A DNA stretch of 64,000 nt, taken from NCBI GenBank assembly GCA_019058365.1, contig JAHPZE010000011.1, forward strand, positions 32,001-96,000, read 5' to 3'. Under the pieces are notes generated by a model. That model had not been told where the DNA came from. It ran no database searches and worked only from the letters and a program-made list of their open reading frames with translations. Shown here piece by piece: positions 1 to 64,000 of this stretch; position 1 is the stretch's first letter; each line of letters begins with the position of its first letter. The position numbers were made by a program, and so were the translations under genes. The stretch is from Promethearchaeota archaeon. Lineage in GTDB: Archaea > Asgardarchaeota > Lokiarchaeia > Sigyniarchaeales > SOKP01.

Positions 1-144
1 GACAATAATTTTTCAATCATAAACTTTAAATTAAGTGCTGAAAAGGATATTATCTCAGAAGAAATAGAAAAGGAAATTGAATCTAAGAGAATTCATGAGG
101 ATATTGTTGAGGCAACAAAAGTAATTTCTAAAAAATATTTTTAA
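1..144 (+). CDS. 3' end of a gene truncated by the window edge, hypothetical protein
   Basis: Frame +1 is open from base 1 (DNNFSIINFKLSAEKD...ISKKYF) to TAA at 142-144. Confidence 0.6.
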   Translation, partial: DNNFSIINFKLSAEKDIISEEIEKEIESKRIHEDIVEATKVISKKYF

Positions 145-171
145 CTTACATTATTGATTGATTAATGAATT

Positions 172-591
172 ATGGAAAATGTTAACAAAAAAACTGCCAA
201 GAAGGATGGCATTCGTAAATCTATTAGTTTGATCTTTCTGTTAGTTATACTTTTAACTCTTTATTATATTTTAATTAAATTCAGAACAAATCTAATAATT
301 ATCATTCTAGTTATGAGTTTTATTCTTTTAACCTTTTTAGGGCTTATCTTTAAAAATCGGAGAAAAAGATTCTATTCCAGATTGTTCCCCGATAAAGATA
401 AAAGAAAAAATCAAACTTATCGCCAAAGGGAAGAGTTTAAACTAGAAGTAGAACCTCACATACAAAAACTATCAGATATACATCTTAATTTCAAATATCG
501 TAAACCTCTAATTAATAAATGTATTAAGTGCGGAATGATTCTACCGAGTTATGTAAAAAAATGTCCAATATGTGGTACTCCAAATAAGTAA
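172..591 (+). CDS. Membrane protein with C-terminal zinc ribbon
   Basis: Two N-terminal hydrophobic helices; CIKC...CPICG at the C-terminus. Confidence 0.7.
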   Translation: MENVNKKTAKKDGIRKSISLIFLLVILLTLYYILIKFRTNLIIIILVMSFILLTFLGLIFKNRRKRFYSRLFPDKDKRKNQTYRQREEFKLEVEPHIQKLSDIHLNFKYRKPLINKCIKCGMILPSYVKKCPICGTPNK

Positions 592-638
592 TTTAAATGT
601 TAATGAAAAATGAGAAAAATTAGAGAACTGGAAGTTAA

Positions 639-2459
639 TTGATGACATTAGAGGATTCTTCAAAATTTGGTGTAATTACAGCAATTAAAGGTTCATTAAT
701 TGAAGTAAAAGGATTAGAAGATAATATAAAACTTCATGATTTAATTAAAATTACTAAGTATAATATACTAAGTGAAGTTATTCAAATATATTCTAATTAC
801 ATTGTTGCTCAATGTTATGACAATACGCATAAATTAAAACTAAATGATAAAGTTATTAATCTTCAGAGACCATTATCCATGGAGTTAGGTCCTGGATTAA
901 TGGCAAATGTTTTTGATGGGATCCAAAGACCTTTAGATACGATTTTTCAACATTTCAAAGAAGGACAATTAGAGAGGGGAATTGAATTCTCACCATTATC
1001 ACAAACAAAAAAATGGCATTTTATTCCATTAAGAAAGCCAGGTGAAGATGTAAGCAGTGGAGATATTATTGGAACTGTTCAAGAAACTCAAATTATTAAT
1101 CACAAGATAATGATACCACCAGGAATTTTTGGAAAATTATCTTTTATCGTAGAAGAAGGAGATTACTCTATCATTGATGAAATTTATTGCGTAAAAGAAA
1201 ATGATGAAGAAAAATCATATTCTTTAATGCAAAAGTGGGCAATTACTAAAAGGAGGCCCTTCAGTGAGAGAATTAAACCTTATGAACCTCTATTAACGGG
1301 AACACGTATAATTGATTTGCTATTTCCAATAGCAAAAGGAGGAACTTTAGCTATTCCTGGGGGATTTGGAACTGGAAAAACAGTTATTTTACAAACAATT
1401 GCTAAATTTTGTAATGCGGACATCATCGTATATATCGGTTGTGGCGAGCCTGGAAACGAAATTGCTAATCTTTTAAAACAATTCAAAGAAACTTATGATG
1501 CTAAAAATAGAAGACCATTGTTAGAACGCACAATTATTATTGCCAATACTTCAAATATGCCTGTTTCTGCTCGTGATGCAAGTCTTTTTTCAGGAGTAAC
1601 TATTGCAGAGTATTATAGAGATATGGGATATGATGTTGCAGTTCTCGCGGATAGTACCTCAAGATGGGCTGAATCCTTAAGAGAAATCTCCGGATTATTA
1701 GAAGAAATGCCTGCCGAACAAGGATATCCTGCATATTTACCAACAAGACTTTCGAGTTTTTACGAACGAGCTGGAGTTATTAAAACTTTAGGACAAGATC
1801 ATTCTGGAAAAGGAAATATTGGTTCTATAACAATTATAGGATCAATATCACCCCCCGCGGGAGATTTTAATGAACCAGTTACTACAGCTACTATACGGGT
1901 TGTACAAGCATTATTAGCATTAGATAATACTCTATCGTATCAAAAACAATACCCTGCTATTAATTGGTTGAAATCTTATTCAAATTATCCTGATTACATC
2001 TCAGAATGGTGGATCAATACCGATATTTATTGGTCAGAGATAGATATTGATTGGTTAGAATGTCGAAGACAAGTAGATGAAATATTATCAAAAGAAAATG
2101 ATTTAAAATTTATAATTCAATTGATTGGAAAAAAAAATTTGCCAGATGATCAAAAACTTGATCTTTTTATGGCAAAATTAATTCAAAATAGCTTGTTAAT
2201 CCAAAATGCATTTGTAGAAATTGACAATTTTACTGAATATAAAAAATTAATAGGATTAATTAAGATAATTCTTTTATTTTTCAAAGAAGGTAAAATTCTG
2301 TTAAAAAAAGGTTTTAAATTTAATGAGATTAAAGAAGAGGAAGTCTTGAATAGTATTATGAGACTCACACATTCTGTACCAAATGAAGATTTTAACCAAA
2401 TTGAACAATTTAAAAATAGGATGCTAAGTGATTTAATAAAATTGGTTTTTGTAAAATAA
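639..2459 (+). CDS. atpA: A/V-type ATP synthase subunit A paralog (divergent)
   Basis: ELGPGL..VFDGIQRPL, Walker A GGFGTGKT, ADSTSRWAE, EEMPAEQGYPAYL, SPPAGDF, PAINW; the canonical GER motif reads GEP. Confidence 0.9.
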   Translation: MMTLEDSSKFGVITAIKGSLIEVKGLEDNIKLHDLIKITKYNILSEVIQIYSNYIVAQCYDNTHKLKLNDKVINLQRPLSMELGPGLMANVFDGIQRPLDTIFQHFKEGQLERGIEFSPLSQTKKWHFIPLRKPGEDVSSGDIIGTVQETQIINHKIMIPPGIFGKLSFIVEEGDYSIIDEIYCVKENDEEKSYSLMQKWAITKRRPFSERIKPYEPLLTGTRIIDLLFPIAKGGTLAIPGGFGTGKTVILQTIAKFCNADIIVYIGCGEPGNEIANLLKQFKETYDAKNRRPLLERTIIIANTSNMPVSARDASLFSGVTIAEYYRDMGYDVAVLADSTSRWAESLREISGLLEEMPAEQGYPAYLPTRLSSFYERAGVIKTLGQDHSGKGNIGSITIIGSISPPAGDFNEPVTTATIRVVQALLALDNTLSYQKQYPAINWLKSYSNYPDYISEWWINTDIYWSEIDIDWLECRRQVDEILSKENDLKFIIQLIGKKNLPDDQKLDLFMAKLIQNSLLIQNAFVEIDNFTEYKKLIGLIKIILLFFKEGKILLKKGFKFNEIKEEEVLNSIMRLTHSVPNEDFNQIEQFKNRMLSDLIKLVFVK

Positions 2460-2715
2460 CCTAAAAAATGAAAAATAGGAAATCAGAATTTGTTTTGGAA
2501 ATAAATTCTTATAATTCTTATGAAATTAAAAATCTCCTTAAACAAGAATCATAAATTGATGGTATTTTTAACACTATTCTTCTAGTTTTAAATTAAGAAA
2601 TAAGATATAATGTTTTAAAGAAATCATTTCAAAACTTTTAGATGAAAACGGACATATAGAAAAATTTAGAATCTCTTATATATAAATCAATAAGTTAGTA
2701 TTGTTATATATTATT

Positions 2716-3312
2716 TTATGGTTTAAACCACTCAAAGAAATAATAGCTACATGTAAGAGGATTAGCTATTACAAATTTTTTTCTAACAGATGTAGCTAAG
2801 CGACCAGCTCTTACCATATCAATAGCAGTAATTTCAGAATCATGGGGTAAGACATGAACCATGAAAAGGGAATGTTCAAGGCCAGGTCCTTTTTTATATA
2901 CTACAAAATCAGCCCCAAATTTAAGTCCAGGTCTAGGTATGTATCCTTTTTCTCTTAAATCTTTATAAATTACATATTTTTCTTTAAATTTATGATGAAT
3001 CTTAATCGCAATTTCATAAAATGTCTCGGAATTTAAGAATCTTTTATCTTTTATATCATAAATAGTGATTCCATCCTTTTCCAATAAATAATATGCTTCT
3101 ATTAATGATAATTCGCTTGGTTTAGAAAAATATTCTAATCTAGGCTTACTTATTCCTAATGGGGAGCCAAAAAATCCTTTCTTTACATATAAATATGAAG
3201 CATACAAGGGATTAAAAACAACTACTCTTGAATTGACAAATTTAGTAGGGATTTTATCTGGTACTTCGATATCATCAAGAGAGATTTCATCATCCTTTAC
3301 TTGGTTCATCAT
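2716..3312 (-). CDS. endA: tRNA-splicing endonuclease
   Basis: LSLIEAYYL, YKDLREKGY, GLKFGADFVVY, PGLEHS, RLATSVRKK (catalytic Tyr/His/Lys present). Confidence 0.92.
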   Translation of the reverse strand: MMNQVKDDEISLDDIEVPDKIPTKFVNSRVVVFNPLYASYLYVKKGFFGSPLGISKPRLEYFSKPSELSLIEAYYLLEKDGITIYDIKDKRFLNSETFYEIAIKIHHKFKEKYVIYKDLREKGYIPRPGLKFGADFVVYKKGPGLEHSLFMVHVLPHDSEITAIDMVRAGRLATSVRKKFVIANPLTCSYYFFEWFKP

Positions 3313-3431
3313 TAAAGAGGTATTAAAACTAACTTAATAATTCTTTTAAATTTACAATTAGTAGATGACATTATATAATTTTCAATATTAATAATTTTAA
3401 TAGTATAACAAAAAATACGCGTGTTAAAAAA

Positions 3432-4316
3432 ATGGTTATTAGACGAGCTGCTGTTGCGGGTAGCTTTTACCCCCGCTATAAACCAGATTTAATTAATATA
3501 TTAAAAGAATCTTTTACAAATACGGAGTTTGGACCGGGTCAAGAACCAAAGACTTTAAATCAAGAGCAAAGATCTATAATAGGCGGAGTATCTCCTCATG
3601 CTGGATATCTCTACTCAGGGTGTGCTGCAGCATTTACTTTTCTAAATTTGTTCTTAGAAAGAATACCCGATACTGTTATAGTTTTAGGTACAGATCATAT
3701 TGGTTATGGAAAAGTCGCGTTAATGGATGAGGGAGAGTGGGAGACACCTCTAGGAAATATGCATATTGATAAAGAATTATCTGAGAAAATAATAGATAAT
3801 AGTAAAATAATTATTAATGATGAGTCAGCATTCATTGGACATCCTTTTGGAAGAGAACATAATATAGAAGTACAATTACCATTTATTAAATACTGTGCTC
3901 AAGAAAAAGAAGTTAAATTTATTCCAATAATAGTATCTGTTAAAGATTTTAATAAATTGAGCAAATTATCAAACGATATTGCAAAAGCAATTAAATCTTA
4001 TGACAAGGATGTTGTAATTGTTGCTTCTTCTGATATGACTCATAAAGAGGTCTATGATTCAAAACAATTAGAAAAATTCAAGGAAATAGATCAACAAGTT
4101 ATTGATGCTTTTATTGCATTTAATCCAGAAAAAACACTTGAGGCTGCTTCAAAAACAACAGTATGTGGTTCTCAAACAATAACTTCTTTAATGATGATAG
4201 CTAAAAACTTAAATGCACGTAAAGGGAAATTATTGAAATATTATACAAGTGCTGAAAAAACTGGAAACATAAGTGGGTATTGTGTCGGTTATTTTTCAGG
4301 AGTGTTAATGAAATAA
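3432..4316 (+). CDS. MEMO1 family protein (AmmeMemoRadiSam protein B)
   Basis: RRAAVAGSFYP, PHAGYLYSG, WETPLG, EHNIEVQLPF, ASSDMTH, TVCG, VGY. Confidence 0.92.
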   Translation: MVIRRAAVAGSFYPRYKPDLINILKESFTNTEFGPGQEPKTLNQEQRSIIGGVSPHAGYLYSGCAAAFTFLNLFLERIPDTVIVLGTDHIGYGKVALMDEGEWETPLGNMHIDKELSEKIIDNSKIIINDESAFIGHPFGREHNIEVQLPFIKYCAQEKEVKFIPIIVSVKDFNKLSKLSNDIAKAIKSYDKDVVIVASSDMTHKEVYDSKQLEKFKEIDQQVIDAFIAFNPEKTLEAASKTTVCGSQTITSLMMIAKNLNARKGKLLKYYTSAEKTGNISGYCVGYFSGVLMK

Positions 4317-4364
4317 ATCACATAAACAATACAAAAATTAGAGTAAAAAAAGTTTTGAAGTAAA

Positions 4365-5492
4365 ATGCCAGAAAATAATGAAAAGGTTGAGGATTTCATA
4401 AGCTTGTGGAGAAAAAAGATGGAAAGTGAAATCAAAAAACCTAGTGCCATCGGAGAAACAATAGATAGAATTAAGGAAATAGAAGAAGAGAATGAACAAC
4501 TGAGAAATAAAATTAAAGAGAATATAAATTTAATAAGTAAAACAGAAAAAATTGTTAAAAATACTATTGATGAGAACGCGAGACTGAAAGAACAGTTAAA
4601 ACAAGTAGGGATGAGCGGTGGAATAAATATAGGTGATATTCAACAAGAAAATATTAAACTTAATAATCAAATAATCAGATTAGAAAAAAACCTCACTGAA
4701 AAAGAAGTAGAATTAAGAGCAAGAAATCATGAAATTACTGAATTAAAAACTAAATTAGAAGTAGCCTTAAAGACATCTCAATCTATTAGCATTTCTACCC
4801 CTGAAACCGATTCTACAGTAACCACAGAGTTGATTGATAATTTGAAATCCGAATTATCGAAAAAGAAATCTCAAATTGATGAATTAGATAAGAAAATTGA
4901 TGAATTAATACAAGAAAATGACGCATTAAATGAACAATTGATAGAAAAAATGAAAACATTACCGATAGATTATGTTGTTCCAGTAGAGCCACCAAAATCA
5001 TCGGTGATAAAACCTCAATCGGACCAGCCCTCATCGCAAACATTAGAAACTTTATGTCAAGATCTTCAATCAGATTTAACCAAGTATAAGCGAATGGTGG
5101 ACAAATTAAGTAAAGAAAAATCTGAACTTCAAGTAGCAATTGAAAGTGGAGGATTCAAATTAGAGCCAGATGAGATAAAAGAACTTAAGAGTGAGAATGA
5201 GGAACTAAAAAATGAACTTTCTCAAATACAAAAATCTCTGAGAGAGAAATCAGAGGAATCTGCTTTAACACCCCAGATGAATGAACTTGAAAAAAAAATC
5301 TCTGAAATTCGAGAGCAATTAAATCAGAAGGATCACTTGATAGCAGAATTAAAAGCAATGGAGAAACCACTACCGATAATTCACAAAGGACCTATGTCGG
5401 ATTTAGTAGAAGATTTGCAAAATAAAATAAATAAGTTAAAAATAACAATAGATGAAAAAGATAAAATAATTGAACAATTAAAATCATCATAA
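4365..5492 (+). CDS. Long coiled-coil protein of unknown function
   Basis: E/K/L/Q-rich heptad segments separated by Pro/Ser linkers. Confidence 0.7.
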   Translation: MPENNEKVEDFISLWRKKMESEIKKPSAIGETIDRIKEIEEENEQLRNKIKENINLISKTEKIVKNTIDENARLKEQLKQVGMSGGINIGDIQQENIKLNNQIIRLEKNLTEKEVELRARNHEITELKTKLEVALKTSQSISISTPETDSTVTTELIDNLKSELSKKKSQIDELDKKIDELIQENDALNEQLIEKMKTLPIDYVVPVEPPKSSVIKPQSDQPSSQTLETLCQDLQSDLTKYKRMVDKLSKEKSELQVAIESGGFKLEPDEIKELKSENEELKNELSQIQKSLREKSEESALTPQMNELEKKISEIREQLNQKDHLIAELKAMEKPLPIIHKGPMSDLVEDLQNKINKLKITIDEKDKIIEQLKSS

Positions 5493-6476
5493 ATGAAAAC
5501 CTATAATAAAAATCATCCCTCCATAATTTTTGCTGGCTCTTTCTCGATTGATCATATAATACGTTTTAAACGCTTGAATAAGCCCAGTCTTGGAGGAAGC
5601 GTATCATACTGCTCCTTAGCACTTAGTTATTATACCCAAGATGCTAAAATTGGCATAATTTCACATATAGGCAAAATAAATTTAAAAAATTCCCTATTAG
5701 ATAAAATACAGAATAAAAATATTGATTTAAAAGGAATTAAATACTCTCATGTAAAAAATACGAATTTCGTATTAGATTATTTTGATCATGCAAGAACATT
5801 AACGCTAAAATCTAAAAGCCCCAATCTTAAGTTTAGCGATATTCCATCAGAATATCTTAAATATCCTCCAGATGTATTTGTACTTGTTCCATTATGTAAT
5901 GAAATTTCAATTGAATATGTGACTCAAATTTTAAAAAAATTTCCCGATACTTATATCGGTATAGATTTACAAGGTTTTATTAGAAAAATTGATGAAAATG
6001 GCAAAGTGGCATATATTCATGACAATGAAATCATCTCTAATATGAAAAGAATTATTAATATAATTGGAGACAAGTTGATATTGAAAGGTTCAGAGGAAGA
6101 AATGAGTCTACTTGCCGGAATTTGTAATAATTTTGATAAGGTTATGACTCACTGTAATGAATATAATAATAACGGAATTTACATTATGACATTAGGAGAA
6201 AAAGGGTCTATGCTCACTAAAAAAGGAGAAAAAATCTTAAAAATTCCTGCATTTAAACCCCGGAGAGTTATAGATGAAACTGGGGCAGGAGATGTGTACC
6301 TTTCAATCTTTTTATTTGAATTTATGCATTCTGATAAATCTTGGAAATCTGTCGAAAAAGCTGCTTATTTTGCATCAGCAGCAGCTTCCTTTTTAGTAGA
6401 AAAAAAAGGACCCTCTGGTTTTGAAACGAAAAAAGCAGTTTTGAAAAGGTTAGAGAAAAAAAGATATATCAATTAA
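5493..6476 (+). CDS. PfkB family carbohydrate kinase
   Basis: N-terminal LGG, IDLQGFIR, TLGEKGS, signature DETGAGD. Confidence 0.88.
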   Translation: MKTYNKNHPSIIFAGSFSIDHIIRFKRLNKPSLGGSVSYCSLALSYYTQDAKIGIISHIGKINLKNSLLDKIQNKNIDLKGIKYSHVKNTNFVLDYFDHARTLTLKSKSPNLKFSDIPSEYLKYPPDVFVLVPLCNEISIEYVTQILKKFPDTYIGIDLQGFIRKIDENGKVAYIHDNEIISNMKRIINIIGDKLILKGSEEEMSLLAGICNNFDKVMTHCNEYNNNGIYIMTLGEKGSMLTKKGEKILKIPAFKPRRVIDETGAGDVYLSIFLFEFMHSDKSWKSVEKAAYFASAAASFLVEKKGPSGFETKKAVLKRLEKKRYIN

Positions 6477-6503
6477 ATAATAAACTCTAATTAATAATGT
6501 ATT

Positions 6504-7097
6504 ATGCATATTAATAGTCATTTTTCAATAGGAGTGATATTTGCTTCGATTCTAAACTATTATTTCAATTTTAATTTACTTGATTTTTCAATTATTATTT
6601 TATTTTCATTTATATGTGATTTCGATGTATTTTTTTCGAAATACGCAAAAGATTACAATCATAGACTTTTAATTAGTCACTCAATAATTCCAAGTATAAT
6701 AATAATACTTTTGGGATATTTAATGAATTGGATAGTACTAATTATTGGTGGTATTAATTATTTTATTCATATAATTATTGATACTATTGATTGGGGCACA
6801 AATTTATTTTATTTTCAAAAAAAACAAATTGGTTTAAAATTATTACTTACTAAGGAAGAAAATAAAAATTTGCCTAAATATTTAGCCAGATATAAAGATC
6901 CTGCATCATTTTTCGATGAAAAATATTATAATAGTAAGATATGCTTAACAATAGAAGTTATTCTATTTATTTTGATGGTAGTATTTATCTTCTTATTCGC
7001 TGTCCAATATAGTTTTATGCTCCTATTATATTTTCTTGGTTTATATTTTCATTTAAATCGTCATTTTACCTTAAAAAAAAATGAGAAAAATAATTAA
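6504..7097 (+). CDS. Membrane-bound putative metal-dependent hydrolase (YdjM-like)
   Basis: MH..SH, D.D, HR..SHS, HIIID motifs within TM helices. Confidence 0.7.
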   Translation: MHINSHFSIGVIFASILNYYFNFNLLDFSIIILFSFICDFDVFFSKYAKDYNHRLLISHSIIPSIIIILLGYLMNWIVLIIGGINYFIHIIIDTIDWGTNLFYFQKKQIGLKLLLTKEENKNLPKYLARYKDPASFFDEKYYNSKICLTIEVILFILMVVFIFLFAVQYSFMLLLYFLGLYFHLNRHFTLKKNEKNN

Positions 7098-7194
7098 AAA
7101 TCTAACTTTTAATTGATAACTAAAAGATTTTTGTAAAACATTTAATTATTTACTCTAAAGTAGATAAAAATTATCGTCTTTTAAGCTGATACTG

Positions 7195-7710
7195 TTGAAT
7201 GAGAATGAGACAAAAATATTTAATTGTGATTTAAATGATACTAATTTATTTAATTGTATTCTTGAAGAATTAAATGAAGAGGATCTGAACATCTTATCAA
7301 CTAACGCTCCAATAGTACATGATAAGAAACTTATTAATTGTTTAAACGCAACTTTAGTTAATTGTTTAAGAAACAATCGAGAAGAATTAGAATTCCCGCA
7401 AGTTCAATTACACATTGTAAAAAATAAAAGTAATGATTGGATAATTGATCAAATTAATATTATAGTTAATAAGCTATTTGATGATGCTATAATTTATCAA
7501 AAAGTGAACCAATGCCTAAAATTCGTTAAAAATGCTTGCAAAATCGATGAATCTATTCAATTCTCTATTATTCAATCAGAAATTAAGGAAGAACTAAAGT
7601 TTTATAAAATTAAATTAACTGAAATAGATCAATTACTTCATGAACTTAAAGATGATAATTCAAAGCAAGAGAAATTATTCTCACTTTTTAAAAATATGAA
7701 TACTAAATAA
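7195..7710 (+). CDS. Hypothetical protein
   Basis: 171-aa ORF co-oriented with its neighbours; no recognised motif. Confidence 0.55.
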   Translation: MNENETKIFNCDLNDTNLFNCILEELNEEDLNILSTNAPIVHDKKLINCLNATLVNCLRNNREELEFPQVQLHIVKNKSNDWIIDQINIIVNKLFDDAIIYQKVNQCLKFVKNACKIDESIQFSIIQSEIKEELKFYKIKLTEIDQLLHELKDDNSKQEKLFSLFKNMNTK

Positions 7711-7722
7711 TTTATTAACCCG

Positions 7723-8199
7723 ATGTTGATTGTTTTGGATGAAATGAAAACTAAAGTTGGATTAAAATTAGATGAATTTGAGTCTCAAATGATCTTTAAA
7801 TGTGATTTAGGTATTATGAAAGTTAAAGATTGTTATATTGATGAGGAACATCATAAGGAAGTTGATATGTTGGGACCTAATCCATCAAGGATGCTAGCAA
7901 TAGCTGTGTTAGGTTGTTTGAGTGCAAGTTTTATATTTTGTTTAAAAAAAAGAGACTTTAAGGTCGATGACTTTAAAGCTGAAGCAGAGGTTACAATTGC
8001 CAGAAATGAAAAAGGTTTCTTGAGAATTCAAAAAATTGATGTTAACATTGAACCAAAAATAGAAGATCCAGAAACACTTAAAAGAGCAAAACAATGTTTA
8101 AAATCTGCGAAAGATGGAGTAAGTTTTTTTGAACAATATTGTTTAGTAACACAGTCCGTACGTGCTGGTATCGAAGTAAATGTTAATATTGATATTTAA
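7723..8199 (+). CDS. OsmC/Ohr family protein
   Basis: GPNPSRMLA..VLGCL; second Cys in FEQYCLVTQSV. Confidence 0.82.
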   Translation: MLIVLDEMKTKVGLKLDEFESQMIFKCDLGIMKVKDCYIDEEHHKEVDMLGPNPSRMLAIAVLGCLSASFIFCLKKRDFKVDDFKAEAEVTIARNEKGFLRIQKIDVNIEPKIEDPETLKRAKQCLKSAKDGVSFFEQYCLVTQSVRAGIEVNVNIDI

Positions 8200-8230
8200 T
8201 CAAATTTTTTTTTTCTTATGGTGATAAAAA

Positions 8231-8668
8231 TTGTCAAATGAATATATATCTGAAGTTGGCATAAAACTAGAAGAAGGAATGATATTTAAGTGCGATCTTG
8301 GTAAAATTAAGATGAATGATCTATTTATTGATGATCAAAATAAAAAATCAATTGACAAAATTGGACCCAATCCATCAAAGTTACTAGCATTATCTGTTTT
8401 GGGGTGTTTAGCTGGTAGTTTTACGTTTTGTTTACAAAAGAAAAACATTTCATTATCCGATATCGAAGGTAAGGCAATTATTACTAGTAAACGGAATGAA
8501 AAAGGATTTTGGAGACTTAAGAAAATCGATATTATATTAAACCCAAATATTGATAATCCTCAAATGCGTAAAAGAGCAGATCAATGTCAAAAAAGCTTTG
8601 AGCAGTTTTGTGTCATCTCAGAGTCTATACGAGAAGGCATTGACATAAATATTAATATTAATTATTAA
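8231..8668 (+). CDS. OsmC/Ohr family protein (tandem paralog)
   Basis: GPNPSKLLA..VLGCL; FEQFCVISESI. Confidence 0.82.
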   Translation: MSNEYISEVGIKLEEGMIFKCDLGKIKMNDLFIDDQNKKSIDKIGPNPSKLLALSVLGCLAGSFTFCLQKKNISLSDIEGKAIITSKRNEKGFWRLKKIDIILNPNIDNPQMRKRADQCQKSFEQFCVISESIREGIDINININY

Positions 8669-8681
8669 TCTTCTATAGAAA

Positions 8682-9680
8682 TTAATCTCTTATACCATCC
8701 TCCGTAATCGAAAATATTGTATCACTTTCAGGAATATTTGGCGCGTCTACCACTTTAGCTACCCTTTGTTCACCTTTTCCTTTTCTCAAGAATATTCTTA
8801 TCGTCGCACCATGCGCAACAACGTGTCCCCCCGTATGCGTTAAAGGATTACCATAAAATACATCTGGTTTAGCAGATACCTGATTTGTAAATACTACTGC
8901 TAACTCATCATAAATTTCAGTTAATCTTAATAAATCGTGTATATGCGTATTTATAATTTGTTGACGCTCTGCTAGAGTTCCTCTACCAATATATTCACTA
9001 CGAAAGTGGCCAATAAGTGAATCAACTATAATTAATTTTATATTTCTTTCTCCTATGATTTTTGGAGCTTCTTTAGCTAATAAAATTTGATGATTACTAT
9101 TATAAGCTCTCCCAATGGTCACATTTTTCAAAATTAAATTATGATCTAAATCTTTTGCAACTGCCATTTGAATTAATCTTTCTGGTCTAAAGGTTCCTTC
9201 TGTGTCAATATATAAAGCTCCACCTTCCAGACCTCCTTCTTCATAAGATAATTGTACATTAACACATAACTGATGAGCTAACTGTGTTTTTCCAGTTCGA
9301 TATTCCCCAAAAAGTTCTGTAACTGCTCCTGGTTCGATTCCCCCCATCAATAAATCATCAAAATTTTGACTACCAGTGGTTAATTTATTTAATGTTTTCC
9401 TTTTTTCCCATATTATGTCAGCAGATTTAAATCCCATTTTTTCAATATCTTGCGCTACTTTAATTATTTTTTCTGCAGTCTTTTCACCAATTCCTACTTC
9501 ATCCATTAATTTTTTCAATGGATACATCGCTAGAGTTCTAATTGATAAAATTCCTGCTTCTAACAATTTTTTTACTGTTGCGTCACCGACACCCGGTAAA
9601 TCTTTTAAGCCATAGGAAGGTTTTGATTCAAAACTTTCATTTTCCTTTGGATTATCGGATTGATCTTTCTTTTTTGCCAT
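8682..9680 (-). CDS. radA: DNA repair and recombination protein RadA
   Basis: N-terminal HhH LPGVG, GEYRTGKTQ, YIDTEGTFRPER, VDSL..HFRSEY.GRG.LAERQQ, TNQV. Confidence 0.95.
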   Translation of the reverse strand: MAKKKDQSDNPKENESFESKPSYGLKDLPGVGDATVKKLLEAGILSIRTLAMYPLKKLMDEVGIGEKTAEKIIKVAQDIEKMGFKSADIIWEKRKTLNKLTTGSQNFDDLLMGGIEPGAVTELFGEYRTGKTQLAHQLCVNVQLSYEEGGLEGGALYIDTEGTFRPERLIQMAVAKDLDHNLILKNVTIGRAYNSNHQILLAKEAPKIIGERNIKLIIVDSLIGHFRSEYIGRGTLAERQQIINTHIHDLLRLTEIYDELAVVFTNQVSAKPDVFYGNPLTHTGGHVVAHGATIRIFLRKGKGEQRVAKVVDAPNIPESDTIFSITEDGIRD

Positions 9681-9779
9681 TATATTATCCTAAATCTAAA
9701 ATCTTATATGAATTCCTTATAATACAGATATAAAAATAATAATAAAAAGTTATTAGAAGAATAAAAAATTTGAGTTATT

Positions 9780-10442
9780 TTATTTTGTCTCCTTTCCGCG
9801 AGTAATTAAAAGCATAATAATAAATAAGATCACTGAAAATAAAAATGTCAATAACCCTACAGGGGTGGTAGTACCCCCAATCCACACGTAATCCAAATAA
9901 AGAAAGGGAACAACGAATATAGCAATAAATACGATAATAATAGGCAATGGGATCTCTTCATCTTTAATATCTAAGATTAAGGGAACGATTACTAAAGATA
10001 TTAATATCGTGGCAACTATTTTAAAAGCTAAAGCCATTGATGGTTCTGCTAAATGAACATTAGGTAACCAGAAAAACCAAAATTTTTGAATAGGAAGTGC
10101 CTGTAAGGAAGTGTTAGTTTCTGGGATAATTGCACTTATAATCAATTGTATTAAAACTCCAAGAGCGAGATACAATAATATTTCGTTTATTTCTTTATCT
10201 TTTTTACGGTATACCCCTATTGTATCACGAAGTATTGTGACTATCCATAGAATAAAAAGAAGGATATAAGCGAAAACTGGGTCCCCTCCTATCGCCCAAA
10301 AATAATTAACCGGTATCACAGCCACAATATAAGCTAAATAACCGTAATTCTCATTTCTACCGAATAAATCAAAAACTAAAAATATTAGATATATAATACT
10401 TAATGTTATCAAAATTATTATAGTGCTTAAGTCAAACGCCAT
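9780..10442 (-). CDS. Integral membrane protein
   Basis: About 7 hydrophobic helices. Confidence 0.7.
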   Translation of the reverse strand: MAFDLSTIIILITLSIIYLIFLVFDLFGRNENYGYLAYIVAVIPVNYFWAIGGDPVFAYILLFILWIVTILRDTIGVYRKKDKEINEILLYLALGVLIQLIISAIIPETNTSLQALPIQKFWFFWLPNVHLAEPSMALAFKIVATILISLVIVPLILDIKDEEIPLPIIIVFIAIFVVPFLYLDYVWIGGTTTPVGLLTFLFSVILFIIMLLITRGKETK

Positions 10443-10547
10443 GATTATATCAACTTTTTTTTTGCTTCTAAAGTTATTTTTATATTATTATATAATTGAT
10501 TCTATTTATTTTAAATTTTAATTCCTTATTAGACATAAAATATAATT

Positions 10548-11936
10548 CTAAAGTTTGGATATAATTTCTTCTAATTCAATAATCATTTTTTGAGCTTTCT
10601 CTTTATCTGGTGATTCAGCAGATAGAAGTAATGCATTTCTATATAATGCTACTTTAACAGTTGTATATGTATCTTCATTGATTATCTTTAATTCATTTAT
10701 TATGTCGTGATATTTATAACCATTTTCGTCTGCCATTTCTCTTAGTCGATTATGAATATTATCAATCAACTCTGATGAAACTGGAATTGTTTTATTAATT
10801 TTTGTACCTTTTGGAAATCCCCTTGTTAGTGAACTAAGAAGGTCGTTCTGAGCAGTCATAATTTCAAGGATCTTAAGTAGAATGAAATTACCATCTGAAA
10901 AGGGAGAATATTCAACAAAATAAAACTTTAATGTATCCGCGGCCGCAAAACATGCACGTTCCTCTCTTATTTGTCTTGAAATCTCCCCGGGGTAGTTTTC
11001 AACTTGTTTTATTGGAAAACCACTATCTTCGATAAAATTTTTTACAATAGGAGATATTGAAGGTGTTGTAATAATGGTATTACCTTTCGATCTTTGTATT
11101 CTTTTGTCAAATGTAATAAAAAGCATTAATAAGTCTTCGAAGCCTATCTCAAGCCCATTCTCATCTACCACCAATATTCTGGAACCATCCACATCAAAAC
11201 ACACTCCAAGATGGCTATTTGATGCCTTCACAATATCAGCAGTGTTTCGAATTGTATTAATGCTAGGTACTGGATTTGATGCTCTTTCACGATAATGTGT
11301 GTTCAAAGCAATAACTTCAACTCCAATTTCATTAATCAAAAGTGGTGTTATTTTACCTGTAGGTCCGTAAGAACAATCTACTACGATCTTTAAATTCGCT
11401 TTCTTTATCTTTTTTTTATCCACAAATTGTTGAAGAGATTTGATATAAACGTCTGTAGTCTGAGGTATTGCTGTTATTTGTCCTATCTCATTTGGATCCA
11501 CTCTCCTCACCTGTCGAGGGTACGTATTGTAAGACTCAATTATTCTCTGAATTTCTGATTGTGGTAACTCAATTCCTCCCGCATCCAAGAATCTAATTCC
11601 AACATCTTCACTATATAAATGACCTCCTGAGAAATAAACCCCTCCACTCGCCCCAAAGCGCCTAATTGTGAATTGTAATAATGGAAAAGTGCAATCCGAA
11701 AGATTTAGAAGATTTATCCCTGTAGACATCAAACCTGATGTGTAAGCTCTTTTTAACATCCGACTATCGTTATGATAATCTCTCCCCAGCACAACAGATT
11801 CATTTTGTTTGAACAGGCTACCATGAATAGATCCTATCGAGCTCGAAATCTCTGGGGTAAATACATAATTTGCTTTCCCTATAATTCTTCCGTCCTTTTT
11901 TAACTCATTAAGATTTGTTATTGGAATATGACTCAT
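10548..11936 (-). CDS. Phosphohexomutase (PGM/PMM) superfamily protein, catalytically degenerate
   Basis: VVLGRD..DSRMLKRA, KIVVDCSYG, FDVDGSR; phospho-Ser loop reads SGGH. Confidence 0.82.
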   Translation of the reverse strand: MSHIPITNLNELKKDGRIIGKANYVFTPEISSSIGSIHGSLFKQNESVVLGRDYHNDSRMLKRAYTSGLMSTGINLLNLSDCTFPLLQFTIRRFGASGGVYFSGGHLYSEDVGIRFLDAGGIELPQSEIQRIIESYNTYPRQVRRVDPNEIGQITAIPQTTDVYIKSLQQFVDKKKIKKANLKIVVDCSYGPTGKITPLLINEIGVEVIALNTHYRERASNPVPSINTIRNTADIVKASNSHLGVCFDVDGSRILVVDENGLEIGFEDLLMLFITFDKRIQRSKGNTIITTPSISPIVKNFIEDSGFPIKQVENYPGEISRQIREERACFAAADTLKFYFVEYSPFSDGNFILLKILEIMTAQNDLLSSLTRGFPKGTKINKTIPVSSELIDNIHNRLREMADENGYKYHDIINELKIINEDTYTTVKVALYRNALLLSAESPDKEKAQKMIIELEEIISKL

Positions 11937-12125
11937 TAAGAATTACTTTTTAAAATCTCGATATTATTTTAATTGGAAACTATATATGATTTAAAGCTAA
12001 ATGAGAATATATAACTTTAACGATTTTCGAATATTTAAGATTCTCTTTAATATTTAAGAAATGAAAAATTATATAACAATAACAAATTTCGATTAATTAA
12101 ACTTTCATTAGATATGGTATAGATT

Positions 12126-13841
12126 ATGACTGAAATTTTAGGATCTTTTTGTTTAGTACTTCATTCTCACCTACCTTGGGTTTTAGGTCATGGTGTATGG
12201 CCTCATGGAATGGATTGGGTTAATGAAGCGGCTGCAGAAACATATATCCCGCTTTTAATAGAATTATATAAATTAGTTGATGATGGATATCATCCAAAGA
12301 TGACTATAGGTCTCACACCCGTATTATGTGAAATGCTTCGTAATCCTAAATTTGTTGAGGGATTTTTAGGCTATTTAGAAGAAAAATATAATGCTGCTTT
12401 ATTCGATTTTGAGGATTTTACAAAAAATAAATATGAAGAAGGGAGAATCAGATTAACAAAGTGGTGGCAGGAGTTCTATAACCGAGTTAGAGATAATTTC
12501 TTAAATAGATATAATAGAGATATTGTGGGAGCATATAAAAAGCTGCAAGATATGGGACTTGTTGATATCATCACTTGTGGGGCAACGCATGGTTATGCTC
12601 CATTGCTTTCCAAAGATTCATCTATAGATGCTCAATTTAAAACAGGTGTTGATAATTATCAAAAACATTTTGGGAGAGCTCCTACTGGTGTTTGGTTACC
12701 TGAATGTGCATATCGCCCAGGATATCGTTGGAAAAACCCAATCAGTGGTGAAGAGTTTAATCGCCCAGGTGTAGAATATTTTCTTGCTAAAAATGGTTTG
12801 AAATATTTTTTTATTGATACAGCCTTACTTTTAGGAGGAAAATCACAAGGTGTCTATGCTGCTCGGTTTCCTTTGCTTGCTGAACTCTGGAAACAATTCG
12901 AATCACAATATGAAGAAATTCCAACTTCTTTTGAAAAATCTCAATATGAACCATATTTAGTGTCTACTGATCCCAGTACTCCAGGCCCTGTTGGATTTTT
13001 TACTAGAGATGAAAAAACAGGAATTGTAGTATGGAGCGGAGAACATGGATATCCTGGTTGTGCTGAATATCTTGATTTTCATAAAAAACATTATCCAGGT
13101 GGACTGAGATATTGGAAAGTCACAGAAGCAAAACTAGACTTAGGAAAGAAAATGTTATATTGGCCAGATGATATACCTGGTAAATTAGATGAAAATGCAG
13201 GTCATTATCTAAATCTTATTAAAGATATTCTACGAGATTACAACAATAAAAATGGCAGAAAAGGAATTATAATAGCACCCTATGACGCAGAATTATTTGG
13301 ACATTGGTGGTTTGAGGGAAATTGGTGGTTGGCTAGAGTTCTTCGGTGGGTAGAGGATGACCCAGAAGTAGAATTGACGAATACTAGAATATATTTAGAA
13401 AATAATCCTCCTAATAAGGTTGTTCAGATTATTGAGGGGTCATGGGGTCAAGCCAGTTCTCATTGGGTGTGGCTTAATGAGTGGACAACTTGGACGTGGG
13501 AGAGAATATACGAATGTGAAGCAAAAAGTGAAGAGATTATTGCTAAATATAAAGATTCGCATGATCCTAACCTAATAAAGATCCTTAAACAGATGGCTCG
13601 AGAACTCCTACTCTTAGAAAGTAGTGATTGGCAGTTTTTAATAACAACTTGGTCTGCTCGAGATTATGCAGAGAATAGAGTTGCTCTGCATTATGATAAT
13701 TTTAATAGGCTTTATAATATGGCTTCGAAATATGGATCTGGTCAGAATGTCGAAGAAGGAGAATGGCACTTTTTAGGAACAATTGAAGCTGTAGATGACT
13801 TATTTAAAACCTTAGATCTTGAACCTTTTGCTAAGAAATAA
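12126..13841 (+). CDS. GH57 1,4-alpha-glucan branching enzyme (DUF1957 type)
   Basis: LHSHLPW, EAAAETYIPL, THGYAPL, GVWLPECAY, YDAELFGHWWFEG, ARELLLLESSDWQF. Confidence 0.92.
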   Translation: MTEILGSFCLVLHSHLPWVLGHGVWPHGMDWVNEAAAETYIPLLIELYKLVDDGYHPKMTIGLTPVLCEMLRNPKFVEGFLGYLEEKYNAALFDFEDFTKNKYEEGRIRLTKWWQEFYNRVRDNFLNRYNRDIVGAYKKLQDMGLVDIITCGATHGYAPLLSKDSSIDAQFKTGVDNYQKHFGRAPTGVWLPECAYRPGYRWKNPISGEEFNRPGVEYFLAKNGLKYFFIDTALLLGGKSQGVYAARFPLLAELWKQFESQYEEIPTSFEKSQYEPYLVSTDPSTPGPVGFFTRDEKTGIVVWSGEHGYPGCAEYLDFHKKHYPGGLRYWKVTEAKLDLGKKMLYWPDDIPGKLDENAGHYLNLIKDILRDYNNKNGRKGIIIAPYDAELFGHWWFEGNWWLARVLRWVEDDPEVELTNTRIYLENNPPNKVVQIIEGSWGQASSHWVWLNEWTTWTWERIYECEAKSEEIIAKYKDSHDPNLIKILKQMARELLLLESSDWQFLITTWSARDYAENRVALHYDNFNRLYNMASKYGSGQNVEEGEWHFLGTIEAVDDLFKTLDLEPFAKK

Positions 13842-13926
13842 TTTTTTTTAATTCTCTTTTTAGTATAAATTATAACTTTCAAATTAAAAAGTAATTAATG
13901 ATTGAGGGTTTAAACAAGTAATAGTA

Positions 13927-14340
13927 TTATGCTTCAGCTAAATCAAATTCTTTCTTAATTATTATTGGCAATCTATCTAAAGATTCCTCAATTTTATTAG
14001 CTCTTTCTTTAAGAACTTCTTTTAATTCAGAAATGCATTCTTTGAAGGCATTCCTATATTTATTTAAAAGAGGATCTTGAATTTTAGCAGTTTCTTCTCT
14101 TTTTATTCTTGCAATAGCATCCTCTTGAAATGTAATACCATTTTTCTTTATATTATGATATAATCCTTTTAGCATTTTGATTTCACATTTGAGAAAATTG
14201 ATTTCTCTAAGGATTTCTTCATTAACTTTATTTTCTTCTTCCGATTGTTTAATTTTAAAACAAGTTCCACCAAATCCTCTTTTTTTACTTATTGGATTTG
14301 TTAACTTTCTTCCACATCGTAAACAATGATCATAACTCAT
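13927..14340 (-). CDS. Zinc-finger protein (DUF6011-like) with coiled-coil tail
   Basis: CLRCGRKLTNPISKKRGFGGTC. Confidence 0.65.
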   Translation of the reverse strand: MSYDHCLRCGRKLTNPISKKRGFGGTCFKIKQSEEENKVNEEILREINFLKCEIKMLKGLYHNIKKNGITFQEDAIARIKREETAKIQDPLLNKYRNAFKECISELKEVLKERANKIEESLDRLPIIIKKEFDLAEA

Positions 14341-14879
14341 TTTGCTAATTATAAATTCTATTATCTCTTTAACTTATTTTATGCATATAACTATTTATTA
14401 ACCACTTTAATATAAAAATAGAGAAAATTCATCTTATAATAATTTTGTATATTTTATTATGGTCATACTTTAATATTTAATATGCAACATTAGTAAGATT
14501 AGAGAATTCCTTTAAATCAAAACAAAATTGAGTTAAAAATAATTAAAAAGCTTGAGTTCTCTCAGCAAATATAATATACCTGTTAAGAAATCTGATATTT
14601 TAACAACCTCATGAAATGTTCCATTTACATTCAAGCGGTTTCAGTTTTTAAAATAAGAACAAAAATTCATATTTAAAAAAAAACTATCCTTACTTATTGG
14701 GATAATTGTTACTTAAATTAAATCAACTTTATAATTAAATTTCAAAATATAGATATTATTCATCTTTAGATTATACAACCTTAATTTTTCAATCAAATTT
14801 TTTTATATTTTGTAAAGCTTATCCTTATCAACGTTATTTTCTATTTATTGAGTAAGAAAGTATCTTGAGGTGATTTGTT

Positions 14880-15335
14880 ATTTATAAAAAAATATTAGTT
14901 GGTGTTGATGAATCACAGGATGCCATGAATGCTGTAGAAAAAGCATTAGATTTTAAAAAAAGAGAAAATAGTGAAGTTGTTGTATTTCATTCCGTTATGC
15001 ACCATATATATGAATTAATTCCTAATATTACATTTTCTGGGGTTTCAAAATCATCAATTTCTTTATCTATTCATGAAGATTATATTAATCTCGCTAGAAA
15101 AACTCTAAAAGAAGTCGAAAAACGTTTTAAAGATGAGGATGAGAAAGTTGAAACTAGATTAATCTTTGATATTTCTCCTGAGGACTATATTAAAAAGGTA
15201 ATTGCAGAAGAAAACTTCGATTTGGTAATATTAGGATGTAAGGGAAAACATTCAAAATTAAGACAAGTAATTTTAGGAACAATTCCAGATAGAGTAATTA
15301 ACAGTGCTTCCTGTGATGTATTAATTGTAAGGTAA
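14880..15335 (+). CDS. Universal stress protein; true start probably ATT at 14880 rather than ATG at 14925
   Basis: In-frame upstream YKKILVGVDES (USP beta-1), DLVILGCKG, LGTIPDRVINSASCDVLIVR; SD GAGGTGA at 14867-14873. Confidence 0.88.
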   Translation: MYKKILVGVDESQDAMNAVEKALDFKKRENSEVVVFHSVMHHIYELIPNITFSGVSKSSISLSIHEDYINLARKTLKEVEKRFKDEDEKVETRLIFDISPEDYIKKVIAEENFDLVILGCKGKHSKLRQVILGTIPDRVINSASCDVLIVR

Positions 15336-15464
15336 TTATCTAAACTAAGAATTTGAATAATAAAAAATTAGTTTAGGTTCTTACTTTACAATAAATTAGT
15401 ATTTTCGTTGTTTTTTTGATACAAAAATAAAAAACATTTGATAAAATTTTTGAGGGATAATAAT

Positions 15465-15602
15465 ATGACAAAGACGGAAAAGTTAAAATTTTGTTTCTAT
15501 TGTGGGAGACTATTAAAAGACTACAAAGTTGGAGAATTTACTAGATGCCCTTATTGCGGAGTTAAATTAAATTACATAAGTAACAAAATATCAAAAAAAT
15601 AA
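15465..15602 (+). CDS. 45-aa zinc-ribbon protein (not in ORF track)
   Basis: MTKTEKLKFCFYCGRLLKDYKVGEFTRCPYCGVKLNYISNKISKK; GAGGGA upstream. Confidence 0.75.
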   Translation: MTKTEKLKFCFYCGRLLKDYKVGEFTRCPYCGVKLNYISNKISKK

Positions 15603-15823
15603 AAAATCTTAATTAAGAATTTGAGAAACCATACTTAAAGTTTATAATATATTTTTGTACAATCAAATTAAGTCTTTTCCTATTGAAGCAGAAAGCAAAT
15701 ATTTGGGTATTTTACCCAAAATCTTAAGAAGTCTTAAACAACATTTATTTAAAATTCCACAAAACAAAAATGATATAAACAACAAAATAGATGAAAAAAT
15801 AAAAAACAAAGAAACTGATTAGA

Positions 15824-17218
15824 ATGAATGACAAATTTGATCAACTCCAGAAGATAATTGTGAAACTTATGCGGAAATTCAAGGTTCCGGGTTTAGCAAT
15901 TAGTATTGTACAAAATGATACCAGTCTATACGAAAAGGGATTTGGTGCTCGTAACCTTGAGGAGAATCTACCAATGACACCAAATACCTTAATAGGGATC
16001 GGTAGTATCTCAAAATCATTTACTGCTTTTTTGATATTAAAATTACGCGAAAAAGGTCAACTAAACTTAGATGATTCGGTTAGTAAATTTTTAGAAATTG
16101 AACCCTTTTTGAGTCATCCAGATATTATAATTGCTCATCTCTTATCACATAGCAGTGGAATACCTTCAGTTGATGCGCAATGGCTCCCTATTGCGATCAC
16201 ATATGGTGACTATCAACGTATTTATCCAATAGGTTCTCTTGATGACTATCTTTATCATTTGTCCGAAACTAAAGATGAGATCTTCTTTAAATCAGGAGAA
16301 AAATTCTTCTATAATAATGATATGTTTACTCTTTTGGGATTACTAATAGAAAAGATTACTGGAAAAACCTTTGAAGAAGTTTTAAATGAAGAAATATTGA
16401 AACCCTTAGAAATGACGCGTGCTACGGTCAATCGAGAACAACTTGAAAAGGATCCAATGAAAGATTATATTACGGGTTATATTCATAAAGGCTCAGAAGA
16501 AAAATTGCAATTTGACAAGCCTAAGTTACCTTTTTCGAAATTTCTTCAAGCACCTGGTGGTTTATATACATCTATGCATGAAATGTTAAATTATGCTGAT
16601 TGTTTATTACAGAAAGGTATTTTTAAGAACAAGCGAATAATTGAATCAGAGTCTATTGAATTGCTCTGGAGTCCTAGAATTAAATCACCATATGGGTATG
16701 GAAAAGATCCTAAATACTGCTTAGGTTGGGTTCGGGAGGAAGATTTTCTGAATAACACCCTAATTCATCATGGAGGGGGGTTGGGTGTAAGTACTTCCTT
16801 TTTTGGATTAATCCCAGAGTTAAATATTGCTGTTAGCGTTGCTGAAAATGATGACAGTGGAATTTGCGGTATAGTTGGAATATGTGCTTTAACTATGATG
16901 GTTGGAAAAAATCCTGAACAAATTAATGAAAAACTAAAAATAATTGAAATTTATGATAAAATTGCTGGCAGTTATAAATCATCCCTAGGTTTGTATAAAT
17001 TAGAAGTATCTTTTAAAGCTATGTCCATTCATATTAAAGTTGAATCGGATGATGGAATCTTTAATTTTCCCCTTATTATTGAAAATTTCGATGATTTAAC
17101 TTTTAGATTATTTTCGACAATTCCCTCAAATCTTCAAAAAGTTAAATTTTATCAAGATTCTAAGACGGGAAAAGTGGAATATGTAACATATGATAGGTAT
17201 CTTTACCATAAACTATAA
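15824..17218 (+). CDS. Serine hydrolase, class C beta-lactamase/peptidase S12 family
   Basis: SISK, LLSHSSG, YNN, HGGG motifs. Confidence 0.9.
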   Translation: MNDKFDQLQKIIVKLMRKFKVPGLAISIVQNDTSLYEKGFGARNLEENLPMTPNTLIGIGSISKSFTAFLILKLREKGQLNLDDSVSKFLEIEPFLSHPDIIIAHLLSHSSGIPSVDAQWLPIAITYGDYQRIYPIGSLDDYLYHLSETKDEIFFKSGEKFFYNNDMFTLLGLLIEKITGKTFEEVLNEEILKPLEMTRATVNREQLEKDPMKDYITGYIHKGSEEKLQFDKPKLPFSKFLQAPGGLYTSMHEMLNYADCLLQKGIFKNKRIIESESIELLWSPRIKSPYGYGKDPKYCLGWVREEDFLNNTLIHHGGGLGVSTSFFGLIPELNIAVSVAENDDSGICGIVGICALTMMVGKNPEQINEKLKIIEIYDKIAGSYKSSLGLYKLEVSFKAMSIHIKVESDDGIFNFPLIIENFDDLTFRLFSTIPSNLQKVKFYQDSKTGKVEYVTYDRYLYHKL

Positions 17219-17357
17219 TTTTATACCCTAAAACATTTTCTTAAATTAATAGAAATTATCAATGATTGGTCTATAAAAATTATTTATAGCAATTTTAATT
17301 CATTTAGCTTAGAAAATAATTAAGTTTATATTAATTTTAAAGGGTTGAGGTATTTTA

Positions 17358-17609
17358 ATGAAAGTTAGTATTAGATATCATGAAATTTTAGAAGAATTTT
17401 TAGAAAAAGAATTGGATTGGTTAAAAGAAGAATTTGAGATTTTATTTAATTCAAAAATAGAAAATTATACTAAAAATGATAAAAAGCTCGCAAATGATAT
17501 CTTAGATTATATTTTAGAAAATACCTATGTTTATGATAATATTATATTAATTAATTTGTTGAATCAAGCTCTGGAAAGTATTGAAAAAAAGTATGTTAAT
17601 CTATTTTAA
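17358..17609 (+). CDS. Small acidic hypothetical protein
   Basis: 83-aa ORF with GAGGT SD. Confidence 0.6.
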   Translation: MKVSIRYHEILEEFLEKELDWLKEEFEILFNSKIENYTKNDKKLANDILDYILENTYVYDNIILINLLNQALESIEKKYVNLF

Positions 17610-17621
17610 TTGATTATTTAC

Positions 17622-17729
17622 AACGCATTAAATAAATTTGAATATTCATCAAAAATTTCATAATGAAAGCCAAATCATCTTTCCAAAAAATTAAGATCAG
17701 ATAAGTTATGACAAGATGTTTAGTGCGTA
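17622..17729. mobile_element. MITE-like element, copy 1
   Basis: Ends AACGCATTAAA / TTTAGTGCGTA; similar along its length to the reverse complement of 18423-18531. Confidence 0.6.
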
Positions 17730-17851
17730 ATAAATATTTACAATATAAATATGAATCATAGAGTGTTTTTATATGAGAATACATTTGGATACTCATCACT
17801 ATACGTTCGTATTTATTCATATTATTGAACATATAAATATTAAAGTGATAG

Positions 17852-18424
17852 TTGTTTAAAATGAAACCTGATATCGTAGATCAAGAATTTTCTCCCTACA
17901 CTATGGCTAGTGTCATTATTGGAACGAAAGTAGAACAAAAACCCAACTTTATGGTGTGTACTTGGGTAAGTCGAGTCAATCGTAATCCTCCCATGTGGAT
18001 GGCTTCTGTCAATAACAAGCATTATTCGTTAGAAGGAATTAAGACAAATCAATCATTCTCAATGAATTTTCCTTCAACATCCCAAGTAAAAGAAACTGAT
18101 TATGTTGGAATCACTTCGGGTAGAAAGGTGGACAAATCAAAAGTTTTTGAAATATTTTATGGTGAGACTGATGTTCCCTTAATAAAAACTTGCCCGTTTT
18201 CAATTGAACTGACTTTAACCCATTCTATTCGAATGCAAGACCATACATTACTTGTGGGAACTGCCCAAAATTCATATTTAGGAAGAGAATATTATACAGA
18301 TGGGCTCCCAGATATGTCTAAAATGGATTTAATGATTTATACTGGGATCCCTGCCACTTATTGGTCCCTGGGTAAAATTGTTGGCAAAGCTTTTTCAGTA
18401 GGACAAGATTTCAACTATCTATAA
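17852..18424 (+). CDS. Flavin reductase-like / flavoredoxin family protein
   Basis: PNFM.CTW, PPM, FSMNFPS, TDYVGITSGRKVDKS, VGKAFSVG. Confidence 0.88.
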   Translation: MFKMKPDIVDQEFSPYTMASVIIGTKVEQKPNFMVCTWVSRVNRNPPMWMASVNNKHYSLEGIKTNQSFSMNFPSTSQVKETDYVGITSGRKVDKSKVFEIFYGETDVPLIKTCPFSIELTLTHSIRMQDHTLLVGTAQNSYLGREYYTDGLPDMSKMDLMIYTGIPATYWSLGKIVGKAFSVGQDFNYL

Positions 18425-18531
18425 CGCATTAAATAATATGTTATAGCTACATCTGGTTTTAATTTTTTGGAAAGATGATTTGTCTCTCAATATGTTTTTT
18501 TTGATGTATATTCAAATTTATTTAATGCGTT
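18423..18531. mobile_element. MITE-like element, copy 2 (inverted relative to copy 1)
   Basis: Perfect terminal inverted repeat AACGCATTAAATA ... TATTTAATGCGTT. Confidence 0.65.
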
Positions 18532-18642
18532 ACAAATAAATACTTTGATTTTCAGAAAAATATTTAGAAATACCATTAAATTTTTATTTGTAAATATGTA
18601 ATTGAAAATTACATATAACATTGTGAAGTCTTTTTTATAATT

Positions 18643-18693
18643 ATGGCAACTTTGCAAACTTTTGGTTGGCAGTGGCCTTGGTGTTGGCAATAA
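18643..18693 (+). promoter_or_regulatory. Trp-rich leader peptide ORF MATLQTFGWQWPWCWQ, putative attenuator of trpB2
   Basis: 4 TGG codons in 16, in a GC-richer patch 160-210 nt upstream of trpB2; complementary segments and a downstream T-tract. Confidence 0.75.
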
Positions 18694-18852
18694 AGCCAAT
18701 TGCAAAGGATTCTATGTAATATTATTTTTTCGTTTTAATATTTTTCTTAATATTAAAATCTCTTTCTAAATGCGCATTAAACATATTGAATTCCAGTATT
18801 TTGATGACACACATCATAAGATGTGAAAAAATGAATATCAAAGGTAATTAGA

Positions 18853-20256
18853 ATGATAGATAATTTTAATGGAAGAATATTACTACAACCAAATGAAATT
18901 CCAAAGAATTGGATAAATATTTTACCAGATTTACCCTCTTCTATGACGCCCTTAATTAATCCGATGGATGGGAAACCCATTCCTCCTGAAATGGCATTTG
19001 CTATATTTCCAAAAGAATGTGTAATGCAAGAGTTCTCTTTAGAACCTTTTATTCCCATCCCTAAGGATTTGAGGGAAATTTTTGCCCGTACTTATCGACC
19101 AAGTCCACTACATCGTGCTTTAGGCTTAGAGAGAGACTTAGGTATAGAAGGAGATAGAATTAAAATATTTTATAAAAATGAGTCTTGTTCTCCAACGGGG
19201 TCACATAAACCTAATACTGCCATAACCCAAGCATACTATGCAAAAAAAGAAGGTACTGAAGAATTGGTTACGGAAACAGGTGCTGGACAGTGGGGATCAG
19301 CTTTGGCATATGGCTGCAATTTATATAGACTTAAATGCATCGTATACATGGTAAGAGCAAGTTTCATCCAAAAACCAGGCAGAACTATTTTAATGAGAGC
19401 TTTTAATGCTGAAGTACATGCTAGTCCTTCAAATCTCACTGAATCAGGAAATAAATTTTTACAAAAAGATCCCAAACACCCAGGTAGTCTAGGAATCGCG
19501 ATTTCTGAAGCATTAGAACATAGTATGAGAAGTGATAAAGCACGATATTCTCTTGGAAGTGTAGTTAATTTTGTGCTTTTACATCAAACAATTATAGGAC
19601 AAGAAGCTAAAATACAACTAGCGAAAGTGGGTATTAAAAAACCAGATATAATTATCGGGTGCATGGGAGGTGGTTCTAATTTTGGAGGCTTGATGATTCC
19701 GTTTATGAAAGATAAACTTAACGGAACAACTCCAGATATGGAATTTATTGGTGTAGAACCTCGAGCATGCCCTAGTGTTTGTAAAGGAGAGTATAGATGG
19801 GATTTTGGAGATTCTTCGATGAAAGGGCCGATAGTGAAGATGTATACTCTAGGGCATACTTTCGTGCCAAGCCCAATTCATGCGGGAGGATTAAGATATC
19901 ATGGAATGGCTCCTATTATTTCAATTCTATACAAAAACAAATTTCTCAACACAGTTATGCATCATCAAACTGAAGTAATTAACGCCGGTATTCAGTTCGC
20001 TAGAGCTGAAGGTATACTTCCTGCTCCAGAAACTGCGCATGCCATACAAGAAACAATTAATCAGGCATTGAAAGCTAAAGAAAACAATGAGAAAAAGGTA
20101 ATCTTGTTCAATTTTAGTGGTCATGGATTTTTTGATCTATTAGCTTATAAGGAGTTTATGGCTGGAAATTTAAAAGAATTTGAATTACCTACTAATGAGA
20201 TTCAAAGAAATTTAGATTCTGAAGAAATGCCCATAATCGATGAAACCAAATTTTAA
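18853..20256 (+). CDS. trpB2: Tryptophan synthase beta chain, TrpB2 type
   Basis: SPTGSHKPNTA, TETGAGQWGSAL, PGSLGIAISEA, GGGSNFGG, IHAGGLRYHG, PAPETAHA, SGHG. Confidence 0.95.
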   Translation: MIDNFNGRILLQPNEIPKNWINILPDLPSSMTPLINPMDGKPIPPEMAFAIFPKECVMQEFSLEPFIPIPKDLREIFARTYRPSPLHRALGLERDLGIEGDRIKIFYKNESCSPTGSHKPNTAITQAYYAKKEGTEELVTETGAGQWGSALAYGCNLYRLKCIVYMVRASFIQKPGRTILMRAFNAEVHASPSNLTESGNKFLQKDPKHPGSLGIAISEALEHSMRSDKARYSLGSVVNFVLLHQTIIGQEAKIQLAKVGIKKPDIIIGCMGGGSNFGGLMIPFMKDKLNGTTPDMEFIGVEPRACPSVCKGEYRWDFGDSSMKGPIVKMYTLGHTFVPSPIHAGGLRYHGMAPIISILYKNKFLNTVMHHQTEVINAGIQFARAEGILPAPETAHAIQETINQALKAKENNEKKVILFNFSGHGFFDLLAYKEFMAGNLKEFELPTNEIQRNLDSEEMPIIDETKF

Positions 20257-20333
20257 CAAATAATTTTTTTTTTAAAAATACTTGTTTTTTTAATCGATTA
20301 ATTAAAACTGAATTTGTATTAAAACTGATTACT

Positions 20334-21578
20334 TCATGGAAATAACCGAGCTATATGTCTATCGTAAATGTTTTCGATAATATTTGGAGTTATTATATAT
20401 TCATATTTTTTTAGGACTTCTATATATCGAGATCCCATTTCCCCAGCAATTTTATATCCAATATGCAGAAATTGACGAAAATTTGGATTAAAATCTTTAC
20501 AAGCTTCATCATGTTGTAAAACTTTAGCAAATTCTTCGCCAGTCCAATTGTTAACCAAGCTTGGATGAGGCAATTTATCTTTTTTGATATTTATCACAGT
20601 TCTATAAGGAAGATATAGCTCATCAAACCGAATATAAGCTTTATTATAAATTTCTTTAGCGATTTTCAGACATTCACCTCCAACAATGGCTAAAGTAGCT
20701 ATTTCTTCTAACCATGTAGTTCCAGACGTCTTTAAATGAACTCCAGTGTTAAATTTTTTAATAACATTATTAATAATTTCATAAATTGAGAATTTATCAC
20801 TTCCGGAATGAATGCTTAACTTTAAATTATTTGGCAAAGAGAACTCCTTTATCGAAAACTGAATAATCTCTATTAAATTCTCAAAATTTTTCGCAAACTG
20901 CTGAATGTTTCCCTGATAATCAATTCCCTTATAAAAGCTACCACAAAATCTAGGAGCAAATGTCTGAACGGGGATTTTTTCATCGGCTATAGCAGCTAAT
21001 ATAAAAAGTACTTCTATAGGTGTTTGAGGTTTACTCGATTCATCCATAGAGATTTCAATTATAAAGTTATTCTTACCCTTTTTTTCCTCAATTTTACGAT
21101 AAATCTTCCCAGCTTCTTTTATTGCGAGGAGATATTCTTCAGCAATAGAATATACCTGCTTTTCGTTAACATTTAAAGACTCTTTGATATTTAGAATTGA
21201 TATTTTTCTAATGTATTTTTCATATTTATCAGTAAAAGCTTTTAAGTCATCATTCGACGCTTTTTTTCCTATAAACTCTGCTACATCCAGTGTAAAAAAA
21301 TTACATGAATCAACATACGAATCCACATTAGAAAATCCTATGTGATCAGCATCAATATAATATTTACCCTTCCATTTTAATTCCTTTACGGCCTTTTGAG
21401 CTTCATTTAAAACATCTAGAGGTGTTGTTTTGGTAATTAAATGTTCTCTATGAGATTTGTTCCACACAGCAGCAAGGTCTACACCATTTTCTTCTGCTTT
21501 TATTATTGCTTTTAGTAGAGCTTTCCCTTGGCATCCAAATCGATCCCCTATGCCAATTGAATATTTTTGTAATTTCAT
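20334..21578 (-). CDS. uxaE: Tagaturonate epimerase (UxaE) family protein
   Basis: SIGIGDRFG, DADH, EISMDE, APRF.G.F.KGIDY, SIHSGSDKF, HLKTSGTTWLEE. Confidence 0.82.
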   Translation of the reverse strand: MKLQKYSIGIGDRFGCQGKALLKAIIKAEENGVDLAAVWNKSHREHLITKTTPLDVLNEAQKAVKELKWKGKYYIDADHIGFSNVDSYVDSCNFFTLDVAEFIGKKASNDDLKAFTDKYEKYIRKISILNIKESLNVNEKQVYSIAEEYLLAIKEAGKIYRKIEEKKGKNNFIIEISMDESSKPQTPIEVLFILAAIADEKIPVQTFAPRFCGSFYKGIDYQGNIQQFAKNFENLIEIIQFSIKEFSLPNNLKLSIHSGSDKFSIYEIINNVIKKFNTGVHLKTSGTTWLEEIATLAIVGGECLKIAKEIYNKAYIRFDELYLPYRTVINIKKDKLPHPSLVNNWTGEEFAKVLQHDEACKDFNPNFRQFLHIGYKIAGEMGSRYIEVLKKYEYIITPNIIENIYDRHIARLFP

Positions 21579-21620
21579 ATCAATTTGATAGGTAGTTAAT
21601 TTTTTTAAATGTTTACTCTT

Positions 21621-22259
21621 TCATGTAGTAAGAGCAATTTTACTTAATTTGTGATCTCTTTTTTCTTTTAATCTGTAAGAAAACCTTTCAAGATTTATAA
21701 GAATATTTTTTAAATTATATTTTTCCATTCTTTCTCTAATTGCACAAAATCCAGTACAATTTCCCCAATCAAACGGGGATTCACATTTATAACAAGTTTT
21801 TAAAAAACCATAAACATGATATAAATTTAACGAGGTTAATAAGAAATTTAAAATGATAAAACCAATTAGTAAGTTTGTTTTTCTTGAGTTTGGAAGTTCC
21901 ATTATCCAATAAAATAATAATGCCGCTCCAATCCCAATAATAAATTTCTGTAAAATCTTTAATCTTTTTCCCTTTATTAAATTTAAAGGACTTAGAAAAA
22001 ATGTTGTTAAAAAAATGAGACTTATTATAATAATACTATTAGAAGAAATTATATTGCTAATGTTTAAAATTCTAAATATCATGAATGCCAGAAATGCTGT
22101 AGGATATCCAATGAAACATCCGATACATAATCCTTGGTTTCCACATTTAATTACGTGGTTTTTAAATTTTTCACATTCTGGATGATGACTTAAAAAGAAA
22201 GGTAAAAAACTTTTTCCATATAATATTAATTTTTTCAATTTTCCTCGGTTTTTGCTCAA
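21621..22259 (-). CDS. Membrane protein with His/Cys motifs
   Basis: SHHPEC..H..LCIGC, 4 TM helices, CYKC...C. Confidence 0.65.
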   Translation of the reverse strand: MSKNRGKLKKLILYGKSFLPFFLSHHPECEKFKNHVIKCGNQGLCIGCFIGYPTAFLAFMIFRILNISNIISSNSIIIISLIFLTTFFLSPLNLIKGKRLKILQKFIIGIGAALLFYWIMELPNSRKTNLLIGFIILNFLLTSLNLYHVYGFLKTCYKCESPFDWGNCTGFCAIRERMEKYNLKNILINLERFSYRLKEKRDHKLSKIALTT

Positions 22260-22399
22260 ATTTTTTACTCCCTTTTAAATTAACAGCATCTATTTGCTCT
22301 CTTTTATAATTAAAATTAACTTATTTCATCTTTAATTCTATGTATTTTTTAAGAAAGTCTTTCCGAAAAATAAAGATTAATAAAAATATATATACCTTA

Positions 22400-22834
22400 C
22401 TAGAGATAGTTAAACCAATTAAACCAATTAAACCATTGAAAGAACAAGAAATAAAATAACAGGAAACAAACGAAATCAAATATCCCTAAAACTATTCCTA
22501 TCATTGCTATTGCATTATTCTCATCTCTGCCTATTCCAAGACCACCTAAAATTATTGCAGCTATTCCTAAAACAGGAGCGATATAAAAAGCACCACAAAA
22601 GATACCAATTAATGCGGAAATTACTGCTGCTATTCCATAATTATTATCTCCGCTGGAACTAAATGGTCGTTGATATGGCCGTGTTTGAATTGTCTGAGGC
22701 AGTCTCGTTATCTGTGGTTGCTGTAGAGGCTGTGATTGTGGAATTTCTGTTTCTTTTAGAATCTTTCCGCAATTTGGACATGCATTCCATAATTCTTCTA
22801 CTTCACTACCACAATTTGTACAATACGGACTCAT
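22400..22834 (-). CDS. Zinc-ribbon plus DUF4190-like membrane protein
   Basis: CTNCG...CPNCG, Q/P linker, two Gly-rich TM helices. Confidence 0.72.
   Translation of the reverse strand: MSPYCTNCGSEVEELWNACPNCGKILKETEIPQSQPLQQPQITRLPQTIQTRPYQRPFSSSGDNNYGIAAVISALIGIFCGAFYIAPVLGIAAIILGGLGIGRDENNAIAMIGIVLGIFDFVCFLLFYFLFFQWFNWFNWFNYL
22410..22435. repeat. In-frame 9-bp tandem repeat (TTAAACCAA x ~3) encoding WFN repeats
   Basis: Seen directly; protein ends FQWFNWFNWFNYL. Confidence 0.75.
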
Positions 22835-22943
22835 AATATTCTATTTTTTTGTTATTCTGAATATTAATATCTTGTTTTTTTATAATTAAATATTTAACTT
22901 CAAGAAAAGTTTTTCTAATAGAATGATTTAAAATTTGTATTAT

Positions 22944-24095
22944 TTACATTTCATGTCCTAACTCTAAAGTTTTATCTCTAATTTGAGAATTACTACTAAT
23001 TTTACAATTAGGTGCTATAATTGCTCTCTCTAGGACAACATTATCTCCAATTTCACAATTATTACAAATAATACTTTCTTTTATTAAACAACCCGCACCA
23101 ATTTTAATTTCATCCCAGATGACACTTTTCTCAATTACCGAATCTTCACCTATGGTTACATTATTTCCTATTGATGTTAATTCTTTAATTTTTACTCGGT
23201 TCTCTAACTGGACAAACTCTCCAAAACAAGCGGGTTTTTCAATCATAATGTTTTGTCCAGAGTTTATAATACCCATCACATAAATTCCATCATAATCAAC
23301 ACCGTTAGGTAAAATAGGCCATACATATTTACGTAATAAGTCCCAATTTGCCCATAAATAAGTAGTTGAATTTCCAGCATCCATCCAATAATAATTTTCA
23401 ACAAATCCATATAGATCATATTTATTTTCGAGGAGGTACGGAAAAACTTCGCTTCCAAAATCCATTAATCCTGTTTCATGAAGGATATTTCCAATGTCTT
23501 TACTAAAACAATAAATGCCCGTATTAATTATGTTGGTATGTAAAAAGAGATCTTCTCGTTGAGCCATACTACTTAAGTATAATTCCATGGGTGCTGGTTT
23601 TTCTAAGAAAAGATATATTTTTCGATTTTTATCTAACAATACAACACCATATTGAGAAATATGACTCTCAACAGTTTTCATTGAAATTGTTGCTAGCCCT
23701 CCTTTTTCAGAATGGAATTCCATGAACCGCTTCATGGGGAGATTTGTTACGATGTCTGCCATCGATACGACAAATTTTTCAGAATCGATTCGATCAGTTA
23801 AAAGCCTATACGCATCTGCGGTACCTCTACTCTCTTGAATCTCATATTCTAATTCTACATCTCCTAATCTGTCTGGAGTCCAAGTTTTTTTGATATATTC
23901 TCTCATTTCCTTTCCCTTGTAAGCTAATGCTAGTACAATGTGCTTAATATCTGCGTATACTAAATGTGCAATCGCATAATCAACCATAGGAACATTTGTA
24001 ACTTTTACAAGCGGTTTTGGAATTAAAGATGTCAAAGGCATTAATCGATTACCTTTACCTCCTGCTAAAACTATTGCAGACCATTCACGAGTCAT
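22944..24095 (-). CDS. Sugar-phosphate nucleotidyltransferase (NDP-sugar synthase) with hexapeptide beta-helix
   Basis: LAGGKGNRLMPLT..PKPL, EKP, NTGIY, YWMDAG, C-terminal IG..hexapeptide repeats. Confidence 0.9.
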   Translation of the reverse strand: MTREWSAIVLAGGKGNRLMPLTSLIPKPLVKVTNVPMVDYAIAHLVYADIKHIVLALAYKGKEMREYIKKTWTPDRLGDVELEYEIQESRGTADAYRLLTDRIDSEKFVVSMADIVTNLPMKRFMEFHSEKGGLATISMKTVESHISQYGVVLLDKNRKIYLFLEKPAPMELYLSSMAQREDLFLHTNIINTGIYCFSKDIGNILHETGLMDFGSEVFPYLLENKYDLYGFVENYYWMDAGNSTTYLWANWDLLRKYVWPILPNGVDYDGIYVMGIINSGQNIMIEKPACFGEFVQLENRVKIKELTSIGNNVTIGEDSVIEKSVIWDEIKIGAGCLIKESIICNNCEIGDNVVLERAIIAPNCKISSNSQIRDKTLELGHEM

Positions 24096-24243
24096 ATTAC
24101 TCTAGTTTAAAAATTTATAAAGGAAAAATATGATTTTATCACAAAATTATTCATAATTAATAACATAATCAATAGATTTAAATCTAATTTTATTTGATTT
24201 AAAAAAGTTATTAATTTAGAGTATAAAGAACCATTGTTAATTT

Positions 24244-25521
24244 TTATTTAAGATACTTTTCTAATGATTCTCTGATTTCTTTTGCTGCTATATGAGGTAA
24301 TTTTCTTGCAACTCGCATATCATCAGCTAATTCAGCACCACCAATTACCTCATGAGGAATTATATCCGCAAACAAATGAAAATTAGCATCGTAACCATAT
24401 GGGCAGCTGTTAAACAAAATATTACGATTTTTATCGATTTCAATATCATCTAATGCTTGGAAAATTAATTTTAAACAATGAGCTAAATCTTGAATTTGAT
24501 TACTCTTCAATTGTGAAAATCTTCTTATATGTTCATTTGGATGAAATCGAATATGATAATTTCTCACAGGACTACCTGTAGTGTAAAATGTCCAGAATTC
24601 CGTTTCCAATATGATTCGATCAGAACCACCATGAGTAGTTTCACATAAATGGCATCTATCTCCCATTTCTTTAAAGGCCTCGAGATATCCTTCTAATCTG
24701 CTTCCATGACCATCCATATTTAAATCAATATAAACTTGGCTATGTATTCTTGGTTGAGAACCACCAACTTTAGTACCTATGTTGAAAAAGGGCATAACGG
24801 GAATATCATAATAATCTTTATTAATAGATTCTTCAATACAATATAGAATTGCTGCTTTCATTGAGAGAAAAATACCTGCTAACACATCCTCGGGTATTAA
24901 CTTGAAACATAATGAAGGATAAAAATTACGCGAAATAGTAACTAAATTAATTCCTTCTGATAATTTTATATGTGGAGGTAGGTTTTTCATTATATGCGCT
25001 TCAATATCTCGATCTATAATCCGTGCCATTGAAGGGTATCTATTTATTAGAGTTATTGCTTTACACGTATCTGGAATTCTTTCTATTCGATGTGGAGTTT
25101 CTGAGAAGGGATCATCTCGTTTTAATTCATCTTCAGTTATAATCATTGTAAATCCATCTCCAATAGGCATTCCCCAATCATCATGAGCAATCTTACCTTC
25201 AATTATTGAAGAAAAAACATCCTTAAATTTTGATACTGCTTTCTCTAAGCAATTATAAAATTGTTCTTCCTGTTCATCACTTTTAAATCCTTTTGGTCTT
25301 AAACCTCTAATTGGAGATATATAGGAATAATGACCATAAAATCTCATATGTTCTTTTCGAAGACCAAAAGCTTCTGATGTAATTTTTACTGTAGAAAGAG
25401 GATCCCATCGTTTAACTGGACAATCATATGTTGTTTTATCCTCAAAATTTTCTTTATTTATAATACCCCACTCCATAAACTTGGGGTTGTAATGATCTGG
25501 GTTTTTTTTTTCTTCAGAAAT
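24244..25521 (-). CDS. GalT-like / HIT superfamily nucleotidyltransferase; probable ATT start at 25521 (ORF track start 25476)
   Basis: NRYP, GGSQPRIHSQ, CHLC, FHLFADIIPH...GGAELAD; extension (M)SEEKKNPDHYNPKF after SD GAGGT. Confidence 0.75.
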   Translation of the reverse strand: MSEEKKNPDHYNPKFMEWGIINKENFEDKTTYDCPVKRWDPLSTVKITSEAFGLRKEHMRFYGHYSYISPIRGLRPKGFKSDEQEEQFYNCLEKAVSKFKDVFSSIIEGKIAHDDWGMPIGDGFTMIITEDELKRDDPFSETPHRIERIPDTCKAITLINRYPSMARIIDRDIEAHIMKNLPPHIKLSEGINLVTISRNFYPSLCFKLIPEDVLAGIFLSMKAAILYCIEESINKDYYDIPVMPFFNIGTKVGGSQPRIHSQVYIDLNMDGHGSRLEGYLEAFKEMGDRCHLCETTHGGSDRIILETEFWTFYTTGSPVRNYHIRFHPNEHIRRFSQLKSNQIQDLAHCLKLIFQALDDIEIDKNRNILFNSCPYGYDANFHLFADIIPHEVIGGAELADDMRVARKLPHIAAKEIRESLEKYLK

Positions 25522-25701
25522 TGAAACCTACCTCTTTACTTTTTTCAATTAGATTTTATAAAATATATTTCAATGGTATTTATTTTTTACTTAATTCCAT
25601 AATTATTAGGACACATATAACTAAAAAAAAATAAAAAAAAGAAAAGAGCTTTGTTTAGCTATATTATGTTAAATTTAACAAAGCCATAAATTGAAAAATT
25701 C

Positions 25702-25992
25702 TTAATATTCTAGTTTCTTAATGATCTTATATGTTTTAAATTCTCGAACGGGCTCATCCTTTTCATTTAGACGCTCAACTGGAACTCTAACATAATTTTC
25801 ATCATCAAATTCTTCAATTTCAGCTTCCTTATATTTAGCCATATTATCAGCTAGTTTCAACTCTCTAAGCAAGAAGTCTCTTACAGCTACTCTAATTAGT
25901 TCTGATCTAGAGGGATATAACCCATTTTCACCCACTAATTTTTCAATACTATCAATATACGATTCTGGAATGTTAACAGTAACAATTTTCAT
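25702..25992 (-). CDS. Ribbon-helix-helix (CopG/Arc/MetJ) transcriptional regulator
   Basis: MKIVTVNIP...LV..GLYPSRSELIRVAVRDFL. Confidence 0.88.
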   Translation of the reverse strand: MKIVTVNIPESYIDSIEKLVGENGLYPSRSELIRVAVRDFLLRELKLADNMAKYKEAEIEEFDDENYVRVPVERLNEKDEPVREFKTYKIIKKLEY

Positions 25993-26394
25993 TTTTATAC
26001 ACCTTATAATATCTTAGATATGCCAAATTTAAAAATCGGCAAAATGACTAAAGCTTTTTTTAAACCAAACGCCTTAAACCACAATTTTTTTTATATTGTA
26101 TTGTATTACACATTAATATTTAAATGTTTTTTTTTATCGGATTAATATGTTTTAAGAAAGACTAATTTGTCATGTCTTAAATATTCCAAATATTATATCA
26201 ATGTATTAATTTTTAAAATATTTCTATACTCCTCAGATTTAAAGTCATTTTTGAATTTCATTTTCATATATAAAGGTGGTTAAAAAAATTTTATTTACTT
26301 TCAAATTAATAGAAAAAAACTAAAAAACCAAGCAATTTATTAAACAATTTTTATTTATTTAAATATTCATTAAAATTTCCTCAATTTAAATAAC

Positions 26395-26430
26395 AAAATA
26401 TTTGAACAAATTTTTGTTCAAACATATTTT
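26395..26430. promoter_or_regulatory. Intergenic inverted repeat, possible operator
   Basis: AAAATA-TTTGAACAAA-TT-TTTGTTCAAA-CA-TATTTT. Confidence 0.4.
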
Positions 26431-26696
26431 AAACGAATATTGTAAATATTCTCTTACTTATTCAGGCAATAATAGAAATAAAACATACAGTAATACTTTT
26501 ATCTAACAAAATTTCTTGATAATCCAACTATTTCATAGTTTTTAGAATGTTATGATATTCTTAGCAAAATAAAAGAACGCCTTTAACTTTATTTCAAACA
26601 AATAATCTTAATTCAAATAAATTTTTATATACAATCCATTGATATATTTATAATTGTCTATGAATCAAAATTATTAACTATAAAAAGGGAAAGATA

Positions 26697-28109
26697 TTGT
26701 CAGAACAGAAATTATTTCAAGTTTTCGTTAATAAAATAGAATTTGATCCCGCTGAATACTTAGTATCAAGCAAAGAGCATGAGCTTACTGATTTTCAGAA
26801 AAAAACGATCGAAAGTGCTACTTCTATAATGAAAGAAAATATAATTGGAGAAATTCAATCATTTGGAGGAAATCTCAAAACAAATGAAGAGAAGGTAAAA
26901 GAACTCGAAAATAAGGTTAACGAAGAATTAAAAAACGAGGAATATGAAGATTTAAAGAAAGATTTGAAGAATTACAGTAAATTATTACGGGAAATAATTG
27001 AAAAGACTTGTGTCGTAATAATTCCTGTAAAAGAAATGCCTTGGGTTAATGTATTATTTCGGACAATTCCTCGAATAATTTTTAACAAGAGATTAGAGCT
27101 TTTAGATAATGCAATTGCTTATTACGGTGAAATCAAATGTGTTATTTCACGCCCAACAATCTTTGGAAAAATGAAAGACGAAAAACCATTATTCGCACCA
27201 ATTATGGGACCTATTGATTTAGGGGGGTATAAACTGGATAAATCTCAAACAGATCCTAAATCTCAAATCTACTCTTATATAAGCGCAATAATTAATTCTT
27301 TTGATTCAATAATAACAAAAAACCATCTCGCAAAATATCATGAAGGTTATCAAAGACATGGTGATCCTATTTGTGATTTTTTAATGAAAAATAATGAATT
27401 AATGAATTCAATGGAAAAAGTCACTTCTGGTATCGAATCAAATCGACTTTCATCAGATATTGCTATCTTTAGCATAGCAATCCCTCACACTAATGAAAAG
27501 ACTACTTTATTATTAGTTACAGATGAAGGTAAAGATCCAAGTAAATATTCAAGGTGTTTTGAAGCGCTCTTAAGATTTTCTGCTGAAAGCTGTAATGTCC
27601 CAGCTCAACAACCCCAAACGCCTGGACAAGTAATTCCTCCCTCCCCTGGAGCAGTTAGAACTCCTGGGGGACAAGAACTTAAAACTTGGACAGCTAAAGA
27701 GTTAACAGAAGAAGCAGAAAAAAGAATGTCCTCTCAGCCAGATATTCCTACTTGGACTGAAGATGATTTAACAAAATTCGCAGGTGAGAGAGGAACAGGA
27801 TTACCTGAAGGAATGGAGTTCTGGACTGAGGAAGAATTGCAAGAATTATCAAAAAAGCGACAAGGGGGTTTAGATATACCTGAATGGAAATTAGATGATA
27901 ACATGAGAGAATGTACTAAATGTGGTTATAGTTTAAGACCTGGATGGAGCAGATGTCCTGTTTGCGAGACTCCAGTAGGTGCTAAGCCAGAATCAGAACC
28001 CATTGAGCAGCCCATTCCAGAACTAAGTGAAGATTCAGAAGAACAGCCTGTTGAAAAGACAGAAGAAGATCTTTCACAGGATAATGAGGACGAAAAAGTG
28101 GATCAATAA
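26697..28109 (+). CDS. Hypothetical protein with WTxxEL repeats, zinc ribbon and acidic tail
   Basis: WTAKEL/WTEDDL/WTEEEL; CTKC...CPVC. Confidence 0.7.
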   Translation: MSEQKLFQVFVNKIEFDPAEYLVSSKEHELTDFQKKTIESATSIMKENIIGEIQSFGGNLKTNEEKVKELENKVNEELKNEEYEDLKKDLKNYSKLLREIIEKTCVVIIPVKEMPWVNVLFRTIPRIIFNKRLELLDNAIAYYGEIKCVISRPTIFGKMKDEKPLFAPIMGPIDLGGYKLDKSQTDPKSQIYSYISAIINSFDSIITKNHLAKYHEGYQRHGDPICDFLMKNNELMNSMEKVTSGIESNRLSSDIAIFSIAIPHTNEKTTLLLVTDEGKDPSKYSRCFEALLRFSAESCNVPAQQPQTPGQVIPPSPGAVRTPGGQELKTWTAKELTEEAEKRMSSQPDIPTWTEDDLTKFAGERGTGLPEGMEFWTEEELQELSKKRQGGLDIPEWKLDDNMRECTKCGYSLRPGWSRCPVCETPVGAKPESEPIEQPIPELSEDSEEQPVEKTEEDLSQDNEDEKVDQ

Positions 28110-28274
28110 TATCATTTATACTTTTTTGTTTACTTACTCAATAGCAAAAGATTGATTGCCTTTCATATTTTAAACCAAAAACTTTAAAAGTAATTAGAAT
28201 CAGCAAGATTCCAAACTTTTTTTAAGGTAGTTTTATTTTCAAACTTATAGGAATTAAGAATTCGAGAAATTTAA

Positions 28275-29273
28275 TTGTTACATAACATCTTTTTATTCAA
28301 AGGAAATGAAATTCAAGATTTAGAAGATCTAAATATTTATTGTTATCCTAATGAAATTATTAGTTTTGATAATAAAATTCTTGTTAATAAAATTATAAAA
28401 GAACATAACAATGTAGATGTTATTCAGCAATCACCATCAAATCATTTTAAAATTGATGAGCCTATTGCTCAATTTATCGATGATTTAAACATATATACGT
28501 CCTGTGTTAATAGAAAAATTATAATTGGCTTAATTTTTGATAATGAAGATAACCCTTACGATTATAAGGATATATTTAAGGAATTATTGAACGAATTATT
28601 AAACAATGGCAATGGATATTCCTTTAATGAAGAAATTGAAGTTGAAAATTTATTAATTTCTATATTTATTGATATTCGTAGGTTTTATGATGAGGTTATT
28701 GAAAAACCTCCAGAAATTGAATATTATTATCAAAGGGACGCATTTTTCAAAGTCTTCCTCTTCGGTATTGATGAAGTTGGAAAATCTAGCTTAGTAAGAC
28801 GGTTAAAAACGGGCAAGTTTAACGATAATTTCTTTACTCCAACACGGAAATTCAATATTGAATATATACCTGCAGAAGAAAAAGGATTATTTGCTGTATG
28901 GGACATGCCGGGGCAAAAAACTTTCAGATCAAAATGGTTAAAAGGGCTTCAAGATTCTAACATTATTATTTATATGATTGATATTGCTAATCAAAGAAGA
29001 TTTGAGGAATCTAAAAAAGAGTTTTGGAATGTCATAAATAATAATGAATTAAGAGCAATCCCATTACTATTAGTATGTAATAAAACTGATTTAGTCATAA
29101 ATGCTAGGGAATCGTATAAAAAAGAATTTCACAACTTAAAGAAACAACTTTCAGAATTTTTTAATTTAAATAAAATAAAAGATCGAAGGTGGAAATTCTT
29201 ATTTACTTCAGTAAAAACCAATTATAATATCGATAATATAATTCCAGCGATTTTAACTTTGTTATCTCCCTAG
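28275..29273 (+). CDS. Arf/Rag-like small GTPase with N-terminal extra (longin-like?) domain
   Basis: GIDEVGKSS, PT, WDMPGQ, NKTD, TSVK. Confidence 0.85.
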   Translation: MLHNIFLFKGNEIQDLEDLNIYCYPNEIISFDNKILVNKIIKEHNNVDVIQQSPSNHFKIDEPIAQFIDDLNIYTSCVNRKIIIGLIFDNEDNPYDYKDIFKELLNELLNNGNGYSFNEEIEVENLLISIFIDIRRFYDEVIEKPPEIEYYYQRDAFFKVFLFGIDEVGKSSLVRRLKTGKFNDNFFTPTRKFNIEYIPAEEKGLFAVWDMPGQKTFRSKWLKGLQDSNIIIYMIDIANQRRFEESKKEFWNVINNNELRAIPLLLVCNKTDLVINARESYKKEFHNLKKQLSEFFNLNKIKDRRWKFLFTSVKTNYNIDNIIPAILTLLSP

Positions 29274-29436
29274 ATTGCTAATTAAAAAGCATTATTTGAA
29301 TAAAAAATTCTTAATTCTAATAATTTTAGTGTTTTGATGAAGTAAACATTAAATTTAAATATCTCGCCGTTTAAATTTCTATTATTGAAATAAAAACTTA
29401 ATATTTCTCTTATTAACGGTTAACTCGTGATAAAGC

Positions 29437-30030
29437 ATGTCTAAAAGACTTAAAAAAGAATTACAAATTATGATTGATGAGAAAGTAGGGCAATTATTTT
29501 TTGGTGATAAAAAGAAAGATTTACGTTTACTTATGTTAAGACCTATTGATTTAATTGAATTCTCCGAATTCGCTGGTGCAAATGCAGATGACATACTTAT
29601 TTGGGTAGGGAAAACTCTTGGAAGGGCATATATGGAAAAATTCTTCTACAATAAAGATTGGAGTTCAGAAAATCTAGCAATAAAAAAAGATGTTATTCTT
29701 GGAAACCTTGAAGCGTTAGAACTTATGGGTTATGGAGGAATAACAGGAGTGTTTAAAAAAGATTATGTGTTAATTAAAGTTTCAGATTCACTAGCAAAAG
29801 AAGAATCTGATAACATTATGGCTAAAAATCTTTGTCTACTTTATCAAGGGATTTTTCTAGCATTGTTTGAGACTTTGTTAATTGATGTTAATGGCGAGGA
29901 GATCGAATGTGTTTTACTAGGACATGAAAAATGCGTGTTCAAATTTAATTTTATTGGAAAAGAATTAGATGAAAGCCTTATAGATGAGGAATCCGAAGAA
30001 ACAGTTTCAGAATTTTTATCTACCCTTTAA
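29437..30030 (+). CDS. V4R domain protein
   Basis: GK..G, LELMGYG, LC..YQG, EIECVLLGHEKCVF. Confidence 0.82.
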   Translation: MSKRLKKELQIMIDEKVGQLFFGDKKKDLRLLMLRPIDLIEFSEFAGANADDILIWVGKTLGRAYMEKFFYNKDWSSENLAIKKDVILGNLEALELMGYGGITGVFKKDYVLIKVSDSLAKEESDNIMAKNLCLLYQGIFLALFETLLIDVNGEEIECVLLGHEKCVFKFNFIGKELDESLIDEESEETVSEFLSTL

Positions 30031-30206
30031 AGTATAATTCTCTCTATTTTTTAAATTATACAACATTGAGTGAAATTTCACACTTTTTTCAATTAATATA
30101 GATTAGATTTTGAGTTTTGGAATATAATAATTAAAATAAAATCTAATATAACTCTAATTATAATTAAATATTAAAAAATCAAACTATAAATAATGTGAAT
30201 TGAAAT

Positions 30207-32555
30207 ATGGAAAAAAGAGGAGCTAGAGTCAAAATAGATGAATACAAAGGTCCTCTCGGTACAATCAAAGGATTTGAACTTACTACTGGGAAAGTATCAT
30301 ATGGAGATGAGACGGAATGGGAACCTATGGGACCAACCCCAATGCCACATATCCCTACATTACGTAATTGGTTTTTCAAACTAATGGAAAGATATCGACC
30401 TTTTTATATGCCAATCTGTGATATGTGCTGTCTCTGCACCTTTGGCAAATGTAACCTTTCTAAAGGCAGAACTGGTGCATGTGGAATAAATATGGAGACA
30501 CAACAAGCAAGAATAGTAGAAATAGCCTGTTGTATCGGAGCTAGTTGTCATTCAGCTCATGGTGATCATCTGCTTCATTGGCTAAAAGAAAAATATGGAA
30601 ATGTCCCAATTGCTTATGGTAATAATATTGAAGTTGAGATGCCTTGTACACGTTTAATTGTTGGTATGAAACCGGAAACTTTGGAAGATCTAGAGACTGC
30701 AATGGAATGGGTGCATTATACGATAACACATTTACTAGCTGCGGGACATACAGGTCAAGAATCAAGCCATTTAGATTATGAAGCTAAGGCTTTTTTAGCA
30801 GGACTAGCTGATGCTGTGGGAATGGAAATTTCTGATGCTGCACAAATTGCAGCCTATGGTTTTCCAATGGGAGAAGCTAATGTTCCACTTATTGAATTAG
30901 GAATGGGTACACTAGATACTAAAAACAAAGCAACGATTTTGATGATTGGACACAATGTAGCACCAGGTATCGAACTAGTTGATTATATGAGGGAAAAAGG
31001 TTATGACGATAAGTTAGATGTGGGAGCGATATGTTGTACGGCAATAGATTTAACAAGATATTATGATGGTGCGAAAATTGTTGGTTCACTAGCTAGACAG
31101 ATGTTTTACATTCGTTCTGGATTAGCTGATGTTGTTATGGTAGATGAACAATGCGTTAATTTACGTAGTTATGAACAAGCAAAGCTCGTAAATGCTCCGT
31201 TTATAGCGACTAATGAAAAAAATATGGGAGGTTTACCTAATAGAACAGATGACCCTCCAGAAGAAATTATTGATGATTTAGTCAGTGGAAAAGTTGATGG
31301 AGTACTAATATTAGATCCAATAAAAGCAGGAAAAGTAGCTGTTGAGACGGCTATTAAGGTAAAACCAATTAGAAAAGCTAAAAGTGCAGTTCCTGATGAA
31401 CAAGGATGTATTGATATGGCAATGAACTGCAATGGATGTGGTAACTGTCAAAGAAATTGTCCAAATGATTTACCATTAGTAGAAGGAGTAAAAAGGGTAA
31501 AAGATGGTGATTTTTCAGTATTAACTGACATTTTTGATCAATGCTTAGATTGCGGACGATGTGAATCAGATTGTATGAAAAATGTCTCACCACTTACTCT
31601 CATAATGTACGCTGGACGTGAAAAGATTAGAAATGAAAAATTTAATATGAGAGCGGGTCGTGGGCCTATTCAAGATGTAGAAATAAGAAATGTTGGAGCA
31701 CCTGTAGTCTTAGGAGAAATTCCTGGAGTCATAGCAATTATTGGTTGTGCTAATTATGCTAAAGAAATACAAGAATTATATTTAATGGCTGAAGAGTTTT
31801 GTAAAAGAAATTACATTGTGGTTGTATCTGGTTGTGGTGCTATGGATATTGGTCTTGTAAAGGATGAAGATGGTAAAACACTTTACGACAAATATCCCGG
31901 TGATTTTGATAGAGGCGGGTTAATAAATGTTGGTTCATGTGTTTCAAATCCACATATTAATGGAGCAGCCATTAAAATTGCAAATATTTTTGCAAGACGC
32001 CCTTTACGAGGTAATTATGAGGAAATTGCAGATTATATCTTGAATCGTGTAGGTGCATGTGGTGTTGCTTGGGGTGCAATGTCTCAAAAAGCAGCTAGTA
32101 TTGCCAGTAGCTGTAATGGTATGGGGATACCAGCAATATGTGGTCCTCATTCAGCCGAATATAGACGTATGTATATTGGGAGATCTGATGATGAAAATTC
32201 ATGGAAAGTATGGAATGCGAGAGATGGTACTTCAGATCATTTAGTTGGTCCAGGTCCAGAACATTTATTAACTACTGCTGAAAGTATTGAACAAGCTATT
32301 TGTCTAGCAGCAAAATTATGTTTAAGACCAGCTGATAACAGTAAAGGAAGGATGATCAAATTATCTCATTGGATTGACTTAGAACGGAAACTTAAAGGTG
32401 TTCAATTTCCTAATGACTTAGAGAAATTTATACGTGTTGAGGCAGACATTCCAATTAATATGAAAGATGAAATACAAGAATATCTTAAAGAAAGAGGTTG
32501 GGAACCTAAAGAAATCATTGATCCAACCTTATTAAAAAGACTTTGTAGAACTTAA
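30207..32555 (+). CDS. cdhA: CO dehydrogenase/acetyl-CoA synthase complex alpha subunit
   Basis: EPMGPTPMP, CDMCCLCTFGKC, GACG, GHN, ICCT, VDEQC, two ferredoxin motifs, GSCVSN, WGAMSQKA. Confidence 0.95.
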   Translation: MEKRGARVKIDEYKGPLGTIKGFELTTGKVSYGDETEWEPMGPTPMPHIPTLRNWFFKLMERYRPFYMPICDMCCLCTFGKCNLSKGRTGACGINMETQQARIVEIACCIGASCHSAHGDHLLHWLKEKYGNVPIAYGNNIEVEMPCTRLIVGMKPETLEDLETAMEWVHYTITHLLAAGHTGQESSHLDYEAKAFLAGLADAVGMEISDAAQIAAYGFPMGEANVPLIELGMGTLDTKNKATILMIGHNVAPGIELVDYMREKGYDDKLDVGAICCTAIDLTRYYDGAKIVGSLARQMFYIRSGLADVVMVDEQCVNLRSYEQAKLVNAPFIATNEKNMGGLPNRTDDPPEEIIDDLVSGKVDGVLILDPIKAGKVAVETAIKVKPIRKAKSAVPDEQGCIDMAMNCNGCGNCQRNCPNDLPLVEGVKRVKDGDFSVLTDIFDQCLDCGRCESDCMKNVSPLTLIMYAGREKIRNEKFNMRAGRGPIQDVEIRNVGAPVVLGEIPGVIAIIGCANYAKEIQELYLMAEEFCKRNYIVVVSGCGAMDIGLVKDEDGKTLYDKYPGDFDRGGLINVGSCVSNPHINGAAIKIANIFARRPLRGNYEEIADYILNRVGACGVAWGAMSQKAASIASSCNGMGIPAICGPHSAEYRRMYIGRSDDENSWKVWNARDGTSDHLVGPGPEHLLTTAESIEQAICLAAKLCLRPADNSKGRMIKLSHWIDLERKLKGVQFPNDLEKFIRVEADIPINMKDEIQEYLKERGWEPKEIIDPTLLKRLCRT

Positions 32556-32891
32556 TATAATTTTTCTTTTTCTTTTTTTACATATATTTATATTTGAGAT
32601 GAAACCTTTATTATAGAGTAATTTCAATTAAACTATTTTTTATAAGTATATTATTTGAATAATCATCAATAAGAATTTATTTTCTTTGGTCTGTTACCCA
32701 TTTCATATGAGTTTTAGCTTCAATTTCAGTATCTACAATTTCTTGCATTTTATTTCAATTCTTACTAAGTATAAATGATTCAATAATAAGCTAAGGTTAT
32801 TTTAATTTAGTCAAATAGAAAAACAAAAGGTTCATGTGTTAGAGAATATTTTCATTAGTATAATGGTTTAATAATAAAGATGTGAGATATT

Positions 32892-33110
32892 TTGGATAAA
32901 CAAGATAAAGATATTTTAAAATTATCAAAATTATGTAAACATTGGGCAGATCACAATGGTTCACATAAAGAAAATTTTATAAAATGGAGGAATATTGCTA
33001 TAGAAAAAGGATTAGAATCCATTGCGGGACAATTAGATAAAGCAGTTGAAATGTTAGATAAATGCAATGAATTTTTACTTGCTGCATATCAGGATTTAGA
33101 GGAGATGTAA
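32892..33110 (+). CDS. Small helical His-containing protein, putative metal binder
   Basis: KLCKHWADHNGSH..F.KW. Confidence 0.65.
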   Translation: MDKQDKDILKLSKLCKHWADHNGSHKENFIKWRNIAIEKGLESIAGQLDKAVEMLDKCNEFLLAAYQDLEEM

Positions 33111-33180
33111 ACTAACATCAATTAAAAAAGATTAAAAAATAAAACTAAGATCTTAAATTAGTATACACTTATAAAGGGAT

Positions 33181-34389
33181 TTATAGGAAAAGATTAATCA
33201 ACGGAAGTAATTGCTCTTTAAAGTATTCGATTTTCCCTTCTAACAATTCTGGATTTTGAGAAAGCATCCATAAGTATACAGGAATCTGCAATTCAGAGTA
33301 CTCAAATAATTTTTCACCTCGTATTGTAAATCCATTAAGTGGTAAATCTAGTCTTATAGATTTTTCTCTTATTAAACCTATTGAATTATAAAAATTTGAA
33401 AGTGTTTGTAGCAATAAAGCTGTGTTATTTACTAACATTTCATCTGTATCAGATCCAGTGTAACTACCGAAAATAAGGCCATCCATCGAAACTAAACTTG
33501 AAGCCTTTGCTTCGACTTGATGAGTAAACTCTTCGAGGATGTTTTCTATTATTTCAGAGGTATCAGATACTTTCATTAATGCAGTACTGAACATTTGCAT
33601 AATTGTTTCTCTCTGAAAAATCGTTGTATCGCAGTAATCAATTGAAAATTCTTCAAATTCCTGAGCAATACTGTTGAATTTATTTTTTATACTTGTTACA
33701 GTTTGCTGCCATTGAAGGGTTTTACGAGCATCTTGATCACTTTTACTTAAAACTATTAAAACTGAGGGGATTTCATGTAACTCTTCTAATACTTTTAAAA
33801 CTTCCCGAAAATAGTTAGCTGCTTCAGGAATTCTATCTGGGTCTTGACTATCAACAACATATAGCATAATATCAGCTTCAGTGAAAAAAAGTTCTGGCCT
33901 ATTAAAGTACAATTTTTCTCGATACTGGACTTGACCGCCTAAATCCCATGAGATTATCGGATATCCAAAAAAATCAAGCTTTTCCCTCTTTACACCCCTT
34001 GTAGGTAAAAGAGATTTAATAATTGAGAATTTATCTTGAACTATTGCTAGTATAGACGTTTTACCACCATTATCTAAACCGATCATCAATAATTTTTTAT
34101 GTCTCCTCATTTGTTCTTTTATGTTCTTTTGAATTAGCTGTGCAATTTTCACCCATTTTTGTAGCATATTTGGTAGTATTTCTTTTATCTCGGGGAGATT
34201 TGCAACAGATAAATTAGCTAAATCATCAATTGTTTTTATTCCTTCATCAAATAAGTGATCCGAACTAATTTTATCAACACCTATTAATGAATCGGGTTTA
34301 AATCTCAAAACCTCATCAAGTTCATTAATAAGAATATTACTTTTAAAGAAATCCTTAACTGCTAAACTCTTTCCACTATTTTCAGACAT
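33181..34389 (-). CDS. Arf-like GTPase with N-terminal HhH-like and C-terminal Roadblock-like domains
   Basis: LIGV...GIKTIDDLA; GLDNGGKT, PTRG, WDLGGQ, SKSD; LVSMDGLIF. Confidence 0.85.
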   Translation of the reverse strand: MSENSGKSLAVKDFFKSNILINELDEVLRFKPDSLIGVDKISSDHLFDEGIKTIDDLANLSVANLPEIKEILPNMLQKWVKIAQLIQKNIKEQMRRHKKLLMIGLDNGGKTSILAIVQDKFSIIKSLLPTRGVKREKLDFFGYPIISWDLGGQVQYREKLYFNRPELFFTEADIMLYVVDSQDPDRIPEAANYFREVLKVLEELHEIPSVLIVLSKSDQDARKTLQWQQTVTSIKNKFNSIAQEFEEFSIDYCDTTIFQRETIMQMFSTALMKVSDTSEIIENILEEFTHQVEAKASSLVSMDGLIFGSYTGSDTDEMLVNNTALLLQTLSNFYNSIGLIREKSIRLDLPLNGFTIRGEKLFEYSELQIPVYLWMLSQNPELLEGKIEYFKEQLLPLINLFL

Positions 34390-34611
34390 TATGTATCAGG
34401 TTTAATTGTTATTTTTCTATTAACTAAAATCCTTATCTTTACTAGTACTAAAAGGTATTATTAAATATATATTAATATTCGTAAAAAAAAACTTTATCTA
34501 ATTGAAGTAGTATTAATTAATTAGTAATTAATAAAAGTATAAAAAATCGATTGAATCATATAGTTCAATTTCAGTACGTAATTACTATATGCTAAAAATT
34601 GTTAAAATAAA

Positions 34612-35817
34612 ATGTCAGAGAACAGAATCCCCGAAAATCTTGTCATTTGCATAGATACATCACGCTCGATGTTTAGAAAGGATTTCGTTCCTAATCGAAT
34701 TACATGCTGTATTTCTGCAGTTAAAACATTAATTAAAGATAGATTTAATTTAGATAGTTTAAGTGCATTTTCTATAATAAAATATTCTAACAAAGCAAAA
34801 AAGATAATTGACTTCACAACGTCAAATTTTGAAGAAAAACTCACCAAAGTTTTAGATTCTCTTAATTGTGGAGGTTACTCTGCTATGGGAGATGCTTTAG
34901 CTTTATCAATCAAAACACTTATAGCAGAATTGCGTAAGATTGGAGCTAAAATACCTAGAATAATTCTGATTTCTGATGGGAATTATTTGAGAACTGAAGC
35001 TGATCCATTAAAGATGGCACGTTTAGCTCAAGGTTTAAATATTAGAATTGATACTTTTGGCATTGGAAATACAAGGCAAGACAATGTACTAAAAAAAATT
35101 AGCGATATAGCAAGTGGTCGATACTTTTATAATAATGATTATGAATCCTTAATTAGGTCCGCAAAAGAAATTGCTGATGATAATTATAAAACATATGGGT
35201 CGAGTAAAAAAATTCTTATTGAGAATCCCGCTTTTCTTAGGAAAATTGCAGCAGATTTACTAAGAGTTCAAGATTTAACAAAAGATCAAGAACAACGTGT
35301 AAAACAGATACGTGGAGAAGGTGAATTTAAAAAATGTTCTATTTGTTTTTCTGATCAAAATCCTTACACAAAAGGATCATTTTATGTTACTGGGAGATAT
35401 TGTCCTAATTGTACTACTCCATTTCATATACACTGTTTAGCAGCATGGGCAGATTCTCAAAAAAATCATCAAATAAAAAGTTCTGGCACAGCGCGGTGCC
35501 CACATTGTTTCTACCTTTTGAAGATACCTATAGAAGTTACTCAAATTCAAAAATTACGTATTCTTACAAAAGGTTTGAAAGAAGAACCTGTGAAAAAACC
35601 TGATCTTATTCCTGCTAAATTTATTCAAGACTTGGGGTTGCTTGGAGATGAAGCTTTATTTAACGCGTGCCCAGTTTGTCATATGATTTTTGAGAAAGGG
35701 CAATCAGCAGTTCAATGTGGTAATCTTCAATGTAACGCTCTTTACCACGAGGAATGTTTTAAAGAGTTAAAGGATGGGCATTGTAGAAAGTGTGATATGA
35801 AATTACATCTTTATTAA
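34612..35817 (+). CDS. vWA domain protein with two C4HC3 RING-like fingers
   Basis: MIDAS DTSRS, ISDG; CSIC..CPNC..HIHC..W..CPHC; CPVC..C.{4}C..HEEC..CRKC. Confidence 0.82.
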   Translation: MSENRIPENLVICIDTSRSMFRKDFVPNRITCCISAVKTLIKDRFNLDSLSAFSIIKYSNKAKKIIDFTTSNFEEKLTKVLDSLNCGGYSAMGDALALSIKTLIAELRKIGAKIPRIILISDGNYLRTEADPLKMARLAQGLNIRIDTFGIGNTRQDNVLKKISDIASGRYFYNNDYESLIRSAKEIADDNYKTYGSSKKILIENPAFLRKIAADLLRVQDLTKDQEQRVKQIRGEGEFKKCSICFSDQNPYTKGSFYVTGRYCPNCTTPFHIHCLAAWADSQKNHQIKSSGTARCPHCFYLLKIPIEVTQIQKLRILTKGLKEEPVKKPDLIPAKFIQDLGLLGDEALFNACPVCHMIFEKGQSAVQCGNLQCNALYHEECFKELKDGHCRKCDMKLHLY

Positions 35818-35943
35818 TTAGTACAATAATCCATTTTTAAAGATATATTAACTCATTCTCTAAAATTATCTAATTGAAATTAACACTTTATACTATTTTA
35901 GATAATTCTAATAAATTGATGATTAGATTCTTCCTTTGATTTC

Positions 35944-36192
35944 TTATTTTTTTCCTGATCTCATCATAATATCTATTTCTGATATCAAATAACATAATAC
36001 ATCATAATTTGGACCAGAAAAAAATATTTCTGCTGCTTTTTCTCTTATTCTTTCTTCTTGATTATATTTAGAATCTCCTTGAACAAGCAATTGCCTTTCA
36101 GCAAGCATCCAACACAATTTATCATAGGTATATCCTTTTTCTGCTAAAAAATATGCTGCAACATTAATATGGGAAACTTTTTCGTCACTCAT
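35944..36192 (-). CDS. Small helical repeat protein homologous to the C-terminal domain of the gelsolin-like protein at 55289-56146
   Basis: AAYFLAEKGYTYDKLCWMLAE...IREKAAEIF...YDVLCY. Confidence 0.75.
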   Translation of the reverse strand: MSDEKVSHINVAAYFLAEKGYTYDKLCWMLAERQLLVQGDSKYNQEERIREKAAEIFFSGPNYDVLCYLISEIDIMMRSGKK

Positions 36193-36431
36193 TTTATCAA
36201 ATATTTTATTTTAAAGAATCTTAATACTTCTTAATTAATTAATAATTTTCAGACATTTAATTCCTATTATTAAAATATACTTATGATTTAAGAAAGTTAT
36301 AAGAATATTTAATTTTGATATAATTATAAAAATAGATAAAATTTTGAAACATATAAGAGTCTTAAAAAATCAAGCAGATTAAATTATTTTTCATTCCTAT
36401 TTCAAATATTACAATTAATAACTGATTCAAG

Positions 36432-37316
36432 ATGGGTAATACTGATTATTATTCTTATGGGAATATAAAATTAGGAAAAGGAAATTTTGAGTTGCCCCCA
36501 GTGTTAATTGGTACTATTTTTTATCAGAATGAAACTATTATAGATAGGAAGAATCCTGAAGTTTTTAATTCATCTAAAGCTATGAAACGTATTGATACTC
36601 ACATATCATTATCTGAAAAATATAAAATTCCTAATTTAGTGGAAATATCCGCTACATCTCCTAAATCAATGAGGAATTATTTAGAATTTTTCTTAGATCA
36701 TTATGATCCTCCATTTATACTTGGTGGAAATTTCGAATCAAGAGTAGCTGGAATCGAATATCTTACAGAACATGGCATAAAACCAGATCAATATATATAT
36801 AATACCATTTCAAATCTAAAAAACAAGAAAGAAATAGAAATTATTAAGAAATACAAAATAGAATCTGCCGTAATTTTAATACTCAGTTCAGAAAATATGA
36901 CCTCAACCCAGAGATATGCATATCTTACTGAAAGAAATCAACCGAATAATATGAATATAATTGAGGGATTAGATAAGATTGGTGTTAAGAGATTCTGGAT
37001 TGATGGGGGTGTTGTAAATTTGGAAAGTTTAGCCCATATACTAGAGACACAACAATTAGTAAGTACATCCTTAAAACTTCCCGTAGGTACAGCTGCAAAT
37101 CTCTTTCTTTTTCAATACTCTTCCCCACGCTTGAATATTAAATTCCACACTCGATACAGGAGGGCGAGTATTATGTTTATTGCAGCATGGGTTTCCAACT
37201 TCATTTTTTACGGAGCGATTGAAGATGCAAAAGAATCATTTGCATCGGCGTATCAATCAATAGAATTCAGAGACATAATAAAAAGAAGAAATATAAAACT
37301 CTTTCGACAATTTTAA
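36432..37316 (+). CDS. MtrH-like (pterin-binding methyltransferase) protein, divergent
   Basis: GNIKLG...ELPPVLIGTIFY, IYNTI, LPVG.A.N, FIFYGAIE. Confidence 0.75.
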   Translation: MGNTDYYSYGNIKLGKGNFELPPVLIGTIFYQNETIIDRKNPEVFNSSKAMKRIDTHISLSEKYKIPNLVEISATSPKSMRNYLEFFLDHYDPPFILGGNFESRVAGIEYLTEHGIKPDQYIYNTISNLKNKKEIEIIKKYKIESAVILILSSENMTSTQRYAYLTERNQPNNMNIIEGLDKIGVKRFWIDGGVVNLESLAHILETQQLVSTSLKLPVGTAANLFLFQYSSPRLNIKFHTRYRRASIMFIAAWVSNFIFYGAIEDAKESFASAYQSIEFRDIIKRRNIKLFRQF

Positions 37317-37457
37317 TAAAGTAGCACTTTTAAATTTAATGAAAAAGAAGTGTAGAGTTACATTATTGATAGAAAGCTATTAATACTAAGGTTTTAATAT
37401 CTTAATTAAGTCTATGTAAATTGTATAGAAATTTTAATCGAATCAGTTATTTACTAA

Positions 37458-38621
37458 ATGCTTATTTGTGAGAAGAAAAATATGATCAATAATCGCTATA
37501 ATGATGAAAAAGAGTTAGAAGCTGTAAGGCTAATAGACCAAGCAGAAACGCTGGCTGATCGTGGAAAAGGAGAAGAAGCAATCAATTTTTACGAAAAAGC
37601 AGCTTCAATTTACCTTGATCTTGGGAGTTATATTAAACTGGATGAATTATTTATACGAATAGCTCAAATTATCTCAAAATTTAAGAATAATATTCAAGCT
37701 GTTTATAGATTGAAATCAATTATTAGAAAAACTGAAGAATTAAAACTATATGAAGTATCTGCTAAATTATTAATTCAATTAGGAAATATTTCTTTTAGAA
37801 TGCATGACTGGGAGACTGCGGGAGAGTCTTGGCAAAGCGCTTCAGATTATTTATATAAAACTGATCCTGAAGAATATAGAAATTTATCTTCAGTGCTCCT
37901 TCTAAAAGCGGGACAATCTTTTGAACGATCTAGACTCAAAAAAGAAGAAGGTAAACGGTTAATTTTAAAAGCAGTAATGAAAATACATGAATTTGATGAA
38001 CTTTATGAATTAGAAGAAAAAAGGGCGTTCAACCTATTGTCTAGAAAAGAATTTGAAGCTTCTGCTAAGAAATTCTTTGATATAGCCGCTAACTTTAAAA
38101 TAGCTTTGGATGATTTGGATAATTTAATAGACGAAGTAGAATCCAAAGATACATTACTTAATGCTAAAGCAAGATTTATACATTTTATTGCAGAGTATCA
38201 GACTGTATCAGCATTATGTTTAAGAGCATCTGAAAATCGCGTTCATAATGATCGAATTAAAGAATTAGGAAAACATTCGTTTGAACTTTTTAAAGAATCA
38301 ATTTCTATGCTTAAGTCTTATCTTCTTCCTATAAACTCAGATTTTGATCATGAAATTATTTTGAGAATTACTTTCGATACAATGTTAACTTCGATTATTC
38401 AAGGAATGTTAGGCATTCATCAAATAAATCCAAATGAATTCTTGTTAAGAGATATTGAGAAAAATAAAGCATTAGTAAAAGAAATCAACGGATCACCTTA
38501 TTATAAGATAACTGAAAGAATTCAAAAATTAGGAATCAGAGATGCATTAGAAGATCTTTCTAAGGTACATTTAGGTCACTTTGAATTGATAAAAAATACT
38601 CTTATTGATTATTTCAAATAA
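37458..38621 (+). CDS. Alpha-helical repeat (TPR/SNAP-like) protein
   Basis: EEAINFYEKAASIY, WETAGESWQSASDY, FEASAKKFFDIA. Confidence 0.65.
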   Translation: MLICEKKNMINNRYNDEKELEAVRLIDQAETLADRGKGEEAINFYEKAASIYLDLGSYIKLDELFIRIAQIISKFKNNIQAVYRLKSIIRKTEELKLYEVSAKLLIQLGNISFRMHDWETAGESWQSASDYLYKTDPEEYRNLSSVLLLKAGQSFERSRLKKEEGKRLILKAVMKIHEFDELYELEEKRAFNLLSRKEFEASAKKFFDIAANFKIALDDLDNLIDEVESKDTLLNAKARFIHFIAEYQTVSALCLRASENRVHNDRIKELGKHSFELFKESISMLKSYLLPINSDFDHEIILRITFDTMLTSIIQGMLGIHQINPNEFLLRDIEKNKALVKEINGSPYYKITERIQKLGIRDALEDLSKVHLGHFELIKNTLIDYFK

Positions 38622-38969
38622 AGTCTTGAGTTATCAAAATGCATTTAGAACGACTGTTTTTATTCATCTATTAATTTCTTCCTCAGTGTTAACAAAAATA
38701 CCAAAATTCCCTATTTATATTTGTTTTATGTCATTATTTATTAGATTTTTCTATATTACATTTTAAAGCCGTCTTTGTATTTTCTACAGCTATGTAGATT
38801 TAGCAAAAGGTTTATAAAGATCAATTACTATTTAATATTTAAGGTTTTGATTATTGAGAAATCTTTGAAGGTTTCTCTATGCTTTTTCTCTTCTGTTAAT
38901 GCTAATCAGTTTTATATATGGATAGTGGAGATTAGGCATCTAACCAAAAAAAATATGGTGAAATAGAAG

Positions 38970-40553
38970 TTGAAGATTCTATATGTTAATCCTGCCCGAT
39001 TAAGTTCTGGTCTTGATGCAATAATTAAAGGTCCTCCTTTAAGTTTAATTTCAATTGCAGCAATGGTTCCACAACATGATGCGAAATTATTCGATTTTAA
39101 AGTCCACAAATATAATGAGAGAAAATTCAATTCATTATTGAATCAGAGTGACATAGTAGCTCTCACAAGCATGACACCCCAAATCTCTCATGCATTTGAA
39201 GTAGCTCAAATGGCTAAAGAGCAAGGTTGTACTACTATTATTGGTGGATATCAGCCAACTTTAGCTCCTGAATATGTAGCTAAACATCCTGCGATAGATT
39301 ATGCTGTTCGCGGTGAGGGAGAACACACTTTTCGCGAACTTGTAGATTATATCGATGGAAATGTTAATAATGCAACACTGAGAAATATTGATGGAATTTC
39401 TTATAAAAATAAAGAAGGACAAGTACTTCATAACAAAGATCGAAAATTAGAGCCTAATTTGGATAATTTTCCAATGCCTCGTAGAGATTTATTAGATGAT
39501 AAAAATTATGTTTATCTAGGTGCAAGAGTCGCTCAACTTGAAACTTCACGAGGTTGTCCACATAATTGTAAATTCTGTTGTATCATAAAAATGTGGAGAA
39601 ATTCAGATCGACCCGTAACTTATAGAACTAAATCTACTAAAAGAATAATGCAAGAAATCTATGATATTGATTTTAAAAATGATTTTATTTTTTTCTGTGA
39701 AGATAATTTTACTATTAAAATAAAACGTACAAAAGAGATTCTTGAATCCATAATTCGTTCGGGAGTTCCTAATAAAATGTATTTCTCTTGCCAATCACGA
39801 GTTGATACGCTATACAGAAATCCTTGGTTAATTGATTTAATGCATAAAGCAGGTATGAGACAAGTATTTCTCGGGATCGAATCAGTTCATCAACAAAGCC
39901 TTGATGCAATGAATAAGCAAAATACTACTCCTGATATGGTTAGAAAGGTTGTCTCATCGCTTCAAGATCATGGAATTTCAATTTTTGGTGGCGTGATCAT
40001 TGGATTTCCAGGAGAAACTAAAACAATGGTAAGACAAAATATTCAATTTGCAAAATCACTTAATTTGAGTTGTATTCAATTCACACCAATTACAGCTTTT
40101 CCCGGAACTGACTTTTATAATGAAATGTCAGAAAAAAATATGATTACGAGTACTGATTATAGGCATTATGATTTGTTTCATTCTATGATGCGTACAGAAC
40201 AATTGACCAATAATGAAATGTATCAATTAGTTGGTGAAGCGTATTCTGCATATTATCTTAGTAAGGGTTGGCTTAAAATGCTTATAAAAAGATATGCTAA
40301 TCCATTTGGTAAATTCAATTGGATGTGGCGAAATATACCGCGTTTTGCTAAAACAGTGATTAAGAGTGGAAGAGAAATGCTTCTTTCGATGGGAATTACT
40401 CAATCAATTATATCTGAAGAAATGGCAGAAATTATGGCGAGAGGAAAAGCAGGTAAACACTTATTTATAAGTAAACCGAACATTATTGGAAACGAAAAAG
40501 AAATTATTCCCCTTGTGAAAAAAGAAACTAAACCAGTAAAAATTACTATCTGA
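38970..40553 (+). CDS. B12-binding radical SAM protein (class B methyltransferase-like)
   Basis: PPLSL, IIGGYQPT, GEGE, TSRGCPHNCKFC, EDNF, GIES, IGFPGET. Confidence 0.92.
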   Translation: MKILYVNPARLSSGLDAIIKGPPLSLISIAAMVPQHDAKLFDFKVHKYNERKFNSLLNQSDIVALTSMTPQISHAFEVAQMAKEQGCTTIIGGYQPTLAPEYVAKHPAIDYAVRGEGEHTFRELVDYIDGNVNNATLRNIDGISYKNKEGQVLHNKDRKLEPNLDNFPMPRRDLLDDKNYVYLGARVAQLETSRGCPHNCKFCCIIKMWRNSDRPVTYRTKSTKRIMQEIYDIDFKNDFIFFCEDNFTIKIKRTKEILESIIRSGVPNKMYFSCQSRVDTLYRNPWLIDLMHKAGMRQVFLGIESVHQQSLDAMNKQNTTPDMVRKVVSSLQDHGISIFGGVIIGFPGETKTMVRQNIQFAKSLNLSCIQFTPITAFPGTDFYNEMSEKNMITSTDYRHYDLFHSMMRTEQLTNNEMYQLVGEAYSAYYLSKGWLKMLIKRYANPFGKFNWMWRNIPRFAKTVIKSGREMLLSMGITQSIISEEMAEIMARGKAGKHLFISKPNIIGNEKEIIPLVKKETKPVKITI

Positions 40554-40648
40554 ACTAACTTATTATTAAACTTTATTTCTTTCTTATAATTTTAAGTATA
40601 GATATAGATAGATCGCTACTTTAAGCCCTCTTTAAAAATTAAGAGTAA

Positions 40649-40972
40649 TTAAAACTCTATTACAAGTTTATTAAATTTCAACTTACTAATTTTACGAACC
40701 CCGTGGTCACCGGAAGCATAATCGCATGTAATTAAACCTGCTTCTTCAAGTTTCTTAATTTGGGCAGAAATATTGGCTTCAGTCATAATTAAATTAGCCG
40801 CAATATTCGAAACATCCATTGGTTCTTCTTGAATATGATGGAGTATTTGACGCCTTGTTCGTGATGACAAGGCTTTTACAATCTTTTCAATTTGCTCATC
40901 TGATTTTATTGAAACTGATTCAGTTTTATTTTGCAAATTGACTTCTAAAATACCAGTCTGTGTAAGTTCCAT
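40649..40972 (-). CDS. ArsR-family winged-HTH regulator
   Basis: KALSSRTRRQIL...VSNIA..ISAQIKKLEEAGLI. Confidence 0.85.
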   Translation of the reverse strand: MELTQTGILEVNLQNKTESVSIKSDEQIEKIVKALSSRTRRQILHHIQEEPMDVSNIAANLIMTEANISAQIKKLEEAGLITCDYASGDHGVRKISKLKFNKLVIEF

Positions 40973-41771
40973 GACTTTTTATCCAACCCTTAATAAATTT
41001 CTAATAGTTATATACATAAAATCAATATTTTAGACGATATTTATATTTACCTTGTGTATTTTTTGTATTCTAAAATTACAAAATACTATAATGATTACAA
41101 TTGATATTAAAATTAAGTATAACTCATTTTTATATTTGGGATTATTTATTTAATAAAGTATTCTTTTAACAAAATTAGATTCATTGATGGTTTTTAAATT
41201 TTAGGGCTTGTAACTATTATTGGATTTTTAGTCAATGTAATATATCCTTTAATTGAATTGGCTCTCTTTAATAATCAAAGTATATTTAGAGAGTACATTA
41301 TGAATATAATAAAAATCTTTCCAAAAATTAATAAAAATACCACAAAAATCCCATTAAGATAAAAATCTTGAATATTTTTTTTCTTACTATGTTTTTTATT
41401 GATTATTAAAATTTAATATTTATAATAAAGAGATAATATATAGCACACAAACTATTCTGGAAGAATTTTAATTCTAAATCTCTATACATAGTTCTATAAA
41501 TCCTTAAAATCCTAATTAATATGTTTTATTAAACTAGACTTTAAATAAAGTTCATTATTTGGAAGAAGGGATTCCATTGATTAAAACAACATACAAGTTA
41601 TAATATTCAAATAAATAGATAATGAAATATTTTATAATTGTATATTTATTTTCCCATAATTTTTGACAAAAATTGTAAATCACTATCATTTATATTCATA
41701 AGTTACTTATATTACATATACTATAAAATTAATACAAATATTACAAATAAAATTCTTTAGGGAGATAATAA

Positions 41772-42434
41772 TTGAGTAGAAATCCGATCCAAAAATCATT
41801 AAATCATGAAAAAAATGCTACATCTAGGGGGAATAAGTTAAATAATTCAACAAGCGTCATAACTGTAAGAATTGATGAAGAATTGAACTATAATCTAGAA
41901 AAAATCCGCACAAAATTAGGGGTTTCTAAGGCTGATCTTATACGAAATTATTTAGAAATGTCAAAATATATAATAAAACAAAAAATTTCAATTCAATCAT
42001 TAAATGATCGGGATTTAATAATTATAAAAAGAAGTTATTTAAGAAAACTAATTGAAAATTGGGATGAAGAAGAACAAATAGATTTAGGTGAAAAATTAGC
42101 TCGATTTATAAATGATTGTGCAAGAATTAATGGAAAATCAGATGATATGGATTATAAAATAGAAATGTGTGATAATCTAGGTTTTTTCCGTAAATTTACA
42201 GATGATGAAAAATATCTATTAATAGATAAGAAATTTGGTCCTTTAAAATTTGTAGAAGCTTTCATATGGACAATTTTTAACAAAGGAGAATTTAATCCAG
42301 ATTGGATTTTTTCAAAAATAGATGCCCAAAGTAAAATAAGGACGGCTTATGAAAAACAGGTACACCCTGTAGAGCGATCATCATCTCATTTTTCATATGA
42401 ATTTGCTAAAATAGTCGAAGAAGAAATTGAATAA
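41772..42434 (+). CDS. Ribbon-helix-helix domain protein
   Basis: VITVRIDEEL...LGVSKADLIRNYL. Confidence 0.72.
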   Translation: MSRNPIQKSLNHEKNATSRGNKLNNSTSVITVRIDEELNYNLEKIRTKLGVSKADLIRNYLEMSKYIIKQKISIQSLNDRDLIIIKRSYLRKLIENWDEEEQIDLGEKLARFINDCARINGKSDDMDYKIEMCDNLGFFRKFTDDEKYLLIDKKFGPLKFVEAFIWTIFNKGEFNPDWIFSKIDAQSKIRTAYEKQVHPVERSSSHFSYEFAKIVEEEIE

Positions 42435-42454
42435 AAATAAGAAGTAAAAAAAAA

Positions 42455-44185
42455 TTAACTTTTATCTATAATTTCTTTTAAACCTAAGATTGGAACAATT
42501 GTTTTATTGGGGCGGAATAAAATTTCATAATTTAATTCATATAACGCCCTTTCCATATAAAAATATGTAATTAAAATATAATTTGGGTTTAATTTTTTCA
42601 ATATTTTTCCTATTAATTGTGATTCCCATATATTAAGAACATTGAGAATAATATCAAGAACTTTTTTTATGGGTCTAGCAGCTCTCCTGAAATAAAGATT
42701 ATAAAGAATTTCTTCTGGTACTTCATACTTCTCTTTTCGAATTATTTTGTGCTCAATGAACTTAAGTAAAGTATTAAATTTTATATAACTCAAAGCTCTC
42801 AAAAAGGAAGCCAAATCTTTTTCAATGGGGAATTTTCCTTTCTTTTCCTCATAGGATAATTGCGGATCACCTTCAAAATCAATAAAGTAAAAATTATAGT
42901 GATTATCAACTTTATTGAATAGAATCTGTTCCATATGTAAGTCTTGGTGCACAGGTTGAATTTTTATTACTGTTTCTTTGAATTCTGAACGAAATCTTTC
43001 TATAATATCTTTAATATCTATAAGGATGGAACTTATTTTTGGTAAATTGAAAAATGCGCTTTCTGGTTGCTCTGTCATGTGACTTAGTAATTCTGAAATC
43101 ATCGAATTTAATCTATATGTATAAGTTTTAAGATACTCTTCACTATTTACTGATTCTAAAACATATTCTTTCTGGGAGGGTAAAATTAAGGATTTATGTA
43201 AGTTTTTAATGTAGTTTCCTATCTCAGTAGATACAATTATAGTTTCAACACAGTTTTTTTTAATCATTGTGGAGATATTTGATTTTTCGGTAAGTAAAGA
43301 AAAATTATCATTAATATCTTTAAATACTATTTTAATCATATTATTTAGTTCATTCCAATATATATCTCCTAAATTTCCTTCATTAGGAACACTTTCTAGT
43401 ATTCCAACTGTTTCTTTATCTTGGATCTTTATTGTTCCATAAATTTTAGGAGCATTTGGAAACTTATTTTTTACTAAAACGTATAATATTGACGGTTCTA
43501 AACTTATAGAATAATCTTTATATGATTTTAATACATACGAGATTGGTTTTTGATCTGGTGATCTTTTATTAGATATGGTTAATGAATATATTAGATTGGT
43601 AGTATTTCCCTTTCCTAATTGATCTAACGAGAGCTCATATCTATCGGGATATAATCCTGCTTCTATTAAATTTTGAACCTTCTTCATGTTAGTATCATCT
43701 TCGAATTGTTTGCTATAAAGTGTTAGTTCCAAATCCATTTTTGGAAACTTTTCAGAAATAGTTGCGTCAAATAACATTTTCTTCCAGAAAAAAAGACAAG
43801 ACTCTGCTTCTAGTAAATTAAGTGTGATTATTTTTTGTTCATTTTCAACAGTCATAGCTAACTTTTTACTAAATGTGTTTTCAGTAAGGCGTAAAATATT
43901 GGACCGTGTTTTTTCATTAGGTTCTAGAATAGTTTCAATTTTTTCATAATAGATTAAAGGAATAAAATAAGTCTTAGAATAGACTGTAGTCTTTACGTCA
44001 ATTATTGTTAGGAAAATCCTTTCCGCGATCGTTTCAAAATATTGTAGCAATACATCAAATTCTAAATTTGATAAAGCTGATTTATCTCCAAACCATCTTC
44101 TTGAGAGCAGCCATCCCTTAAACTCATTCGAATTACATATTCCTTGGATCACATTCTTATCAAAATATTTAAACATAAAAACCAA
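42455..44185 (-). CDS. Maltokinase (Mak/Pep2)-like kinase
   Basis: WL..RRWFGDK, HQDLHMEQ, DFEGDP, DLASFLRALSY, ERALYELNYE..RP. Confidence 0.8.
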   Translation of the reverse strand: MVFMFKYFDKNVIQGICNSNEFKGWLLSRRWFGDKSALSNLEFDVLLQYFETIAERIFLTIIDVKTTVYSKTYFIPLIYYEKIETILEPNEKTRSNILRLTENTFSKKLAMTVENEQKIITLNLLEAESCLFFWKKMLFDATISEKFPKMDLELTLYSKQFEDDTNMKKVQNLIEAGLYPDRYELSLDQLGKGNTTNLIYSLTISNKRSPDQKPISYVLKSYKDYSISLEPSILYVLVKNKFPNAPKIYGTIKIQDKETVGILESVPNEGNLGDIYWNELNNMIKIVFKDINDNFSLLTEKSNISTMIKKNCVETIIVSTEIGNYIKNLHKSLILPSQKEYVLESVNSEEYLKTYTYRLNSMISELLSHMTEQPESAFFNLPKISSILIDIKDIIERFRSEFKETVIKIQPVHQDLHMEQILFNKVDNHYNFYFIDFEGDPQLSYEEKKGKFPIEKDLASFLRALSYIKFNTLLKFIEHKIIRKEKYEVPEEILYNLYFRRAARPIKKVLDIILNVLNIWESQLIGKILKKLNPNYILITYFYMERALYELNYEILFRPNKTIVPILGLKEIIDKS

Positions 44186-44276
44186 GTATTTCAGTTTTTA
44201 ATAATATATTTAGTTATCTTTTATAAGTAAAAATTTTTACATATATTTAAACACATTATTTAATGAATTCATAAAT

Positions 44277-46451
44277 ATGTCTGAAAGAAGTATTCATTTG
44301 CCTATTGTCTTTCACTTCCATCAACCAGTCGATAACTTCAATTTTGTAATAGAAGATTGTTATCAGAAAGCATATGAACCTCTTATTGACAGTATATTCC
44401 AATTTGAAGATATAAAAATAACTCTTCATTTTTCTGGTAACTTATTAGAATGGTTTCTAAATTACAAGCCTGAATTTATTGAAAAAATAAAAATTATGGC
44501 GAAAAGAGGTCAGATAGAAATTATTGGAGGAGGTTATTATGAACCTATTTTTGCTATAATCCCTTATCGCGATAAAATAGCTCAAATAAAAAAATTATCT
44601 GATTTAATTAAAAAGGAATTTGGATTAGAAATTAATGGTGCTTGGTTATCAGAAAGAGTATGGGAACCAAATTATCCTTCATTTTTAAATGATGTTGGAT
44701 TGAAATATGTTATCGTTGATGATAATCATTTTCGCTCCACTGGAATAACAGAGGAAGAGACTCTATATTCATATATTACTGAAGATGATGGAAAAACATT
44801 GCGAATTTTTTCTATTAATGAAGAATTAAGATATTTAACTCCCTGGAAGCCAACATATTTATCTATTGATTATCTAAAAAAAATGATCGATGAGAATGGT
44901 GATAGGATAGCTCTTTTAATATCAGATGCAGAAAAGATGGGTGTATGGGGTACTACTCACGAAATATGTTATGTAGAGGGGCAGGGTCATAAAGATGGGG
45001 ATAACGGGAAACCATTTATACCAGCTTTCTTTGAGCAAATTAGAAGTAATTCTTGGATAAAGTCCATTACATTAACGGAATATATGCAAAAGTTTCCCGC
45101 GAAGAGTTTGATATATCTCCCAACTGCTAGCTATGACAAAATGGAGGAATGGGTGTTACCTACAGAAATTAGGAAGAATTTTAAAAAAATAAGAAAAGCT
45201 CTAATGGAGGATGAGGAAAAAAGAGAAATATATCAATTTCTAAAGGGTGGTTTTTGGAGATACTTCCTTGTAAAATACCCAGAATCTAATAATATGCACA
45301 AGAAAATGATTTATATAAGAAATAAACTAATTTCCACCGAAGAGAAACTACTAAAAGTTAAAAATGAACAACTTGTTTCTTTGATACTGAAAAAGATAAA
45401 CAAAGCATGGGATGAGATTTATAAAGCTCAATGTAATGATTGCTATTGGCACGGATTATTTGGAGGAGTCTATTTACAATTTTTACGGTTTTCAGTTTAT
45501 ACACATTTAATAAATACTGAGAAGATAATTGATGAGATTAGTACTTTAATCAATCCAAAATTGAAATCCTATATTTATATAACACCAACTGATTTTATTA
45601 AGGATAGTAGAACAGAGTACTTAATTGAATCAGATCTTTTTAATATTTACATTAATCCTAATGATGCTGGAACAATTTTTGAGTTAGATTATAAACCCAA
45701 ATCTTATAATCTATTAAATACATTAACAAGATGGCCTGAAGCATATCATGATAGTAAGAAACTTGAATCAAAAGAAGTGCTGGTTGATCGATTTAGAAGA
45801 AGTCTACTACGCATTAGATTTTTGCATGATGATGTGACTCTTGAACAGCTCCAAGCCGATCAATATTATGACTTTGGAGATTTTGTTGATGAAAAATACA
45901 GAGTTACAAGTAATGAAAAAGAAGGTAAAATTGCCATAATAGAAATGGAAAGAATTGGAAGTATAAAAGATCCTGATACTGATGATAGAAACCCCGTGCG
46001 AATTACAAAAGATATACATGTAAAAAATAATGAAATTGAAGTTATCATAAGAATTAATTTCAATGAAATCCCCGGAAAAGAAAAAATGCTAAACAGTATT
46101 GTTAATAAGTTAAATGTAGCTGTTGATATTCCTTTTTTCTTTAATGGAGATACAACTAAATTCAAATGGGAAAGCAAGCAAGTGGATCTTGAAGATAATC
46201 TTAAAACAGAATTATTAGAACCATTTCAATATATTGGCTCGCATTTTAAAGCTTATGATGAGACCTATGATCTAAATTTTGAATTTGAGATTTTAACTAA
46301 AAATGATTCAATTAAAATTAATAAATTTCCAATAATTGCATATGCTTTCACAGATGAGGGCTATAAAGAGATTTATCAAGGAATCAATGTTACTCCCGTT
46401 CTTAAACTTAGCAAGAGTTTAGAATTTCAACTAAAATTACAAATTTTTTAA
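44277..46451 (+). CDS. GH57 4-alpha-glucanotransferase/alpha-amylase
   Basis: HFHQPVDN, GGYYEPI, WLSERVWEP, VDDNHF, DAEK.GVW, YPESNNMH, AQCNDCYWHGLFGG. Confidence 0.92.
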   Translation: MSERSIHLPIVFHFHQPVDNFNFVIEDCYQKAYEPLIDSIFQFEDIKITLHFSGNLLEWFLNYKPEFIEKIKIMAKRGQIEIIGGGYYEPIFAIIPYRDKIAQIKKLSDLIKKEFGLEINGAWLSERVWEPNYPSFLNDVGLKYVIVDDNHFRSTGITEEETLYSYITEDDGKTLRIFSINEELRYLTPWKPTYLSIDYLKKMIDENGDRIALLISDAEKMGVWGTTHEICYVEGQGHKDGDNGKPFIPAFFEQIRSNSWIKSITLTEYMQKFPAKSLIYLPTASYDKMEEWVLPTEIRKNFKKIRKALMEDEEKREIYQFLKGGFWRYFLVKYPESNNMHKKMIYIRNKLISTEEKLLKVKNEQLVSLILKKINKAWDEIYKAQCNDCYWHGLFGGVYLQFLRFSVYTHLINTEKIIDEISTLINPKLKSYIYITPTDFIKDSRTEYLIESDLFNIYINPNDAGTIFELDYKPKSYNLLNTLTRWPEAYHDSKKLESKEVLVDRFRRSLLRIRFLHDDVTLEQLQADQYYDFGDFVDEKYRVTSNEKEGKIAIIEMERIGSIKDPDTDDRNPVRITKDIHVKNNEIEVIIRINFNEIPGKEKMLNSIVNKLNVAVDIPFFFNGDTTKFKWESKQVDLEDNLKTELLEPFQYIGSHFKAYDETYDLNFEFEILTKNDSIKINKFPIIAYAFTDEGYKEIYQGINVTPVLKLSKSLEFQLKLQIF

Positions 46452-46583
46452 TATTTAAACTTTTATTTCCTCTACAAATTTGTAGAGATACATGAGAATT
46501 TTGTCGATATTACCTATCTTTAAATATATTAATAGCCTAATATCACCTATAAAACTTAAAATTTAAGGTTGGTTTTGACATTT

Positions 46584-46727
46584 ATGGGAGTTACTGGAAA
46601 TGGGAAGCGAAGTGGTTGGGTTTATAATAAAAAAACATTGAAAGCTAGTATTGACAATAATCACTTTGTTCGAAATACTCGAAAAAAGTTAATGGAAGAA
46701 AAACTTCGAAAAAAACTCCAGAAATAA
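46584..46727 (+). CDS. 47-aa basic protein (not in ORF track)
   Basis: MGVTGNGKRSGWVYNKKTLKASIDNNHFVRNTRKKLMEEKLRKKLQK; AAGGTTGG upstream. Confidence 0.6.
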   Translation: MGVTGNGKRSGWVYNKKTLKASIDNNHFVRNTRKKLMEEKLRKKLQK

Positions 46728-46895
46728 CCTTATTCTATTAAGACTTAATTTTTATAAATCACACTTATTCTTTCTTAATATTTTTTAGAAGATCTGGCTA
46801 AAACCTTTCACATTCATAAACATGACTTTCTTATACCCAGTTAATCTTTTTATAAATGAAATAAAATTAAAAAAATAATCAACACACACAAAATT

Positions 46896-47045
46896 TTGAA
46901 CGTTACTTGTACTAAGGAAAGATGCTTTAGTTGGAATTGTTGTGATGAAAATCTACAAGCGTGTATTGAAAAATCAGAATATGTGAAAAGGATTAGAGAT
47001 GAACTAAGAAGCAAGAAATTTAAAAAATTAAGGAAGATCAATTAA
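46896..47045 (+). CDS. Possible small Cys-rich protein, start uncertain
   Basis: (TTG)NVTCTKERCFSWNCCDENLQACIEK...KIN. Confidence 0.3.
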   Translation: MNVTCTKERCFSWNCCDENLQACIEKSEYVKRIRDELRSKKFKKLRKIN

Positions 47046-47062
47046 TTTTGTAGAATCATCGT

Positions 47063-47743
47063 CTATTCTGAGGATTCAAATCCATATTTTCCAATAAGAG
47101 GGACAAAACGAACTCCTGTTATTTTGGTTGTGTCGAAATGTGTTCCATGTTTTTTAATAATATATAAAGTTTGGCTATAACTTTTAGATCCAGCGGGGAT
47201 ACAGAGAATACCACCATCAATTAACTGGTCTCGCAGGGGGAGAGGGATCTTAGTTGGCGAAGCTGCGGTTACTAATATTTTATCATAAGGTGCTTCTTTA
47301 GGGAATCCTAATGTTCCATCTCCATGAATTACAGTAACTCTTTGATCATATCCGGTTTCTTTAAGACTCCTTTTAGCATTTTCTACCAATCCTTCATGGC
47401 GCTCAATTGTATATATATGACCAGGAGTTTTCGAATTTTCCGGTGCTACTAATTCAGCACATAAAGCTGCATGGTAGCCTGAACCCGTACCAATTTCTAA
47501 TACTTTATCCCCTTCTTTCAGTTCAAGATATTCACACATCATAGCATTCATATGTGGGGCACTAATTGTCTGTCCTAATCCAATAGAGAGAGGAGAATCC
47601 ATATATGCGCTTGATTGCGCCTCTTTTGGCACGAATTTATGTCTTGGAACAACTAACATTGCCTTAATTACGTTTGGTTTTGTTAATATCTCTCGACTTT
47701 TTAGACTTTCAACAAGATTTTTCCTTTTTTCTTCAAAATTCAT
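47063..47743 (-). CDS. pcm: Protein-L-isoaspartate O-methyltransferase
   Basis: VPRHKFV, GQTISAPHM, LEIGTGSGY, GDG, APYDKILVTAA, VRFVPL. Confidence 0.95.
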   Translation of the reverse strand: MNFEEKRKNLVESLKSREILTKPNVIKAMLVVPRHKFVPKEAQSSAYMDSPLSIGLGQTISAPHMNAMMCEYLELKEGDKVLEIGTGSGYHAALCAELVAPENSKTPGHIYTIERHEGLVENAKRSLKETGYDQRVTVIHGDGTLGFPKEAPYDKILVTAASPTKIPLPLRDQLIDGGILCIPAGSKSYSQTLYIIKKHGTHFDTTKITGVRFVPLIGKYGFESSE

Positions 47744-47748
47744 AGCAT

Positions 47749-48990
47749 TTATTGCTTCAAATGTAATATAAAAATTTTATCGTTTATTTCGACCTCTTTA
47801 TTAATACGGAGATTAATTCTTACTGGGTCACTATAACGTTTTCTAACTATACTTGTAATCTTTTCTCCTTTATATATCATTTTTTTTATTGTTTCATTGG
47901 TACAAGTATTAGATCCAGTAATAATTATTTCATCACCAATTTTTAAAGGAAACTCTAAACTTTCTAATAGAACATTAGCAGATTTACTTTTTTTATCATA
48001 AGATAATATTTTTCCTAAGTAATGTTTTTTATAACGTGAAACATTTCCTCTTTTTTCTAATTCAATTTCCTCAATAGTTGGCCTTTGGAAATAAAACCCT
48101 GTATGAAATCCTCTGTTATACACACTTGATACTTTTTCCAGCCAAATCTTTATCTTATCGTTAGTATAGGTTTTATTAAAATAACTATCTATCGCTTCTC
48201 TATAACACTCAACTACGGTTTTTACATATAAAGGATCTTTCATCCTTCCTTCTATCTTGAAGGCATCTATTTGAGCATTAATTAATTCGGGGATATATTC
48301 TATCATGCAAAGATCTTTAGCATTTAAAAACAACTGACCATCATAAATAAATTCATTATTCTCATCATCTAATACTTTCCATTCTCTTCTGCATGGTTGA
48401 AGACAGTTTCCTCGGTTTGCAGAATATTCTTCTGAATCACCAATAGTAGCAGAAAAATAACATCGACCTGAAATTGAAGTACACATTGAACCGTGAACGA
48501 AGCATTCAATTTTAGTTTTTGAAAGGAAATGTTTTATAAGCTTGATTTGCTTTAATGATAATTCCCTAGCCAAAATTATCCTTTCTGCTCCAAGTTCTTC
48601 ATAAAATTTGGCAGCTTTAATATTGGAAACGTTTGCTTGTGTTGATATATGAAATTTCATATTATTTCTTTTTGCGATTCTGATAGCAGCAAGATCATGA
48701 GCAATAATAGCATCAATATCAGCATCCTTTGCTTCTAAAATTAGTTTTTCTAAATCTTGTAATTCTCTATCATATATTAAAATATTTGTGGTTAAATATG
48801 CTTTTATTGGCGGATTTTGGCTATGACAGAATTCAATAACCTTCCTTAAATCTTTTCTTTCAAAATTTTTAGCCTTTTGTCTCATATTATATTGCTCTAC
48901 ACCAAAATATATAGCATCTGCTAAACCGTTTACTATTTTTAGGGAATTCCATTCTTGAATTGGAGCAACTAATTCTGGTCGATTCTCCAT
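47749..48990 (-). CDS. Peptidase U32 family protein (tRNA/rRNA hydroxylase-like)
   Basis: HISTQAN, ILARELS, FVHGSMC...SGRC, NRGNCLQPCR, FKIEGR. Confidence 0.9.
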   Translation of the reverse strand: MENRPELVAPIQEWNSLKIVNGLADAIYFGVEQYNMRQKAKNFERKDLRKVIEFCHSQNPPIKAYLTTNILIYDRELQDLEKLILEAKDADIDAIIAHDLAAIRIAKRNNMKFHISTQANVSNIKAAKFYEELGAERIILARELSLKQIKLIKHFLSKTKIECFVHGSMCTSISGRCYFSATIGDSEEYSANRGNCLQPCRREWKVLDDENNEFIYDGQLFLNAKDLCMIEYIPELINAQIDAFKIEGRMKDPLYVKTVVECYREAIDSYFNKTYTNDKIKIWLEKVSSVYNRGFHTGFYFQRPTIEEIELEKRGNVSRYKKHYLGKILSYDKKSKSANVLLESLEFPLKIGDEIIITGSNTCTNETIKKMIYKGEKITSIVRKRYSDPVRINLRINKEVEINDKIFILHLKQ

Positions 48991-49080
48991 ATTAAAAATT
49001 AAAGTTTTTCTTTAACATTCTATAATATACAAATATAAAATAAAGAATATGAAAATTGTCATTGCAAAAGAGGTTAAAAA

Positions 49081-49403
49081 ATGAAGTCATCAATGCCAAA
49101 GTGCAAAATAACTGTAATCAAAAGAGCATTGAATAAGGATTTAATTGAGGAATTTATCAGCGATAAATATGCAGATATCAAAGCATGTGATATTTTTAAA
49201 GATGGGCAAGAAGTAATAATAGACCCAAATCTTGCTAAGGGTCCCATGGATTTTGTGATTGGGCTTAGGCACATATACGAAAAGATATAATTACTATTGC
49301 TGCGGGAGGTAATATCATTGGAATGAAAAAAAGATGTATTATTATTACTGGATGTGGCGATTGGTTTCGACCTGTAATTTTTAAAGTGGAAAGAATGGAA
49401 TAA
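49081..49403 (+). pseudogene. Disrupted TIGR04076-like protein (one frameshift plus in-frame TAG)
   Basis: KCKITV..CDIFKDGQE in one frame; GFCDWA*AHIRKD...CGDWFRPVIFKVERME in another; TAG at 49266-49268. Confidence 0.75.
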
Positions 49404-49416
49404 AATGAAATAATAA

Positions 49417-50001
49417 TCATTTATCGTTTAATAGCCATTTTCTCAATTTAAGAGCAATAAAGTAAAAAATAATCGGAGCAGCTAACCAAATTAATTGAGG
49501 CAGTAATGTAATATTATGACCATTAAAAATGAATAATCTAGGATTCCACCAATATTCAATATATTCCCAAGCATTACTAAAAGTGCTGGTTAGTTCAACA
49601 ATCAATTCAGAAACTTGACTATAAATAATCATTATAGCAAATTCACAAGATTTAAACCTCTCAAAAATAGGTTTCTTACACATAATTCGTATAAGTAAAA
49701 CTCCTAAAAGGAACAACCCTCCATCCCATAGGCTATGAGTTATTATTATTAAAATTGTTGAAACCGGAGAAGGTAATGGAGGTGGGATTATAAATCTTGC
49801 TGGGGGAAGACTGCTAATTTCGTTTGCTATAGATAATGGAAGTTCCCAACACAGGCCTAATAAAAATCCAGTCCAAAATAAATACCAAAAATTTTTGCTT
49901 ATCTTTTGAAATTTATATAAAAAATAAACGGTTAAGCAAATTAAGATACCAGCAATCCAAATAAACCAATAAAAAAGCGCCACTTTTAATATTTCTTTCA
50001 A
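49417..50001 (-). CDS. Integral membrane protein
   Basis: About 5 TM helices; WE, HSLWDGG, LPQLIW. Confidence 0.7.
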   Translation of the reverse strand: MKEILKVALFYWFIWIAGILICLTVYFLYKFQKISKNFWYLFWTGFLLGLCWELPLSIANEISSLPPARFIIPPPLPSPVSTILIIITHSLWDGGLFLLGVLLIRIMCKKPIFERFKSCEFAIMIIYSQVSELIVELTSTFSNAWEYIEYWWNPRLFIFNGHNITLLPQLIWLAAPIIFYFIALKLRKWLLNDK

Positions 50002-50086
50002 TCTTAAATAGATTATATAAAAATTAAAAGCGTTAAATGAATTATTGAAAATAAATTAATAAAATATTTTAAAAAGGGATACAAAA

Positions 50087-50653
50087 ATGAAAGTTGTATT
50101 ATTTAATGGAAGTCCAAGAAAAGAGGGCAATACATATCATTGCTTAAATGTAGTGATGGATGAATTGAAAGCTGCTGGAATTGAATGTGATTATAACTGG
50201 ATTGGAATGGAAAAATTACAAGGTTGTACTGCTTGCATGAAATGTACAGAAAATGATGATCAGAGGTGTGTATTGAAAGGGGATAAAATGAATGAATATA
50301 TAGAAAAAATGTTAAATTCTGATGGAATCATTATTGGTTCCCCTACATATTTTTCAGATTTATCAACAAGCACAAAAGCTTTAATAGAACGTGCCGGATA
50401 TGCAACTGGAGGACATTTGAAGCATAAGGTAGGTGCAGCAGTAGTCGCTGTTAGGAGAGCTGGCGCAAATCACGTATTTTCTAGCATTAATTACTTCTTC
50501 CTCATTAAACAGATGTTTGTAGTAGGATCAAGTTATTGGAATGTCGGTTTTGGAAGGCAACCGGGAGAGGTGTTAGAGGACGAAGAGGGTATTAGAACAT
50601 TTGAAAATTTAGGGAAAAATTTTGCTTATTTACTTAAAAAACTTAAATCTTAA
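50087..50653 (+). CDS. Iron-sulfur flavoprotein / NADPH-dependent FMN reductase family
   Basis: GSPRKEGNT, CTACMKC.{6}C, GSPTYF, GSSYWN. Confidence 0.9.
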   Translation: MKVVLFNGSPRKEGNTYHCLNVVMDELKAAGIECDYNWIGMEKLQGCTACMKCTENDDQRCVLKGDKMNEYIEKMLNSDGIIIGSPTYFSDLSTSTKALIERAGYATGGHLKHKVGAAVVAVRRAGANHVFSSINYFFLIKQMFVVGSSYWNVGFGRQPGEVLEDEEGIRTFENLGKNFAYLLKKLKS

Positions 50654-50910
50654 TCTTTTTTTGAAGATTTTTATCGTTATAATATGGAAAATATAGCCTT
50701 AAATTTAATAATGCTGAAAGAATGCTTATTAGTAAAGCTCTGGCTTTTATGAAACGCAATAATATTAATTACTTTTACTTAAGTTTTTTATTGCCTGAAA
50801 AAGCTTATACACAAAAAGATGTTGAAAATATTTTAAACCTGATAGAAAGAAATATCTTTCAATTAAAAGAAGTAGAAGCCTTAAAATAAAAAAAAAAGGA
50901 AGAAAATTAA

Positions 50911-51516
50911 TTATTCAGGTTTTTTTCCCTTTCTCCAATAAGCAAAGTATACAATTAGTAAGATTATTGCTGCTGGAATTCCGATATATATTAAGAGCCA
51001 CATAATTGTTAAGAACCATGCATATATCCAATAAGAATAAGGTTCACTACCAAAAGGAGCGTTGTAATGTCCATCAAAAGCAAGATAAATACAATAAAAT
51101 ATTAACATAAAGAAACCAAAACCACCACCGCCCCCATATTCTTTTTTTCTATGGGTTTTTTTCTTCTCTCTGTCTTTGAAAAACTGTTTTTTTTCGGGAG
51201 CTAAACTACGCCACCATAAATAACCTCCTAAACCAAAAAACAATCCTGCTGGAACACCCACAAATAAAAGTTCCCATAAAATTAGAAGGATAATAAAACC
51301 TACGACCCAATTCATCCTCCATTCGCCAATTAAAGCAGCACCTTGTCTTCCAAGTGGGGTTGTTTCAATAAACCAAAACAAAACAAGAAGAGCTCCGATG
51401 ATAGCACAAATACCGGCAATAATTACTACTACAAGTGGTATCCGATAATCTCTCCAAATTCCTTTCCAAAATTGCTTTTCACTTAATTCATCACTATTTT
51501 CCATAAAGATTACCAA
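50911..51516 (-). CDS. Integral membrane protein
   Basis: 4 TM helices, GGGGG linker. Confidence 0.7.
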   Translation of the reverse strand: MVIFMENSDELSEKQFWKGIWRDYRIPLVVVIIAGICAIIGALLVLFWFIETTPLGRQGAALIGEWRMNWVVGFIILLILWELLFVGVPAGLFFGLGGYLWWRSLAPEKKQFFKDREKKKTHRKKEYGGGGGFGFFMLIFYCIYLAFDGHYNAPFGSEPYSYWIYAWFLTIMWLLIYIGIPAAIILLIVYFAYWRKGKKPE

Positions 51517-51657
51517 TTTTTTTTGTTAAAATTTTGTATAAGATATAAAGAGAAGTATTTAAAATTAACTAGCATTTATTATTGAATGGTTTTATAAACT
51601 TATTCAGAAGCACAAAAAATATAAGAAAAAAGAACTATTAAAATTATAAGGATATAA

Positions 51658-64000: not shown

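Follow-up and report, generated by a model that had tools for sequence, protein, structure and literature searches.

A conserved Trp-codon leader upstream of trpB2 in Asgard archaea, very probably a ribosome-read gauge of tryptophan

Introduction

In E. coli and Salmonella, the trpL leader (RF00513) is short and translated, and carries tandem Trp codons that are clustered above the trp genes and overlap one arm of an RNA helix. In bacterial leaders under Rho-dependent control, such as tnaC, the ribosome on the leader decides whether the termination factor gains access to untranslated, pyrimidine-rich RNA; at tnaC, free Trp is sensed in the exit tunnel and catabolism is induced. Leaders enriched in the cognate residue also lie above synthetase genes, as in E. 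coli pheM-pheST and in the predicted actinobacterial leuS and trpS attenuators, which are equipped with intrinsic terminators. For archaea, Xie and Reeve (2005) reportedly proposed translational control by an ORF of two codons (Met-Trp) ahead of M. thermautotrophicus trpY. The known Trp-responsive regulators of archaeal trp genes are TrpY in Methanothermobacter and Tar/TK0271 in Thermococcus (PMC6737238). The original prediction for the locus described here held that multi-Trp leader attenuation is not established in archaea, and we likewise found no report of an archaeal multi-codon leader-peptide attenuator in the literature searched, which covered few subscription papers.

Here we analyze an ORF that precedes trpB2 within a 64,000-nt window (the whole stretch of DNA under study) from an Asgard archaeon. 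Judged by comparative sequence analysis, this 16-codon, four-Trp-codon ORF is very probably a tryptophan gauge that is read by the ribosome and resembles bacterial attenuators. The leader is real and conserved, and apparently undescribed.

Results

A Trp-rich ORF had been predicted ahead of a tryptophan synthase beta gene; it is present with the expected W-x-W-x-W-x-W arrangement, and both its translation and its coordinates check (Table 1). Trp occupies codons 9, 11, 13 and 15, and the stop lies 159 nt 5′ of trpB2. Across the host genome, at least four Trp residues are found in 3 of 8,182 intergenic ATG-initiated ORFs of 8–45 aa, and three Trp residues in 18 of them. When upstream ORFs of the host genome are ranked by the clustering of a single residue, this leader ORF is first of 3,333.

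Table 1. Features of the trpB2 leader region and of related leaders (positions in the window unless a genome and contig are given).
Feature	Position	Strand	Description
TATA-like box	18582-18589	+	Conserved; ~60 nt above the leader ATG
Leader ORF	18643-18693	+	16 aa; Trp codons at 18667, 18673, 18679 and 18685; stop TAA at 18691-18693
Stop-codon helix	18680-18697	+	GGY (third Trp codon) paired to RCC (post-stop hub)
Segment X	18703-18709	+	Conserved; consensus CATTGGA
U-tracts	18725-18745	+	U6 (18725-18730), U4 (18733-18736), U5 (18741-18745)
Hairpin C	18732-18759	+	AU-only, 11 bp; kept in close relatives only; 65% paired in 66 homologues
Hairpin D	18770-18814	+	Three stacked helices with covariation; conserved loop
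Shine-Dalgarno-like GGTAA of trpB2	18843-18847	+	GGTGA in some relatives
trpB2	18853-20256	+	Stand-alone TrpB-like PLP enzyme, 467 aa; sole trp-pathway gene found in the genome
Ile-rich leader (L187)	G000:C37 ~46290-46370	-	~165 nt above ileS
Leu-rich leader (L214)	G000:C17 ~23030-23110	-	Above leuS; 14-bp hairpin from the stop codon, U/C-rich loop
Phe-rich ORF	G000:C50 ~49780-49880	-	31 codons; ~210 nt above pheS; seen in the host genome

The trpB2 product passes the TrpB2 cut-off of TIGR01415 (580 bits versus 519), and its closest named TrpB2 relatives, 99% identical, belong to Promethearchaeia/Promethearchaeota MAGs, which places the host among Asgard archaea of the Lokiarchaeia type. No match to trpA, trpC, trpD, trpE or trpF was obtained anywhere in the host genome, an assembly of 54 contigs that is 100% complete. 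The only known reaction of a stand-alone TrpB2 is the formation of Trp from scavenged indole and serine. From the family assignment, together with the lack of trpA/C/D/E/F matches, we infer that the host TrpB2 forms Trp from indole and serine without TrpA. FttA/aCPSF1 has a clear match in the host genome, and TrpY (NF053754) was found neither there nor in the 36 same-genus genomes searched.

Immediately 5′ lies a flavin-reductase-like gene (17852-18424, plus strand); since another gene occupies that position in most of the relatives inspected, it probably has no connection with the leader. Farther upstream, positions 15824-17218 (plus strand) encode a serine hydrolase or penicillin-binding-like protein that scores far under the cut-offs of named beta-lactamase families. 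A UxaE-family (tagaturonate epimerase) gene at 20334-21578, on the minus strand by its translation, is convergent with trpB2.

The Trp enrichment of short ORFs upstream of trpB2 is conserved in other Lokiarchaeia, as the original prediction would have it. Of 104 distinct trpB2 loci from Promethearchaeota (Lokiarchaeia), 91 have the leader: a strict Trp-cluster test accepts 85, and the other six are homologues, identified by alignment, in which two Trp residues stand four codons apart. The genomes are kin, so that the loci do not count as independent events. The leader is kept at all 27 other same-genus loci of the first search, and the 13 of the 104 loci that lack it include one assembly gap, two with divergent TrpY genes and three with hairpin D but no ORF. 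In other Asgard families, 19 loci were sampled: six have a Trp-cluster ORF, which ends ~100–210 nt above the gene, five have a divergent TrpY gene instead and eight have neither. A Trp-cluster ORF also stands ahead of trpD in 12 of 12 trpD-first operons with upstream DNA, a count that omits two trpE-first operons in TrpY-bearing genomes whose upstream ends lie beyond the retrieved DNA. No Trp leader was seen above trpS. Overall, a divergent TrpY-family gene occurs at eight loci (L042, L043, L046, L164, L166, L167, L169 and L174), seven of which have no leader, while L046 carries both. At L160 and L161, in two other Asgard families and with neither leader nor TrpY, trpB2 is closely preceded by the end of a short ORF in the same orientation, possibly a third regulator.

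TGG has no synonymous codon, and conserved Trp codons could be a conserved nucleotide motif. The signals that define an ORF are, however, confined to the Trp frame. Among 90 non-redundant loci, the open stretch above the TGG cluster holds an ATG in frame at 81 and in each of the other frames at one, and a stop follows within 12 codons of the cluster at 83 loci in frame, compared with 11 and 16 in the other frames (the leader stops being TAA at 46, TAG at 34 and TGA at 10). This frame test thus argues for translation rather than for a nucleotide motif, and indicates that the leader ORF is selected to be translated. An intergenic chance ORF, for which one could cite the 18 short host ORFs with three Trp residues and the three with four, as well as the 11% of control genes that pass a loose Trp-pair test, is contradicted by this frame test; both the conservation and the selected frame extend across more than 100 loci and two different trp loci, which reduces its probability to almost nothing. 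The UGG repeats could instead form the site of a Trp-activated (TRAP-like) RNA-binding protein or a DNA operator, with the ORF incidental, since the conserved Trp codons are also conserved nucleotides and a YNTGG unit recurs, including in segment X. We regard this as very improbable given that start and stop signals occur only in the TGG frame, that codons 2–8 are free of stops and that the Ile and Leu leaders described below use several synonymous codons.

The residues at codons 2–8 vary widely, hence the non-Trp peptide sequence looks unimportant, as expected of a sensor. At five loci (L026, L027, L078, L088 and L090), loss of 1 nt past the fourth Trp codon frameshifts the leader tail, so that the C-terminal residues are dispensable. 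Across relatives the peptide is 13–60 aa long with 2–6 Trp residues, mostly spaced as W-x-W and not adjacent, and its stop lies ~80 to 460 nt from the gene. Although a W-x-W-P-W-x-W motif is well kept within the genus, as would suit a Trp-rich micropeptide acting on the membrane or on a partner protein, we give such a functional product little credence: the length range, the unconstrained N-terminus and the tolerance of frameshifts past the Trp cluster all speak against it, the residue after each Trp is dictated by the first base of its codon rather than by chemistry, and the enriched residue (Trp, Ile or Leu) follows the downstream gene.

Leaders of the same kind precede synthetase genes. An Ile-rich ORF (ending IISAIIII) lies ahead of the shorter ileS-family gene at each of the 9 same-genus loci for which upstream DNA exists, ORFs akin to it precede ileS-family matches in two genomes of another family, and a Leu-rich ORF (ending LLAVLLLP) precedes leuS at 13 of 13 same-genus loci. 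Each time, the enriched residue is the cognate of the downstream gene. The Ile and Leu leaders end ~140–185 nt before ileS and leuS, and in each a long hairpin starts at the stop or immediately beyond it, as in distant Trp leaders. The Shine-Dalgarno region of ileS can pair either within the Ile ORF or with a segment in the loop of the post-stop hairpin. The Ile, Leu and Phe leaders escaped the host-genome ranking of upstream ORFs, as these residues are common in AT-rich DNA. The core of the original prediction, that a translated Trp-rich leader controls trpB2 in cis by sensing charged tRNA-Trp, has strong support: the leader is conserved and selected in frame, it occurs with trp genes and almost never with TrpY, and it has Ile and Leu counterparts. 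Taken alone, the sensor part, in which the ribosome would read the leader as a gauge of charged tRNA-Trp, has our high confidence.

A TATA-like stretch at −25/−30 had suggested a leaderless transcript, which we now judge unlikely. That stretch is unconserved: across 68 homologues, a TTTTA(A/T) box has 46 matches at −63 to −54 from the ATG versus 6 at −33 to −24. With the conserved box ~60 nt upstream of the ATG, a leaderless mRNA is improbable, and the trpB2 mRNA would start near 18610 with a 5′ UTR of ~30 nt. Genome-wide, the TATA-like motif of the host peaks at both ~−30 and ~−60 from start codons, which suggests that leaderless and 30-nt-leader promoter classes coexist.

The sequence elements from which alternative RNA pairing had been proposed are all in place: GCCAA (18695-18699), its two TTGGC partners (18684-18688 and 18666-18670) and a T-rich tract (18722-18736). 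The post-stop GCC is indeed a conserved hub; its best partner is the third Trp codon (18680-18684) and not the first or last, as had been thought. In an alignment of 66 homologues, this stop helix (columns 56–60 with 71–75) is paired in 88% of cells, two of its pairs show compensatory changes, and its substitutions are either compensatory or wobble-compatible. RNAalifold arrives at the same partner for the conserved post-stop GCC, which places the stop inside a hairpin. At the host locus the hub can alternatively pair with the last Trp codon (18684-18688 with 18695-18699). In 264 of 312 cases (85%), TGG is followed by C, compared with 12% in the genes of the genome, so that every Trp codon supplies a GGC arm for the GCC hub. 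The control codons overlap the 5′ arm of this conserved (1:2) helix, a trpL-type feature.

The stop helix and hairpin D covary. Jointly they are 87.9% paired, with 52 compensatory cells versus 14 in shuffles and 26–54% pairing in slid controls; the helices were picked after seeing the alignment and the homologues are related, so these and the other shuffle counts are not probabilities. Hairpin D occurs once in the host genome and is present in two trpD-operon leaders as well. L074, L079 and L129 have lost the ORF and kept hairpin D, and L129 retains the post-stop hub and segment X too. The exact complementarity of CTTTGCAA (18650-18657) and TTGCAAAG (18700-18707), another element of the original prediction, does exist at this locus, but the 8-bp helix is not conserved: 49% of cells are paired in the 66 homologues, and 454 of 500 shuffles score as high. 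This helix and the −25/−30 TATA-like stretch both look incidental. Segment X is a possible alternative partner of the hub; their CC:GG pairing is 93% maintained without compensatory change, and spans 2–4 bp in most relatives and 8 bp in a few. Covariation is absent from the candidate long-range helices. Pairing of segment X with 18792-18797 (through 18704-18709) shows two suggestive compensatory cases, no excess over independence and a near-zero folding probability, and neither this pairing nor that with 18765-18774 (through 18701-18709) is supported.

Downstream of the hub, homologues reach 59% U and 76% pyrimidine 30–40 nt past the stop, within a U-rich stretch whose peak spans 30–50 nt past it. 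No GC-rich intrinsic terminator (3:4) is conserved ahead of the U6 tract; hairpin C lies after the run and consists of AU pairs alone. Rfam gave no match at gathering score and only chance matches by E-value, and thus none to the T-box riboswitch, which is defined by a Stem I with specifier loop and a T-box antiterminator. Folded alone, 18640-18740 is not unusual (z = −0.54). Folding with and without a ribosome footprint had been suggested as a check, and no switch appeared: in predicted folds of 69 leaders, masks on the Trp codons or on the stop left the accessibility of the U-tract and of the Shine-Dalgarno region unchanged.

These results bear on how the same Trp sensor might act after transcription, with ribosome position setting translation initiation on trpB2 or the cleavage or stability of its mRNA. 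Hairpin D could mediate such control, as could a duplex between the U-tract and the A-rich stretch that precedes the Shine-Dalgarno sequence. In favor of this output, no terminator hairpin was found, and hairpin D, the best-conserved structure, lies 30–75 nt above the Shine-Dalgarno sequence; the ileS leader also contains a segment that can pair with its own Shine-Dalgarno sequence. The U-tract in the window can pair with 18823-18838, and U:A duplexes within a locus exceed those formed across homologues in strength (−5.4 versus −4.5 kcal/mol), yet not those with shuffled partners (−5.1). The constant accessibility of the Shine-Dalgarno region under ribosome masks argues against this output as well, and a stop-to-gene distance that ranges so widely fits termination better than Shine-Dalgarno masking. 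We consider a post-transcriptional output less likely than termination, and the main rival to it.

Discussion

We propose, at a probability of about 0.58, that a cis-acting, ribosome-read gauge of charged tRNA-Trp limits transcription into trpB2 through FttA-dependent premature termination. The termination output is a weaker step than sensing, and we infer all steps past sensing. Transcription would start ~30 nt above the leader ATG. When Trp-tRNA is ample, the ribosome would reach the stop, cover the post-stop segment and depart, whereupon the stop helix would re-form, and the untranslated U-rich RNA 30–55 nt downstream would be cut by FttA/aCPSF1, ending transcription before trpB2. When Trp is scarce, the ribosome would stall on the UGG cluster, block the 5′ arm and free the post-stop hub; the freed hub could then adopt an alternative structure in which the U-rich stretch is shielded; polymerase would thus enter trpB2, and TrpB2 would make Trp from scavenged indole and serine.

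The geometry of the post-stop hairpin in Leu, Ile and distant Trp leaders places its 5′ arm within reach of a terminating ribosome and not of one stalled at the control codons. If the genes are induced by shortage, the hairpin must be protective and not a terminator, a role that suits a factor dependent on exposed U-rich RNA, such as FttA, and favors FttA-gated termination. FttA prefers U-rich RNA (PMC11616081; PMC13675443) and has been described as analogous to Rho (PMC13681488), and the U-tracts at this locus are its candidate target. Against termination stand the missing GC-rich hairpin before U-tracts that are common in an AT-rich genome, masked folding that yields no switch, a long-range antiterminator that does not covary, hub:X pairing without compensatory change and the three relatives that keep hairpin D without the ORF.

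More tentatively, and at somewhat less than even odds, Asgard archaea may possess a family of amino-acid-sensing leaders (Trp, Ile, Leu and probably Phe) that gate the access of FttA/aCPSF1 to U-rich nascent RNA with no bacterial terminator hairpin. If the FttA-gating reading is true, the hairpin at the leader stop codon is a protective fold. A natural leader-peptide switch would offer a compact, mutable test of whether a ribosome can gate archaeal termination.

The leader also bears on Trp management in Asgard archaea that scavenge amino acids. P. syntrophicum MK-D1 is reported to be unable to make Trp (PMC11316595). It appears to carry a trpB2 with a two-Trp leader (L039), and the genome matched to MK-D1 has no trpA or trpD match. 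That a leader-preceded trpB2 is kept despite the reported inability suggests regulated indole salvage, and a leader version in MK-D1 would allow the element to be tested.

Compared with known systems, the Asgard leader shares with trpL the short translated ORF, the Trp codons clustered above a trp gene and the overlapping helix arm. It differs in its archaeal host, in Trp codons that alternate instead of standing in tandem and in having another 160 nt of structured RNA ahead of the gene; because both an intrinsic terminator and an Rfam match are lacking, we do not assign it to the trpL family. Its proposed output resembles Rho-dependent leader control, but unlike at tnaC, the clustered Trp codons and the biosynthetic role of the target gene suggest that a tRNA shortage is sensed. 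The Ile and Leu leaders above ileS and leuS recall pheM-pheST and the actinobacterial attenuators, which are bacterial and use intrinsic terminators. TrpY and Tar/TK0271, in contrast, are DNA-binding proteins that act at promoters. The nearest archaeal precedent would be the two-codon Met-Trp ORF before trpY.
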